From sequence record MK373792.1: a stretch of 64,000 nt of DNA; one strand, written 5' to 3'. Shown piece after piece: positions 1 through 64,000 of the stretch. This DNA comes from Escherichia phage vB_EcoS_VAH1. Below the pieces are notes generated by a model that was not told the DNA's origin, did no database searches, and was given only the letters and a program-made list of their open reading frames with translations. The position numbers and the translations under genes were made by a program. The first letter of the stretch is position 1. Each line of letters begins with the position of its first letter.

Positions 1-647
1 CTGAGACTGGCAAAGACGTTACCGCTCGCTCTGTTGGCTCTAAGCTGCGTAAAGAAGGTTTCGAAGTACAGAAAGCTAACGAAGTACAGAAATCTCCGTG
101 GACTCCTGAGCAGGAAGCTGAACTGGTTGATTTCCTGAACGCTCATGCTGGTCAGTATACCTATGCTGAAATCGCTGCTGCTGTAGCTGGTGGTCAGTTC
201 GGTGCTAAACAGGTACAGGGTAAGATCCTGAGTCTGGAAATGACCGCTTCTGTTAAACCAACCGAAAAAGCTGCTGCTGTTCGTTCCTTCACTCCGGATG
301 AAGAAACTGATTTTGTTAATCAGGTTGTTGCTGGGGCTACTATTGAAGCTATCGCTGCTCACTTCGGTCGTAATATCAAACAGATCCGTGGTAAAGCTCT
401 GAGTCTGCTTCGTGAAGGTCGTATCGCTGCTATGCCGGTACAGGAAACTTCAAGTGCTAAAACTCGTGAAGATCTGCTAGAAGGTCTGGATCTGGTTAAC
501 ATGACCGTTGCTGAGATCGCTGAGAAAACTGGTAAATCTGAGCGCGGTGTTAAATCTATGCTGTCTCGTCGTGGTCTGGTTGCTAAGGACTATGATGGTG
601 CCGCTAAGCGTGCTAAACTGGATGCAAAAGCTGCGGCTGCTGAATAA
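1..647 (+). CDS. 5'-truncated CDS; protein with three tandem helix-turn-helix-like repeats (putative DNA-binding/transcription factor)
   Basis: Frame open from the window edge to the stop at 645-647. Three ~40-aa repeats of the form TxAEIAxxxG...K.....L. Codon usage is strongly E. coli-optimal. Confidence 0.6.
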   Translation, partial: ETGKDVTARSVGSKLRKEGFEVQKANEVQKSPWTPEQEAELVDFLNAHAGQYTYAEIAAAVAGGQFGAKQVQGKILSLEMTASVKPTEKAAAVRSFTPDEETDFVNQVVAGATIEAIAAHFGRNIKQIRGKALSLLREGRIAAMPVQETSSAKTREDLLEGLDLVNMTVAEIAEKTGKSERGVKSMLSRRGLVAKDYDGAAKRAKLDAKAAAAE

Positions 648-664
648 TCTGGTAAATTAAACCT

Positions 665-698
665 AAGGGGAGGGGGCTATGCTCCTTCCCCTTTTTGC
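665..698 (+). terminator. Rho-independent terminator after the HTH-repeat gene
   Basis: GC-rich imperfect hairpin AAGGGGAGG...CCTTCCCCTT followed by TTTTTGCATTT. Confidence 0.6.
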
Positions 699-729
699 AT
701 TTAGAAGGCACGAAAGCGTGCAAAGGAGA

Positions 730-2202
730 ATGACCTTGTTTAACGTGCAAGCTGTAGTGTTGAAGATGCTTCTAGCTTCCGAACAGAAGCAAATAGCATT
801 GGAAACATTCTCAAAACTGCATAAAGATCATTTTAATGACGCTTTCTCCTCAATTTACCAAGCCGTCCAGAATTATTATAAAAAATATAACACAATGCCG
901 TCCATTGACGCACTTATGCTTGAAGCTAATAGGAACGCCCGCCTTTCTCAAGCTCTAGTCGTCTTAGCTAACACTCAAATTCCAGAAGTGAGCATGGAAC
1001 AGGCACTTGAAGTCCTAGAGGCCGAATATACACAGGATTTATTCCTGAAGCTTCTAGAAACAGACGTGCTTCAAGATTTAACAATGCTGGATCAGGGAGA
1101 AATTCTCAACCGAGTTGCCTCCCTTCACTTAAAATTAGAAGAGAAAGTAACGAATACTGGAAAAGTATTCAACGCAGATAACATGCGTATTTTCCAGAGA
1201 GAAGAAGATACCAAACTGAACTTAATCGCTCTTGGTATTTGTAATGAGTTCGACGCTCAAATCGGTTTAGCTCGCACAGAAACGTTACTGCTTGGTGGTT
1301 GGCGTGGTACTGGTAAATCCATTATCTGTTCAAACATACAGGTTCAGCAATATTTGAATGGGGATATTGCTCCATACTTCTCAATTGAGATGAAAGAACA
1401 TGAAGTATTTAGACGTAATCTAGCCATGTTAGCTGGTGTATCAGCATTAGCAATGCGTAATAATACTCTAGAAGGTGCAGCTCTGTTGAGATTAGCCAGA
1501 ACTAGAGCTAGAATGTTTAATGGTGGTGAAGAGCTTTTCGACAACTTCGTTAAACAGTATACAATGGCTAAGATGAGTGATTTCTACGATATGGAGAGTA
1601 AGCTAATAGAGGGATATGAACTACATACTCCTATGATTATCGTTTATGACCCTGAACTGTCCATTACAACAGTTGACGTAGAATTAAATAAATTAGTTGC
1701 TAGATATGGTGATAAAGTTACAGTAGCTCTACTTGACTATATTAACCAAACCCGACTTCCAGACTCTAAAACCATTGATATGTATGACTGGAAAGAACAG
1801 ATGGTTGTTAGCTCGTCTTTCAAATCTATCTGCCAGAAACATAACGTGGCTGGTGTAGCTCCTTACCAGATCGATCAAGATGGTAGAACACGTATGTCAA
1901 AGGGTATTCTTGATTCCGCAGATATGGCTGCTAATCTTAATGCTGCAAAAGCTGATAATGGTCAAGGTGCTATTATGTTTGACTTCGTTAAGACTCGTTC
2001 TTCTGATAGCGTGAAGTTTATGCCTAAAATGAACTGGGAAACCTTGCGGATGGATAACACTACCAACCTAGCAATGGAAGATATATCTCAAATGGAAGCT
2101 GAGTTCATTATCCCTATTGAGAAGGATAAGCCGGCTCAACCTAAACGTGCTAAGAAAGACAAAACTGAAAATTCAACAGGTGAACAGGCCAGCGATATAT
2201 GA
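730..2202 (+). CDS. DnaB-like replicative DNA helicase
   Basis: Walker A-like GGWRGTGKS and DnaB-like N-terminal domain. The ORF-track start at 679 lies inside the terminator hairpin; ATG at 730 follows the RBS AAGGAGA. Confidence 0.7.
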   Translation: MTLFNVQAVVLKMLLASEQKQIALETFSKLHKDHFNDAFSSIYQAVQNYYKKYNTMPSIDALMLEANRNARLSQALVVLANTQIPEVSMEQALEVLEAEYTQDLFLKLLETDVLQDLTMLDQGEILNRVASLHLKLEEKVTNTGKVFNADNMRIFQREEDTKLNLIALGICNEFDAQIGLARTETLLLGGWRGTGKSIICSNIQVQQYLNGDIAPYFSIEMKEHEVFRRNLAMLAGVSALAMRNNTLEGAALLRLARTRARMFNGGEELFDNFVKQYTMAKMSDFYDMESKLIEGYELHTPMIIVYDPELSITTVDVELNKLVARYGDKVTVALLDYINQTRLPDSKTIDMYDWKEQMVVSSSFKSICQKHNVAGVAPYQIDQDGRTRMSKGILDSADMAANLNAAKADNGQGAIMFDFVKTRSSDSVKFMPKMNWETLRMDNTTNLAMEDISQMEAEFIIPIEKDKPAQPKRAKKDKTENSTGEQASDI

Positions 2203-2732
2203 TAACACAGGAAAGGCTAAAAGAGTTATTTGATTACTCCCCAGGAACTGGGGAGTTTACTAGAAAAGTATCTAGAGGTAATCAGAAAGCTGGTAGTATA
2301 GCTGGTTCTTTAAGAAAAGATGATTATATATGTATATGGGTAGATGGAAAGCCTTACTATGCGCATCAACTAGCTTTTCTCTATATGGAAGGTTATTTAC
2401 CTGAAGAAGTAGACCATATAAACCGTATACGAAGTGATAATCGTTGGGTTAACCTTAAAGATTCTTCTCACCAAGAGAATAGCAGGAATAAAGCAGCTAA
2501 AAGTAAATCAGGGTATATAGGAGTTAGTTGGAATAAACAAAGGCAAAAATGGCAAGTTCAACTAAGAGATACCAATAAAAAGAAAATATTCGGTGGATAT
2601 TTTGAGTACCAGAATTTAGAATCAGCCGTAGATAAGATTAATAAGCTACGATTACAATTTCATGGGGAAAATGCTATTCAAGAAATATTCGACCCGTCTA
2701 ATTATCCTGCATTAGAGGAGATAAATTCATGA
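2199..2732 (+). CDS. HNH homing endonuclease (MITQERLKEL family, AP2-like C-terminal domain)
   Basis: YAHQLAFLYMEGY...VDHINRIRSDNRWVNL HNH motif. Paralog of 9787..10263 and 42044..42541. ATGA start/stop overlap with the upstream gene. Confidence 0.8.
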   Translation: MITQERLKELFDYSPGTGEFTRKVSRGNQKAGSIAGSLRKDDYICIWVDGKPYYAHQLAFLYMEGYLPEEVDHINRIRSDNRWVNLKDSSHQENSRNKAAKSKSGYIGVSWNKQRQKWQVQLRDTNKKKIFGGYFEYQNLESAVDKINKLRLQFHGENAIQEIFDPSNYPALEEINS

Positions 2733-3619
2733 GTAGAATAACAGAATTACTTGATCTTAAGGGAATTGAGTATAAAGATACTGGTGGAGATATTTTAATC
2801 TGTTGCTTAAATCCAGATCATGATGATAAACACCCAAGTTTGCGTATTGATCCTGAAACCGGGATTATGCACTGCTTGAGTTGCGGGTTTGGCAAAGGTA
2901 TACCTAGTATTTATCATTATTTTAATGAGACTCAATATAGACAATCTCCAAGACTATCCCAAGTACGTAAAAAGATTTCAGAGATTAGAAATGGATCTAC
3001 GAATCTTGCAATCCCAGAATCTGCCTGCCTTTTCGAAGGTGATTTCCGAGGTATCAGTTCTAAGACCTTGAAGAAATATTTTGCTTTCCAACATCAAGAG
3101 AACTGGGAAGGCAGAATTGTATTCCCAATCACAGATGCTGTTGGACGCAATATCCTATTTTTGGGTCGTTCTATAAACAGTTCTGCCCCTCCTAAATACT
3201 TAGTAAAACCAAAACAAGTTTCACCACCGATTTTCCCTGTACGATATAATACTCCAGTTCTTGTTCTAGTTGAAGGTATCTTTGATATGCTGAACCTAGA
3301 GGATAATGGTATAGACTATGCTTCTTGCTGCTTTGGTACACATCAGTTTACCTCGGATAACATTGCAGATAAGTTCAGTCCGTATATTATTGCTGGTGTT
3401 AAAGTTGTTGTTATCTTACTAGATAATGATGCTTCTGGTAATAAAGCCGCACAAGCACTGGCTAAGCTAATTCGTACAAAAACGCGTTTAACACCTGTAG
3501 TTGCTAACTTTCTTCTGCCTGAAGGTAAAGACCCAGGTGACTTAAATAAAGAAGAAATTGATATGTTAGCAAAACGTATTGAAATTTTAGTTGCTGAATC
3601 GCTTAAAGATTTGGTATAA
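2729..3619 (+). CDS. DNA primase (zinc ribbon plus Toprim)
   Basis: CCLNPDHDDKHPSLRID...CLSCGFGKG zinc-binding motif; Toprim-like VLVEGIFDM and ILLDNDASGNKAA. Confidence 0.8.
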   Translation: MSRITELLDLKGIEYKDTGGDILICCLNPDHDDKHPSLRIDPETGIMHCLSCGFGKGIPSIYHYFNETQYRQSPRLSQVRKKISEIRNGSTNLAIPESACLFEGDFRGISSKTLKKYFAFQHQENWEGRIVFPITDAVGRNILFLGRSINSSAPPKYLVKPKQVSPPIFPVRYNTPVLVLVEGIFDMLNLEDNGIDYASCCFGTHQFTSDNIADKFSPYIIAGVKVVVILLDNDASGNKAAQALAKLIRTKTRLTPVVANFLLPEGKDPGDLNKEEIDMLAKRIEILVAESLKDLV

Positions 3620-3645
3620 TAGTCCTAAATAACTGAGGAGCTACT

Positions 3646-3975
3646 ATGGAATATGTATATATTTATGCGGATGTTCCAGTGTATGATAGTATAACACACA
3701 AAGAGGTTAAACTAGAGCGGTTTACAACACTGGAGTCCCTTAATAAACGAAAGAATTTCCATTTATTTGGTGATCCTAAATTACCTGCATCTTATATTTA
3801 CTTTAAAGTAAAAGATACAGGTCAAGAGGTATACCTAACATATGATTGGGCTGTTGTAGAAAATACTGAGCAATCTATGAAAGCGCTAGATGCTTTTCTG
3901 CGTATAGATGAAGAATTTCGGGTACTAGAAAAGCAGCGCAATGAAATGCGTAAATTACTACATACCTATAAATAG
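3646..3975 (+). CDS. hypothetical protein
   Basis: ORF with RBS GAGGAG upstream, embedded in a plus-strand operon. Confidence 0.5.
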   Translation: MEYVYIYADVPVYDSITHKEVKLERFTTLESLNKRKNFHLFGDPKLPASYIYFKVKDTGQEVYLTYDWAVVENTEQSMKALDAFLRIDEEFRVLEKQRNEMRKLLHTYK

Positions 3976-3978
3976 TAT

Positions 3979-4007
3979 TTGCTATTATCCCAATATTTTG
4001 ATATAAT
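3979..4007 (+). promoter_or_regulatory. sigma70-type early promoter upstream of the DNA polymerase gene
   Basis: TTGCTA (3979-3984), 17-bp spacer, TATAAT (4002-4007), in an AT-rich context. Confidence 0.5.
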
Positions 4008-4068
4008 ATATTGGTAAGTTAGAGAAGAAACACTGAAGTTATACTTACTTACCAAGAGGAGATTAAAT

Positions 4069-6636
4069 TTGAAAATCGCAGTAGTTGATAAAGCTCTAAA
4101 TAACACTCGTTATGATAAACATTTCCAGCTATACGGCGAGGAAGTTGATGTATTCCATATGTGTAACGAGAAGTTGTCCGGTCGTTTGCTCAAAAAGCAT
4201 ATTACTATAGGGACTCCGGAAAACCCATTTGACCCGAATGATTATGATTTTGTTATACTGGTAGGTGCCGAACCTTTCCTGTACTTTGCAGGTAAGAAAG
4301 GTATTGGTGATTATACTGGTAAACGTGTAGAGTATAATGGATATGCTAACTGGATTGCGAGTATCAGCCCAGCCCAGTTACACTTTAAACCTGAAATGAA
4401 ACCAGTTTTTGATGCAACAGTAGAGAATATCCACGATATTATCAATGGTCGTGAGAAGATTGCAAAAGCTGGTGATTACCGTCCTATTACTGACCCTGAT
4501 GAGGCAGAAGAATATATCAAGATGGTGTATAATATGGTTATCGGACCTGTCGCATTCGACTCCGAAACCTCAGCACTATACTGTCGAGATGGTTATCTAC
4601 TTGGTGTTTCTATATCTCACCAAGAGTATCAGGGTGTATATATCGATTCTGATTGCCTCACAGAGGTTGCAGTATATTACCTCCAGAAAATCCTGGATAG
4701 TGAAAACCACACTATTGTTTTTCACAACTTGAAGTTTGATATGCACTTTTATAAGTACCATCTGGGACTTACTTTTGATAAAGCACATAAAGAACGCAGG
4801 CTCCATGATACCATGTTGCAGCACTATGTTCTAGATGAACGTCGTGGTACTCATGGCTTGAAATCTCTAGCAATGAAGTATACCGATATGGGTGACTATG
4901 ACTTTGAACTAGATAAGTTCAAAGATGATTACTGCAAAGCACATAAAATCAAGAAAGAAGATTTCACCTATGATTTAATTCCGTTTGATATTATGTGGCC
5001 TTACGCTGCGAAAGATACAGATGCCACCATACGTTTGCACAACTTCTTCTTACCAAAGATTGAGAAGAATGAAAAACTTTGCAGTCTGTATTACGATGTT
5101 TTGATGCCTGGTTGCGTATTCTTGCAACGTGTTGAAGATCGTGGTGTACCTATTTCTATCGATCGTTTAAAAGAAGCTCAGTATCAGTTAACCCATAATC
5201 TGAATAAAGCCCGTGAGAAACTGTACACTTATCCAGAAGTTAAACAGCTAGAACAAGATCAGAATGAAGCGTTTAACCCGAACTCTGTTAAGCAGCTGCG
5301 CGTTCTTCTGTTTGATTACGTTGGCTTAACTCCAACAGGTAAACTGACGGATACTGGAGCAGATTCTACAGATGCAGAAGCTCTGAATGAGCTGGCTACG
5401 CAGCATCCAATTGCTAAAACTCTACTAGAGATTCGTAAGCTGACTAAGCTGATCTCTACTTATGTTGAGAAGATTCTACTGAGTATTGATGCAGATGGTT
5501 GCATTCGTACTGGTTTCCATGAACATATGACTACTTCTGGTCGTCTGAGTTCTTCTGGTAAACTGAACCTGCAACAGCTACCTCGTGATGAATCTATTAT
5601 CAAGGGTTGTGTAGTTGCACCACCTGGATACCGTGTAATCGCGTGGGACTTAACAACTGCGGAAGTTTACTATGCTGCTGTTCTATCTGGGGATAGAAAT
5701 ATGCAACAGGTATTTATCAACATGAGAAATGAACCCGATAAATACCCAGACTTCCACTCTAACATCGCCCACATGGTATTTAAATTGCAATGTGAACCTC
5801 GTGATGTTAAGAAGCTGTTCCCAGCTCTACGTCAGGCAGCTAAGGCAATTACCTTTGGTATTTTGTATGGTTCTGGCCCGGCTAAAGTAGCACATTCTGT
5901 TAACGAAGCATTGCTCGAACAAGCAGCCAAAACTGGGGAACCGTTTGTTGAATGTACTGTTGCAGATGCTAAAGAGTACATTGAGACTTACTTTGGTCAA
6001 TTCCCACAGCTTAAGCGTTGGATTGATAAGTGCCACGATCAGATCAAGAATCATGGATTTATCTATAGTCACTTTGGTCGTAAACGTCGTCTGCATAATA
6101 TCCATTCCGAAGACCGTGGTGTTCAGGGTGAAGAAATTCGTTCTGGATTTAACGCAATCATTCAGTCTGCTTCTTCTGATAGTCTCCTTTTAGGTGCTGT
6201 AGATGCAGATAATGAGATCATTTCTCTTGGTTTAGAACAAGAGATGAAGATTGTTATGTTGGTTCATGACTCCGTAGTTGCTATTGTTCGTGAGGATTTG
6301 ATCGACCAATACAATGAAATCCTGATTCGTAATATTCAGAAAGACCGTGGTATCAGTATTCCTGGCTGTCCGATTGGTATTGATTCAGATTCTGAAGCCG
6401 GGGGTTCTCGTGACTATTCTTGTGGTAAGATGAAGAAACAGCACCCATCAATTGCTTGTATTGATGATGATGAATATACTCGTTACGTTAAAGAAATGCT
6501 ACTTGATGCAGATTTCGAGTATAAGAAACTAGCTGCGATGGATAAAGAGCATCCAGACCACAGCAAGTACAAGGATGATAAGTTTATTGCTGTATGTAAA
6601 GATCTGGATAACGTGAAAAGGATTCTCGGTGCTTAA
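4069..6636 (+). CDS. DNA polymerase, family A, with 3'-5' exonuclease domain (T5 DNA polymerase-like)
   Basis: 855 aa; TTG start after RBS AAGAGGA. Exonuclease motif FDSETSAL; polymerase motif B RQAAKAITFGILYGSG; motif C LVHDSV. Confidence 0.95.
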   Translation: MKIAVVDKALNNTRYDKHFQLYGEEVDVFHMCNEKLSGRLLKKHITIGTPENPFDPNDYDFVILVGAEPFLYFAGKKGIGDYTGKRVEYNGYANWIASISPAQLHFKPEMKPVFDATVENIHDIINGREKIAKAGDYRPITDPDEAEEYIKMVYNMVIGPVAFDSETSALYCRDGYLLGVSISHQEYQGVYIDSDCLTEVAVYYLQKILDSENHTIVFHNLKFDMHFYKYHLGLTFDKAHKERRLHDTMLQHYVLDERRGTHGLKSLAMKYTDMGDYDFELDKFKDDYCKAHKIKKEDFTYDLIPFDIMWPYAAKDTDATIRLHNFFLPKIEKNEKLCSLYYDVLMPGCVFLQRVEDRGVPISIDRLKEAQYQLTHNLNKAREKLYTYPEVKQLEQDQNEAFNPNSVKQLRVLLFDYVGLTPTGKLTDTGADSTDAEALNELATQHPIAKTLLEIRKLTKLISTYVEKILLSIDADGCIRTGFHEHMTTSGRLSSSGKLNLQQLPRDESIIKGCVVAPPGYRVIAWDLTTAEVYYAAVLSGDRNMQQVFINMRNEPDKYPDFHSNIAHMVFKLQCEPRDVKKLFPALRQAAKAITFGILYGSGPAKVAHSVNEALLEQAAKTGEPFVECTVADAKEYIETYFGQFPQLKRWIDKCHDQIKNHGFIYSHFGRKRRLHNIHSEDRGVQGEEIRSGFNAIIQSASSDSLLLGAVDADNEIISLGLEQEMKIVMLVHDSVVAIVREDLIDQYNEILIRNIQKDRGISIPGCPIGIDSDSEAGGSRDYSCGKMKKQHPSIACIDDDEYTRYVKEMLLDADFEYKKLAAMDKEHPDHSKYKDDKFIAVCKDLDNVKRILGA

Positions 6637-7126
6637 TTTCAAATTGCCCGTATATGCTTTACGGGCATTTGTATCAATTGAGCAAGAAGGTGATTATTCC
6701 GTAATTACAACAAGATATAATAAATATGTGCTAGATAACAGGAAGTTGCCTGGTACTTTTTCTCAACGTAGGCTTATTCTATTTGAGAAACGGAAAGAAT
6801 TACCATACAAGCTCTATCCTATTAGAGGTAGAATATCAATGTTGTCTCAATTAGTTGGGTCAAAGCGTAGCCAATTTATAGATTCTGATGGAAATCTTAT
6901 TAACTGGAAGAAAACTACGTTCTATGATGTTGTCACCTCTAAAGTTTTGCATTCAGCTAGAATTTATAACGGAAAATACCAATGCTATGTAGCTAAAGTT
7001 CCATATCCATTTGTATTATCCTATGTTCCAGCTTATATAAGCTATATTCTGGTAAATAATAGCCCTGTTATTTATCAAGTCCATCAAGAGGAGCCTGAAA
7101 TTCCTAGACTTAGAATAAAATTATGA
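6629..7126 (+). CDS. hypothetical protein
   Basis: ORF overlapping the polymerase stop; no recognisable motifs. Confidence 0.4.
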   Translation: MLNFKLPVYALRAFVSIEQEGDYSVITTRYNKYVLDNRKLPGTFSQRRLILFEKRKELPYKLYPIRGRISMLSQLVGSKRSQFIDSDGNLINWKKTTFYDVVTSKVLHSARIYNGKYQCYVAKVPYPFVLSYVPAYISYILVNNSPVIYQVHQEEPEIPRLRIKL

Positions 7127-7275
7127 AGGTTGTTATATCTAATAAAGCCTATTTCAAGCCCGATGATGAACTTTGGGATTATTGTAGTAAGCAAACCACT
7201 TATCACATAGAGACAATGACTAGTAAATACCCTATTATGTATAAGAATAGTGGTGTTGTTGCCCAAAGAGATTAA
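7123..7275 (+). CDS. N-terminal fragment of SF2 DNA helicase (frame 1 of 3)
   Basis: ATG at 7123; 50 codons ending just inside the start of the next helicase ORF in another frame. Confidence 0.4.
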   Translation: MKVVISNKAYFKPDDELWDYCSKQTTYHIETMTSKYPIMYKNSGVVAQRD

Positions 7276-7702
7276 GTGGATTCCTATTACGCGTCTGGAC
7301 TTATTAGATGCTAAAGGAATAAAATACGAATTAGTCGATAAACGCACATTAGCTCCAGTAGATATACCAAAACCTGAGTTCAAGCTGCGTGAAGAAGACC
7401 AGCTCCCAATATATAAAGAGTGTGATGATACCTGTATTATTAATGGTAAGCCTGGATTTGGTAAAACTATCCTAGCCCTTGCACTTGCGTATAAATTTGG
7501 CCAGAAAACTTTGGTAATCTGTACAAATACATCCATACGTGAAATGTGGGCGGCAGAAGTTCGTAAATGGTTTGGGTTTGAACCAGGCATCATAGGTTCT
7601 GGGAAGTACAATATTGATCCACCAATTGTAGTCAGCAATATTCAAACAGTAAATAAACATGCGAATAATCTTTCTAAAGTATTCGGTACTGTTTATAGTT
7701 GA
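7250..7702 (+). CDS. SF2 ATP-dependent DNA helicase, Walker A segment (frameshifted gene)
   Basis: Walker A GKPGFGKT. Ends ...KVFGTVYS* immediately before the helicase motif II in the next frame. Confidence 0.7.
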   Translation: MVLLPKEIKWIPITRLDLLDAKGIKYELVDKRTLAPVDIPKPEFKLREEDQLPIYKECDDTCIINGKPGFGKTILALALAYKFGQKTLVICTNTSIREMWAAEVRKWFGFEPGIIGSGKYNIDPPIVVSNIQTVNKHANNLSKVFGTVYS

Positions 7703-8477
7703 TGAAGTTCACCATTGTGTGGCTACAACTTTCACTAATTTCCTAGAAATATCATGTGCTCGCTATAAAATTGGACTATCCGGTACACTAAAACGAAAAG
7801 ATGGTTTACAAGTTATGTTCAAAGATTTCTTTGGATATAAGATATTTAGCCCGCCGGTTAATAATACTGTTGCACCTACAATCCATAGGTACTCCGTGCC
7901 TGTTGAGCTATCAGGAAACCAAAACGTGCCGTGGGCATTACGTGCTAACGATGTGTATAATCATCCTGAATATCGAGAGACTATTATAAACCTAGCACAT
8001 TTATATGTGAATATGGGGCATAAAGTACTCATTGTAAGTGATAGAACAGAGTTAATCCAAACAGTACTAGAAGCTCTTACGCAGCGGGGTGTTACAACAT
8101 ATGAAATTATAGGGGCAACCCACTTAGATGACCGATTAAAAATTCAGGAAGATATAGCAAAAGGTGGGCCTTGTGTACTTGCAGCAGCTCAAAGTATCTT
8201 CTCTGAAGGTATTTCTCTTAATGAGCTATCTTGTTTAATAATGGGAAGCCTCATTAATAATGAATCTCTCATTGAACAGCTTGCAGGCCGTGTTCAACGT
8301 ATTGTCGATGGTAAACTCGACCCTATTGTTGTAGATCTAATTATGAAAGGTGGCACTGGACTAAGACAGGCTTCTGGACGTATGGCAGTATATCGTAACA
8401 ACGGGTGGAAAACTATTACTATGACCCCGGAGAAAGCAGTTCAATTAGCTAAAATTGCATTTGGCAACAGCTCATAA
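7659..8477 (+). CDS. SF2 ATP-dependent DNA helicase, DExH and C-terminal domain (frameshifted gene)
   Basis: LFIVDEVHH (motif II), LSGTLKRKDG, and C-terminal helicase domain with QLAGRVQR. Confidence 0.7.
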   Translation: MRIIFLKYSVLFIVDEVHHCVATTFTNFLEISCARYKIGLSGTLKRKDGLQVMFKDFFGYKIFSPPVNNTVAPTIHRYSVPVELSGNQNVPWALRANDVYNHPEYRETIINLAHLYVNMGHKVLIVSDRTELIQTVLEALTQRGVTTYEIIGATHLDDRLKIQEDIAKGGPCVLAAAQSIFSEGISLNELSCLIMGSLINNESLIEQLAGRVQRIVDGKLDPIVVDLIMKGGTGLRQASGRMAVYRNNGWKTITMTPEKAVQLAKIAFGNSS

Positions 8478-8489
8478 ATGATGTATAAT
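8461..8489 (+). promoter_or_regulatory. sigma70-like promoter P1 (TTGGCA-17-TATAAT)
   Basis: TTGGCA at 8461-8466, TATAAT at 8484-8489. Shares the 20-mer GTATAATATATACATAAATT with P2. Confidence 0.4.
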
Positions 8490-8562
8490 ATATACATAAA
8501 TTTGAGAGAGAGAAAGTTTCGGATTGATAAGAAAGTCCGAAGCAGAAAAATAAAAATTTTAG

Positions 8563-8592
8563 TTGCTAAATTCTCTCGAAATCTAGTATAAT
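8563..8592 (+). promoter_or_regulatory. sigma70-like promoter P2 (TTGCTA-18-TATAAT)
   Basis: TTGCTA at 8563-8568, TATAAT at 8587-8592. Second copy of the 20-mer containing the -10 element. Confidence 0.4.
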
Positions 8593-8976
8593 ATATACAT
8601 AAATTCGAGGAGAAAACAAAAATTAAATTCTTCGATTATGAAAAGCTATACTTACTAGCTAGAGGAAATTCCGACTTAATTATTAAGTTATTCAAAAGAA
8701 TGCTTACAGAGCCTGATGCTCACCAATTATTGGTCGGTTCCTCATTCATTTTGAATGAATCAACAATAGTTGATAATCAAAATAAATTGTCTAATAGACA
8801 ACTGGCAGAATATCTAGGAATTTTAAGTCTACGAAATTATGCCGAATACAAGTTTACAAACGATCCTAGTTTGGACATACAATATGTTCCAGTATGGATA
8901 CCTCGTTTAGTAATCGACACTAACCCACTAATCGCAATTAACAAATCGAAATTAATCTTTAAAGAGGAAATAAAAT

Positions 8977-9750
8977 ATGGCTAAGTCTTGGGGCGAAACT
9001 ACTGGCGGTTCTAACGATAAAATCGAATTCCTGAAGTTCAACAACGGTATCACTCATGTTCGTATCGTTTCTGGTGTTCTTCCACGTTATGTCTACTGGC
9101 TGACTAATAAAGAGGGTAGCGTAGCTCCTTTCGAATGTCTCCGTTTTAACCGTGACAAAGAGAGCTTTGTTCGTGGTAAAGCTGATCCGGTTCATGAGAT
9201 GGGCTTCTTTGAGAAAGAGCTGGATAAAGATGGTAATCGCGTTCCGCTGAAACCGAAGAAAAACTATATCGCTTTTGTTATCGACCGTTCTGATAACAAA
9301 CTGAAAGTAATGGAAGTCAAAGCTACTATTCTGAAAGGCATCCAGTCTATCATGAAGCAGTTGAGTCTGGCAACTCCGTTTGATATTGATATTTCTATCG
9401 AGAAAAAAGGTAAAGGTTTCGATACTGAGTATGATGTACAGCAGATTGCTGCTATGCAATTCCAGATTAAGCTGCAAGATCCTAACAGTGCAGAATCTAA
9501 GCAATATGCTGCGGATGTAGATCTGATTGGTGAAGCTATGTGTGATGAAGATGGCGACATCATTAAGTTCGAGAAAGTTCCTTCTCTGGAGCAAACCTAT
9601 CCGGTTCCTACCTATGAAGAGCAGAAAGAAGCAATTCAAGCCTTCATGGAAGGTCGTGAGAATAAAGATGATGATGCCAAATCTGGTAACAGCAATGCTG
9701 GTTCCCAGAAAGGTATTGACCAAGAAGCTGCAAGCGATCTGGATGACTAA
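8977..9750 (+). CDS. putative ssDNA-binding/DNA-binding protein with acidic C-terminal tail
   Basis: Strong RBS AAAGAGGAAA; highly optimal codon usage; acidic C-terminus ...QEAASDLDD; followed by a terminator. Confidence 0.55.
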   Translation: MAKSWGETTGGSNDKIEFLKFNNGITHVRIVSGVLPRYVYWLTNKEGSVAPFECLRFNRDKESFVRGKADPVHEMGFFEKELDKDGNRVPLKPKKNYIAFVIDRSDNKLKVMEVKATILKGIQSIMKQLSLATPFDIDISIEKKGKGFDTEYDVQQIAAMQFQIKLQDPNSAESKQYAADVDLIGEAMCDEDGDIIKFEKVPSLEQTYPVPTYEEQKEAIQAFMEGRENKDDDAKSGNSNAGSQKGIDQEAASDLDD

Positions 9751-9755
9751 TAAAT

Positions 9756-9782
9756 AGAGGGGCTTCGGCCCCTTTCTTTTTA
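9756..9782 (+). terminator. Rho-independent terminator
   Basis: AGGGGC-TTCG-GCCCCT hairpin followed by TTCTTTTT. Confidence 0.7.
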
Positions 9783-9786
9783 ACCA

Positions 9787-10263
9787 ATGATTACACAAGA
9801 GCGATTAAAAGAGCTGTTAGATTATAATCCTGAGACTGGAGTATTTACCTGGAAAGTATCTCGTGGTAGAGTTTCAAAAGGATCTGTAGCTGGAACAGCA
9901 GTATCAGTAGGGAATAGGTACACCCGCTGGGAGATTCGAGTTGAAGGAAAAAGATATAAGGCGCATCAGTTAGCATTTCTATACGTTCATGGTTATATTC
10001 CACCTGAGATTGATCATGAAGATAGGAATCCATTGAATAATGCAATACTTAACCTAATAGACTCTTCAAAGTCTCGTAATCAATTAAATAAGAATAAAAA
10101 CTTCGGTAAAGAAACACCAAAAGGAGTCTTTGTAAAAGCCTCTACTGGAAGATACTTCGTACAGATTCAAGGAAAGCACTACGGCTACTTTGATGACGTA
10201 GAACAGGCCAGAACTGTTGCTAATGAGGTATATGATAGGTTGTTAAATGAGAATACTGTTTAG
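9787..10263 (+). CDS. HNH homing endonuclease (MITQERLKEL family)
   Basis: N-terminus MITQERLKELLDYNPETGVFTWKVSRG; HNH motif YKAHQLAFLYVHGYIPPEIDHEDRNPLNN. Confidence 0.8.
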   Translation: MITQERLKELLDYNPETGVFTWKVSRGRVSKGSVAGTAVSVGNRYTRWEIRVEGKRYKAHQLAFLYVHGYIPPEIDHEDRNPLNNAILNLIDSSKSRNQLNKNKNFGKETPKGVFVKASTGRYFVQIQGKHYGYFDDVEQARTVANEVYDRLLNENTV

Positions 10264-11224
10264 TGCTGATCACCATATCAAGCTAGGGCAGGATAAGGTA
10301 CCTAAAGAGTTTCAGAAGCGTCGCTTCCTGATGCTAGGAGAACGGTTAAATGATATATTCCATAATCATAACTGTGATCTTCATATTGCTGGTGGTGATA
10401 TACTTGATGTTGCCGACCCGTCGTCAGAAGAAATAGAACTGCTTGAACAGTTCATGTCAAGACTTGACCATCCAGGCAAAATCTTTACTGGAAATCATGA
10501 AATGTTAACTAAAACCATTTCATGTCTATACCATTATGCGGGAGTTATTAATAAAGTAACTAGTGGGAAGTGGGAAGTAATTACCAAACCATATCGTTCC
10601 CCTGAATTTGATATTGTTCCGTATGATGAGATTCATAAACCCAAGTGGAAACCTGCTGAATCAAAACTATGTTTCACGCATGTTCGTGGTGAAATCCCTC
10701 CACATGTAAAACCAGAAATTGATCTAACTAAGTACAACTGTTATGATACTGTAATTGCTGGCGATTTACATTCTTATACTAATAGCCAGACTATCGGGTC
10801 TACTAGACTCCTTTACCCAGGGTCTCCATTAACTACATCGTTCCATAGAGAACGCACAAAAGGTACAAATGGTTGCTTTATCATTGATACCGACACATTA
10901 AAAGTAGAATGGATTGAACTAGGTGATTTACCACAACTGATTCGTAAAACAATCGGAGCTGGGGAAGAGATGGAACCTAGTGATTATGATCGTGTAGTCT
11001 ACGAAGTTACTGGTGACGTTGTTCAATTAAAGTCTATCAAAGACTCTGATTTATTAGATAAGAAGATTAACCATCGAGTTACTAAAGATGCTAAGTTAAA
11101 TCTTGTTGATCTTGATATGTTGGGCGAACTTGAACTTTACTTCCGTGAAGTCGAGAAGCTATCTCAAGGCGACATTGATAGAATCTTGGCTAGAGCTGCG
11201 AAATATGTCAAAGATTACAATTAA
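10247..11224 (+). CDS. SbcD/Mre11-like recombination nuclease (metallophosphoesterase)
   Basis: Phosphoesterase motifs SADHH, GGDILD, GNHE, GDLH. Confidence 0.85.
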   Translation: MRILFSADHHIKLGQDKVPKEFQKRRFLMLGERLNDIFHNHNCDLHIAGGDILDVADPSSEEIELLEQFMSRLDHPGKIFTGNHEMLTKTISCLYHYAGVINKVTSGKWEVITKPYRSPEFDIVPYDEIHKPKWKPAESKLCFTHVRGEIPPHVKPEIDLTKYNCYDTVIAGDLHSYTNSQTIGSTRLLYPGSPLTTSFHRERTKGTNGCFIIDTDTLKVEWIELGDLPQLIRKTIGAGEEMEPSDYDRVVYEVTGDVVQLKSIKDSDLLDKKINHRVTKDAKLNLVDLDMLGELELYFREVEKLSQGDIDRILARAAKYVKDYN

Positions 11225-13043
11225 GACACTAAAATTTAGTAACGTTATGTCTTACGGTAAGGACATCGTAATTCATTTCGATAAGAATCCAGTTACTCAA
11301 CTAATTGGTGGCAATGGGCTAGGGAAATCCACCATCGCTACTGTTATCGAGGAATTGTTTTATAACAAGAACTCACGTGGTATTAAGAAGGATGCTCTAT
11401 TCTCTTGGAATGCCCCTAAGAAAGAATATGATATGCACGCTTATTTCTCGAAAGATGATGATGAGTATGAGCTGCATAAAGTAGTTAAATCAACTGCTAA
11501 AGTAACGTTGATTAAGAATGGGGAAGATATTAGTGGACATACGGCAACCCAAACATATAAAATGATTGAAGAGATTATGGGCGGTGACTTTCAAACGTTC
11601 ACCAAACTGATTTATCAATCAGTGGGTTCCAACCTAGATTTTCTAAAAGCAACAGATGCAACACGTAAGGCTTTTCTTGTCAACTTGTTTAATCAAGAAC
11701 AATACAAAGAAATGTCGGAAACTATTAAGGCTGACCGTAAAGAAATAGCAAATACCTTAAATAATTTGCAGGGCCAAATGGCTGTAATTACGAAAATCCT
11801 TAATGGAAAAAATAATCTAGGAACTTTGCAGGAACCTATAGAAGTACCGGAGTTTGATGAAGAGCCATTAGCACAAGAACTTACTGAATCGAAAATTAAG
11901 GCGGCATTAGCCAAGTCTCAAGAGGCTAATATTACTAAGTTGCGTAATTTGGACAAAGCTGTACAAGTTGCCGAACAATCTTTCGAACCTTTCAAAAATT
12001 TGCCCGCGCCCACCGACCAAAGTGAAGAGATCTCGAGTGTTACGCGTGACCTAACGATTGTGACCTCACGTGCGAGCGAAGTTAAGAAACGTTATCAGAA
12101 GTTCAAGCAAGAGGCTTCAAATACTGAATGCCCTACTTGTGGCACTCATCTGGATACAACTGCTGCTCAAAAAGCAATGGATATGGCTAGAATAGAATAT
12201 GATCCTCTGTTCAAAGAGAAGCAATCTCTTGAAGCTAAGCTAGAACAGTTGAAGAAAGAACAACTTGAGTACGTTGCGTATACTAGAGCAAAGGATGCTC
12301 TTGATAAAGCGGTGGTAGCTAGAGACGAGTTCAAAAATTCAATGAGTGATGCTTCTTTTGAAGAACTCAATGTGCAAATCCTACAGGTGCAAATACGACA
12401 ATTAGAACAGGCAATCGCTGATGGACGTTCTAAGGTTGCAATTGCCAAAGAGCATAATGCAAATGTCGAATTAGCCAATGCAAAATATAAAGCAAAGCTA
12501 GAACAGATTGAGAAAGCTGAAGCAGAAATGTCTGAGATTACTTCCAAACTGAATGGAGTATCTGAAGCTGTTGCTGATCTCGATATTCTGATTGCTGCAT
12601 TGAAAAATCTGGTGGGATATAAGCTAGAACATAGTGTGAAAGTATTTGAAGAACTAATTAATAAATACCTTTCCATTATGACTGGTGGTAAATTCGCACT
12701 TGGATTCGAACTTGATGAAACGAAGTTACAAGTAGTAATCTTCAATGATGGAAACCGTACCAGTATGGAGAACTGCTCTACTGGTCAGCAAAGTCGAATT
12801 AATCTAGCAACCCTGTTAGCTATTCGAATGCTGTTAACATCTATTAGTAAAGTTAATATTAATCTTCTATTCCTTGATGAAGTAATTAGCTTTATTGATA
12901 CGAAAGGACTTGATACTCTCGTTGAATTATTAAATGAGGAAGAAAGTCTAAATTCTATCATTGTTTCTCATGGGCATACGCATCCATTAGCTCATAAGAT
13001 TACTGTCAAAAAAGATGCAGAAGGATTTTCCTACTTAGAATAA
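11205..13043 (+). CDS. SbcC/Rad50-like ATPase
   Basis: Walker A GGNGLGKST; long coiled coil with CPTCG zinc-hook-like motif; signature CSTGQQSRINLATLLA; Walker B LLFLDEV. Start set at ATG 11205, overlapping the sbcD-like stop. Confidence 0.85.
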   Translation: MSKITIKTLKFSNVMSYGKDIVIHFDKNPVTQLIGGNGLGKSTIATVIEELFYNKNSRGIKKDALFSWNAPKKEYDMHAYFSKDDDEYELHKVVKSTAKVTLIKNGEDISGHTATQTYKMIEEIMGGDFQTFTKLIYQSVGSNLDFLKATDATRKAFLVNLFNQEQYKEMSETIKADRKEIANTLNNLQGQMAVITKILNGKNNLGTLQEPIEVPEFDEEPLAQELTESKIKAALAKSQEANITKLRNLDKAVQVAEQSFEPFKNLPAPTDQSEEISSVTRDLTIVTSRASEVKKRYQKFKQEASNTECPTCGTHLDTTAAQKAMDMARIEYDPLFKEKQSLEAKLEQLKKEQLEYVAYTRAKDALDKAVVARDEFKNSMSDASFEELNVQILQVQIRQLEQAIADGRSKVAIAKEHNANVELANAKYKAKLEQIEKAEAEMSEITSKLNGVSEAVADLDILIAALKNLVGYKLEHSVKVFEELINKYLSIMTGGKFALGFELDETKLQVVIFNDGNRTSMENCSTGQQSRINLATLLAIRMLLTSISKVNINLLFLDEVISFIDTKGLDTLVELLNEEESLNSIIVSHGHTHPLAHKITVKKDAEGFSYLE

Positions 13044-13046
13044 AAC

Positions 13047-13529
13047 ATGGCTGTAGATAGTAGAGAGAAAGGTAAACGTGGTGAATATCAGGTAAGAGAT
13101 ATTCTACGTGAGCGTACAGGTCTTGAGTGGGAACGTGTTCCTGGCTCTGGTGCTTTTGGCCAGAGCCACGGACTGAAGGGTGACATCTACCTTCCACCAC
13201 AAAGCGGGCACATTAGTAAATACTGCTTCGAAGTTAAGTGGTATAAAGATGATAATATATCAAGTAATTTATTTAATGTTGGTGAATCCACTCTAGAGAA
13301 GTGGTGGCAGCAGTGCTCACGTGAAGGTGAGCAGATGAACTCCAAACCTGCATTAATATTCAAAAAAGACAGAGGACAGTGGTTAATAGCTTTGGATAGC
13401 TCAGACCCGATGGTTGACAACTTAATGAGTCGTACCCATATGGTGTTAAATAAGAAAGACATGGAAATCGTAATTGGTTTATTTGAGCCGTGGCTACATA
13501 ATGCATCTGTTGAGGACTTAATTAAATAA
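13047..13529 (+). CDS. putative PD-(D/E)XK nuclease-fold protein
   Basis: GDIYL...FEVKWYK resembles a restriction-endonuclease-like D...E.K motif; lies between the SbcC-like and flap endonuclease genes. Confidence 0.45.
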   Translation: MAVDSREKGKRGEYQVRDILRERTGLEWERVPGSGAFGQSHGLKGDIYLPPQSGHISKYCFEVKWYKDDNISSNLFNVGESTLEKWWQQCSREGEQMNSKPALIFKKDRGQWLIALDSSDPMVDNLMSRTHMVLNKKDMEIVIGLFEPWLHNASVEDLIK

Positions 13530-14404
13530 TGAGTAAATCCTGGGGAAAATTTATTGAAGAAGAGGAAGCTGAAATGGCTTCTCGTCGTAACCTAATGATT
13601 GTCGATGGAACTAACTTAGGCTTTCGCTTCAAACATAACAATAGTAAAAAACCATTTGCCTCAAGTTATGTTTCCACTATTCAGTCTCTAGCAAAATCTT
13701 ATTCTGCTAGAACTACAATAGTTTTAGGGGATAAAGGGAAGTCTGCATTCCGCTTAGAGCATCTCCCTGAGTATAAAGGGAATCGAGATGAGAAATACTC
13801 GCAGCGTACGGAAGAGGAGAAAGCGCTAGATGAGCAGTTCTTCGAGTATTTGAAAGATGCTTTCGAGCTGTGCGAAACCACATTCCCAACATTCACTATT
13901 CGTGGTGTAGAAGCAGATGATATGGCAGCTTATATTGTTAAGCTCATTGGTCATCTTTATGATCACGTTTGGTTGATCTCTACTGATGGTGACTGGGATA
14001 CTTTATTAACAGATAAAGTTTCTCGTTTCTCTTTCACAACACGTCGTGAATACCATCTTCGTGATATGTATGAGCATCATAATGTTGACGATGTAGAGCA
14101 GTTTATCTCTCTAAAAGCAATTATGGGTGATTTAGGGGATAATATCCGTGGTGTTGAAGGTATTGGGGCAAAACGCGGGTATAACATTATTCGTGAATTC
14201 GGTAACGTTCTGGATATTATTGATCAGCTTCCACTGCCTGGAAAACAGAAATATATACAGAATTTAAATGCTTCGGAAGAATTGCTTTACCGAAACCTAA
14301 TTCTGGTTGATTTACCTACCTACTGTGTGGATGCTATTGCTGCTGTAGGTCAAGACGTATTAGATAAGTTTACAAAAGATATTTTGGAGATTGCAGAACA
14401 ATGA
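13529..14404 (+). CDS. flap endonuclease / 5'-3' exonuclease (T5 D15-like)
   Basis: N-terminal LMIVDGTNLGFRF and a helix-hairpin-helix region GIGAKRG typical of FEN/5' nuclease family. Confidence 0.9.
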   Translation: MSKSWGKFIEEEEAEMASRRNLMIVDGTNLGFRFKHNNSKKPFASSYVSTIQSLAKSYSARTTIVLGDKGKSAFRLEHLPEYKGNRDEKYSQRTEEEKALDEQFFEYLKDAFELCETTFPTFTIRGVEADDMAAYIVKLIGHLYDHVWLISTDGDWDTLLTDKVSRFSFTTRREYHLRDMYEHHNVDDVEQFISLKAIMGDLGDNIRGVEGIGAKRGYNIIREFGNVLDIIDQLPLPGKQKYIQNLNASEELLYRNLILVDLPTYCVDAIAAVGQDVLDKFTKDILEIAEQ

Positions 14405-14847
14405 TTAAAATTAAGTTAACTCATCCAGATTGTATGCCTAAGATTGGCTCTGAAGATGCCGCAGGTATGGATCTGCGAGCATTTTTTGGTACTAATCCTG
14501 CAGCGGATTTACGTGCTATTGCACCAGGCAAATCCCTAATGATTGACACCGGTGTCGCGGTAGAAATTCCACGAGGTTGGTTCGGTTTGGTGGTTCCGCG
14601 TAGTTCTTTAGGTAAGCGCCATCTGATGATTGCAAATACCGCAGGAGTGATCGACTCAGACTATCGTGGGACTATTAAGATGAACCTCTATAACTACGGT
14701 TCTGAAATTCAAACTCTGGAGAATTTTGAAAGACTTTGTCAGCTAGTAGTAGTACCACACTATTCAACTCATAATTTTGAAATCGTTGACGAACTAGAGG
14801 AGACTATTCGTGGAGAAGGTGGATTTGGAAGCTCAGGAAGCAAGTAA
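14401..14847 (+). CDS. dUTPase
   Basis: dUTPase motifs AAGMDLRA, VIDSDYRG and C-terminal GEGGFGSSG. Confidence 0.85.
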   Translation: MIKIKLTHPDCMPKIGSEDAAGMDLRAFFGTNPAADLRAIAPGKSLMIDTGVAVEIPRGWFGLVVPRSSLGKRHLMIANTAGVIDSDYRGTIKMNLYNYGSEIQTLENFERLCQLVVVPHYSTHNFEIVDELEETIRGEGGFGSSGSK

Positions 14848-15073
14848 TTTTGTTGATCCTAATATGGTAGGTATTGATACTAATATGTCAACTTATCAGA
14901 CTAAAACTACAGAACCAGAAACATTTGTGCTAAAAACAGACAAAGAAGGTAATGTTACTTTCTGGGATCCTGAAGGTTTTGTAGAACTTTGTACTAATAC
15001 AGATAATGAGCAGTTAAAATTACTACTAACTATTTATAATCTTGGTATTATAGAAGGTTGTAGAAAAGAATAA
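14810..15073 (+). CDS. hypothetical small protein
   Basis: ORF overlapping the dUTPase end; stops just before the bidirectional terminator. Confidence 0.35.
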   Translation: MEKVDLEAQEASNFVDPNMVGIDTNMSTYQTKTTEPETFVLKTDKEGNVTFWDPEGFVELCTNTDNEQLKLLLTIYNLGIIEGCRKE

Positions 15074-15075
15074 CA

Positions 15076-15116
15076 GAAAAAACCCCAGTGGATTTTGTCC
15101 ACTGGGGTTTCTTTTT
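15076..15116. terminator. bidirectional Rho-independent terminator between convergent early and late transcription units
   Basis: A-run, CCCCAGTGGA-TTTTG-TCCACTGGGG hairpin, T-run. Confidence 0.7.
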
Positions 15117-15117
15117 A

Positions 15118-18100
15118 CTATACCTTATTTGCTAGTAGAGAATTAACTACTAGGGTTAGGTCTGCAATTTGCTTTTTAAGATCAGATACTTCTGATTCTA
15201 GGGCTGAGATCCTGCTATCAGATTCTCTGCCTGCCTGTACTAATAGACCTGTTATAGCCGCATAGTCAACAGAATAGAAACGTTCCTCACCAACTAGTTG
15301 CTCACCAGTAAGTGTAGGCCCTTCAAGATCTGTATATTTTGTAAACCCACTTACAGCTTCAGGTAGAGCTTCCATTACTTCCTGAGCTATAACACCAGCG
15401 TAAGGTAGCCCATTTTCCTTAAGGGTATAAGTATAGCCTTTCATTTTACGCAATGATTCAGTGGCGTTTTGGATTTCCTCAATATTATCCTTCAGATCTC
15501 TATCGGATGACTGGGTAATGTTTGTTGCTTCAACTTTTCCATTAACATTAAAAACACGGGATCCATCAGAGCTTTGCTGAGCATAAAACAAATAACCATC
15601 TGATAGCTTACATTCAACAACAGAGGGCCTCCCAGTAGTATTACCCCATAGCAAGATAGTAGCACTTTTTGCGGCTGTCTGATTATTTTCGTAACTAAAC
15701 GTCCTACCATTACCCCGCCGTACAACCACTGCAGATCCATCAGCAAATATACCCCCATTATAATTAGGAGTTCTTAATGTGATATTATCGCTTACAGTTA
15801 GAGTACTGCTATTCATATCGTTATGTATGATAACATCCTTAGCAGCCCCACCTTTCCCCACATACCACAGTCTACCAGAATCTGTTCTACATGCTAAATA
15901 GCCAACTTGAGACGTATCGGTTCCGGTAAGTCTTATCGATAAGGCCTCACCAGCTTTAGTTATCGAAACAGGCACACCAAAATCAGCAAATTTATCTGTA
16001 ATTAATCTGTTCCATGCCCCAATAGTACCACCATCAATACTTCTAGCCCAGAATTTAGATCCACGACCTGCAAACTGGGTAGCATAATTACCGCTAAACC
16101 CTACATGGATACCACCATATACAACATTGTTTTCCGGAGTATTAACTTGACCAGCAATACCATAAAACTTATTGACAGTGTTATGTTGTGTATTCCAGTC
16201 TACACCAGTAGAAGATAGAATACCAGAAGGAGCTGAAAAAGTTCCTTCTTTATTGAAGTTAAAGAATTGATGGTTAATTCCTGCTGGATCTCTAACAATA
16301 ACCTGACCAGCATTTTCACTAGCTCTAAACTCTGCACCATATATTGTATCTCCCACTCTATACCTAGAATAGAAGGTGGCATTAGATACAGATATACCAT
16401 CAGCAATAACACCATTACCAGCCGCTATAGTACCACTAAAAGTAATCTTAGGAGCATATAAAGACAGTTCGTCCCCGACGTTCATACCGTTAGAAAGAAC
16501 TATACGCTCACCATTTCCTATGTAATAGTTCCCTTCCGTTGTTGCTTGATAGAAACCTATACGGTTTAAAGAAAAATCAAACATAGTAAGAACATCAGTT
16601 GAATCTGTTGCAGGATTAGCGGTCCCCCATGCGTAAGTTGTATTTTTATACGTAAAGTTTGACGTTGGTACAGTTACTTCACAGAATGCAGGAACACGTA
16701 GCTGAACAGGAAAACCACGGGCCTCAATATAAATTGCAACATATCTTTCAGCATCTTTGGAAGAAGAAAGAATACATTTCATTGCAATCTCACTTCTCGC
16801 ATAGTTATTGAAGTACCCGTACCCACCATCTTTACGATCACTCCAGCCCCCGCACCTAATAAAGCCATTGAAGCTACAACAGTTCATAGGGTCATTGCCA
16901 GTAGAGGATCGTGTTTTTATATCAATAAAAGCACCAGAGGCATATAGTGAACGGTAAGCAAGATCAATAATGACAGGATAATACTTTCCATCTTCAACAC
17001 CAGCAGGTGCATTAAGTGTTACCCATTCACCACCACCTATAGAGGGTATCTGGAGGTTATTTTTTGCTTCTGATATAGAGCGGCCACCGGTACCTCCTTG
17101 TCCTACTGCAAGAGGTATATATGATCTATTCTCTATATCATAAGCTCCCCAAAGTTTACCACTAGTAATAATGATTTTAGCATTATTACCTGGGTTTAAC
17201 AGTTGGGTCTCAGAGCTAAGCTGTACAAGCCTATTTACATCATCTATTCTAGCATTTTTTGTCCATAAAGGGCCGCTTTCTGGTCTCCAACGATATGAGT
17301 ATATTGCTTTAGTGGACGAGCCTACAAATAAGCCTGCAAATGAAGGTACACCATCAGTACCTGAAATAAATCCTGTAAGAACTGTTTCACCTACTGCTAT
17401 ACTAGGAAAACCTGTAGCCGTTTCATATATTCTTAGAAACCCCAGGAAATTGGAGGGATTACCAGAAATATCTGGACAATCCCTTGGGGAATCCCCAAGA
17501 CCGATAGAAGCTTTCATACCAGAAGCTACATTTTCAGCTTTAGTAGCAGATGCCGCCGCATTAGTTTCTGATGTTTTAGCATTGGTTTCTGATGCTTTAG
17601 CAGCATTAGCACTGTTAGCAGCAGCATTTTTACTATTATTAGCATTAGTTTCTGAAGTTTTAGCCGCAGCAGCCGAAGCACTGGCATTAGTTTCTGATGT
17701 TTTAGCTGCTGAAGCAGAAGCAGCCGCAGCAGTTTTGCTACTATTAGCATTGGTTTCTGAGGTTTTAGCTGCGGTTTCACTAGCCTTTGCTTTAGTTTCT
17801 GAAGTTTTAGCAGCAGTTTCACTAGCTTTTGCATTAGTTTCAGAAGTTTTTGCAGCTTTAGCGCTATTAGCAGAAGCAGTAGCAGAAGAAGCAGACTGAG
17901 TTGCAGACTGCTGAGAAGATGCCGCAGAAATTTCTGCTTCATTTTCAGAATCTTTGGCATTTAGCTCCGACTGTTTTGCATTAATTTCAGATTGCTTAGC
18001 TGCTGCAGCAGATGCTTTAGAAGACTCTATAGCAGAGACTAGCTCTCCTGCTGTAATAGAGCTGATTGTACTTCCCAGAACTATAGTATATTTAGGATAT

Positions 18101-18168
18101 TTACTTGCAGTTATACTATTCTGGTCCATAGTGACCATTTGCTGTAAAATTATTTTAGTTATAGCCAT
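15118..18168 (-). CDS. L-shaped tail fibre protein with C-terminal intramolecular chaperone (peptidase S74-like)
   Basis: 1016 aa; N-terminal low-complexity A/S/T/E/K repeats; C-terminal ...GYTYTLKENG...SDLKKQIADL resembles the auto-cleaving chaperone of phage fibres. Confidence 0.8.
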   Translation of the reverse strand: MAITKIILQQMVTMDQNSITASKYPKYTIVLGSTISSITAGELVSAIESSKASAAAAKQSEINAKQSELNAKDSENEAEISAASSQQSATQSASSATASANSAKAAKTSETNAKASETAAKTSETKAKASETAAKTSETNANSSKTAAAASASAAKTSETNASASAAAAKTSETNANNSKNAAANSANAAKASETNAKTSETNAAASATKAENVASGMKASIGLGDSPRDCPDISGNPSNFLGFLRIYETATGFPSIAVGETVLTGFISGTDGVPSFAGLFVGSSTKAIYSYRWRPESGPLWTKNARIDDVNRLVQLSSETQLLNPGNNAKIIITSGKLWGAYDIENRSYIPLAVGQGGTGGRSISEAKNNLQIPSIGGGEWVTLNAPAGVEDGKYYPVIIDLAYRSLYASGAFIDIKTRSSTGNDPMNCCSFNGFIRCGGWSDRKDGGYGYFNNYARSEIAMKCILSSSKDAERYVAIYIEARGFPVQLRVPAFCEVTVPTSNFTYKNTTYAWGTANPATDSTDVLTMFDFSLNRIGFYQATTEGNYYIGNGERIVLSNGMNVGDELSLYAPKITFSGTIAAGNGVIADGISVSNATFYSRYRVGDTIYGAEFRASENAGQVIVRDPAGINHQFFNFNKEGTFSAPSGILSSTGVDWNTQHNTVNKFYGIAGQVNTPENNVVYGGIHVGFSGNYATQFAGRGSKFWARSIDGGTIGAWNRLITDKFADFGVPVSITKAGEALSIRLTGTDTSQVGYLACRTDSGRLWYVGKGGAAKDVIIHNDMNSSTLTVSDNITLRTPNYNGGIFADGSAVVVRRGNGRTFSYENNQTAAKSATILLWGNTTGRPSVVECKLSDGYLFYAQQSSDGSRVFNVNGKVEATNITQSSDRDLKDNIEEIQNATESLRKMKGYTYTLKENGLPYAGVIAQEVMEALPEAVSGFTKYTDLEGPTLTGEQLVGEERFYSVDYAAITGLLVQAGRESDSRISALESEVSDLKKQIADLTLVVNSLLANKV
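17500..17930 (-). repeat. in-frame tandem nonapeptide-encoding repeats (AAKTSETNA-like) inside the tail fibre gene
   Basis: About 10 imperfect 27-bp units visible on the plus strand as GCATTAGTTTCTGATGTTTTAGC-like repeats. Confidence 0.6.
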
Positions 18169-18590
18169 TATTGAGTTACTCCATCACTAATATAAACTTT
18201 GCCTTCCATAATACGGAAAGAACTAGCAGCACTACCAACAGCTGTTCTAGTAATAATTACATCATAGTATCCAGCTAATCTCTGTCTAGGATTATATCTA
18301 TCCCTTTCTTTAGATGCTTTGGAAGCAATAGTTGTTACGGCACTAACAGGTAGACTTATAGATGCTACACCTTGTGTAGCATCTACAATAGATGTAGTAA
18401 AAGATGCTAAAGTTTCAGCTCCATCTTCTAAACTACTTTTAATACTTCCTCTAAGAGAGAAGCCAGTAAGATCTACTGGCTTAGATGTAGCAGGATAAAC
18501 ACTATCATCTACATCCATAAATTGCATAAGTAAACCATAAGGTACGTTTTCGTCTACTACTAAATCAATAACTCTATTTTCTGTACTCAT
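18168..18590 (-). CDS. tail collar-like protein
   Basis: 140-aa ORF between the fibre and baseplate genes; assignment by position only. Confidence 0.45.
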
Positions 18591-18595
18591 TATTT

Positions 18596-20698
18596 TTACC
18601 TTATATGGATATACCCGTTTTGCAGGTCTATCTTCATTTTGTAAGATCCCTCTGGATTAGAGGATAGTGCTGCTGCACGATCATATATAATATTTACACC
18701 AATTTGTGATAAGAAAGCATTATTAGCAACAATTTTACTAGCAGTTACCGTACCATTAACTATCATATCACCATGTAAAACCATTGCAGGGCTAGCCCAT
18801 GCTGAACCATTCCACTGCCTAGTAAACGCTGTTCCTGGTGCTCCACTTTTATACTCGGTTAATACATCATATTTAACAGGGCCAGTACCAAAGTTAGATG
18901 TAAAGAATGAATTAGCTTGTGAATCATTCCATGCTGTTAAATTAGCGATAGCAAGAGAATACATTCCAGGACCACGTTGTCCTGTATCTCCTGGCCTGCC
19001 ATCGGCACCTGGTTTACCGTCTGCTCCAGGCCTACCATCAACACCTTCTGTACCGCTCCATTGAACCACGTCTGACCAACTAGTTCCAGATACTAACTGA
19101 TTAGTAACAGGGTCTAAAGTACCTGTAGAACAGTAAATATTTTGAGTATTAGATGTTCTATTGGGTGGAGTCTTTGACCAACCTGAAGGTGGGTATGCAG
19201 GGCTTGTAGGTTTAGCAGGTAGTGAGGTTCCTAGAATATAGATAAATACTGTTTGCTTGCCCTGTATACCTGTCTGTATATCAATATCACCATTTGGTGT
19301 ACCAATTACAACCCCGCTAGAAATCCTTAATGTATCTCCATCATAACGTATATACTGAGTAGCATTACCAATATCTAGTTTTGGTTTAGCAGTAGCATTA
19401 TCCATGCCCATCCAGATACCAGATTTTGTATCGCCCCAAGTTTTACCCTGAGTATAGATTGCTGGGTTATCTTGACCGGTTAAATTAGTCATGACAAAGT
19501 TAGCAGCGTTAATAGTTTTAGTTATTACACTTCCATCAACGTTAACTATCTTTTTAATAGGGTCGAAAGATATTGGTGCTTTTCCTTCAGCATCTAGAAG
19601 ACCTATATTAATAGCACCGGTGGAGGCATCTATTAGGAAGGTTTGTTTCCAGGTAGATCCATCTTTAATTTTACCCTTAATGTACGCATAATTTACTTCG
19701 ATACCAGTTTCATTAACAAAACTATTGTCTAACGGTGTGCTCTCATTTAATATAAATGTCTGTACTGCGGAATCAGTAACATCTTGAGCGCCTGGTCCCC
19801 AGGCAATAGATGACACTTTAAATTTATGCTCTACTTTCCATGGGAATGATATAATTGTTGCCGACTGAGCAGCCCCCACGTTGATTTTTTGTGCTTTAGT
19901 CCATCCAGTTCTTGCAAACTCTGCCGAATCTATATAAGATAGAACGAACTCACGAACATTAGCACCTGCACCTCTATTCCAATCCCATTGTACACGCAAG
20001 TCATAGCGTTCTTTACCATCTGCAATACGCGCTGCTTTAAATTCAATATTAATAGGTGCAGTAGGGGGAACAAAATTATACTTAACTTCAAAAACAGTGG
20101 GATACTCATAGTATCCAGATGAATCAATAGTAACACCGTCTGGTAGGCTTATTTGACCAGAAATTCTTACTTTATAGAACCCGATTGGCACACCACCAAA
20201 CATAATAGTTGGCATTAGTGCACCAACGTAATATTTAACCCATGGATTATTGGCATTAGAATTATTTTTTAATTCTATAGTGCAATAATCGGCCTCCCCT
20301 GTAGTATCTATATAAACTATTGGTGCTCCAACACCAACATCTACTAGTTCTGACTCGCATCTAGCACCCATGATTTTGGGTGCTGATTTCATTTTAAAGG
20401 TTTGCTTATCAGATAGGTTAATTCCTATCTGTGCATTAAGGAGTTCAGAGTCTATTATGGAATCATAAAATGCACCCTGAACTTCATAAGTTGTTGTAGG
20501 TTTTAGATTATTAATAGTTACAGAGAAAGTATCAACACCCGTGAAGTCTCTACGAGTAATATTACTACCTTCCTTTAGCCAAAAAGATCTGCCTATAACG
20601 TCATAATCTGAGTAAATAGAATGCTGGATATACGCCAACGTATACCCAGTTAAGACGCTATTTAGGACCATTTTAGCTGGTGCATTATTTGAAATCAT
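18596..20698 (-). CDS. baseplate/central fibre protein with short collagen-like segment
   Basis: 700 aa; G-X-Y run [27 protein letters not shown]; position in the tail module. Confidence 0.6.
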
Positions 20699-23548
20699 TT
20701 AAATAGTAGCCCAACTAACAGATTGTTCTCCGCTTTCTCCTTCAGCCCGTATTCTAAATCGTAATTTACGATTGATACCTAGAGCACTTGAGTTCAGCAA
20801 AGCAAAATCCGCCTTATTATATGTTAATAGGTAATCATAAGTATAGACATCTTCTATTCTAACACTACGAAGCATTCTATCTTGAGAATCATAAATTTCC
20901 AGAGTATAATAGATTTCAGGAATTATCTCCTCCTCTGGAATCTTATCCCAGGCAAGTTTGACATCTGGACCAACAAATTCAGTCACATCTCCTGAAGCAG
21001 TATTAACAACTCTAAAGTTACTAACTACACTTAAGTTCTTAGCTGAATTAAGGTCTACAGATAGTGTAACTGGGGAACTACGTCTACCATTAATATCTAC
21101 TGCGCGTAGCTCAAAAATAGCTAAACCAGCAGGCTCTCCTATAATCTCCTGAACCATTCTTTCATTAGGATTATTTTCCAGTTGTTGAACTATATAGGGA
21201 TCAACATGTCCAGAATGTGCAATAGAATAGTATACTACGTTATTTGTAAGACTAGGAAGCCAGGATAACTCACCATTCTTACCTATAGCACCAACTACGC
21301 CACCTGGAGTAGGGGTGTATTTAAAATCTCTAGGAGGTAGAACATTATTACTAATATCAGGAATATCATTACCACTATTATCTACCTGTTCTGAATTAAT
21401 AAATACATCTTCCCCATACTCTTGGAGAACTAGATTAATTTTACCATCACGAGTATTTTCTACTTCGTCAACCAGGAAGAATTTGTCCTTCCAGCCATAA
21501 CGTTCGTATGTGAAAGCAATAGGATCGTTAGGTTCTATACCTATAAATTTATATGGTACAGAAAAACTTAAAGTACGGGAGTATCTAGATTTCTTAAGTT
21601 CTCTATCTGCGTAACTCCTAGCGGTGTAGTAGTTAGTAATATTTGCAAAAGATAGCTGAAGTTTTTTGTCCAAACCCTTATCTTGTTCTTTAAACTTAGA
21701 GTTATAGAACGTAATAGAGTTTGTTTTCCAGCTTAGTGCAGGGTCTACTAGAGATGCTTGTACTGAGTTAAACTTATTTCTACCAGTAGTATCAGATAAG
21801 TCTAAGTCCCCATAAGTATCTAGAAAACTTATCTTCAAAGGAGTTGTAGAATGTTTTTCTACTGTTATTCTATACTCACCTGATAGGTTATTTATAGCTC
21901 CGCCAAAAGAATCCAGTACTCCTTGAACATTTTTAAATACTGATTCGGAGGTATCTAATATAGTGTTTAACTGAACTACTTGGCGGTGTTCAGAGATAGA
22001 ATCACTCCAACCAACATATCTCCAATATGGTTGCCAGCTAACCTGATAAGATTCATCAATTATATCTAGAATTTTTGCTTCTGATATAATCTTTTGTAGT
22101 GGGAACTGATCTAGAGTTATATTAGCTCCATAACGTTCAGAGGTTAGATAGTCCATAAGCTGCCAGATACCGTTAAGGCTAGTTTTATCAGCTTTAACAG
22201 ACCCATCAGAACTATATACTTTGACTTTCTTACCTTGTACTTCAGCACTAATTTCTGGAATTTCAGTTCTATTCTCATTAATAGTAAATCTAACTACAGC
22301 GTAGGCTGTGTCTAAGAGCTTATAACGAGAATCCCAGTATTCTGGTCCATTGCCGTTTTGATTCTGTAAATAGAAACCTTTTCTTTTAGCAATATCCACT
22401 AATACTTGAGCTGCTGTCTGGTCTGGTTTGCCATGAAAGGTCCATATTCTTATGTCACCATTACCATCATTATACTTATACTCCTGACCATGAACAGAAG
22501 GTTGAGAAGTGCTTGTACCCGCAGCTAATCTATGCATTGTATCACCCACTAGTTTCTTACGACCGAAGCAGGTTCTAGCATTGGAATCCGTTTCATCGAA
22601 ACAGATCATTGGGCTGTCCCCAATATAGAAATCTAGGAATCCGTCAATTTCTCCTTCCGAAAAAGCATAGACTACATACACTATATTAGGGTTATTTAGC
22701 TCAGTATCTGCAAAAATAGGGATACCAGGAATTTTCTGAACTCCATATACAACAGGTATAAATTTAGCAGCTAAGTTAAAGTCTAAGTCAACTTCTTTAG
22801 TTACAGTCTCATAATACTTTTTAAGACTGTAACTTCTTGATAGACCAAAGAGTTTCTTCTTGGACTGAAGTTTATAACGCTCTTCTTTTACTTGATACTT
22901 AGCTAAGATAGTGGTACTTTTATTAGAGTGGAAGAATCCATAGTCTTCTTGGTATTCAGGACGTTTAGCCCCATTAGAAGGCTGTAATTGCCCATTAACA
23001 ACTTCAAGTCCTCGATGAGAAGCATCATCGGTATAACGACCATTCACCCTATCAAAGTCATAGAACTGGTTGGAACAGTTCCATGTGATAACAGAGGTTC
23101 CTATCCCTGAAGTAGTAACATTATCTTTTATTCCGCCTCCGGTAATTCTACCGCGGAAGAATAATAAAGGCCCGTCTGTACTAGGATCTACGGGAAGAAT
23201 ATTTCCTTCTTCATCAATTATCGCTTGGTGTATAGTAATAGTTCTATCTAAGAAAGATACCCCATTTTGAACTAGTTTTAACACTTCATCTTCTGCTGTA
23301 CCAGTTATTGTAAAAGATAAGCTACCAATAGATAGTTGACGGTTCTGCTTATGGGAGCTTATACTTTTTACTTTACCTGATCTGTACAAAATACCATTAT
23401 ATGTAACATCTCTAAAATAGTCTGTCAGGTAGATATAAGTAGCAGCAGAGCCAGATGAACTAGGAAGTTCTAAAGCTATAAGACAAGCTGTTTTTAGCTT
23501 GTCATGAGTATTAAGGTATGTTTTAGCACTATCGAGTATCTGCTTCAT
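20699..23548 (-). CDS. baseplate hub protein (T5 pb3-like)
   Basis: 949-aa ORF immediately downstream of the Dit-like gene in the tail operon. Confidence 0.65.
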   Translation of the reverse strand: MKQILDSAKTYLNTHDKLKTACLIALELPSSSGSAATYIYLTDYFRDVTYNGILYRSGKVKSISSHKQNRQLSIGSLSFTITGTAEDEVLKLVQNGVSFLDRTITIHQAIIDEEGNILPVDPSTDGPLLFFRGRITGGGIKDNVTTSGIGTSVITWNCSNQFYDFDRVNGRYTDDASHRGLEVVNGQLQPSNGAKRPEYQEDYGFFHSNKSTTILAKYQVKEERYKLQSKKKLFGLSRSYSLKKYYETVTKEVDLDFNLAAKFIPVVYGVQKIPGIPIFADTELNNPNIVYVVYAFSEGEIDGFLDFYIGDSPMICFDETDSNARTCFGRKKLVGDTMHRLAAGTSTSQPSVHGQEYKYNDGNGDIRIWTFHGKPDQTAAQVLVDIAKRKGFYLQNQNGNGPEYWDSRYKLLDTAYAVVRFTINENRTEIPEISAEVQGKKVKVYSSDGSVKADKTSLNGIWQLMDYLTSERYGANITLDQFPLQKIISEAKILDIIDESYQVSWQPYWRYVGWSDSISEHRQVVQLNTILDTSESVFKNVQGVLDSFGGAINNLSGEYRITVEKHSTTPLKISFLDTYGDLDLSDTTGRNKFNSVQASLVDPALSWKTNSITFYNSKFKEQDKGLDKKLQLSFANITNYYTARSYADRELKKSRYSRTLSFSVPYKFIGIEPNDPIAFTYERYGWKDKFFLVDEVENTRDGKINLVLQEYGEDVFINSEQVDNSGNDIPDISNNVLPPRDFKYTPTPGGVVGAIGKNGELSWLPSLTNNVVYYSIAHSGHVDPYIVQQLENNPNERMVQEIIGEPAGLAIFELRAVDINGRRSSPVTLSVDLNSAKNLSVVSNFRVVNTASGDVTEFVGPDVKLAWDKIPEEEIIPEIYYTLEIYDSQDRMLRSVRIEDVYTYDYLLTYNKADFALLNSSALGINRKLRFRIRAEGESGEQSVSWATI

Positions 23549-24159
23549 AGACTTTCCCTCAAGGAAAGTGAAATACCAGAATAAGTACCATTGTTATTTA
23601 GGGTAGAACCGAAGGAATCTCCGTTCATTAGCTTAGTTCTAAATAAGATACCGTTAAAAACTGGTTTTTCACTACCCGTAGTAGTAATAAATAGATCAGG
23701 ATACAGGGAAATATTCCATACGTTTCCTGAACTACTAAAATTTGTTATTTTATAAACTTTAGGATGATTAGATAACTTAAATAAATCCCCAGCTTTTGGC
23801 TGCCCAGCTAATGTTCCATTAGTATTTAGTATAATTTGAGAACCTTTTTGACCGGCAGGTATGGTAACACTCTTAGTATCACCACGTACTCTAAATGCTT
23901 CATACTGAGGCAGGAGTACATCTAAATAATCTCCAGTTCTTTTATATTCTAAAAGCCTAGAGTCTAGAAATGCATATTCATCCGGGAAAAGTTCCGGGTA
24001 TGAGATATTAATTCCCCAGTATTGAGCAGATATTTTAACCTCTTTGACTTTACCATTAGGTAATTCATCACGAATCATAGGGTCGTTATCTACTAAATTG
24101 ACGCTTTCAAAACCTAACCCTGGGTACTCTGGGTTCGTGTATGGATCTGGTAGTCTCAT
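23545..24159 (-). CDS. distal tail protein (Dit-like)
   Basis: 204-aa ORF directly after the tape measure gene; conserved siphophage order TMP-Dit-hub. Confidence 0.6.
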   Translation of the reverse strand: MRLPDPYTNPEYPGLGFESVNLVDNDPMIRDELPNGKVKEVKISAQYWGINISYPELFPDEYAFLDSRLLEYKRTGDYLDVLLPQYEAFRVRGDTKSVTIPAGQKGSQIILNTNGTLAGQPKAGDLFKLSNHPKVYKITNFSSSGNVWNISLYPDLFITTTGSEKPVFNGILFRTKLMNGDSFGSTLNNNGTYSGISLSLRESL

Positions 24160-24228
24160 AGTTAATTTCTCCTCTTTAATAACAATATTATAATAGTATT
24201 GGAAAATTTTATCAAGAAATTTTTATTT

Positions 24229-24262
24229 TTCCATAAAGAAAAGGAGGACATAAAGTCCTCCT
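24229..24262 (-). terminator. Rho-independent terminator after the tape measure gene
   Basis: On the minus strand: GGAGGAC-TTTAT-GTCCTCC hairpin followed by TTTTCTTTATGG. Confidence 0.6.
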
Positions 24263-24268
24263 CCAATA

Positions 24269-27200
24269 TTAAGAATTACCAAGAGATTTCAGGGTGGTTC
24301 CATTCTCATTAAGAGCCAGTTCCACGGCATCTCTGAAAGCAGTACTATTATTCGATGCAAAATCTCTGAAGCTTGCTGCATCCATAGTGCTGATATTCAG
24401 GATAATAGGTCTACCAGAAGAGGACCTTGATCCTTCGGAAAGCTGATCATTAGGCGTAGCTTTCATAGGAACCATAGGAGTAATTACCTCGGTACCGTGC
24501 TCACCCATTTGATAGCTTACTCCAGGATACATCATACCGCCTTCCGCACGTGGAACAAAGGAGTTAGCATTACCGATACCTTTATCACCACGTAGATAGG
24601 ATAATTCTCCTGAGCTAGCCTGCATAGATACATCAACGTTCTTCTGTCGTTCACCTAGGGTTAAATACTGAGTAGTATCTGCTCCAGAGTCAGCGATAGA
24701 AGACATACCAGATGCGGAAGATGCCTGAGCAAGAGCTAGTGCACCTGCCAAACCTGCCGCCACCATTAGAGGAATAGAGAACGGATATGGTACAGCTGTT
24801 GCTGCTTGCATTACTGCTACTGCTGTCTGAATGATAATCTGTTTCTTAGCTGCATCCTGTTGAATTTTAAGCTTTTCAGCTTCTAATTTCTTCAGTTTAG
24901 CTTTAGATGCCTCAGATTTACCATCACGCTTCTGTTCTGCGGCAATAGCCTGATCAATTGCACTAACCTGCTGACTAGTACTGTATTGAATCATAGAAGC
25001 CACAGTTTGCATACCAGAAGCAATCATAGACGTAGTATCTAAAGATCCCTGAGAGAATTGAATCATAGCATTAGTTAAATTACCCATGCTTTGAGCCACA
25101 GCGGTTGCTTCGGAATTTAATTCAGATAACTTAGAGATCGCCTGGTCATAAGAAGCCATTCTATTTTGCATATCAGCAAAATCTTTATCTTCTCCGATTA
25201 ACCCAGTAGTAGGAGTATAAGTAGCCCCAACAGAAGATCCTACCTGTTGCTGCATTTGACTTTCTCTCTGCTTTCTGAGTTGCTCTAGAGCAGCAACAGT
25301 TTTATAAATCTCATTACGATACTTAAGCTCTTCTTCCGTATTACCCTTAGATAGTTCCAGCTGTTGCTGCAGAATGGATAGTCTTTCCGTAAGAATTTGG
25401 GATTGGCCAGTAACATTTCTTTGTGTTTGGCTGACTTCTAGTGCATCCATGAGAGCTGATACATGTGAGGCAGTTGCTTGTTTTTCTGCTTCCCATAGCT
25501 CTCTGCTTATTTGTGCTTGCGCACGTCTAGACTGTTCCGCCTCTTTTTGTTTATCTGCCTGTTTTGTATACCATTCGTACTTCTCTTTCTCTATAGTTAG
25601 TTCTAGTTTTAGCTGAGCTAATCTATATTGAGTAGTAGTCATAGTACGGTCATTCAGAAGAGCTATCTCACGATCTACACCAAGAATTTTATCTGTGTAA
25701 TCCTTAACCTTCTTCTGAGCTTCCATACCCTGATTGGTAAGTTTAAGTTTCTCCAGCTGAATTTTTTCAATTTCTTTCTCAACAGCTTTATTTCCCTGGT
25801 TTGTTTGAAGAACACGTCGTAAAGCAGCTTCTTGCTCTTCTAACTGTTGCAACTCTAAACGTCTACCAGCTTCCTGAGCTTTTTCCTTATCCTTAGTTTG
25901 ATTATACACATCAGCTATTTTCTGTTGAACTGCTAACTGATTTTTAGTTTCATTACCAGTTAGTTTAACATACTCAGATAGAGCCTGAGAAGCAGTTTTC
26001 ATCTCAGATAACGTATTATAGCCTAAGTTAAGATTTTTAACGTACTCATCAGCACTTTTACCTGTTCCTATAGATAGGGACTCTATATTTTTTATAACAG
26101 CTACTAAAGTAGCGCTAGTTTTAGCCGCGGTATCTGTACTCTGAGCAACGTTCTGCATATCATTAGCTAAGTCACCAGCTGTTTTCTTAGTTTGATTATA
26201 CGCTTTCTGTTCTTCGGTTAGTCCTTTTAGTACTGCAGAGTTAAAATCATATACAGCACCAGGATCAGTAGTATCCCTATGTAGGTTAATCTGTTTTTGG
26301 AATTCTGGGTTAGCTTTTGCAGCGGCAGCACCCGCAGCTTGATAGGCTGACTTCCAAGCATTAAGGTTTTCAGTAGAGTCATCAACTTCTTTGCTTAACC
26401 TTGCTATCTGTAGTCCCATAGCTGCGGTTTCCTCTACGAACTTTTTATTAGCTTCGGAAGAACCTATGCGCATCCCTCCTACTTCAAATCCCCCAGCAGC
26501 TAACCCAACAGGCATTCCCTCACCCACCAACCTAATAGCGGCGGCAGTACTAGCGTCTGCTTGGGACATTCGTTTATCGAACTCAGATTTTAGCTTATTA
26601 CGCTTATCAAGGGATTCCCTATACATATCTAGAGCTTTATTATACCCTTCTTCAGAAGCGGCTAAACTTAAAGCAACAGCACCAACGTTGGTAGGATCTA
26701 TCTGTCTATTAGTCTTTTCTTGGGCTCTAGCTGCTTCAGCAGATACAGAAGCCTGAGAAGTATAGAATACCGTATTGATGGCATCGATTACTGGTCCTAA
26801 ATACTTAGCAGCAGCCTGCTGAATCTTTCTCAGTGCGGCATCAGCATTAGCGGCAAATTGCTCCCATGGAGTAGCTCGCAGAACTTCATCTAGATACCCA
26901 AAACGTCTGGTAGATTCTGCTATAACAGCATTGGCATACGCCTGCTGTTTCTGGAAAGTAGTAAGACTATTAATGTTATAAGTTATACCTGTGTTAGCAG
27001 CATTTAGCTGTTTAACATAGTCAGCATATGCGTCATTAAGACGAATAGTAACACCAAGTTCATCCAGAAGTTCTATTTCCTGTTTTGATACACCCTTGAT
27101 TACACGATTAAGCGCATCAGTCATATCAACACCAAGAACAGCAGCAGCACGACGAGCTACTAGACCAAATTTATTAAGTTGTTCAGCATCAAATCCGTAC

Positions 27201-27976
27201 GCAGAAGCAGAGGATGCTTGTCTCATTGCTTCTTCAAAGGAGATAGCATATCCGGCAGCTTCTTGTAGTGATCTAGCAAGAGACTGAACAGGAGTACCCG
27301 TCTGAGTACCTACTATAACACCAAATTTTTCTAGACGATTTAGCTGATCACCTAACTTAAGTTGCTCGAATGCAGATTGCAAAACGAAGATGTTGGAAGC
27401 AAGAGCTGCATACATAATAGGTAAACTACCACCGATCTTAGCCATTGCTGCAAAATCACGGGTAGCCCCACGTGCCGAACCAGAAGTATTACCAATAGCT
27501 CTAGAAGCTCTACCAGCGGCACTAGCAGTATCATTAAAACCTCTAGCTGTACCACCTAAAACTCTATTGGTGTCATACAATCTATCTTGAACTTTCTCTG
27601 TTGCAGCTGCAACATCATTACCCATTGCTTTAACAGATCTAGAAACTCCATCGAATCCAATTTCTAGTTTATCTGTTACTTCAATAAGTTGGATAGCCAG
27701 GTAATCTAGCTTATCACCAATACCATCAATGGATTTAGTGATACCAGCCATACCCCTACTAGCCTGCATTTTAGTAAGACTTCTTGCTGCTCTATCTGCT
27801 GCCCTCTCAATGGAGTATAGAGTTTTGGGCATTTTACCTAACTGTTCGTTTGTTAGTTCAGAAGCAGCAGCAGCGTTCTCTAATGCATCAGCTACGTTTT
27901 CAATAGACTTTGCAGTACGGGTTGCCCCCTTCTGTTTAACGTCTATTAATAATTCTCGTATTAGCTTATCAGTCAT
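24269..27976 (-). CDS. tail tape measure protein
   Basis: 1235 aa, largely alpha-helical/coiled-coil with hydrophobic segments, in the tail operon. Confidence 0.9.
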   Translation of the reverse strand: MTDKLIRELLIDVKQKGATRTAKSIENVADALENAAAASELTNEQLGKMPKTLYSIERAADRAARSLTKMQASRGMAGITKSIDGIGDKLDYLAIQLIEVTDKLEIGFDGVSRSVKAMGNDVAAATEKVQDRLYDTNRVLGGTARGFNDTASAAGRASRAIGNTSGSARGATRDFAAMAKIGGSLPIMYAALASNIFVLQSAFEQLKLGDQLNRLEKFGVIVGTQTGTPVQSLARSLQEAAGYAISFEEAMRQASSASAYGFDAEQLNKFGLVARRAAAVLGVDMTDALNRVIKGVSKQEIELLDELGVTIRLNDAYADYVKQLNAANTGITYNINSLTTFQKQQAYANAVIAESTRRFGYLDEVLRATPWEQFAANADAALRKIQQAAAKYLGPVIDAINTVFYTSQASVSAEAARAQEKTNRQIDPTNVGAVALSLAASEEGYNKALDMYRESLDKRNKLKSEFDKRMSQADASTAAAIRLVGEGMPVGLAAGGFEVGGMRIGSSEANKKFVEETAAMGLQIARLSKEVDDSTENLNAWKSAYQAAGAAAAKANPEFQKQINLHRDTTDPGAVYDFNSAVLKGLTEEQKAYNQTKKTAGDLANDMQNVAQSTDTAAKTSATLVAVIKNIESLSIGTGKSADEYVKNLNLGYNTLSEMKTASQALSEYVKLTGNETKNQLAVQQKIADVYNQTKDKEKAQEAGRRLELQQLEEQEAALRRVLQTNQGNKAVEKEIEKIQLEKLKLTNQGMEAQKKVKDYTDKILGVDREIALLNDRTMTTTQYRLAQLKLELTIEKEKYEWYTKQADKQKEAEQSRRAQAQISRELWEAEKQATASHVSALMDALEVSQTQRNVTGQSQILTERLSILQQQLELSKGNTEEELKYRNEIYKTVAALEQLRKQRESQMQQQVGSSVGATYTPTTGLIGEDKDFADMQNRMASYDQAISKLSELNSEATAVAQSMGNLTNAMIQFSQGSLDTTSMIASGMQTVASMIQYSTSQQVSAIDQAIAAEQKRDGKSEASKAKLKKLEAEKLKIQQDAAKKQIIIQTAVAVMQAATAVPYPFSIPLMVAAGLAGALALAQASSASGMSSIADSGADTTQYLTLGERQKNVDVSMQASSGELSYLRGDKGIGNANSFVPRAEGGMMYPGVSYQMGEHGTEVITPMVPMKATPNDQLSEGSRSSSGRPIILNISTMDAASFRDFASNNSTAFRDAVELALNENGTTLKSLGNS

Positions 27977-27988
27977 ATTTTATTTTTC

Positions 27989-28024
27989 CCAATAAAAAAG
28001 GCTCTGGGCAAATCACCCAGAGCC
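27989..28024 (-). terminator. hairpin plus T-run element immediately upstream of the tape measure start codon
   Basis: On the minus strand: GGCTCTGGG-TGATTTG-CCCAGAGCC then TTTTTTATTGGGAAAAATAAAAT-ATG. Confidence 0.5.
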
Positions 28025-28059
28025 AAGCCTCATCGTGGAACGCCCATTGGAGGAAACTT

Positions 28060-28428
28060 TTACCGTGCTCGAGATTTGGCGTGCGGCTTAACGTTAGGTA
28101 TTCTACCGTTTTGCGGCTTATGCTTCTCAGCACGTTTACGTGCAGCGTCTACAGCTTTAGCATCAAATATATTGATGATGTGTAGAACAAATTCTTTTTC
28201 TATAGGATCGGTAATCCCATAAATATCGAATAAAACACCTAAAGCAGCTTTGTCTTTACCTATAAATATAGGAAAGTCGCCAGGTATGAAACAGTCAACT
28301 AGACTATTATAAATATTCATACTAATAGCTACAATAGGTGGAAAATCTTCAAGTTCAACAGGCATAGCCTTAGGATCAGGTTCTATACCCATTGATTCAC
28401 AAAGTATTAAATATTGTTGTTTAGTCAT
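28060..28428 (-). CDS. putative tail assembly chaperone
   Basis: Small ORF directly upstream of the tape measure gene; assignment by position only. Confidence 0.4.
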   Translation of the reverse strand: MTKQQYLILCESMGIEPDPKAMPVELEDFPPIVAISMNIYNSLVDCFIPGDFPIFIGKDKAALGVLFDIYGITDPIEKEFVLHIINIFDAKAVDAARKRAEKHKPQNGRIPNVKPHAKSRAR

Positions 28429-28489
28429 TTTAGATGCTGAGCTTTTAATACACTTATCTGCAAAATCAGCAACAGCATCTAGTAATTCT

Positions 28490-28894
28490 TTACGCTTTTG
28501 AGCTACGAAAAGTGTCTAAATGGAACACTGTCTGGTTGATCCAAGAATCAAACGCAGCAGAGTTCTGCATAAGCATTACAGCATTATCACGACTAAATGG
28601 AACTTCAGTAGCAGGATCAGCATCTGTTTCAATCAGCATCAGTTTTTCAACGTCACCTACAGTCAAACCAGTCCAACCTTTAATCGCAGCATCAACGAAA
28701 GCTTCAATAAACTTATCATCATCTTGTACCTGAATCAAAGTACCATTAACCCACTCGTCACGCTTAGCAGAGGTGATAACTCGTTTAGAAGTAGCACGAG
28801 ACATATAATTAAGCTCTAGCTTAAAGTTCGGCATACCTGGGTATGAAAGAGTGACAGTACGAGTTTCTAGAGTAATATCTTTTAAGTTAATCAT
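28490..28894 (-). CDS. putative tail assembly chaperone
   Basis: Small ORF upstream of the tape measure gene; assignment by position only. Confidence 0.4.
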   Translation of the reverse strand: MINLKDITLETRTVTLSYPGMPNFKLELNYMSRATSKRVITSAKRDEWVNGTLIQVQDDDKFIEAFVDAAIKGWTGLTVGDVEKLMLIETDADPATEVPFSRDNAVMLMQNSAAFDSWINQTVFHLDTFRSSKA

Positions 28895-29790
28895 TATTTT
28901 CTTTCTCCAAAGAAGTTTATTTCTACAGGATCTGAATCAGCAGTAGGAATTACATCATACTCTACCTGATACAAATCTGAGAAGTTTAGGCGTTTTGAAA
29001 TACGTGCTAAAGGGAATGTTATAGAAACATACTTATTTTTAATAATTAGTGGAGTTCTTGTTTCAGGGTCTAGATTCAAGAACTTATCTCCTACCAATCT
29101 CTTAACGTAATAGAAAGCTAGTGTTGCGGAAGCATTCATTTCATTGACATAAGCTCGTTTATTAGTATAAACTTTGTTTATATCAAATATACTTCTATCT
29201 TCTCTCCAAGAACATTGTTGTTGGAAGGACATAGATGCTGAAATTAATGCCGGCAGCGGCGCGCTATTAGTATACACAGCTGGAGGACTATACGGAAGTA
29301 CTTCACCTTGTGTAATTGTATATCCATCACGGAAAGTAGATACTTCAGAGAATTTTCCAGACTCAATACCAACATTTAGAATTGGTACACTCTTATCTAG
29401 AGAAAAATCAACTGTTGATACATAACAGTTTTCGAAATAAATACAGCTATTATTATAATTAATAATATACATATTGAACATAATAGGTTCAATATTAGGA
29501 GTATTTCTTGGCAAAAATAAAGAATTTCCCTCACGCGTGAATCCCATCCAATCAAAGAAATTAGACTCAATAAGCGTAGTACTGAAATTTATTGCCAATG
29601 AAATAGATGAAGGATCTTGAGCATTAATAATAGAGTCTGCATAGTTAGTACGATTATGGATAGTACGTCTAAGAGTCTTAAACTCTTGAAAAGACGTACT
29701 AGCATCATAGTTAGAGAGGGCATCGAAATGATACCCCCTACCATCGTACTCAATAACTATTTTAGACTCTCGCATGAGAGAATAAAACAT
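28894..29790 (-). CDS. tail protein
   Basis: 298-aa ORF between the tail tube and chaperone genes. Confidence 0.45.
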   Translation of the reverse strand: MFYSLMRESKIVIEYDGRGYHFDALSNYDASTSFQEFKTLRRTIHNRTNYADSIINAQDPSSISLAINFSTTLIESNFFDWMGFTREGNSLFLPRNTPNIEPIMFNMYIINYNNSCIYFENCYVSTVDFSLDKSVPILNVGIESGKFSEVSTFRDGYTITQGEVLPYSPPAVYTNSAPLPALISASMSFQQQCSWREDRSIFDINKVYTNKRAYVNEMNASATLAFYYVKRLVGDKFLNLDPETRTPLIIKNKYVSITFPLARISKRLNFSDLYQVEYDVIPTADSDPVEINFFGERK

Positions 29791-29794
29791 TTAA

Positions 29795-31186
29795 TTAACC
29801 ACCTGTTACAGTAATCTGTTTAGTACCTTTAACTCCAGAACCATCTTTAGCAGTAGCTTCTACAGTTACTGCACCAGTTTTACTAGCATGTGCTGTTAAT
29901 AGTCCTGTTGCACTGATAGTAGCTGCATCGCCAGCAGTAATAGCCCAGGTAACATCCTTATTCCTTGCGGAAGAAGGAGTAACTTCAACGCTCATCTGAA
30001 GAGTTTGTCCAGTCCGAACAGAAGTAGCATCACCGGCAGATTTAACAGTAATTGCGGTTACAGCATCAATAGCACCATCACCATTAACAATCAAATTATT
30101 AATAGTTGTTTTGGTATATTTACTAGAGAAGCCCAAGTAACCCTCATCACCAGCATCCAGATCTGACGGAATAGCCTTAAATTCTACCGAAGTACCAAGT
30201 ACATCATCAGTCTCAATAGTAGGAATATTAACGTGTGCCTGTTTAGCTACCAGAATAGCGGCAGGACGTTCATCATCGTATTCACCACCAAGTACCAGAG
30301 CGATTTCGAAGCGGTTAACTACTTTCAGAGTTTTGATAAGATCTTTATACAGTTCCATAGAACCAAGAGATTTATCATTCAGATAGGCAGTTAATGAACC
30401 AGTTAATTCAAAAGCACCAGTAAAGGAACCAATTGGAATAGTAACACGGGACATTACATTAGGTGTTAGGTAAGTAATGTTGTTGTTAATAGTAAAAGTA
30501 CCACCGGTAATTGGTATGTCATAAGACTTATTGGTATCCATATCCTTGATCTTCAAGACGGTTAGTTTGTTCTTAATGTAAGAACCCTGGATAGTCATAT
30601 AAGTTTCATCATCAATACCTATTTCATCCGGATCAAATGGTTGCTCATCCAGCGGGATTAACTGGTTACCATTACCAGACCAAGTTACACGACCAATATC
30701 TTCGATATCAACGTTAACTTCTGCCTGATTAATCTGACAGGAATCAATATAACTCCATGCTTTATCAGTCAGAATATAAATATGTAACATTGCTAACTCA
30801 TGATAGGAGTTATCTTTGAAGTTAACCATGAAGTTAGTTGCGTTATTGTGTGCCCCTGTATTACCTTCTAAGTTAATAGCTTTACCACTAGAAAGTGCAT
30901 GCCATAACATATAGTCAGGAACAATTTGTTTGCTAGTAGTTTTATCTTTATACGGTAGGATGTAAGTAGAGAAACTCCACTCAGCTGCGTTTAAAGAATC
31001 GTTAAAACGTTTAGAACCACGAGTTGGACGCGGACCAGCTTCATTAACAGTAATATCTGTTGAGTTACTGTCCTGACCCCAAGAAATATCATCCTGAACT
31101 AGAATCTCTTGCGTGTTGGTCTTATTATGACCAGTCTTAACCGTAGACACGAAGATTCGAGTATTACGTAATAGTTGTAAAGACAT
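29795..31186 (-). CDS. major tail tube protein with C-terminal Ig-like (Big_2-like) domain
   Basis: 463 aa; C-terminal ...VKSAGDATSVRTGQTLQMSVEVTPSSARNKDVTWAI...VTVEATAKDGSGVKGTKQITV is a typical bacterial Ig-like domain. Confidence 0.8.
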   Translation of the reverse strand: MSLQLLRNTRIFVSTVKTGHNKTNTQEILVQDDISWGQDSNSTDITVNEAGPRPTRGSKRFNDSLNAAEWSFSTYILPYKDKTTSKQIVPDYMLWHALSSGKAINLEGNTGAHNNATNFMVNFKDNSYHELAMLHIYILTDKAWSYIDSCQINQAEVNVDIEDIGRVTWSGNGNQLIPLDEQPFDPDEIGIDDETYMTIQGSYIKNKLTVLKIKDMDTNKSYDIPITGGTFTINNNITYLTPNVMSRVTIPIGSFTGAFELTGSLTAYLNDKSLGSMELYKDLIKTLKVVNRFEIALVLGGEYDDERPAAILVAKQAHVNIPTIETDDVLGTSVEFKAIPSDLDAGDEGYLGFSSKYTKTTINNLIVNGDGAIDAVTAITVKSAGDATSVRTGQTLQMSVEVTPSSARNKDVTWAITAGDAATISATGLLTAHASKTGAVTVEATAKDGSGVKGTKQITVTGG

Positions 31187-31212
31187 TTAATTATTTTCTC
31201 CTAATCTGTAAC

Positions 31213-31698
31213 TTATCTGCGAAGTGACCTACGTGGAGGCTGATACCTCACTGTTACATTTATTTCTGCTAAACCATATGGGGCCAGTAGACCCTCATCT
31301 GTACTAACTGATGTAATGATCATATCAGTTACCTCACATGGGAAGGTCGATCCATTAGGTTTACTAACAGTATATTCTAAATTTCCACCTGTGTCAATAA
31401 CGGTTTTTATATCCGCTACGAGTTTTTCAAGTTGCTCTTGAATGTCTGTTTTCTCTTTATCGTACACCAGGATTGGAAGTTCTAAAAACATCCACTGTTG
31501 GCCTGAAGGAAGATACTGCCCAGTTTCAGTTCCGATATGAACTGCTACATAAGGAAACTCTCGTATTTCCTCAAATTTATAAGTTTGACGAGAAACGTTT
31601 CCATATAGGTTATTAAAATATTCGTCAGGTTGAGAACCATCCATTTGTTTAGAGATTCGGTCAACCATAGCTTGTGCAATACTTGTTCTATGGTCCAT
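31213..31698 (-). CDS. putative tail terminator protein
   Basis: 161-aa ORF immediately upstream of the tail tube gene. Confidence 0.5.
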   Translation of the reverse strand: MDHRTSIAQAMVDRISKQMDGSQPDEYFNNLYGNVSRQTYKFEEIREFPYVAVHIGTETGQYLPSGQQWMFLELPILVYDKEKTDIQEQLEKLVADIKTVIDTGGNLEYTVSKPNGSTFPCEVTDMIITSVSTDEGLLAPYGLAEINVTVRYQPPRRSLRR

Positions 31699-31701
31699 TT
31701 A

Positions 31702-32469
31702 CTAGGTTCCTTGATTAACCTTAATTTTATATCTGGAGTGAATTAGGTCTCTTGCAGCTTTTGCTATAGCCTCACCAATAAGTTTTTGTGGGTTTCTAGC
31801 GCCAGGATAAGGTCGTAGGGATAATCTTCTGTATGTAGATACTGCCGGATTGAACACAGAATATGGACGAGTCATATAATTATATGTTACGTTTAGTTCA
31901 GGAGAGCCTTTACTAGTTTCAGAATCACGAAGCATAACATCTTTAATTTTTAAAGAGTTTGCAAAGCGACCGGTTCTAAACTTTAATGGTGCTCCAGCTT
32001 TTTTCATATCCTTTATTAAGTATTCTTTAGCAACTATCTCTAGTATAATCTTCATATTGCTGTTAGACACGAAACGTCCAGAAGCACCTGTTACTGCACC
32101 AGAATATCCATCTTCAACATCACTAGGATCACCAAAGTTTACCTGCACTCTACCAGTAGAACGTTTTTTACCTACTGAGGATTTTTTACCAGCGGTTGCT
32201 TGTATTAGATTCTCCAGAGCACCTAAATCTCCAGAAAGATCTAAACTAGAGGATACAGCTTTTAATATAGAAGCTGTTCTAATATTAAGGAGATCTTGTG
32301 ATACAGGTTTTGAAAACTTAAAAGATACTTGAGCAACAGTACCATCTCGGGTAGGATCTTTTAACCCTGTTTCAACAGAATATACAACGGTATTCTTATT
32401 GTTTTCAGATCGGCTTGCAGTATCTAGCTGCTCTTTAATAATTTGTCTAGCTAGATCAGAAAGAGACAT
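31702..32469 (-). CDS. putative head-tail joining / tail completion protein
   Basis: Position between the head and tail modules. Confidence 0.4.
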   Translation of the reverse strand: MSLSDLARQIIKEQLDTASRSENNKNTVVYSVETGLKDPTRDGTVAQVSFKFSKPVSQDLLNIRTASILKAVSSSLDLSGDLGALENLIQATAGKKSSVGKKRSTGRVQVNFGDPSDVEDGYSGAVTGASGRFVSNSNMKIILEIVAKEYLIKDMKKAGAPLKFRTGRFANSLKIKDVMLRDSETSKGSPELNVTYNYMTRPYSVFNPAVSTYRRLSLRPYPGARNPQKLIGEAIAKAARDLIHSRYKIKVNQGT

Positions 32470-32981
32470 TATACTCTCCTATATACTTCAATAATAGTAC
32501 GAATATGCTCTGGAATACCAGATTTAGTGTTATTGAAGGTTACTGTTTCACCACCAATTGTTCTAGCTTGGCGATAATCTTGTTTGTGCCAATGATCTAC
32601 TAGCATACATGCTGCAAGTTTGAGATCTTCAGGAATTGGGTTAAATCCACCTTGTGTGTACTCTACATCCATATAACCTTCTGGAGGACTAAATTTAAGA
32701 AGTATAACCCCATCAGAGTATAACTTATACTGTTCGGGATCTATCTCCTTATCATTAATAGTCATTTTGGTTACTGAAGTAGCTGAGGGAGAACTTAAAA
32801 AATATTTTTTTCTAGTAGGTTTTGTATTGATTAACTGGTCTACCGCATCAGCATCATCCATACCTAAAAGGCTAGTAATCAGCGCATTGGCAGCAGTAAT
32901 CATCATCTCTACTCCAGATTCTAGTTCAGGTCGTTTTAACCCGCCGTATAATCTATAGTCTTCAGCTGTGATTATTTGCAT
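32469..32981 (-). CDS. putative head completion protein
   Basis: Position immediately after the major capsid terminator. Confidence 0.4.
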   Translation of the reverse strand: MQIITAEDYRLYGGLKRPELESGVEMMITAANALITSLLGMDDADAVDQLINTKPTRKKYFLSSPSATSVTKMTINDKEIDPEQYKLYSDGVILLKFSPPEGYMDVEYTQGGFNPIPEDLKLAACMLVDHWHKQDYRQARTIGGETVTFNNTKSGIPEHIRTIIEVYRRV

Positions 32982-32988
32982 TTATTTT

Positions 32989-33022
32989 TCCCAATAAAAA
33001 AGGAGAGCCGAAGCTCTCCTTA
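32989..33022 (-). terminator. Rho-independent terminator after the major capsid protein gene
   Basis: On the minus strand: AGGAGAGC-TTCG-GCTCTCCT then TTTTTTATTGGG. Confidence 0.65.
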
Positions 33023-33040
33023 TCGGCTGAAAAGCCTGTA

Positions 33041-34417
33041 TTAAACGGAAGCGTAAGCACCAGATACAACGCCATTATTAAAGTAACGTTGCAGGTTAAC
33101 ACGCTGAGTAACGTAGTATGCGTCACGCTGTTTACCAGCTTGGCGCTCACGTTCAACAGTAACAGCACGCTGACGTGGCATTACGAAGTTATCTTTATAA
33201 ACAATAACTGCGAACTCTTTATCAGCCGCTTTAGCTGGGAAGTACTCAGAAACTACAACCGGCAGACCGTAAATACGACCAACTTGACCTTGCAGTTTAA
33301 CAGCATCATTACCAACCTGGGAAACATCCTGCCATTCTTCATCTTCCAGCAGATCGTAGTAAGCATCCATAGATACAATCAGTACCAGTTTGCTTAGCTT
33401 CAGACCATGACGGCCCAGTTTACGACGCAGTTTAGAGATAGTTTTAGCAGTTACCAGAACAGAACCATCAGCTTTAGCTTCGGTAGTAACTTTAGCACTA
33501 TCTTCACTAGCAAGAGTCAGCAGACCTTTCGGTTTACCAGAACCATCACCAGTCATGAAAGCTTCTTCGATAGAAACAGCATGTGCTTCAATCAGACGCT
33601 TACGCAGCAGCGGCAGCAGGGAGAAGATTGCATCTTCTTCAGTTTCATCAGTAATAAAGGACTTAGCAGCCAGTTTATAGGTCTTAAACTGGATTTCTTT
33701 AAGAGCGCCTTTAACTTCGTTACCAGTAGTTGTATCATTACCATAAGTAGAAGCATCTACCCAAGTAGCTTTACCAGCTTCTGGTTCAACCAGCATAGTA
33801 AGAATCTTACTGGACATCGGCAGTTCTTCGAACAGTGCACCAACTACCAGCTCTTTCTGCAGGTCACGAATGATACGCTGAGAGAAGATAGTTTCATAGC
33901 TTTCACTAGAAACTTCTACAGAAGAAGAGTTATTTACTGCCTTAAGATGATTCTGACCGTGTTCGGTTTCGAATACACCTTTTTCCATTACGTAAGACAA
34001 CAGAACCAGTTTTTCTACTTCATCTTCAAAGTTTTCCTGAGTACCATACAGTGCTTTAGCTACGCTATCACCGACGAAGGAACGACCTTCACGAGCTGTC
34101 AGCAGGGATTTGATTTCATCCTGAAGACCAACAATAGTTTCCTGCTGTTTTTCTACGGTTTGTGCAAACAGTTCTGCACTCTTCTTAGATTTCTCATCCA
34201 GCGACTTAACCAGTTCCAGAGCCTCTTCCAGACGCTTACGGTCTTCGCCAACTGCTTTAGAAACCAGGTCATTCATACGAGCCAGTTCTTTTTCTTCCTG
34301 CTCTTTACGCATACGTTCAGCTTCCTGAGCTTTCTGAGCAGCGGTCAGACCTTCCAGAGATTTAGCCAGATCACCCAGACCAAGTTCTTCTTTCAGCTTA
34401 TTAATATCAATAGTCAT
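33041..34417 (-). CDS. major capsid protein (HK97-fold)
   Basis: 458 aa; follows the protease gene, followed by a strong terminator; optimal codon usage; N-terminal coiled-coil scaffold-like delta domain. Confidence 0.9.
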   Translation of the reverse strand: MTIDINKLKEELGLGDLAKSLEGLTAAQKAQEAERMRKEQEEKELARMNDLVSKAVGEDRKRLEEALELVKSLDEKSKKSAELFAQTVEKQQETIVGLQDEIKSLLTAREGRSFVGDSVAKALYGTQENFEDEVEKLVLLSYVMEKGVFETEHGQNHLKAVNNSSSVEVSSESYETIFSQRIIRDLQKELVVGALFEELPMSSKILTMLVEPEAGKATWVDASTYGNDTTTGNEVKGALKEIQFKTYKLAAKSFITDETEEDAIFSLLPLLRKRLIEAHAVSIEEAFMTGDGSGKPKGLLTLASEDSAKVTTEAKADGSVLVTAKTISKLRRKLGRHGLKLSKLVLIVSMDAYYDLLEDEEWQDVSQVGNDAVKLQGQVGRIYGLPVVVSEYFPAKAADKEFAVIVYKDNFVMPRQRAVTVERERQAGKQRDAYYVTQRVNLQRYFNNGVVSGAYASV

Positions 34418-34434
34418 TTTTAAATAATTCTCCG

Positions 34435-35067
34435 TTATTCTTTAACGTAGCCTAAAGCTATCGCAAGTTTTTCTAGTTCAGAAAGATTACGTTCTTGAGC
34501 TGGGACAGCTTTAGAACTTATTGCAGTAAAAGATTTACGCCATTCAGTATAATCATGACCATTCATGCTCTTAGCGAGATTGAACGTTGAGTCCTGATTA
34601 CAAGGTACAGAAACTACCGAAACTTCGTATAGTTCTAAATCTTTAATAATAAATATATCAGTAGCTTCATCCCACTCTGCATCTAGGCAGCGGAATCCGA
34701 TACTAAAAGTTTTCAGTACACCGTTTTTAATTAGTGAAAAGATAGCCGGGTCAGAACTTTCATAGATCTCGCATTCGATTTCGAGACCCATTTCAGTAGG
34801 GTTAAGATCAATACACTTGCCGATTGGACGACGATGATCGTGTCCGAAAAGAATAATCGGGTTTTTCATGTAGTTAGCAAGTGCATTAGATGTTTTCCAC
34901 GCAGAAGCAGGAATTACATCACCAGCGCGATCTTTACTAATTGTGTTAGCGAATCCACGGATTTTTACAACACCTTCTTTGGATTCGCTATCAATAGATT
35001 TAATATAAGCATCTAAATGAACGGGTGCTGATTTTAACTTGTTATAGTCAATAGCAGCTTGTGTCAT
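34435..35067 (-). CDS. prohead protease
   Basis: 210-aa ORF between the decoration/portal genes and the capsid gene; contains HDHRRPIG-like motif. Confidence 0.7.
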   Translation of the reverse strand: MTQAAIDYNKLKSAPVHLDAYIKSIDSESKEGVVKIRGFANTISKDRAGDVIPASAWKTSNALANYMKNPIILFGHDHRRPIGKCIDLNPTEMGLEIECEIYESSDPAIFSLIKNGVLKTFSIGFRCLDAEWDEATDIFIIKDLELYEVSVVSVPCNQDSTFNLAKSMNGHDYTEWRKSFTAISSKAVPAQERNLSELEKLAIALGYVKE

Positions 35068-35070
35068 TTA

Positions 35071-35562
35071 TTAGCCTCCAACACCAGGATTAACTGTAGT
35101 TACACACTCGTTAGAGGTTAAACTAGCTTGTTTACTATCAGTAACTACTACTTTATAAGTACCAGCGTCATCCTCAGCAGCACTAGCCTTAGTAAAGTTA
35201 GGTCCTGATGCTTCTTCTAGAGGGGAACCATCCTTAGTCCAAGCATACGTATATGGGGCTGTACCGCCACTAACTGTTACGCTTAGATTAATTGCCGCTC
35301 CAGTATCAACTGCCAAAGTTTTCTCTAGATTCTTGGTAAAAGCCAGCGGAGGGGTAGGAGGAGCAGGAGGAACTGCTTTACCATAAGCCTCTACAAATTT
35401 CTTCCATACTTTACGGTTAGTATGCGCAGATGAAAGCCCTAGTTCTCTACGCAGAAAAGCATAGCTAGGAACATATTTATTCGCAGCAACCGTAGCAAAG
35501 AAGATATGAGATTCTGGCAGTTTTTCACCAAAAATGGTCTTTAGACCATTATAATCAATCAT
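35071..35562 (-). CDS. capsid decoration protein with Ig-like domain
   Basis: 163 aa; C-terminal Ig-like segment ...TVSGGTAPYTYAWTKDGSPL.... Confidence 0.6.
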   Translation of the reverse strand: MIDYNGLKTIFGEKLPESHIFFATVAANKYVPSYAFLRRELGLSSAHTNRKVWKKFVEAYGKAVPPAPPTPPLAFTKNLEKTLAVDTGAAINLSVTVSGGTAPYTYAWTKDGSPLEEASGPNFTKASAAEDDAGTYKVVVTDSKQASLTSNECVTTVNPGVGG

Positions 35563-36776
35563 TCTTTATCTCCCTCGGTGGAACCTTGAGGTCTACCACC
35601 TTCTTGACCAGATACACCTGTTGCAGAACCAGCAACGTTAGCAGGAATACGAATCCTATCCATCTGCTCATCATCTAAAGGTTCAAGGTTCAGCTCTAAA
35701 CGAGCTTCGTTACCAGTCATAATACCATTATTAACCAATGAGGTTAAATGTTTAGCCTCAGCTTCTTTATCTGGTGTTAATGCAGCTACCTCCTTAGTAT
35801 TGGGGGTAATCTTATAACCAAAAAAGAAAGTAAGAGAACTAGTCAGTTTGTTCAGCATAGGAATGATAGTCATATAATAGAACAATTCGATGTTTGGTCG
35901 AATATTCGCATTATTACCACCATCAAGTAGTACTTGCGGAACTCCAAAGGCTAGACAAATAGATTTATTAAATCCTTCGATGTCTTCCTTAAAGTCTAGA
36001 TCTTTAAAAGAGGATATTTGGGAGTACGGTTTAGCTTTCATACCACCATCTAGAATCAGGACAGAAGACTGACCCGTACTAGGATTATAATCGAGTTGTA
36101 ATTCTTCTTGTTTACGCTCACGCAATTTCTTGTTCAGGATTTCATCCGTCTCAAGAATAAGACCAATCACGGTTCCGTTATCTAGGAATTTCTCTTTAAA
36201 GTTAAGCATCTTAGAACGCTTCTCAAGAGAATCAATAACAGTAGCAACACGAGATTGTCCAGAAATTTGAGAATTTGTGCCACACACGTAACTGTTATCC
36301 TTTATAAAGATAATCTCATCTACGCGATAGTCTATCTGATTATTAAATATAAATTTTTTGATAAACTTATTGGCATCTGCCTCGACCTGCATAAGAGCGG
36401 CCGGGACATGGTAAAGCGATGTGCCATCCCAATAGATGTATGCACAACCTTCAAAAAGTAGGTCAGTGACTACAAGTCTACGGAATGTGCTTATATCCAT
36501 GAATGGATTAGGTCGTACATTTAAGAGAGTGTCTAGAGTCTTTGTCTTGATGCCATTGGCATACGTGACAATATTATATTTATCTCCGACAGTATAAGAA
36601 CACTCCGCCGCACTATCTATAACCATATTGGCAGTTCGATTGAGAATCTCAATCTTGCTATAGGCTTGTCCAGTGGTAAAAGGCTTACGGTTAGTGCGAT
36701 GACTAACTGGTTCCATGTCTCTTATAATACGTTGACCCGGATTTAACTTTTCAGTAATCCAGCTTTTTAAACCCAT
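35559..36776 (-). CDS. portal protein
   Basis: 405 aa, directly downstream of the terminase and HNH genes. Confidence 0.8.
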   Translation of the reverse strand: MGLKSWITEKLNPGQRIIRDMEPVSHRTNRKPFTTGQAYSKIEILNRTANMVIDSAAECSYTVGDKYNIVTYANGIKTKTLDTLLNVRPNPFMDISTFRRLVVTDLLFEGCAYIYWDGTSLYHVPAALMQVEADANKFIKKFIFNNQIDYRVDEIIFIKDNSYVCGTNSQISGQSRVATVIDSLEKRSKMLNFKEKFLDNGTVIGLILETDEILNKKLRERKQEELQLDYNPSTGQSSVLILDGGMKAKPYSQISSFKDLDFKEDIEGFNKSICLAFGVPQVLLDGGNNANIRPNIELFYYMTIIPMLNKLTSSLTFFFGYKITPNTKEVAALTPDKEAEAKHLTSLVNNGIMTGNEARLELNLEPLDDEQMDRIRIPANVAGSATGVSGQEGGRPQGSTEGDKE

Positions 36777-37213
36777 TATAAGAACCTTGCGAATCCTGAT
36801 TTTATTTCAGTCTTGACTTGTGTCTTTTCTTGAGGATTCTGTAATTTGTCTTTCTGCTTTTGAACCCACACTTTTTGCTTATTAGCAGAAAATAAAGGAG
36901 GTTCTTTTGTGTAAACCTTATGTAATAGTTGGTGATGGTGTACACAAAGGGTAACAGTGTCTTCTACTAGCTCATGCCTATATCGATCATAGAATGCCGT
37001 CCTATTTGAAAGGACTGTTTCTTCGTCAGTGAAATCCAATTGGAGTTCTTTAGCAAATTTTTTAACTAGTAGAGACACCGTATGGTAATGATGAAGCTCT
37101 AATTCTTCAGCACAACCGCAGATAGCACATTGAGAGTCTTTTTTATATTGACTTTTTATTCCGTCTCTCATAAGGGATATAGCATCGCGTTTATATTTTA
37201 TATTGCTTGCCAT
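36776..37213 (-). CDS. HNH endonuclease (terminase-associated)
   Basis: CAICGC...ELHHYH...LCVHHHQLLH zinc-finger/HNH motif. Start set at ATG 37211-37213 after RBS GAGGAG. Confidence 0.7.
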   Translation of the reverse strand: MASNIKYKRDAISLMRDGIKSQYKKDSQCAICGCAEELELHHYHTVSLLVKKFAKELQLDFTDEETVLSNRTAFYDRYRHELVEDTVTLCVHHHQLLHKVYTKEPPLFSANKQKVWVQKQKDKLQNPQEKTQVKTEIKSGFARFL

Positions 37214-37327
37214 AGTGTTCTCCTCAACTGTATGAATATAGTATACATAATCGTATCGAATTTGTAAAGGGGATTTTAAAATACAGGAATGGGATACCAA
37301 CTGAGTAGTATCCCATCCTATACTTAT

Positions 37328-37840
37328 TTATTTACCGCGGGAAATAGAGTAAATTCCATAGCGCAGCGCATCACAAAGGTGAGAGTTAGCATCATGACGT
37401 GGTTTTTCACGTGATAATTTCTCTTCACCTTCTTGGAAATCCCACTTATAGTTCTGCAATGCATGGATTAGTGAGGAACATGAAGCATCTACAATAATCT
37501 TGCCCTGCTGGAATAGCGCTTGCAAGCATGCTAGACCATCTAGGACAGATTTTTTAGCTGGAGCTGATGCAATTTCGTGCTCGTAAGCTAAGTCCTGGCG
37601 GAACTGAGCGGCGGCAGAGTCAACAAAAATACGATCAACTTTATAACGATCTATACAGTGCTGAATATAAGCAGCATGCTGAGCTGTAGTTTTTTCAGCC
37701 TGCTGGTATTCTTCTAACACGTAGTAGGTATCCGTATCGTAATGATATTTAATAGTAAGAACTGCTGTAGGATCACGATAACCAACGTCAATACCAAGCA
37801 ACGTTTCGAATGCTTCATCATCTTTAAAGAAGTGACGCAT
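37328..37840 (-). CDS. terminase large subunit, C-terminal nuclease domain (frame open up to about 37941)
   Basis: Terminase nuclease region. The frame continues upstream as NYFRQEYEADFSVFEGQIFDTFNAIDHV... to a stop adjacent to the frameshift site. Confidence 0.8.
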   Translation of the reverse strand: MRHFFKDDEAFETLLGIDVGYRDPTAVLTIKYHYDTDTYYVLEEYQQAEKTTAQHAAYIQHCIDRYKVDRIFVDSAAAQFRQDLAYEHEIASAPAKKSVLDGLACLQALFQQGKIIVDASCSSLIHALQNYKWDFQEGEEKLSREKPRHDANSHLCDALRYGIYSISRGK

Positions 37841-38643
37841 ACCTTTGAGATCTTTAACATGATCAATAGCATTAAAGGTATCAAAGATCTGGCCTTCGAA
37901 TACAGAGAAGTCAGCCTCGTATTCTTGGCGGAAGTAGTTTTACTAACTGTACGACGTGCTTCCTCAATGTCATTCAGGTCAGCACGTGGGTTATCACGAT
38001 ATGTACCATGAATAGATACCCAGTTAGGCAACGTATCATCAAATCCGTAGGCGTAAAATTCTTTAAACCAGTTACCCCCACGAGGGGTGGAAATAAATAG
38101 AGCTTTAGAATTAGGTTTATCTAGAGTAGGACGCAGCTGAACCCTGAAGGCATCACCACCCACATCGGAAATTGCCGCCTCGTCAAAGATGATAAAATCA
38201 TATGAACGTCCAACTGCGGAGTCAGCCTGAGCCGCGGAAGCTAGTTTAAATAGAGAACCATTAGCTAACTCAATCTCTTTATCTTTAGCGTTTTCACGTT
38301 CGGTTTGTAGGCCATACTTCTTAATAAGACCACGAATCTGAGACCATCCGATATTGGCCAGTGAGTAGTTAGGGGCAACTACTAGCACCTTCACATTAGG
38401 TTCCAGCAATTTTAGGAACCCAAGTGTATACGCTATAAAAGATTTACCTACACGGCGTGATACACACGCCGTTACAAAACGATGTCTAGGGTCTTCTAGC
38501 GCATTGATAATTGCTATTTGAGGGCCGTTAGGTGTAATACCCTCTTGTGCTAGTATTCCGGAAACGGGTAAACGAAAGAAACGCTTATCTATTCCGAAAT
38601 CAATAACATCTACTGTATTAACATAAGGTCTTGATACTTCCAT
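37714..38643 (-). CDS. terminase large subunit, N-terminal ATPase domain (frameshifted gene)
   Basis: Walker A-like SRRVGKS and Walker B YDFIIFDEAA. After ...DIEEARRTVSK the frame turns into low-complexity garbage. Confidence 0.85.
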   Translation of the reverse strand: MEVSRPYVNTVDVIDFGIDKRFFRLPVSGILAQEGITPNGPQIAIINALEDPRHRFVTACVSRRVGKSFIAYTLGFLKLLEPNVKVLVVAPNYSLANIGWSQIRGLIKKYGLQTERENAKDKEIELANGSLFKLASAAQADSAVGRSYDFIIFDEAAISDVGGDAFRVQLRPTLDKPNSKALFISTPRGGNWFKEFYAYGFDDTLPNWVSIHGTYRDNPRADLNDIEEARRTVSKTTSAKNTRLTSLYSKARSLIPLMLLIMLKISKVCVTSLKMMKHSKRCLVLTLVIVILQQFLLLNIITIRIPTTC

Positions 38644-39125
38644 TACTTCTTACCTCCAGTAGCTAGGGAAGTGATTAAGTCCATGTAATTTTGATCCCCA
38701 GCTCCAGCAATAATGTTATTCTGGATATTGGTCTGATTAGCAGGAGCTCGGACGGCAGCTTTAGCTTTTTCTAGCTCTACCATCATCTTCATTTCTTCCA
38801 TCTTCATTTTGTGTGCTTTCCAGAGAATATCCATAATATCTTGGTCAGAACCCATGCCGGTTTCTTCCAGTTCCTCTAGTTTACGCTTGATAACTTCATC
38901 CAGAACACCAAATAAACGATCCCTATTACGGAAACCACTCTCCATAAAAATATCATTTAAGTAGTTCTTAACTTCACTACGATTCATAATATCTCGGAAA
39001 GCAATTTCGGACATTCCAAGACTACGTGCGGCAGAAGGCACATCGCTGCCACACTGTAAATAAGCTTCAATTACATCCATCCCTTCAGGGGACATAAGAT
39101 CTGGTACTAATACATCATTTGCCAT
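38643..39125 (-). CDS. putative terminase small subunit (HTH protein)
   Basis: 160-aa ORF immediately upstream of the terminase large subunit; HTH-like [19 protein letters not shown]. Confidence 0.5.
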
Positions 39126-39135
39126 ATTTCCTCCT

Positions 39136-40665
39136 TTAGGTAAGGCGTTGAACTGTTACTCTTAATCTAGGTAGGAAAACTGCGCTACCCAAACTCACGT
39201 GCATAACTACTCCTAACTCTACATTTCCATTTCCTAGATTTTTAACGGTATATATAAAACTGTTTCTACTAAGAGCATTGTTAGGTGTATATCTAAAAGC
39301 AGATGTAGTATGAAAAGGTACTAGATAACCCACAGGTAGCGTTAAAATCTGGTGGAATATTGCATCTCCATTACTATAACTATGCGCTTTTCTTCCTTGT
39401 ACTTGAAATACACCATTATTCCATGTATTAGCTGGAACACCCGCACAATTAAGATTACCTGATATAACTTCAGTAGTAAGAATTACGGTAGCATTTCCGC
39501 CTGGTATACCTAGCCCAATAGTTGATAAACCAACGTATCTATCCCCAGTTCCTGGATAGTGGGGTGTAATATCATCTCCCATATAAGAACTACCTACATT
39601 TCCACTAAAAAGTCGAAGTGGAACTGCTGATGGTCCCCAAACAATCCCATGTTCATTACCAATAGTATTATTATTTGAGTTTACATACCATTGTTTACCG
39701 GCCCCAAATTTATAAATACTAATTTGAGATTTAGCCCCTCCGTAATCTACAGGAGACCACAACCCTCCATTACTAGACCCTACAAGTTCACACCTTGCAG
39801 TGGTATCCCCAAAAACCCCAGTATACGCTGCGTTATTCCCTATATACTCCATATCAGGACGGTAACCTAGGTTACCAAAAGCATTCTGATTTATAAATTT
39901 ATACCCGGTATTAGGGAGACTTACCCCTTTAATTATGAAATTAGAAGGAGATATAAGAATATCAGAACCAGTAAAGGGATTGCCTGAAATACTCATACCT
40001 CCATTCGAGTACCTTAAATTAAGAACATACCAAATAACCTTAGTAGGAGTTATATTATACCAGTCCTGTATTACCGTAGGATTGCCAGACTGATTAGCCA
40101 AATTAGTAGTAGATCCCCTACAAACAAATCTGTTCCCACCGTCGTGGTACATAGTATTTACACTACCTGGGAGCCCTTGCCTAACCCCACCATACCCACG
40201 TATATTAGAATTACAAACATAAAACCAATCATGCCCTCTATGCGCTGCTCCTAGAGGTGACATCCATCCGGGATCCCAATAGTACGGGTTATTCCCATCT
40301 ACAGGTACTGTACTACTGTTAGTAGGAAACCCTAATTGTGCAAAAGCTTCTGCAACAGTAACACCTACAGGAGCTCCCGCACCGGGCCTAACTATACCAT
40401 GGTAGGTACTATGTAATGTAGTACCCCCTGTGCCACTCCTAGATATAGATTCTTCATGCCCTAGAGAGGGATTATAATTATAAGTTCCAGATGCTAGACT
40501 ATTACCAAAGGCAAATCCACTGGTTTGAGAAACACTAGCAAAAGATCTAAAGGGATCTGCCTGGGTGGCAACTATAGTTTGACCAACTTTACTCTGAGTA
40601 CCATTAAGAAAAGCTCTGTGAGTACCATTTATCTCAATAGCAGTTAGTAACTCTACCTGGGTCAT
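39136..40665 (-). CDS. receptor-binding tail protein (T5 pb5-like), C-terminal part
   Basis: 509-aa Gly/Asn/Thr/Ser-rich ORF next to a divergent llp-like lipoprotein gene; overlaps the preceding 85-aa ORF by 32 nt in another frame. Confidence 0.55.
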
Positions 40666-40891
40666 TAGATTTAATATTTATTATGTCAGAGGGCATTTGA
40701 CATACAAAAAACCCATTCCCGGCATTACCTAATGCAGCCTCATAAGTACCATCAACTAGGACAAATGGCATATCACTATGAAAAATACTATTGGCATTTG
40801 GACTATAGTGACGATTAATGTCACCACCAGATTCAGTATTTAAAGATAGTACGGTCTTACCATCGCTATATTTTCCAGCGAAAAAACCCAT
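40634..40891 (-). CDS. receptor-binding tail protein, N-terminal 85-aa fragment
   Basis: Strong RBS AGGAGA before the ATG at 40889-40891; ends in frame conflict with 39136..40665. Confidence 0.5.
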   Translation of the reverse strand: MGFFAGKYSDGKTVLSLNTESGGDINRHYSPNANSIFHSDMPFVLVDGTYEAALGNAGNGFFVCQMPSDIINIKSNDPGRVTNCY

Positions 40892-40916
40892 ATAATCTCC
40901 TATTATAAAAATGTAT

Positions 40917-40945
40917 TTGCTTTCATCCCTCTATTTTGCTATAAT
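40917..40945 (+). promoter_or_regulatory. sigma70-type promoter for the llp-like gene
   Basis: TTGCTT (40917-40922), 17-bp spacer, TATAAT (40940-40945). Confidence 0.55.
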
Positions 40946-40976
40946 AGATTCATAAATTAGAAATGGAGAGATAAAT

Positions 40977-41243
40977 ATGAAAAAGTTTGTGATTGCACTA
41001 GTTGCCGCAGTTATGTTGTCTGGTTGTGCACCTACCCCCAAACCATTTTGTACGGGATTTGTAAAATCTTTTGGCGGTGCTGGGGAGGAGCATTACGGCC
41101 TCAAGGTTCAAAAAGTTCGTATTAAGGGAGATCGCTTCCCAGTAGTACAGCTCCGTACTAAGTTTGGGTGGTGGGATCTCAGTCAGTTTGACCTTAAATA
41201 CGGTGATTGTAAATTTAAACTAGAGCAATCTAACTACCTGTAA
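40977..41243 (+). CDS. llp: lipoprotein, Llp-like receptor-blocking/superinfection-exclusion candidate
   Basis: Signal peptide with lipobox LSGC (MKKFVIALVAAVMLSGC); divergent to and adjacent to the receptor-binding protein gene, as for llp/oad in T5. Confidence 0.65.
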   Translation: MKKFVIALVAAVMLSGCAPTPKPFCTGFVKSFGGAGEEHYGLKVQKVRIKGDRFPVVQLRTKFGWWDLSQFDLKYGDCKFKLEQSNYL

Positions 41244-41419
41244 TTAGTATAAAGCAAAAAGACATCCAAGTAAACTAAATTTTTTATTTCTTGGATGGTG
41301 TACTGGCAGAAACCACTATATAAGAAAAGTAGAAGTCCTTCTAGGAGTTCACAGGCACGGTTGGTTGTACACAAATTATAGAATATTTCAAAAATCACAT
41401 TTATAGGAGTATGAAAGAT

Positions 41420-41548
41420 ATGTCAAACAAAAGAAAGAGCAGACGCGGAGAAGTGTACGATAGCTGGATTAATAGTTTTGGACTTGGTACTATCCTATTC
41501 TTTATTTTCGTAGGTTTTTGGTTAGCAGCTATGGCGGGGTGGATTTAA
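41420..41548 (+). CDS. small membrane protein (42 aa)
   Basis: Basic N-terminus plus one TM helix; RBS AGGAG about 10 nt upstream; stop overlaps the next start (TAATG). Confidence 0.4.
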   Translation: MSNKRKSRRGEVYDSWINSFGLGTILFFIFVGFWLAAMAGWI

Positions 41549-41655
41549 TGGAATGGGTAATTATTGCACTACTAGGGATTGTGATTATCGGGCAATGTAT
41601 TTTAGATAATCACTTAGCTAGAATTGAAACCTTATTAACGGAGAAACGTAAATGA
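41548..41655 (+). CDS. small membrane protein (35 aa)
   Basis: One TM helix; translationally coupled to its neighbours. Confidence 0.35.
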   Translation: MEWVIIALLGIVIIGQCILDNHLARIETLLTEKRK

Positions 41656-41846
41656 TGGAAGTAGTAGCTACACTAATAGTAATACTAGTATGGGCAACTT
41701 TCATTGTTTCTTATAACGCGTATGTTCGCCTAAAAACTCTAGAAGCTCAAGTAAAACAACAACAAGTTACTCTAGAAAAGCTAGTACTACTGCAACGTTG
41801 TGATAGCACCCGTATTCTGCAAATTGAGAGGGAATTAGATGTTTAG
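41652..41846 (+). CDS. small membrane protein (64 aa)
   Basis: N-terminal TM helix followed by a coiled-coil-like tail; ATGA overlap with the previous ORF. Confidence 0.5.
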   Translation: MMEVVATLIVILVWATFIVSYNAYVRLKTLEAQVKQQQVTLEKLVLLQRCDSTRILQIERELDV

Positions 41847-42057
41847 TATTATAATTGCTTTTATTATCGGGGTACTTGCGGGAATTTTCGGAATGACTGC
41901 GGCTATTAACAAGCATCGTAAGTATACTGCGGAAGTATCGCGGGAGATTGCGGAAAGGGAGCGGAAGTTTGACGAGAAACGTGCGGAGTTTGAGCGGGAG
42001 TGGAATGATGGTTCAAGAAGTTCTCGGAGGAGATTCAAGATAGATGGCAAATCATAA
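41839..42057 (+). CDS. small membrane protein (72 aa)
   Basis: N-terminal TM helix and a charged C-terminal tail. Confidence 0.5.
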   Translation: MFSIIIAFIIGVLAGIFGMTAAINKHRKYTAEVSREIAERERKFDEKRAEFEREWNDGSRSSRRRFKIDGKS

Positions 42058-42541
42058 ACCTCTACTTCCCTTAGCAGAATACCAGAAGAAATTTGATTAT
42101 GACCCTGAAACCGGTATGTTTACTTGGAATTCAGGGAGTCGTAAAGGTAAACCAGCAGGTAGTAGAAATAGTTCAGGAATATCCCTATCAATGGGTAGTA
42201 ATGGGCTATATAAGGCCCATCGGGTAGCGTATCTATACATGACAGGAGAAGACCCGGGTGAATTTCTCATTGATCACAAAGATCAAGACCCCTTCAACAA
42301 TAGGTGGAATAACTTACGTAAAGCAACAAATGCAGAGAATGGAAAAAACTCTTCGGGATGGAAGAATGAGTCTACAGGGGTTAAGGGAGTATATAAACGC
42401 GAGGAGGGAAAGTTCGAAGCAAAACTACGTGTAAATGGTAATAGAATTACCATAGGAACTTTTAAAACTCTTGAGCAGGCTGAAAAAGAACTTAGAAAAG
42501 CCAGGGAGCATTACCACGGTGAGTTTGCAAACCATAATTAA
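42044..42541 (+). CDS. HNH homing endonuclease
   Basis: PETGMFTWNSGSRKGKPAGS...YKAHRVAYLYMTGEDPGEFLIDHKDQDPFNNRWNNL; same family as 2199..2732 and 9787..10263. Confidence 0.8.
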   Translation: MANHKPLLPLAEYQKKFDYDPETGMFTWNSGSRKGKPAGSRNSSGISLSMGSNGLYKAHRVAYLYMTGEDPGEFLIDHKDQDPFNNRWNNLRKATNAENGKNSSGWKNESTGVKGVYKREEGKFEAKLRVNGNRITIGTFKTLEQAEKELRKAREHYHGEFANHN

Positions 42542-42716
42542 TTAGCGCTATTAACCTTTTTGCCAAATTCTTTGGATTACGTACGCGTGGGTGTGCTCAC
42601 TGCCACCGGCGAAAATACTTAGTCTGCTAACCGCCACCCCCGTTACTATTACCATGCTAACTGTTTCACCCTGCAACCATTTTAATTGCAAGGTGAAACA
42701 ATTTCAACTTTAATTA

Positions 42717-43451
42717 TTACGCAACTTTTAATTTCTCAATATACTGTTGCGGGCTGCAACTATATTCTGCGCGTTCTTCTTCAGTCATACCTTCCCAACA
42801 TAATTGCAAGCGATCGGCTAGGAACTGATAATCATTATCATCCTCAAGAGATTCGTCAATAAAGGTTTCACCTATCAATGTGACACCGATTGATAGAATA
42901 TCATTAACGGCTTGCGCGTCCAGCGTTTTAAATCCGTATGATGCCGCCGCTGCCAATACTCCCTTATGATCGTCGATCATCGTGAAATCAGCGTTCGGAT
43001 ATAGCTGTTTAAATAGCTCAAAGTAATGACTTTTATATATAGCGTCCTTACTGTGGTATATTTCGCTAACCTTATCAGCTTCAAAATATTTGTGAAGCGT
43101 ATCGCGGGAAAATACACGGATATTACTATTTCCACGCCCTCGCAGTCCTTGTTTGCGCAGGTAATAATAATCTGACTTGCTCATCAGTCGAGCGGTACAA
43201 ATAACGTTTAACGTGTTGGCGTCATTCATGCACTGGCGCATATATGTAACAAGCGGCAATAGTGTATCTTGCATTATTAAATCATGTTTGCAGGCTTCAT
43301 TTTTATACTTATTTAAATCTAAATTGCCCTCGCTATCAAAGCAAGGCGCTACGCGATGGAAAGAATTGATGATTGTTCCGTCCAGATCCCAAATCATGAC
43401 GCGGGAAATATGCGGGAAATTACGGGTAATATTCGTTTTAACTTGATTCAT
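42717..43451 (-). CDS. dmp: 5'-deoxyribonucleotidase, HAD-superfamily (T5 dmp-like)
   Basis: HAD motif I IWDLDGTI; 244 aa; adjacent to the A1/A2-like genes. Confidence 0.75.
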   Translation of the reverse strand: MNQVKTNITRNFPHISRVMIWDLDGTIINSFHRVAPCFDSEGNLDLNKYKNEACKHDLIMQDTLLPLVTYMRQCMNDANTLNVICTARLMSKSDYYYLRKQGLRGRGNSNIRVFSRDTLHKYFEADKVSEIYHSKDAIYKSHYFELFKQLYPNADFTMIDDHKGVLAAAASYGFKTLDAQAVNDILSIGVTLIGETFIDESLEDDNDYQFLADRLQLCWEGMTEEERAEYSCSPQQYIEKLKVA

Positions 43452-43491
43452 TTTGTTACGTTCTCCGTTTAAGGGATTAGATTAATTCAGC

Positions 43492-43518
43492 ATTGCCCGC
43501 TTATAAATAGCGGGCAAT
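43492..43518 (-). other. perfect 9-bp stem-loop downstream of the A2-like gene
   Basis: ATTGCCCGC-TTATAAATA-GCGGGCAAT; no U-tract follows on the minus strand. Confidence 0.4.
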
Positions 43519-43531
43519 AATAAATCAACTA

Positions 43532-43927
43532 TTAAAGACCATAAGCCAACGCATCAGCGATAAAACTAATATCCTCACCTGATACATCGGAACGGATGCC
43601 CGCGCATGTAAATACCTTCGCGCTCATTAGCTGATCATCAAGGCAAGCGGGGCAAGGCGCGACAACTGCAAAGGCTAGGCCTGATTTCACCGCGTCGATG
43701 ATAATCGTTTCCTGTTTTACCGTGTCAATGTAAACGCCTTTCGCCTTGATGCGGCTGGATAGTTTGCCCGTGGTATAGGCGAAAGTCGTGATCTGAAGCG
43801 CCTCGTTAAACTCCATCAAATCATCAACAACGTGACCGGCCTCAACGTGATACCGCTCACCATTTGAATAAACTAGGACGATGGAAGAATGAGCGCGATC
43901 GAATGGAATACGGTTATTAATAGCCAT
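43532..43927 (-). CDS. pre-early protein, A2-like by position
   Basis: 131-aa ORF immediately downstream of the A1-like gene; called by synteny with T5 only. Confidence 0.4.
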   Translation of the reverse strand: MAINNRIPFDRAHSSIVLVYSNGERYHVEAGHVVDDLMEFNEALQITTFAYTTGKLSSRIKAKGVYIDTVKQETIIIDAVKSGLAFAVVAPCPACLDDQLMSAKVFTCAGIRSDVSGEDISFIADALAYGL

Positions 43928-43996
43928 GTTTATAACTCCAATTAATTTAATAAACTTTTATAGCGGCGGTATATTTCATCCGCCCGCCTGATTTAA

Positions 43997-45661
43997 TTAC
44001 GAGAAAAATTTACCATTTTTAAAGTCGATCAAGGTGCGTTGACCGTTTGCATAGGTAATAACATGCGTTTGTGTCCAGCTTGACGCGCCAACGTTATAGC
44101 CCATATCAAGGGAACCAGACACGCCAGCGGTATAAACGCCGCCGTAGATGCTGGCGGTGTGAGTGTGCCCCGTGTTTAATTTGCCCAATTTCTTAAACTG
44201 TTTTGGATTTCCACGGCTCCCGTTAATGCCGTTGTGACCATGTACACCGCACTCAATGCCTGCAATCTTGAAAGATTGATCAGTCGTTAGGAAAATTGCG
44301 TTAAACTCACAACCTGCAACCTTGCGCAGCGCATAATCTAGCACGTTGAAGGTGTCATCTTTTTCTGCAATAGCTCCGTAAATCGCAGCATTAAGGCGGT
44401 GATACAGTTCCGCGTTGGCTGGGTCGTCTTTAATGTTGGCGTTACGATCATCCAGCCAACGTGATAGCGCCAGATCGTGATTAGATTCAACAATGATTGT
44501 TTGACTAAAATCACGTTCCATCGATTCCAGCACGCGCCCCGTATCGATAAGATCATCCAGAACTTTATCACGTCCGGCTGCATATTGTTTTGCTAGGAAT
44601 ACACCGGACGCACGATTATGATGATTGCGCGATGTAAAATCATGCACGTCATGGATAAACTGATATTTTGGTTTAAGAATATCAAGCAAGCTATTTTCGC
44701 CAGCCCATGACGCAGCGGCGCAATCGTCATCTAATTTTTCGGCGTGTATGTCACCGTATTGTAAACCTAAAACATGCCCCGATGTTTCATAGCATCCTGC
44801 GGGAGTAGCGCAAACATTCAGATCATAAAACACGCCGCTTTCGTCCATCGTTTCAAGCTGGCGCACAAAAAACTCACCGTCTTCGTCGAACTCAACAATA
44901 AGCGCACCGAAGTTATGCAGCGCCTCGGCCTTTTGTCCTGCTTTCTGCTGGATGTAATTTTTTAGCGTCGCCGTGCCGGTTGAATACATACGGCGTACTA
45001 CTTCACCTTTTAAAGCTGGAACGCTTTCGGCGGTGATTTTAGCGTGACCAATTGCCAGACCTTCAAGATTAAGCGCGGTTGCAGTTTCAGCGAATCCAGA
45101 AAGCGGATAATCTGCGGTGGGCAAAACATTAATTTCAGCCATGAAAGCAAAGCGGCGATTGTTTAAAAACACGTTTTTATTGCAGATATATTTGTCAAAC
45201 GCGGAATCATATTTGATTCCGTCAGCACCTTCCCCATTTTGAAAACCGTTTTTATTATAAATATACTTGCTAACCAGCAAATCAGCGCCAATAAATTGGG
45301 CATATTGTTCAAGCGAGGCTAAAAAGTTTTTATGCGGGAAAGTATTATTCTGAATCGATGTAATAATAAAGCGTTTACCTTGTTTTACTTCCCAGCTTTC
45401 CACCGTGCTAGAAATAACTCCAGCGGCTTCAGGGCGGTCATCGTTTTTTATGGCTTTTGCTACTTTCGCCGCTTTTGGTTTCGCTGGTTTATTTGCTTCC
45501 AACCAGTCACAAATCGCGGTCGAGTGTTTTGTAGTATCATAGACCGCTTTTGAAATATCGTCGCAGACTTCCAGTTTAGTAGCGCGCAGACGTTTACCGT
45601 AGAAATTGAAATCAGCGGCCATTTTCAGGATAACGGTTTGTTTTTCTGCGGAAATAATCAT
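43997..45661 (-). CDS. A1: pre-early A1-like protein with calcineurin-like metallophosphoesterase motifs
   Basis: 554 aa; metallophosphoesterase-like motifs GDIH, ESNHD, GHTHT; higher GC than the surrounding genome. Confidence 0.7.
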   Translation of the reverse strand: MIISAEKQTVILKMAADFNFYGKRLRATKLEVCDDISKAVYDTTKHSTAICDWLEANKPAKPKAAKVAKAIKNDDRPEAAGVISSTVESWEVKQGKRFIITSIQNNTFPHKNFLASLEQYAQFIGADLLVSKYIYNKNGFQNGEGADGIKYDSAFDKYICNKNVFLNNRRFAFMAEINVLPTADYPLSGFAETATALNLEGLAIGHAKITAESVPALKGEVVRRMYSTGTATLKNYIQQKAGQKAEALHNFGALIVEFDEDGEFFVRQLETMDESGVFYDLNVCATPAGCYETSGHVLGLQYGDIHAEKLDDDCAAASWAGENSLLDILKPKYQFIHDVHDFTSRNHHNRASGVFLAKQYAAGRDKVLDDLIDTGRVLESMERDFSQTIIVESNHDLALSRWLDDRNANIKDDPANAELYHRLNAAIYGAIAEKDDTFNVLDYALRKVAGCEFNAIFLTTDQSFKIAGIECGVHGHNGINGSRGNPKQFKKLGKLNTGHTHTASIYGGVYTAGVSGSLDMGYNVGASSWTQTHVITYANGQRTLIDFKNGKFFS

Positions 45662-45757
45662 ATTAATAAAACTCCATTAAAGGGATTAAAAACGTTTGTT
45701 ATTGGCAAATATTGCCAAATATAACGCCTTGAATAATAGGCGTTATAATTTGCAACA

Positions 45758-45955
45758 TTAATTTAAAGGCATAAGGCTAGAACTAACACCACAAGCAACG
45801 GCAACAATAAAGCAAAGTAAGCCTAAACGCTTCGCTAGTTTAGATTTACGTTTAAAATAATATGAATCTAAATCATTTTGAAAATAAGCAAATAATAATG
45901 AGGCCGCCATAATAAATAAGCCTAGAATGAGGGATTCAGTAGGGTAAAAGATCAT
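45758..45955 (-). CDS. small membrane protein
   Basis: 65 aa with two predicted TM helices. Confidence 0.45.
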   Translation of the reverse strand: MIFYPTESLILGLFIMAASLLFAYFQNDLDSYYFKRKSKLAKRLGLLCFIVAVACGVSSSLMPLN

Positions 45956-46011
45956 TTTAAAACTCCAGTCAAAGGGAAATTATAGTGGGGAATATTCCCC
46001 ACTAATTAAAT

Positions 46012-46428
46012 TTATTCACCTGCGGCCTGTTTTACTTCATCGGCAACGCCCAATAGTTGCGCCACGGCGTCCAGCGTTTCCAATTTTGCGCTTTCCAGTG
46101 ATGCCAGATCGTCAGCGTCTTTGATAATGCCGGAATCGATGGCATGTTTTGCAATGACGCGTACATAATGCGCCTTGCGAATTGAACTGCCGCCGCCAAC
46201 TTTGCGCGGCTTATCGCTTTTCTGATACGCTTTTGCGCTGGTCAATTTTGAGCGAACAGACACGGGAGAAGCCGCGCCAACTGTTTTTGCAATCTCTTTC
46301 AGGCCGTCGCTGTTAGCGAACTCCAAGCCGTTTTCATTGATGAGCTGTTGATACATGGTAACAGCCTGTTGGGTGTTTTCTTCATTCCATGCGAATTTTG
46401 CGGATTTTTCGGTTTTAACGTTAGCCAT
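46012..46428 (-). CDS. hypothetical pre-early protein
   Basis: 138-aa ORF with RBS GGAG; preceded by an operator-like palindrome. Confidence 0.5.
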   Translation of the reverse strand: MANVKTEKSAKFAWNEENTQQAVTMYQQLINENGLEFANSDGLKEIAKTVGAASPVSVRSKLTSAKAYQKSDKPRKVGGGSSIRKAHYVRVIAKHAIDSGIIKDADDLASLESAKLETLDAVAQLLGVADEVKQAAGE

Positions 46429-46463
46429 GATTGTAACTCCTATCGATTTAATTTAAGGGATAA

Positions 46464-46512
46464 GATTAACATAATGTTAATCGTTATATACCCCGAACTA
46501 CTGGGGTATATA
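46464..46512. promoter_or_regulatory. operator-like 19-bp palindrome plus 10-bp-stem hairpin
   Basis: GATTAACAT-A-ATGTTAATC (46464-46482) and TATATACCCC-GAACTACT-GGGGTATATA (46485-46512). Confidence 0.45.
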
Positions 46513-46526
46513 AAAGTAACACTAAA

Positions 46527-46778
46527 TTACGCTACAGCTTCCCATTTTTCGTTGCGCTGGATAACCTTTACAACGTCGCCGGATTTAACCCGAACGCTAT
46601 AAATAGTTTTTCCGTTGTTACTCCGTTCCGTTTCAGCGTATACCGCGTCAATCACATCAAACGGCATAAGCGCCGCGCCTTTGATGCGTTCGGCCTTTCC
46701 GGTTAATTCGTCCGTTTTAGTAACGAAAGGGATGAAAACGGATTGACCAATTTTTGGCGCATTAGTAACGTTTTTCAT
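46527..46778 (-). CDS. hypothetical pre-early protein
   Basis: 83-aa ORF with RBS GGAG. Confidence 0.5.
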   Translation of the reverse strand: MKNVTNAPKIGQSVFIPFVTKTDELTGKAERIKGAALMPFDVIDAVYAETERSNNGKTIYSVRVKSGDVVKVIQRNEKWEAVA

Positions 46779-47010
46779 GGTATAAACTCCAGTTTATTCA
46801 GTGGATTGTTCCGCATTACCTGCTGTAAAAATAGTGGCAGGTAATAAGTAACAATCCGCTCGCCATTATAATCAATTTAAAGAACTCCTCTCAGGCCGCT
46901 ATATCCCAGTTAGGGGGCGGGGCACATTATGGTAAGTGCCGACCGTCAAATTGTATCAAGTTATCGCTCTTATCGAACTGGGTACATCTTAAAGCCTATC
47001 GGCTAGGGTG

Positions 47011-47214
47011 TCAAACAATTTTTTGCAGTTTTTTATGATTTTCTTTCAAGTCAATCATAATGTTTCGCCAGATCATTTCCAGACCTTGCTGGCGGCCTTT
47101 CTTGTACTGCGTGAATCTATATTTTACGGATTGCTGAGCTATTGTCAACAATTTTTTAGTAGTACCATCCAATTTTTTGGCGGGTTTACCAGTGATCAAT
47201 AAAGTTTGTTTCAT
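47011..47214 (-). CDS. hypothetical basic small protein
   Basis: 67-aa Lys-rich ORF. Confidence 0.4.
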   Translation of the reverse strand: MKQTLLITGKPAKKLDGTTKKLLTIAQQSVKYRFTQYKKGRQQGLEMIWRNIMIDLKENHKKLQKIV

Positions 47215-47715
47215 ATCTGCGATTCCTTATATTATATAAGTTTTCCGCCGATAGACTTTAAGATATACCCAATTTTTAAAGAGCGCGGCGGTAAACTTCC
47301 CCGCCGTTGTAGTCCGTTGCCGTCCTACGAGATAAATAATAGGTGATTCCCAAAAATGGCGCAACCTTATTTTTGTAAAGAAACGTAAAGAAAGCAAATA
47401 ATCGCAGGGTGTCCGGCGATTGCCTAAGTTTAAAGGAAACGGGCGCGCGAATACCATAAAACCGAGCAGATAGGCAAGTAATTTTTTCATTTATATTTGC
47501 TTTGCCCTACTTGACAAATCTTAAAAAGCTCGTGGTAGCGATAAACGAGGGTAGGCAATGCAATGGCATACCTGAAAATTTTACCGCTTTCTAGGGCGTT
47601 TTAGGCGGCTCATTTTCGATTTAACAAATATTTAACAAAAGCAAAATTGAAAAATAGTTTGAAAAGGTATTGACTTTTTAAAATCAAGACTAAACGAGTT
47701 ATTTTATAAAATTAA

Positions 47716-48234
47716 TTAATTGACAATTCCAAATTCAGCTTTTTTAGTTTCTACCCATAATAATAACTCTTGTAAATCATAACCTGATTTACTAACACTT
47801 TTGTTACTAGTAGGATCTTTAACTATAGCGCGCAAATAGTTTCTTCCGTTATTATCAACTCTAGAACCATTATAATAGATATGCTTAGGCAACTTATTAG
47901 CACGCTTATAATCTTTCTTGTTATTCATATTCTGCTTATGATCTACTAAGCGAAGATTATTAATGTTATTATTAGCACGGTTACGATCATTATGATCGAT
48001 TGTTAGATTGCTATCAATCTCACCATTAAATAATACCCATATTATTCTATGCACTGCGTATTGTTCGCCTGCTAACTTTACTCGATAGTAACCTGTGTTA
48101 CTATAATGCCCTGCAATATCACCCACCTTACTATTACCTTTCTGTACTTTCCACCTTAGAAATGATGGGGATGTTTCATCATAATAAAAGTTATCATTAG
48201 CAAGCGAATAATCTATATCTTTAAATAGACCCAT
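47716..48234 (-). CDS. HNH homing endonuclease
   Basis: YAVHRIIWVLFNGEIDSNLTIDHNDRNRANNNINNLRL HNH motif; AP2-like C-terminal domain. Confidence 0.75.
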   Translation of the reverse strand: MGLFKDIDYSLANDNFYYDETSPSFLRWKVQKGNSKVGDIAGHYSNTGYYRVKLAGEQYAVHRIIWVLFNGEIDSNLTIDHNDRNRANNNINNLRLVDHKQNMNNKKDYKRANKLPKHIYYNGSRVDNNGRNYLRAIVKDPTSNKSVSKSGYDLQELLLWVETKKAEFGIVN

Positions 48235-48425
48235 TGTTATAGTTTCCTTATGTTATTAGTTTAATCTCTATTATATTATATCAAAATCATTAGCAGACTA
48301 CCTAATGAGTTTTTCAGGTTTAATTAGCAGACTCATAATCACTCTAAAAACCTATTAGCCAACTAACTATATTTTATTATATAATAACAACATAAATTAG
48401 TTAGTGAGAAACACTATCATTTAAG

Positions 48426-48533
48426 TTATCCACAGGTTTATACATTTTGTAAATTTGATTGACACAATAGGAAGGCTTTATAGCACTTTTACACAGACTT
48501 ATCCACAGGTTATTCCACTGTATAAATATACAG
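48426..48533. promoter_or_regulatory. DnaA-box pair plus 16-bp palindrome module (copy 1)
   Basis: TTATCCACA at 48426-48434 and 48499-48507; palindrome CTGTATAAATATACAG at 48518-48533. Confidence 0.55.
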
Positions 48534-48799
48534 GGTAAAGGGGAAGCATATTATAATGATGCCCAAAATAAGCGGCCTAAAACGCTTTCTAACGAGCTAA
48601 ATGCGGTGGGGTAATATTAAAGTAAAGCCTTCACCCGTCGCCCTGGTGGCTTCACCGTGTTTTGCTCTTTACTGTACCGCTGCGCGGTTAGCATAAAACT
48701 AGGCGTTAGGCAAGGAAAATAAAAAGGTAAAATAATATTTGCCTATGCTAGAAAATTACCTTTACCATTCACTCACCGATTAACGAGGGAGGCCAACAA

Positions 48800-49777
48800 A
48801 TGAGGCTGTATAAACCAGATAACGCAACCGTCTTAAAAGGTGCGCTGCGTAACCTGCTGGACGGTAGCAGAACAACCAGCATCAAACATTTTGTTAACAA
48901 GGCCGAAGATATTCACCAAAACTTTTTTGATGATTTCGATGCCTATGATATGAGTAGTTTTTTGCAACTGTATAAGCAAGGGGCAACGATTATCTTGTAT
49001 AATCGAGATAATCACTTGCTTACTAGCAGGGGGCCGGATACTGATTTTATAATCGTAAAAGGTAGCATAGTAAAAGCCTATGATACTGGGGCGGGCTTAG
49101 AAGTTTTTTCAATAGAAAATTATGAAGCCAACCCCAATGATCTTTATGACGTAGAAAATTTTCTCGATTCATTTTGGCGTTATTTATCAGTTGGCTGGAA
49201 TCGGTCAATTGGTGACGGGTATCGTCTGGCGGCTGTAATGGCTTTTGATGACGATGGCAATTTTTTGCTACCACGGGAGCTATACCCATATGTATATGAT
49301 GGCGACATCGAAAGCGCGGGCTTTTCTTTCTGGAAGGAGGAGGATCAGCCTATTGACAACACGGAAAAACATGCTGTAAATTCTAACACTCAAACCATTG
49401 AAAACAAAGGAAAAAATGCCATGACCAAGATCGCTAATATCGTTGCCGCTAATAAGTCCGCCGTTGTAAATGCTGCAAAACTGGAAGCGGGTAAAATTGC
49501 ACTGACTCAAATTACGAAAGTAGCGGCTAAAAAAGCACCGTTTATTATCAAGGGTTATATTGATACGCCGATTGGTCGGGTAGTGATTGCCAACCTGCTG
49601 AGCGTAGCGGTTGACCAGTACGCCCCAAGTAACCAAAAGGCGAAAGCGGTAGCGGATGCAGCTATGGAAGCGGCTATGTTAGAAATGGTGCAATCTTTTA
49701 ACATTGCTGAGATGATTGATGAAATGGTGAAAGGTATTGATATTTCTACTTTTACCGTTAACACCGAAAACGAGTAA
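48800..49777 (+). CDS. hypothetical protein (pre-early region)
   Basis: 325-aa ORF with RBS GAGGGAGG; no recognisable motifs. Confidence 0.55.
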   Translation: MRLYKPDNATVLKGALRNLLDGSRTTSIKHFVNKAEDIHQNFFDDFDAYDMSSFLQLYKQGATIILYNRDNHLLTSRGPDTDFIIVKGSIVKAYDTGAGLEVFSIENYEANPNDLYDVENFLDSFWRYLSVGWNRSIGDGYRLAAVMAFDDDGNFLLPRELYPYVYDGDIESAGFSFWKEEDQPIDNTEKHAVNSNTQTIENKGKNAMTKIANIVAANKSAVVNAAKLEAGKIALTQITKVAAKKAPFIIKGYIDTPIGRVVIANLLSVAVDQYAPSNQKAKAVADAAMEAAMLEMVQSFNIAEMIDEMVKGIDISTFTVNTENE

Positions 49778-49897
49778 TAGTTAACCTAGTGTAAAGTTTT
49801 GTAAAGGTCGCCATAATCGGCGGCCTTTTTTGTTATAATGCCTTTACACCGTTCGAGGACGGTTGAAAATTTTCCCAAAAAATTTTGGAGGCTTAAA

Positions 49898-50128
49898 ATG
49901 GTTGCATATTCTTCTTCTGACGCTCTTTTCACTGGAAAAGGCTGGGTATCAAATCGCTGGATCATTCAAGAAATGGTGCAAGAATACGGCATTGCTAAAA
50001 CTTACACTACCATTCAGGCGCTTTATGATAATGATCAAATTGATCAGCAAACAGCGGGCTTTTTGCTGGATACCCTGAAGGCGGAACATTGCACTAAAAA
50101 ACAAGCTGCAAAAATTATTTTAATGTAA
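49898..50128 (+). CDS. hypothetical small protein
   Basis: RBS TGGAGG before ATG 49898; the ORF-track start at 49838 is an upstream in-frame Met without an RBS. Confidence 0.45.
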   Translation: MVAYSSSDALFTGKGWVSNRWIIQEMVQEYGIAKTYTTIQALYDNDQIDQQTAGFLLDTLKAEHCTKKQAAKIILM

Positions 50129-50177
50129 GTAATAACGGGGGATATACAGTATCCCCCACTAACTAGGGGAAATAAAA

Positions 50178-50324
50178 ATGGTTATTTTTCGGTCAATTCT
50201 AGCGGGTATCTTGGGCGCTATTTTATCCCTTTTTGCAATAGCTTTCGACGTTCACGCGGTTACTATTGGCGCGGGTATCGCTGTTTTTTCTTATTTGCTG
50301 GGCTGCATGAGTAAAGGAGAATAA
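50178..50324 (+). CDS. small membrane protein (48 aa)
   Basis: RBS AGGGGA; two hydrophobic helices; preceded by hairpin GGGGGATA-TACAG-TATCCCCC. Confidence 0.4.
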   Translation: MVIFRSILAGILGAILSLFAIAFDVHAVTIGAGIAVFSYLLGCMSKGE

Positions 50325-50326
50325 AA

Positions 50327-50539
50327 ATGATTCGTAACGTTTCCCTTGCCCGTTCCAAAGGCTTTAAGCTGGTGGACGTTAACACGTTCGAACGGGAAGA
50401 CTGTAAAATCGAATATATAGCACGGAATAAAAACGCCTTTCGTGTTACAGAAAAGAAATTTGATAAGCGTGGCAACGTGATAGCTGAAAAGGTTAAATAT
50501 TTTGCCACCTTTTACGCTGCATTTCGTGGGGTACTATGA
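50327..50539 (+). CDS. hypothetical small protein
   Basis: 70-aa ORF tightly packed after the previous gene. Confidence 0.45.
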   Translation: MIRNVSLARSKGFKLVDVNTFEREDCKIEYIARNKNAFRVTEKKFDKRGNVIAEKVKYFATFYAAFRGVL

Positions 50540-50766
50540 AAAGCGTTGTTGTTATTATCCTTGCAATGGTTGGCGGTTTTACTGCCACCTTATTTAAGAA
50601 TGATCCCCTTTTACTGGGGATTTTTATGCTTTTATCTGGTTATCTGATTGGGAGGCTAACAAATGATTCAACAAATTAAAAGGGCGTTCCAATATTGGGG
50701 CGTCCTGCCTTCAATCGGTTTTATTCTGATAATCATTAGTCAGCTAATGATTATAGGCGGAACTAT

Positions 50767-51126
50767 TTGGGAGCTATGCAAATGGTAATTTATGAGGGCA
50801 ATCGCTTTGTTACTAATTGCCGTCCGGCATTGTTAGCAAACTACTTAAACCAGCTTTCACCTGAATATAAGGGCGTCATTAATATTTACGAGGGAAAAGC
50901 GCATTATAAAATCAATGCGGTCGTTGCCCGTGAACTAGCGTTTCAATTTTTAACCTTTGCATCGTGTGATATTCAGGTCATGGGTGAGGCATTAATTGCA
51001 GAAAATGAAGACGATTTTATTAATATTTTTCGCAAGGTGTGCACCGAGCGCCTGATCATGAAAGGCGCATATATTCAATCAACGGCGGATAGTATTGAAA
51101 CAGCGTTTCGAAAGGTGGCGCAATGA
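50767..51126 (+). CDS. hypothetical protein
   Basis: 119-aa ORF. Confidence 0.5.
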   Translation: MGAMQMVIYEGNRFVTNCRPALLANYLNQLSPEYKGVINIYEGKAHYKINAVVARELAFQFLTFASCDIQVMGEALIAENEDDFINIFRKVCTERLIMKGAYIQSTADSIETAFRKVAQ

Positions 51127-51227
51127 GATTATATATTTTCATTGGTAATGTTAAGGCTGCAAATGATTCCGCCGGGGGCGATAATGTTCGCCACTATTGG
51201 CAAAATTATATTTACTAGGGCGTTATT

Positions 51228-51422
51228 ATGAGCAATAAAATTATTGTAACCAAAACTACCACAATGGTTGACGTTTTTTATGTGCCCGATACGCTGGAAA
51301 ACCGGCAAGCGGTCGAGCGTGGCGAGTATGATAAAGTGATTTATGATCACGATGGTTATTATAAGCATTTGGTGGATTCCTACGGGGAGGAGGAAAAAAT
51401 CACGCATCAATTACCGGACTGA
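51228..51422 (+). CDS. hypothetical small protein
   Basis: 64-aa ORF with an acidic C-terminus. Confidence 0.45.
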   Translation: MSNKIIVTKTTTMVDVFYVPDTLENRQAVERGEYDKVIYDHDGYYKHLVDSYGEEEKITHQLPD

Positions 51423-51661
51423 CAACAAGCGGGGCGCAACTATCAGGGAGTGCCCCCAATTCTCAAATGAGAATGATTCTCATTTGACCGCGCCCGCGAT
51501 GGTTAGCCTGCTAATGATTAGGGTGTTACGTGTCGCCTTGTGTGATAGTTAGCGAGCTAACTAATTTTCAAGCCTCCTCCAATTTTGCCCTTGTTTTAGT
51601 ATCCCCATCAAAATAAAACGCGTTAGAATGCGATTCAGGGCGTTTTAGGCCTATATTAGAA

Positions 51662-51789
51662 TTATCCACTGTGTAGGAATACTGTATAAATATACAGTAG
51701 GATAAGCTGTGGATAAGTCTGTTGATAACGCTTCAAAATGGCTAGAATTCTGTCAAGGCAAATCGTGCTGTTGATAAGTCTGTGGATAA
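51662..51789. promoter_or_regulatory. cluster of five DnaA-box-like sites plus 16-bp palindrome (copy 2)
   Basis: TTATCCACT (51662-51670), TGTGGATAA (51708-51716, 51781-51789), TGTTGATAA (51720-51728, 51769-51777); palindrome CTGTATAAATATACAG at 51682-51697. Confidence 0.6.
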
Positions 51790-51814
51790 CTTAAATAACA
51801 GTGTTTCTCACTTC

Positions 51815-51980
51815 CATTCTTAAATGAGAATCATTATCATTCGTATTCCACTTTTTAAATGAGAATCATTTCACTTTTTAAATGAGAATCATTTCACTTT
51901 TTAAATGAGAATCATTCCCTTTCTTAAATGCGAATCATTATCATTCGCATTTCACTTTTTAAATGAGATTGATTCTCATT
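51815..51980. repeat. tandem array of about six ~21-bp repeats (consensus TCACTTTTTAAATGAGAATCATT)
   Basis: Direct reading: repeated TTAAATGAGAATCATT cores with sub-repeats CATTATCATTCGCATT. Confidence 0.75.
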
Positions 51981-51999
51981 ATCATTCGCATTCAGGCGA

Positions 52000-52017
52000 G
52001 CAGGGCAATTGCCCTGC
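52000..52017. other. perfect 18-bp palindrome GCAGGGCAATTGCCCTGC
   Basis: Perfect dyad, followed by a short T-run (GCTTTTG). Confidence 0.5.
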
Positions 52018-52022
52018 GCTTT

Positions 52023-52803
52023 TGTGCAAATCCGACATTTGCTCCAAGGGTTACGTGCTGGCGTGTATGTGCGAATCCGACAATTTTTGGTAGTGTGCAA
52101 ATCCGACCCGAAAAATTTTTATAGTGTGCGAATCCGACAATGAATTTTCCCAAAAACTCCAGCAATCACGAACTGCGTTCGAATCCTGTGGGATATGTGC
52201 AAATCCGACACGGTTTTTCTAGGATTAAGATGTGCGAATCCTACAAGATTTTTGTGACTTCGATGAGAGGGTGTGTGATTGTATAGGTTTGAGGAGAAGT
52301 TGAGAGAGCGAGAAAAATTTGGGGAGCTAGAAGGATGTGGGCGCAGGATTGGTGCGAAGCACCTGATTTGCGGGGATTTTGGGGAAGAGTTGAGATAATT
52401 TGGGGAAATTTGAGATAGGTGCAGAAAAAGTAAAATTTTATTAGCAAAATGGGGCAAAATAGCTTGACAAGTGAAAATTCTTGTGGCTCTAAAAACTCAG
52501 GCAATCATGGGCCTTCGGCCCGAAATAATGCTGCTATTTTCAGGAGAGTAAGAGTTCCTAAAAACTTAGGCGTTTGTGCAAATCCGACCATAAATTTCTA
52601 GAAATGCAGTGTGCAAATCCGACAGTAATTTCTGGAAATGTGTTTTCAAAAAATGTCTCCTAGAAATAACCGCCCTCCCTATAACCGCCCTGTATTAAAC
52701 CGCCTAGTATATGTAACGTTGGAGAGAAACTGCCCTAGAATATGTGCAAATCCGATGAATATTTTTGTGCTTATCAATTTCCTAGAATATGTGCAAATCC
52801 GAT
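52023..52803 (+). repeat. dispersed array of ten 15-bp iterons, consensus TGTGC(A/G)AATCCGACA
   Basis: Copies at 52023, 52068, 52095, 52125, 52196, 52231, 52575, 52610, 52743 and 52790, all in the same orientation. The last two lie in a duplicated ~35-bp unit; TGTGCTTATCAATTTCCTAGAA is also duplicated. Confidence 0.75.
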
Positions 52804-53176
52804 GAATATTTTTGTGTGATCTCTAGAATTTGTGCTTATCAATTTCCTAGAAACTTAGGAGTCTAGAAGAAAGTGTTGTGCCATCCTAGCAGATGAGCGG
52901 CAACCGGTGTATCATCTTGAACACAGATATTGCCTTTAAATATTATAAGGTAAATTAAAAGTAAAGTAGCCCCCATTACATGTGTGCTTACTCGTGGGGC
53001 GCGTGATTAATTACGTAAGTCCTCGACTGTCATACCCCTGTTGCTCGGTCGCAAAGAGTTAACGAAGTCTCGTGTAATAATCATCGCCCCTAGAGTTCAA
53101 AACAAGAGTTGTTTTTAATCTATGTGATTATTATAACATGTGCCGCAATGAGTTGTCAAGAAGATTTTGTTAACTT

Positions 53177-53560
53177 TTATTCCTCCTCTTCGAGATTGGT
53201 ATTGGGATCGTAAATTTTCTTGGCTCCTGTATTTAATAGGAATCGCTCTGCAAGTTGTGGGTGAATATCAAAGAACTCTGTGCATCCTTCGAATCCCTTT
53301 AAATTACAGCGGTATTTCTTAAAGTAGATATGAGCAGCGGCTTCTAGATCTCTAGGATTATGGGTTTCATAAATCCCATACACGTATAAATCGTCAAAAC
53401 CTCGATAGACTATCTTATCTAAGTTTAGTGTTTGAATCCTATTATGTGGATTCATACTGATACCGATCTTTGTTCTTTTAGGGATCTTCGTCAGATCCCT
53501 ATTTGCAAGAATATATACTTTATATAGTGACATTCTTTCTAGCCTTGAGTTTGATACCAA
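53177..53560 (-). CDS. T5orf172 (GIY-YIG-like) domain protein
   Basis: KVYILANRD...KIGIS...RIQTLNLD...YVYGIYETHNP...GCTEFFDIH matches the T5orf172 domain pattern; TTG/ATG start ambiguous. Confidence 0.6.
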   Translation of the reverse strand: MVSNSRLERMSLYKVYILANRDLTKIPKRTKIGISMNPHNRIQTLNLDKIVYRGFDDLYVYGIYETHNPRDLEAAAHIYFKKYRCNLKGFEGCTEFFDIHPQLAERFLLNTGAKKIYDPNTNLEEEE

Positions 53561-54236
53561 GAGATGCGAAGTAGATATAAGTTGCTAAATAGGACATAGC
53601 AGATCCTGTCTCTTCGTAAGAGAGAGTTCCTTTCACGTACCTCTTATATTCTGGCTCTAGATTAATAATCGTAGTACTTGGCAATCCTAGCGAATTACAT
53701 AATGATTTGAATGTTTCTTTATCTCTATGAATCGCATAGTGAATGGCTTTCTCCATTGGAGTTAACTCTAGATCTTTGGTAATGGCTACATGCAAACTCG
53801 CTATAGTCATGCCAATCCCACGATACGTTTCTTCTTTATTAAGGGAAGGTCTCTGTTTTTCTAGCTCAGGAAGATGTGCAAATTCTCCCTTCTTTCTAGG
53901 AATCTTATCATCACTAAGTAATGCTGTTAAGAAATCTGTTTCTTCATAGGCTGGGAGCACTTCATCAATTAATACTAGAATAGAGCTAGCATTGATACCT
54001 TTCGCACTAGGATCTAAAGATTTTAATGCTTTATTAGTTTCAACGTAGGAGCCTGCTAACACAACTTTTGAGCTATTCCGATCATATTTAATTTTATTCG
54101 CTTCCCAACGCGCAGGACGATAATCAGATAGAAACATTACCGCATACTTTTGTTCATCTGTTAGCTCGGAGAAACATTTCTGGTTTGATTCTTTTGCTAG
54201 CGCAATAAGGTGCTTTAGTTTTTCTGCTTTATTCAT
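53520..54236 (-). CDS. hypothetical protein (possibly the N-terminal part of the T5orf172 protein)
   Basis: 238-aa ORF overlapping the downstream ORF by 41 nt in another frame. Confidence 0.5.
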   Translation of the reverse strand: MNKAEKLKHLIALAKESNQKCFSELTDEQKYAVMFLSDYRPARWEANKIKYDRNSSKVVLAGSYVETNKALKSLDPSAKGINASSILVLIDEVLPAYEETDFLTALLSDDKIPRKKGEFAHLPELEKQRPSLNKEETYRGIGMTIASLHVAITKDLELTPMEKAIHYAIHRDKETFKSLCNSLGLPSTTIINLEPEYKRYVKGTLSYEETGSAMSYLATYIYFASLGIKLKARKNVTI

Positions 54237-54238
54237 TG

Positions 54239-54628
54239 TTAGACCTCCTGAGCTTTATCTTCTGTATAGAAATCTTCGGTAGCTTGATAATGTAATGTAA
54301 AGAATTCAAAAGACAGGCAATCTGATGCTGTATTTTGAATGTATCTTAATTCATTAATAAAGGATTCTTTGAAGATCTTACGGTTAGGTTTTAGTTCTAT
54401 CAGTTGGTTAATAAGCTCATCGATTAATTCTATTGCATCATCTATATACTCATCCATAAATACTGGGGATTCATAGATTATTTCTTCAACTCCGTTAGTA
54501 ACTAAAGCGACTACAATTACCTCTCCCGTAGTTTCTTCAGGGTAAAGATAACCTGAATCTACTTTACGAACAGTAACGCGAGTTTGGCTAGTAATTTGAC
54601 GATTTATAGCAATAATATAATGTAACAT
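54239..54628 (-). CDS. hypothetical acidic protein
   Basis: 129-aa ORF. Confidence 0.5.
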   Translation of the reverse strand: MLHYIIAINRQITSQTRVTVRKVDSGYLYPEETTGEVIVVALVTNGVEEIIYESPVFMDEYIDDAIELIDELINQLIELKPNRKIFKESFINELRYIQNTASDCLSFEFFTLHYQATEDFYTEDKAQEV

Positions 54629-54702
54629 AAATTCTCCTAATATGCCTCTCCTATTAAAAGGTCTGGAGAGGCGTAGACCTATAAATTAGTTAACGATCTT
54701 TA

Positions 54703-55296
54703 TTAATCCTTTTTACTTTCGTTAATAACAGCTCCCAGTGCTTCCATAATTGTATCTTCTAGACTTCCATGTTTATCAGGATTGCTTAAGTGAATAGTAT
54801 ATGAGTTCCTAGAAACTCCAGAGTCCACAGGTGCTACGCTTTTCATGTCAGATTCAAAAGCTTCTTGAGTATGTTTCAACTGTGCAGAAGGTCCATAATC
54901 TTCACCAAACTTATATGACTGCGTACTACTTACCACACCCCCACAAGGAACATTGTGCAAATCCGATGATTTATTTAGCATTGAGATTGTCCCTGACTGC
55001 CACGGATCTCTAATAGTCACAGGAGTACTAGGACGGTTCACCTCAGTCTTCACGAGTTTATAGCCAGCATCTATTAATGCGTTAATAAGGTTATCAGCTG
55101 GAATGCGAGCCTTGCCAAAAATCTCACGAGCGTTGTTGAGCCTACCTTCAAAACCTTTACATGCTCTAATATTAGTGTGTGCAAAGGTTAGCTTCATAGA
55201 TTTGAATTGTACAGTAGCAGTTAAATCTTTAAAGCTATAATCCCATGTGTTCAGTTCATGGTCTGGTACTACTTGAATAGGTTGTTGTGTAAACAT
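54703..55296 (-). CDS. hypothetical protein
   Basis: 197-aa ORF. Confidence 0.5.
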   Translation of the reverse strand: MFTQQPIQVVPDHELNTWDYSFKDLTATVQFKSMKLTFAHTNIRACKGFEGRLNNAREIFGKARIPADNLINALIDAGYKLVKTEVNRPSTPVTIRDPWQSGTISMLNKSSDLHNVPCGGVVSSTQSYKFGEDYGPSAQLKHTQEAFESDMKSVAPVDSGVSRNSYTIHLSNPDKHGSLEDTIMEALGAVINESKKD

Positions 55297-55481
55297 TATT
55301 TATTCTCCAGTTTGTCTAACAGTTTATGGGCTGCTAGATTATATTGTTTGAGTTCACGATTAAGGATTTGGTTCTCACACTTTAGTTCTATGTTCTCCTT
55401 ATTAAGAATACTACAGATTAATAGGAGTGCTAATATAACTACTAACGAACCTACGAGCATTAAAAGAAAAAGAGTTTCCAT
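55296..55481 (-). CDS. small membrane protein
   Basis: 61 aa; TM helix plus coiled-coil tail. Confidence 0.4.
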   Translation of the reverse strand: METLFLLMLVGSLVVILALLLICSILNKENIELKCENQILNRELKQYNLAAHKLLDKLENK

Positions 55482-55714
55482 TATTTAATTCCCATATAGC
55501 GTTTGAGATACGTGATGAAGTCTTCCGCTGTATGCGCTACGCTACCTTGAGCTACAAATACTTTTAAGGTCGCTCGCTGTAGTTTAAGGGTAGCCAACTC
55601 ACCACGTAATTTTGTTATATCTTCAGCTAGTTCTCTAGCTCTGCGCATAATAGCAAATGATACAAATGTTACAATAAATAACATAACTGCTAAAATAATT
55701 ACTATGATCTCCAT
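55481..55714 (-). CDS. small membrane protein
   Basis: 77 aa; N-terminal TM helix. Confidence 0.4.
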   Translation of the reverse strand: MEIIVIILAVMLFIVTFVSFAIMRRARELAEDITKLRGELATLKLQRATLKVFVAQGSVAHTAEDFITYLKRYMGIK

Positions 55715-55992
55715 ATTAACATCCAGCTCTTATCGTATATTTGGGCATGTTCTACTAATTCATTTATCGATGTAGAATTATCGTAGATACCCTCTAGTAA
55801 ACGTTTTCTGTCAAATTTATCAACCAAGTACTCTGTGCCATTTATCACTACCCTATACAGCTCTGGAACTAAGGGGTGTTTGTTTGGTATTGGACGACTA
55901 CCTAAGTCTATTTCATTATACCCCCACGTTGTTTTAAATAGTTTATTACTAAGTGCTGCTAGTGGGTTTGACCATACAATATAGCTACTCAC
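55702..55992 (-). CDS. hypothetical protein
   Basis: 96-aa ORF. Confidence 0.45.
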   Translation of the reverse strand: MSSYIVWSNPLAALSNKLFKTTWGYNEIDLGSRPIPNKHPLVPELYRVVINGTEYLVDKFDRKRLLEGIYDNSTSINELVEHAQIYDKSWMLIWRS

Positions 55993-56431
55993 TACTTATC
56001 TCCATTCTTAACTTTGAAAACTTATTATACCAAACTATGTGATTATCGTCAATTACAAATTTATGGTAACATGCTGGTACGGTATAAGTTCCATAATCCG
56101 TGACACGCTGCACAACCTTGTGTGCACACAGTCGACACCCATGCCCTTCTAAATGAGATCTAGCAGTTTGCCAGTAATAACCATCATGATCTGGACAATA
56201 GATCTCGACTTGCTGTTGCATTGTCTTATAATTTACACGCTCATACCCGAAGAAAGCTCCATGAGCTGCAATGGCTTTCTTGATAAATATAAGGTTTAGT
56301 GCTTCTTGTTGAAAGTCGGGGTGTAGTTGCTTAATCTTAGTTCTATTAATAGACCCATCCGATTTGATGAACCTATTTATTGGGAAGTTGTTAGCTTCCT
56401 CGATTAATAATTCATTTACTTTCTCTCTCAT
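55985..56431 (-). CDS. hypothetical Cys/His-rich protein (putative zinc-binding)
   Basis: CPDHDGYYWQ...HGCRLCAH; start set at the internal ATG at 56429-56431, 2 nt downstream of the upstream gene's stop codon. Confidence 0.45.
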   Translation of the reverse strand: MREKVNELLIEEANNFPINRFIKSDGSINRTKIKQLHPDFQQEALNLIFIKKAIAAHGAFFGYERVNYKTMQQQVEIYCPDHDGYYWQTARSHLEGHGCRLCAHKVVQRVTDYGTYTVPACYHKFVIDDNHIVWYNKFSKLRMEISSE

Positions 56432-56432
56432 A

Positions 56433-56636
56433 TTATATACTCTCACAACTAAGGTGGAAACATTCGTAAGCATCCCCAGTAAACTCTTTATCTTGTAATA
56501 AGCACTTAGCCTGGTCTTCCGGTACTCCAGCATCTAATAATTGTTGTTTACTTGGCTTTTCAGCGAATACTTTTACAAAGTACTCACCATCTTGATTATA
56601 CTCATTTATATCTCTAGTAAGGACATATACTTGCAT
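56433..56636 (-). CDS. hypothetical small protein
   Basis: 67-aa ORF. Confidence 0.4.
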   Translation of the reverse strand: MQVYVLTRDINEYNQDGEYFVKVFAEKPSKQQLLDAGVPEDQAKCLLQDKEFTGDAYECFHLSCESI

Positions 56637-56692
56637 TTGAAGTTCCTTAAAAACATAAAAGGCCAGAACAACTAAGTCCTGGCCTCCTAAAA

Positions 56693-57064
56693 TTAATGAA
56701 GCTGTTTACCACTTCTTAACATAGTGGCCGTTTCCATAAGACCTAGCGTAGCATCACGCTTATTGATCTGTTTACCAAGTTCATCAGTACGTTTACTGAT
56801 GTAAGCATTAATAGCCATATTCATAGCTGTAGCGAGATCTTCTTTGGTTATCTCTTCATCGTCTAAAGCTAATTTAGCCAAAGAATCAAATGTGCTAGAG
56901 AGTCCTATAAGATCTGAGGTTTCTCCCGCCAAAATAAGATTAATATTATCTACTGTTACTTCTAGCATGGAGTTGACAATATCTTCACCGTCTATTAGAC
57001 CAGTTTCAATATTACTCTCCCACTCCTTCATCTGCTCCAATAATGGATTTTTCTTTTCTGTCAT
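56693..57064 (-). CDS. hypothetical protein
   Basis: Start set at the Met of MTEKKNPLLEQ; the ORF-track start at 57130 overlaps the upstream gene. Confidence 0.45.
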   Translation of the reverse strand: MTEKKNPLLEQMKEWESNIETGLIDGEDIVNSMLEVTVDNINLILAGETSDLIGLSSTFDSLAKLALDDEEITKEDLATAMNMAINAYISKRTDELGKQINKRDATLGLMETATMLRSGKQLH

Positions 57065-57473
57065 GGTAGAGGTTTCCTGTGTCAGTCGGTAAGAATGATG
57101 ATTGCGTTTTAGGTGGGTGTTGTTTAGCAATCCAGTTAAGAATCAGCACGCGACTAGGAACAATATCGGTATTATACCAAAAATCGTGAACCCATTGACG
57201 AGCATCTTCAAACTTACCAAATTTATATGCTTTCTTAAACAATTCAAATCCAAAACAATCTGGTGTAAAATCTACTTCGCGATATTGAATTACTTTAGAA
57301 CCAGTTAGGTCTTGTATCGCTGCATTAATTTCTGTATGTGAGAATTTTGTTTCATGAAACTTATTAAAGAATCGGTAGTTGAAGCGTCCGTTCGTTTCGA
57401 CAAACAACTGGATGAAAAGATCGTTAAATTGGTTATCAAACCAGTAATTCTGTAGTTGTTGTAGTGCTGTCAT
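57012..57473 (-). CDS. hypothetical protein
   Basis: 153-aa ORF. Confidence 0.45.
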   Translation of the reverse strand: MTALQQLQNYWFDNQFNDLFIQLFVETNGRFNYRFFNKFHETKFSHTEINAAIQDLTGSKVIQYREVDFTPDCFGFELFKKAYKFGKFEDARQWVHDFWYNTDIVPSRVLILNWIAKQHPPKTQSSFLPTDTGNLYHDRKEKSIIGADEGVGE

Positions 57474-57670
57474 TTACGAACCCCGTTAATCGCCATAATG
57501 ATGCCTTCATACATAAAAGGAAGTAACCCAGAAGTATAGAATATATTTTCTGTTATTTCTAGATGTCGAAAAAGTATATTAAATAATGCTGTTAGAAATA
57601 CAATCTGAGGCAGTAATACAAAATACTCAGTTACAATCTTTGGTGCCTGATAAACAAGACGTTTTACCAT
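57470..57670 (-). CDS. small membrane protein
   Basis: 66 aa, hydrophobic. Confidence 0.4.
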   Translation of the reverse strand: MVKRLVYQAPKIVTEYFVLLPQIVFLTALFNILFRHLEITENIFYTSGLLPFMYEGIIMAINGVRK

Positions 57671-57769
57671 TGTTTTTAAGTCTCCTTATTACTTTGGCCT
57701 GCTCCACAATAATGAAAACTGCGAGCACTAATAGTGCTATTAGCCCCGCAGTAATTGGTACTAAATCAA

Positions 57770-58096
57770 TCATGGGAGACGCCATACATAATTAGCTGTC
57801 TGTAGAACCTTAGGTGTGTCATCATGGTACATTACTACAGACTTTGGTGAATAACTATCAGCTAGTTCTTTACGAATCATCTTACATTCTTCACCAGTAT
57901 CGATATTTTTAACTATCACTTTCATATTAAGAGGTGTTAATACAGAAAGCGGTTTCCAGGAGTCCTCAATCTCAATTCCTACCTTTTTCTCGATTACCGT
58001 GAGAACTTCTAGTGTATCATCTGGAATACTAATATTATTATTCACAAACTGTAATATCTCATGTAAGGTATTTAATTCATTAAAATTAAGCTTCAT
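57770..58096 (-). CDS. hypothetical protein
   Basis: 108-aa ORF. Confidence 0.5.
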   Translation of the reverse strand: MKLNFNELNTLHEILQFVNNNISIPDDTLEVLTVIEKKVGIEIEDSWKPLSVLTPLNMKVIVKNIDTGEECKMIRKELADSYSPKSVVMYHDDTPKVLQTANYVWRLP

Positions 58097-58301
58097 CTTT
58101 AAGAATATCCTCTACCATATCACAGGACTGTTGCAATTCGTCAGCAATACGTTTAATATCGGTTTTTGTTACTTTACCAACTAACATCACCAGTAACATA
58201 GAAAAGATAATAAGTGGAACTGGAATAACAAATAAAGCTACCTTAACAACATTCTTTGGCGTCCATGTGTGGTACTTGGTAACCAGTACACCAAACCACA
58301 A
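58086..58301 (-). CDS. small membrane protein
   Basis: 71 aa with a TM segment. Confidence 0.4.
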   Translation of the reverse strand: MWFGVLVTKYHTWTPKNVVKVALFVIPVPLIIFSMLLVMLVGKVTKTDIKRIADELQQSCDMVEDILKDEA

Positions 58302-58336
58302 TCAAATAAAACGCTAGAATAAACATCATCATTTTT

Positions 58337-58612
58337 TTAATCTCCGTAATTATCTGAGCACGCATCATCACTTTTTGGTAATTTTGTATTCCCAGCTATT
58401 GCTTCAATATTGTTTAGTTTTTCTTTTAGAATATCTGAGCGTCTCTGTGCTAGTTCAATATCTTGTTCTTGTTCTATTAAGCGGCAGTGAAGTCCATCAT
58501 TAGTAATAAGCATACTTTCCATGTTTTTTCGTGCGTTTACAATCCCAATAACTCCACCAATCGCTACTAGTGTAGTAAGAACTAGTAACCCAATAAGAAT
58601 TTCTGTAATCAT
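58337..58612 (-). CDS. small membrane protein
   Basis: 91 aa; N-terminal TM helix. Confidence 0.45.
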   Translation of the reverse strand: MITEILIGLLVLTTLVAIGGVIGIVNARKNMESMLITNDGLHCRLIEQEQDIELAQRRSDILKEKLNNIEAIAGNTKLPKSDDACSDNYGD

Positions 58613-59148
58613 TTATTTAATTCCTCTAAAGTAGGTAAGGGTTTTGTATGATCAAAAGTTTCTATAACAGCGTTAGGCCCATGTAGTTCTAAACGTAGTT
58701 CATTAGCTCTTTGAACTGCCAACTCTAAATCTAGATACCTAAAGTAGCCTCCGTGTACTGTAATGCTTTCGGCGCTTCTGGCCTGGACTCTCCATTGTTG
58801 TCGATCTTTTTTCCAGGTAACTCCTAAGTATCCCCGAATTAGATTGAGCGATTCTGCTACGATTATTCTCTTGGGACGTACAATCTTTTAAATTACACCA
58901 TTATTATCTTTTCTTATATTATTTAAGTGGTGTACTAGATTTGGAATATACCCCTCCATGTACAAAAAAGCTAACCTATGGGCTGCATATCTTTTTCTAT
59001 TTATTCCAATAAATATATATAACCATCCTTATCAGGACTACCAGCAATACTACCTGCTTTACCTCGCCCTCTACTGACTTTCCTTATAAATTCGCCCGTT
59101 TCCGGGCGGTATTCAAATAGCTCTTTTAATCTTTCTTGTGTTATCATT
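58613..59148 (-). pseudogene. degenerate HNH homing endonuclease (MITQERLKEL family) with multiple frameshifts/stops
   Basis: Minus-strand translation from ATG 59146-59148 gives MITQERLKELFEYRPETGEFIRKVSRGRGKAGSIAGS... then a stop; HNH-like pieces (AHRLAFLYMEGYIPNLVHH, KDRQQWRVQ..., ...LELHGPNAV) continue in other frames. Confidence 0.6.
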
Positions 59149-59374
59149 TTTTCTTTAATTGCTTAACTTCACGCTCAAAGCTAGCCGCTCGTCGTTCTGC
59201 CACTGCTTGATGCTCCTTAGCAAAGCGTGCCTCTTGTTTTGCTAAGTTAAAGGCCATAGCGTTCTTGTTAAGAGAATCGTACATCTTCTTCATCGCCGGA
59301 ATAGACATTTTCATCAGTTGCCCCTCAAATCCTTGCATATCGAGGAGAATTGCCAGAACGTTAGCCATTTTCAT
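59144..59374 (-). CDS. hypothetical protein
   Basis: 76-aa ORF. Confidence 0.45.
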   Translation of the reverse strand: MKMANVLAILLDMQGFEGQLMKMSIPAMKKMYDSLNKNAMAFNLAKQEARFAKEHQAVAERRAASFEREVKQLKKK

Positions 59375-59471
59375 TTTTAGTCATGTTTTCCATTAGAATT
59401 TCCTCTCTCATTAATTTATGAACTTATTATACAGAATTTTAAGGCTTAAAGCAACTGAATTTTTTAATTAC

Positions 59472-59903
59472 TTACCAATCGTTAACAACACCAGAGAACT
59501 CAGAAGCAAAAACTTTTTCAAATTTTTCTGCAATTTCAGGATGATCTTTGCAGATCAGCTCAATGCATGCTTCTGGAGTCATTCCTTCATCTTCAGGATC
59601 ACCATAGTATTTATCCCAAAGATCATCGGGAATGATATGCTCTGCCAAATCTTGGAAAGAGATTAACTGATAACGTTCTGCCTCCTCAGCGATAAGAATT
59701 TCGCACAGATCTTTATCTATATCGCTACGATAATCCGCAATTAATAAGGCATTGCAAGCATGACATTCCCAGACCATCAAACGTTCAGAGATAGGATTAG
59801 ACTTATCCTGAACGTAAGACTGGAACAAGGTTCGGAAAGTTGCCTTAACTTGTTCAAACTTATCTGCTGCTGCGAAAACTAGAGCTTTATCAACTTTGTT
59901 CAT
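59472..59903 (-). CDS. hypothetical acidic protein
   Basis: 143-aa ORF. Confidence 0.5.
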   Translation of the reverse strand: MNKVDKALVFAAADKFEQVKATFRTLFQSYVQDKSNPISERLMVWECHACNALLIADYRSDIDKDLCEILIAEEAERYQLISFQDLAEHIIPDDLWDKYYGDPEDEGMTPEACIELICKDHPEIAEKFEKVFASEFSGVVNDW

Positions 59904-60070
59904 TTTGATTCCTTCTCATCAATTTATAAAGTAATTATACAGAAACTTAAGCATTTTAGCAAATAAAACTTTCAATTAAAATGCCTAATCCTGTGCCAAT
60001 AGCAATACAAATGATTATAAGTATTGCTATCGCTTGTATGCTTCGTTTAATAATAGCCTCAGCTATATAC

Positions 60071-60665
60071 TTAGACATTTATATCGCCACGTAATACAGC
60101 AGCTACATCTTCCCCTATTTGTAATACTTCGCCAGTAGTACAATTAACTACTCTATCATAGCTAGTAAACTTACCAGACACAATATCCTCTAGTGGAATT
60201 GGAGTTTTACTCATTTCAAATGAGACATTAATATAACGTGGATCACGTAAAGAAGTAGTATGTACATGTCCGTGAATATTTAGTTTTTGCCACGAAGTTC
60301 ATTAGGGTGCAAAGGGCAGTGAGATAGCCAAAACTTTTTGCCACCTCCAGTCTGTTTGCCTAGAGCTTGAATATCGTCATAAACTTCCGCTAAGTCCCTA
60401 ATACTCAGTCCTTGACGCTCCGCATCATGATTACCCATAATGAGTTGATTAGGGACATTGGATAAACCGACTTTAATTTGGCCAGACCTTCACGACCTAC
60501 TGCAATATCTCCTAGCAAAATAAGTTTTGTTCGTTTACCAATATGCTTGGATAAAGTATCTAGAATATACTCATCGTGCTCTTTCATGTTCTTAAACCAC
60601 GGACGGAAACGTAGTGCTCCGGGGTGGTCTAAGTGCAAGTCTGACCAGAATTTAACCTTCATCAC
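60071..60665 (-). CDS. calcineurin-like metallophosphoesterase, interrupted by two apparent frameshifts
   Basis: Frame 1 (60405..60665) has SDLHLDH...LLGDIAVGREG; frame 2 has MGNHDAERQGL; frame 3 has IHGHVHTTS... running to the stop at 60071-60073. Confidence 0.65.
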
Positions 60666-60682
60666 TTACTCCTTTTTTTGTA

Positions 60683-60952
60683 TTAAATTATATCAACCCA
60701 GGTAGTTAATACTCTAGTTTTAAACTCCTCGGGAGTCTCTCCTTCCTTAAGGTCTACCTCATTAAGGTAGGTAGTAAGCCTTGTTTCTATCTCTATTTCA
60801 GCAGGAGAATTAAAACAAAAATTGACTGCTATTCCAGAATATATTACTCCGGTATCTCCTTTGACGAAAGCATTAACTAATGCTCTCCAACGAAGGGCAT
60901 CAATACGCATTGCTCGTAATTCTTCTTGTACTTCTTTCATTCTATCATTCAT
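60683..60952 (-). CDS. hypothetical protein
   Basis: 89-aa ORF. Confidence 0.45.
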   Translation of the reverse strand: MNDRMKEVQEELRAMRIDALRWRALVNAFVKGDTGVIYSGIAVNFCFNSPAEIEIETRLTTYLNEVDLKEGETPEEFKTRVLTTWVDII

Positions 60953-61022
60953 TAAAGAATCCTCTGTACACCACAGCTATCTTCGAAGCGTGGTAAATGT
61001 TGTGATTTTCCCAGTTTCATCA

Positions 61023-61826
61023 TTAACTTGCGCAACCGTCAACTGCCCGTTGAAAAACACCGCCAGTATCAAGATAAACACGGTTCTGGTATAAAATCGG
61101 GTAAGGTACTCCAGTATGCCCGTGAAACACGAAATCTACCCCTTTAACTTCTGGCACTTCTACCATGTATTTCTCTTTAAACCCTGCATAACGCTGGAAA
61201 TATGAGTGTTCTTCACCATTTTTAGATAAGTGAAAACCTATTTCTTGGATTACATCTCGATCCCATAAGTATGGTTCAACATGGTATCCAGGATGGTCAT
61301 GTGTGGGTCTTCCTTAGATGCTTCTACTTGTGCAATAAGGTTATCCCATACTGGGGTTTCTACTTCGTTACCACATTCTTTGTACGTAAAAGGTACACCA
61401 CCATGAACAACACCATACTTTTTACCACGATGCAATACAGTCAGAAATACTGGCATTTTTTCAGCCATGTCTTCAGCAATATTTTTAATGGTATCTGCAT
61501 CTAGTTCATTCATAGCCCACATACCACCATTATACATCCAGTTAGCCCAATCTCCCACAATCATAAATTGGTCATGATTACCTCGGACACTGATAAAGCG
61601 TGGATTATACAGGAATTTGGAAAACTTGTAGGTTCTGCGTGCCTCGATCAATTAAATCTCCCACGCATACAACACAATCTTTCTTGCCGTTATAGCCAGC
61701 TAATTGTAGTGCATCTTCTAGTAAATCGTTACATCCATGAATATCACCAACGAAAAACAAGTTGGCGTCATCCGGCACTACTAGAGTTTTATGTACATTA
61801 AATTCTTTTTTCATAATTATTCCCAA
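61023..61826 (-). CDS. Ser/Thr protein phosphatase (PPP family, lambda-PPase-like), interrupted by two apparent frameshifts
   Basis: GDIHGC and GDLIDRG in 61605..61826; GNHD and VVHGG in 61250..61651; FVFHGHT in a third frame ending at about 61023. Confidence 0.7.
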
Positions 61827-62155
61827 ATAACAGTTAAAATAGTTGTGCCATAATCATTAGATAGCTGGAGAGTATAACCCTCTTTATAGAGGGCTTTTAT
61901 AGCTTCATAACTAATTTCATCACGATTAAACTGTACAAAACCCCCAATCTCCACAGAAGAAACTATTCTCTTTTAACATACTTATATGGTTTCTTTCTGC
62001 TCTTGAGAAGAGCAGCTCTATTAACTCTAGCTAAATGTTTTGCTTGCTCTGCTAACATTTAATCCTCCTATCAATCTATATAAATAGTATACCAAAATTT
62101 TTAGCAAAAAGCAAGTAAAATAAAAGCCTGATCCGCTAAGATCAGGCTTGGTTTA

Positions 62156-62455
62156 TTAATCCTCTGGATTATCGTCTAGGAAATTTTTAATAGCTTCGTG
62201 CATAGTTTCTTTACGAAGCTGACGTCCAACCAAAATATGATTAGCTTCTACTCGACCATTAGGTAAGCGATCCGCTAGAACTACTACAGGAACAGCTCTT
62301 ACTCCGAACTTCTGCATTAATTCTGTATTATCAGTCTCTTTGTGGACTTCCAAATTATAGTCATTGACTACTTTATCAAATACTACTGGCTCGAAAAGAG
62401 CACAAGGACGACACGTGGAACCTTTTAATAAATAAATAACTTTGCTCATATACAC
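62156..62455 (-). CDS. glutaredoxin/thioredoxin-fold protein (NrdH-like)
   Basis: CxxC motif CRPC near the N-terminus; about 95 aa. Confidence 0.6.
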   Translation of the reverse strand: MYMSKVIYLLKGSTCRPCALFEPVVFDKVVNDYNLEVHKETDNTELMQKFGVRAVPVVVLADRLPNGRVEANHILVGRQLRKETMHEAIKNFLDDNPED

Positions 62456-62560
62456 TCCTATTTTACTTGTTAAGCTCTTCTAAATCTGGTATATATCCAA
62501 GAAACTCCTCAATTAAAGCGTACTCCCCAGCAATCTCCTGTCTAGACTTATTCGCTAAGT

Positions 62561-62996
62561 CTACTGCAGAGCTAAGTCTTCATAATTGAAGATTCCTTTC
62601 ATACGTTTTCGGCCTGTTTCATCCGTAATTTGAACTCTCCATTTCTGCCTATCTTTAGCCCACATAACATTTGCATATCCGGATTTGGATTTTATGCTTT
62701 TATTACGACAATTTTGTGGTTTAGATGCAGAACGTAAATTTTTCCATCGGTTATTTTGTGGATTTCTATCTATGTGATCCACAAATTCAGGTATATATCC
62801 TTCCATATATATAGGCCCATCTATGGGCTCCCTGCCTCTCCCCTTCCCACCATTATCATTATGTAATCATTGTTGTACAGGGTTCCAGCTTCCATTCCCC
62901 TCTTTACATACTGATTATTACCATCTATCTTCCAGGTAAACACACCCGTTTCCGGGTTATAATCTAGTAATTCCTTTAATCTTTCTTGTGTTATCA
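62561..62996 (-). CDS. HNH homing endonuclease (MITQERLKEL family), apparently frameshifted
   Basis: GTG start at 62994-62996 gives VITQERLKELLDYNPETGVFTWKIDG... then a stop; the C-terminal HNH part YMEGYIPEFVDHIDRNPQNNRWKNL... is in another frame (62561..62806). Confidence 0.6.
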
Positions 62997-63003
62997 CAAT
63001 TTA

Positions 63004-63210
63004 TTAATGGCCTCCAAGAAGTTTTTTCATGCACCTAACAGTTGCAGTGCTGAGATCTAGAGTAGTTCCTAAACATTCTGTTAATGCTGCCTGGTAAGGC
63101 GCTTTTAAACGCCCTTCAGGGACTTCTACCTTTTTGTAGGTTTTATTCTTTACTTTATCCAACATAGCTTCAAGAACATTGAGAGGCAATTTCGCACCCT
63201 CAATATTCAC
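63004..63210 (-). CDS. hypothetical small protein
   Basis: 68-aa ORF with GTG/ATG start overlapping the upstream stop by 11 nt. Confidence 0.4.
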   Translation of the reverse strand: MNIEGAKLPLNVLEAMLDKVKNKTYKKVEVPEGRLKAPYQAALTECLGTTLDLSTATVRCMKKLLGGH

Positions 63211-63397
63211 ACCACATTTCGGTCAGCATGTTATTAAGATCAATACGAGTAAGTTTCTTGCCTTTAGACATAGTAGTTCCTGCCCTCTTCTCAAGTTTTT
63301 TACGCTCTGGTGAATCGAGGTCACGTAATGCGATGTTCAACTCATATGGAGCCATGTTATAATGTTCCGCCATTTGAGTGTAGAAACGATCAGACAT
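63200..63397 (-). CDS. hypothetical small protein
   Basis: 65-aa ORF. Confidence 0.4.
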   Translation of the reverse strand: MSDRFYTQMAEHYNMAPYELNIALRDLDSPERKKLEKRAGTTMSKGKKLTRIDLNNMLTEMWCEY

Positions 63398-63472
63398 AAT
63401 ATATACCTCTCTTAACTAATTTATGTATATATTATATAATAACTAGGGCTAAAAGTCAACTACTTTTTTATC

Positions 63473-63889
63473 TTAATCTACTACATGTATAAATCTTTTT
63501 CTAACTAGATACATAGTTATTGGGTAAATTGAGTACATAAGTATCGGGGAGAAAAGGGTGAAATACGCTGTAACTCCCCCAGCTAACATCAAAGGTATTA
63601 ATGCTAGAGTAAGGGCCATAAGAATCATACCGAATGAAACAGCCAAAGCTATGGATATAGGATTCTCTAGTTCCATCCATAACCAACAATATTTCGTATC
63701 TCTATGGCAATTGCATTTACAAACGCCGAATGAACCCATAATTATATACTCTAGTCCGTGAATAACCTTTATTAATAAGCTATTTCGGGTAGTTAATGCA
63801 ATGATAGTAAAGACTATCATTAAAACGAATACTACTAGACTTATTTTCCAGATACCTAGCAGCATCATAGTGAATAGTTCTGCAAACAT
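63473..63889 (-). CDS. integral membrane protein
   Basis: 138 aa with about four hydrophobic helices. Confidence 0.5.
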   Translation of the reverse strand: MFAELFTMMLLGIWKISLVVFVLMIVFTIIALTTRNSLLIKVIHGLEYIIMGSFGVCKCNCHRDTKYCWLWMELENPISIALAVSFGMILMALTLALIPLMLAGGVTAYFTLFSPILMYSIYPITMYLVRKRFIHVVD

Positions 63890-64000
63890 GGCTTTCTCCT
63901 ATCTTCAAAAATTTATTAAAGCCCCCTTTGCCTAAAAAGGCGGGAATATTCCCGCCTAAGTTATTAATTAAACTAGTTCGACATGACCGCCATCATAGGT

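Follow-up and report, generated by a model that had tools for sequence, protein, structure and literature searches.

The locus analyzed here raises the question of whether a phage has lost two of its phosphatases or whether only its sequence record suggests so. In a stretch of 64,000 nucleotides from Escherichia phage vB_EcoS_VAH1 (record MK373792.1; the whole stretch is referred to as the window), two neighboring metallophosphoesterase genes, termed gene A and gene B, were found to carry their catalytic motifs in the right order but in different reading frames. The frames are disrupted by seven indels, for which we infer a technical origin: they are very probably consensus or assembly errors in two ordinary, conserved early genes and not mutations borne by the phage. 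The coordinates of all features are compiled in Table 1.

Table 1. Features discussed in this study, with their positions in the window; indels are described on the plus strand unless indicated otherwise
Feature	Position	Strand	Description
Gene A, calcineurin-like phosphoesterase	60071..60662	-	Orthologue of slur09 SLUR09_00011, 196 aa, PHROG 547
Gene A indel 1	60459	plus-strand description	2-nt deletion, TGTG to TG; private with respect to 6 aligned relatives
Gene A indel 2	60464-60466	plus-strand description	+A, AA to AAA; private with respect to 6 aligned relatives
Gene A indel 3	60284..60288	plus-strand description	+TT, T3 to T5
Small 95-aa gene between A and B	60662..60952	-	PHROG 14979
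Gene B, lambda-PPase/NinI-like Ser/Thr protein phosphatase (putative)	60952..61814	-	T5.035 orthologue, 287 aa, 32.6 kDa
Gene B indel 1	between 61620 and 61621	plus-strand description	-CT, outside any repeat; private with respect to 8 relatives
Gene B indel 2	61299..61305 (~61300)	plus-strand description	+TG, TGTG to TGTGTG; original frame restored
Gene B indel 3	61053..61057	plus-strand description	+A, A4 to A5
Gene B indel 4	60982..60990 (~60985)	coding strand	-GA versus the T5-type allele, CGAGAAG to CGAAG
Indel hot spot	58200..64000		13-14 private frame-breaking events; extends to the window end
D10-like helicase	7123-8474	+	Private +C at 7262 (CC to CCC) and +T at 7692 (TT to TTT)
Large terminase subunit	37331-38643	-	Private 1-nt deletion at 37938, T5 to T4 run
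Receptor-binding tail protein (pb5/oad-like)	39136-40891	-	Private -TA at 40648, TATA to TA
HNH endonuclease gene, frame-broken	58612-59147	-	Inside the hot spot (58.2-64 kb)
HNH endonuclease gene, frame-broken	62466-62997	-	Inside the hot spot (58.2-64 kb)
HNH (HNH_3) paralogue, intact	2199-2732		Outside the hot spot
HNH (HNH_3) paralogue, intact	9787-10263		Outside the hot spot
HNH (HNH_3) paralogue, intact	42044-42541		Outside the hot spot
HNH (HNH_3) paralogue, intact	47716-48234		Outside the hot spot
81-aa gene, frame-broken	61817-62058	-	In the hot spot; T5.036 orthologue, -1 at ~61969
134/143-aa gene, frame-broken	63016-63397		In the hot spot
80-aa gene, frame-broken	~58092-58330		Listed with the broken hot-spot genes

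BLAST searches of positions 59900-62100 and of two 24-kb pieces of the window against a phage collection identified it as part of a T5-like phage (Tequintavirus, Demerecviridae), and no identical record was found among the matches in this collection. The region of both phosphatase genes shares ~95% identity with Escherichia phage slur09, NBEco001, NBSal005, and Es2; elsewhere in the window, the identity to T5-like relatives is about 90-95%. The gene order is that of T5: replication genes are followed by those for tail and head, by the terminase and receptor-binding protein genes, by the pre-early genes of the terminal repeat, and then by the early genes. Genes A and B are situated among the latter in a synteny that is conserved in Tequintavirus genomes, and their flanking genes (a T5.033-like gene of 143 aa, a T5.036-like gene of 81 aa, and a thioredoxin gene) are the same in the Tequintavirus relatives. 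At the homologous positions, slur09, NBEco001, APCEc03, Es2, and T5 possess an intact ORF for gene A and an intact 287-aa ORF for gene B. Six further loci were compared, most of which also have intact ORFs for both genes; some of them carry a T5-type gene A allele of 163-173 aa, and one has a gene B of 283 aa.

Two observations were made in passing on the surroundings of these genes and on other length differences in the window. The 81-aa gene upstream of gene B, which is itself frame-broken, is labelled "major head protein" in several RefSeq records, a designation that is implausible for an early protein of this size. Furthermore, in-frame (3n) insertions with respect to slur09 are present at 26467 (+27 nt, tape measure), 19007 (+18), 35340 (+9), and 46401 (+9). 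They are located in tape-measure and tail genes, those at 26467 and 46401 are private with respect to both covering references, and all four look like natural length variants and not like errors.

The corrected proteins of both genes were obtained by projecting the window onto the slur09 reading frames, and frames are given as the coordinate mod 3. Gene A was found at 60071..60665, as proposed in an initial annotation made from the sequence alone, with the annotated ATG start at 60662 and the stop at 60071. Its ordered motifs are DLHLDH, LLGD, GNHD, SHCPLH, and GHVH, and this order is complete only after the frames have been joined. Three-frame translation placed DLHLDH and GD in frame 2 (~60662-60466), GNHD and SHCPLH in frame 0 (~60458-60289), and GHVH in frame 1 (~60283-60071), so that the longest product from the true start, in the sequence as written, comprises ~66 correct residues with motifs I and II only. 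The corrected protein is 100% identical to that of slur09. It matched PHROG 547 with an E value of 2e-56 and Pfam Metallophos (PF00149) with 21.7 bits, barely above the gathering cutoff of 21.5. The YfcE-like character that had been suggested for this protein was not confirmed, since it matched neither the YfcE (TIGR00040) nor the Metallophos_2 (PF12850) model; apart from PHROG 547, its best match was the nearest solved structure, Aquifex aq_1665 (PDB 1XM7), at a weak 0.0028.

The metallophosphoesterase motifs of the T5.034/PHROG 547 family (DLHLDH, GD, GNHD, H, and GHVH) are present in gene A. T5.034 comprises 173 aa, whereas gene A comprises 196 aa, and the two are 53% identical. T5.034 adjoins the phosphatase gene in T5, whereas the window type has a 95-aa gene in between. 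The slur09 orthologue SLUR09_00011 is an uninterrupted ORF, whereas gene A of the window is cut by three indels. Comparison of positions 60071-60952 of the window with positions 7917-8438 of the T5 locus (L014) revealed that T5-like phages harbor two phosphoesterase alleles or cassettes: the T5 type, with 173 aa or, in one relative, 163 aa, and the slur09/window type of 196 aa, the latter with an extra gene of 95-99 aa (PHROG 14979) that separates the phosphoesterase from the phosphatase. As the genes flanking the two alleles remain ~94% identical, a module appears to have been exchanged locally. In the window, the 3' end of the 95-aa gene is altered by a +T in a T run (~60673-60679) and a +TA (~60688-60693), and its ORF as written stops early at 60683.

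Gene B extends from an ATG at 61814 to a stop at 60952. The initial annotation had assigned it to 61023..61826, but position 61023 is merely the stop of an out-of-frame read-through, and the real start is this ATG and not the TTG at 61826. The ordered motifs GDIHG, GDLIDRG, GNHD, VHGG, and HGHTG are again complete only after joining of the frames, in this case those of five segments: 61814-61622 (frame 2), 61620-61306 (frame 1), 61299-61058 (frame 2), 61052 to ~60986 (frame 1), and ~60984-60952 (frame 0). The view that each gene is spread over three frames consequently holds for gene A, with three indels and frames that run 2, 0, 1, but not for the anatomy of gene B, with four indels and frames that run 2, 1, 2, 1, 0. 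Within 61023..61826, there are three pieces of gene B but two frames only, and use of the third frame is confined to the final ~10 codons. Motifs I and II (GDIHG and GDLIDRG) and motif V (HGHTG) share one frame because a -2 and a +2 indel cancel each other. As written, the product from the true start consists of 64 correct and 5 out-of-frame residues and contains motifs I and II only.

The corrected gene B protein is about 96% identical to the intact slur09 protein and matched Pfam Metallophos with an E value of 1.7e-16 (61.7 bits, gathering cutoff 21.5). Its proposed likeness to lambda-PPase was borne out by a match to PHROG 246 ("NinI-like", E = 2e-90) and by homology to lambda-PPase itself (PDB 1G5B; phmmer E = 1e-33). 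The matching parts, 17-154 and 220-264, form two blocks that correspond to the N-terminal metal-binding motifs and the C-terminal GHT/DTG region. The T5-type protein has 287 aa, whereas lambda-PPase has 221 aa, and a ~65-residue insertion (~155-219) lies between the blocks in the T5-type protein. Homology across both catalytic blocks argues for a lambda-PPase/NinI-like Ser/Thr phosphatase of the PPP family, which is predicted to share the binuclear-metal hydrolysis mechanism of lambda-PPase. With 94 bits against 326 bits, gene B remained below the cutoff of the NCBIfam models for E. coli PrpA/PrpB, of which it is therefore a relative and not an equivalog, and the YfcE model scored 21.9 bits, under its cutoff of 56.25.

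The closest characterized counterpart is found in T5 itself. T5.035, a NinI-like Ser/Thr phosphatase (YP_006863.1), shares 94% amino acid identity with the frame-corrected gene B protein over all 287 residues, and its location is the same, with T5.036 on the upstream side and the phosphoesterase gene on the downstream side. The full T5.035-like PPP motif set, with the third motif in the form RGNHD, is present in gene B; however, T5.035 is a single ORF, whereas gene B of the window is cut by four indels. The last ~15 codons of gene B (60952-61000) correspond to the T5-type allele (…TTLRED…) while the remainder is closest to slur09/Es2, and this T5-type 3' end is a case of fine-scale mosaicism or recombination inside the gene. 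Given the identities of the corrected proteins to slur09 (A and B) and to T5.035 (B), the broken motif order is not a matter of chance, and both loci are metallophosphoesterase genes with interrupted frames, as had initially been recognized. The C2 mutation of T5, in mutants of which a 90-kDa protein associated with RNA polymerase is missing, has been mapped to a presumed 32-kDa Ser/Thr protein phosphatase (Klimuk et al. 2020, PMC7472727). Since the mass of T5.035, 32.6 kDa, agrees with the size of this ORF, gene B is probably the classical C2 locus of T5, and the tie of T5.035 to late transcription via C2 is indirect (PMC7472727).

Six of the seven indels in genes A and B are 1-2 nt changes within short homopolymer or dinucleotide repeats. 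The first two indels of gene A (60459..60466) together cause a net shift of -1. The fourth indel of gene B resembles a complex replacement when compared with slur09 alone, since the allele present in this patch is that of T5. All seven are missing from every one of the 5-8 aligned relatives (83-95% identity). In short-query BLAST searches, +TT (60284) was compared with 63 phage records, none of which matched at 100%, and the best match was the query minus a 2-nt gap; for +TG (~61300), none of 71 phage records exceeded the 95-99% identity band. Among the matches listed for these two queries (8 of the 71 records for +TG), all span 74 nt for a query of 76 nt. Exact DNA scans with indel-containing 33-41-mers gave no match in viral, metagenome, and genome contig collections; a corrected 31-mer of gene B was also without a match in IMG/VR, so that the exact scan provides no contrast for gene B. 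Exact look-ups of four proteins of the window, namely, two broken fragments (133 aa from gene B and 309 aa from the terminase) and two intact large proteins (the 1016-aa tail fibre and the 1235-aa tape measure), likewise gave no entry in large collections.

Clear differences emerge between the indels and the substitutions of the window. A 5-way alignment shows 21 substitutions that are private to the window, a number similar to the 20-53 of its relatives, but 14 private gap columns versus 0-1 in the relatives. With respect to Es2, positions 60071-60951 contain 11 substitutions but 5 indel events. In the corrected frames, the codon differences to slur09 are 12 synonymous and 0 nonsynonymous for gene A and 35 synonymous and 10 nonsynonymous for gene B, which indicates that selection acted on these frames during practically the whole of the divergence. 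A period of drift long enough to accumulate 3-4 indels per gene should have left many substitutions, most of them nonsynonymous; these are absent, so that purifying selection is intact. Genuine evolutionary pseudogenes were consequently rejected, as selection on genes A and B is not relaxed and every disruption is private.

To place these events in the context of the window, an indel was counted as a private frame-breaking event if all covering references, at least 2 in number, lacked it, if its context was conserved, and if its length was other than 3n. There are 21 such events in the window, 13 of which lie between 58290 and 63907, that is, in the segment of 58.2-64 kb, although this segment makes up 9.7% of the sequence that could be compared (binomial P = 6.5e-9). 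The remaining ones are at 7262, 7692, 8504, 37938, 40648, 46825, 47299, and 52697, and long stretches such as 9-37 kb are essentially free of private frame-breaking indels. The genome-wide indel problem or nonviable sequence invoked by the initial annotation therefore stands as far as private small indels and a broken terminase and helicase are concerned, but not as a uniform spread. Compared with slur09 alone, the window shows 167 gap events, but many of these were rejected as indels of the window, being either compensated pairs in divergent patches or natural variants that other relatives share (for example, 15077 and 18597).

A hot spot rich in slippage targets was considered and rejected. 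Runs of at least 4 nt occur at 17.8 per kb in the hot spot and 15.5 per kb outside, and dinucleotide repeats at 30.7 and 30.5 per kb, respectively; with repeat densities this similar, target availability does not account for the cluster. As to the indel spectrum, ~40% of the events are 2-nt changes, insertions outnumber deletions, and many events lie within runs of just 2-3 nt. This spectrum is not diagnostic of any particular sequencing platform, and the cluster would be explained most simply by a local patch of low coverage or without polishing.

Frame breaks are also present in other genes, as had been noted for the terminase, the helicase, and HNH endonucleases. The D10-like helicase is split into three frames; its slur09 form has 450 aa, and the protein identity is 96-99%. 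Just past this gene, a private +GA was observed in a GA repeat at 8504, which completes a small second cluster of 3 events in 1.25 kb. The parts of the large terminase subunit on either side of the deletion share 100% and 99.5% protein identity with slur09. The T4-run variant of the terminase was found in 0 of 120 phage records and in none of the viral, metagenome, and genome contig collections, whereas the 42-mer with the intact T5 run matched 2 contigs and served as a positive control for the exact scans. The receptor-binding tail protein has 585 aa in APCEc03 and Es2; that of the window shares just 29% identity with its slur09 counterpart, which identifies it as a different receptor-binding allele. 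At least six HNH (HNH_3) homing-endonuclease paralogues are present in the window. The presence of HNH genes varies among the relatives; in slur09, for example, none separates the thioredoxin gene from the gene that follows it. A strictly virulent phage such as T5 has no dormant state during which it could collect several lethal lesions. Private frameshifts in the terminase, the helicase, and the receptor-binding protein consequently imply that a propagating phage does not have the sequence as written; on the basis of established T5 biology, it cannot represent a viable lytic phage.

All of the indirect signs of an artefact that were considered, namely, indels private to one record, an excess of indels over substitutions, and damage to essential genes, were found. 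Genes A and B are ordinary conserved early genes of a virulent T5-like phage with frames interrupted by seven indels of 1-2 nt; these seven would belong to a locally error-rich segment of 58.2-64 kb, and a few further errors would have occurred elsewhere, in the helicase, terminase, and receptor-binding protein genes. Uncorrected consensus errors of the long-read or homopolymer type likewise consist of length changes of 1-2 nt in short homopolymers and dinucleotide repeats, and they likewise are private to one record and split otherwise perfectly conserved essential genes. However, the window differs from such errors in the very short runs (2-3 nt) that many events affect, the share of 2-nt events, the excess of insertions, and the regional clustering. 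The spectrum is odd for a simple homopolymer-error platform, and the strong clustering, although it fits low local coverage, could also reflect a local biological or editing process. In addition, most of the hot-spot genes are small early genes or homing endonucleases that are plausibly dispensable. Some evidence fits the view that the inactivation is real and very recent, in a phage, a subpopulation, or a defective genome with fresh pseudogenes in a local slippage hot spot: the indels are mostly of replication-slippage types, and they are concentrated where these early genes and the HNH genes form a block. We consider this improbable, since the ratio of indels to substitutions, ~0.5, is far above that of the relatives (0-1 private gap columns per 20-53 substitutions), gene A shows no relaxed selection, slippage targets are as dense outside the hot spot as inside, and the frameshifts extend to the terminase, helicase, and receptor-binding protein, which a virulent phage cannot tolerate. 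The C2 locus of T5 was defined through amber mutants, which would make a real four-fold frameshift in gene B even less plausible. The agreement of gene B with the ORF in which the C2 mutation was placed also argues against a real inactivation (PMC7472727). A specific form of such an event, in which both phosphatases, together with two homing endonucleases and several small early genes, have only just been inactivated by a 6-kb slippage hot spot in the early region, is very improbable. If the indels were nevertheless real, they would point to a localized mutagenic process, for example, error-prone repair at cleavage or nick sites of homing endonucleases, and the genes of the hot spot, including both phosphatases and hence the probable C2 locus, would be dispensable.

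The unusually large share of 2-nt events and the strong clustering would also fit a sequence that was altered in silico, simulated, or generated by a model, or a consensus that is chimeric because the lysate was mixed, into which the indels were introduced, as would the lack of any entry for the four proteins looked up and the fine-scale mosaic exemplified by the T5-type 3' end of gene B within a slur09/Es2-like stretch. Mosaicism is normal among T5-like phages, however, the private substitutions and the synonymous-to-nonsynonymous pattern look entirely natural, and most indels follow the repeats around them, in the manner of real slippage or of errors in basecalling, so that an origin of this kind is quite improbable. 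Programmed recoding, by ribosomal frameshifting or transcriptional slippage that restores the full-length phosphatases, is conceivable at those indels that lie within short homopolymer runs (T5, A5, and T7), but its probability is negligible: it would demand 3-4 independent events per gene in +1/-1 and +2/-2 senses, which would be unprecedented, there is no conserved slippery site, and the relatives all encode each phosphatase as one uninterrupted ORF across these sites. Programmed frameshifting was rejected because the orthologues are intact.

Errors in the consensus or assembly being the preferred explanation, the main value of this analysis lies in annotation and quality control. The genes themselves are already known, being the orthologues of T5.034 and T5.035, and the frameshifts very probably do not represent a feature of the phage's biology, so that no new biology is implied. 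Annotation of the sequence at face value would give rise to ~10-15 spurious fragments of genes within 58-64 kb alone, to truncated terminase, helicase, and receptor-binding proteins, and to the false inference of a T5-like phage without its two phosphatases. The recommendation to annotate the corrected proteins is supported by the present data, and the biologically meaningful annotation of this locus consists of the frame-corrected proteins of 196 aa (gene A) and 287 aa (gene B).
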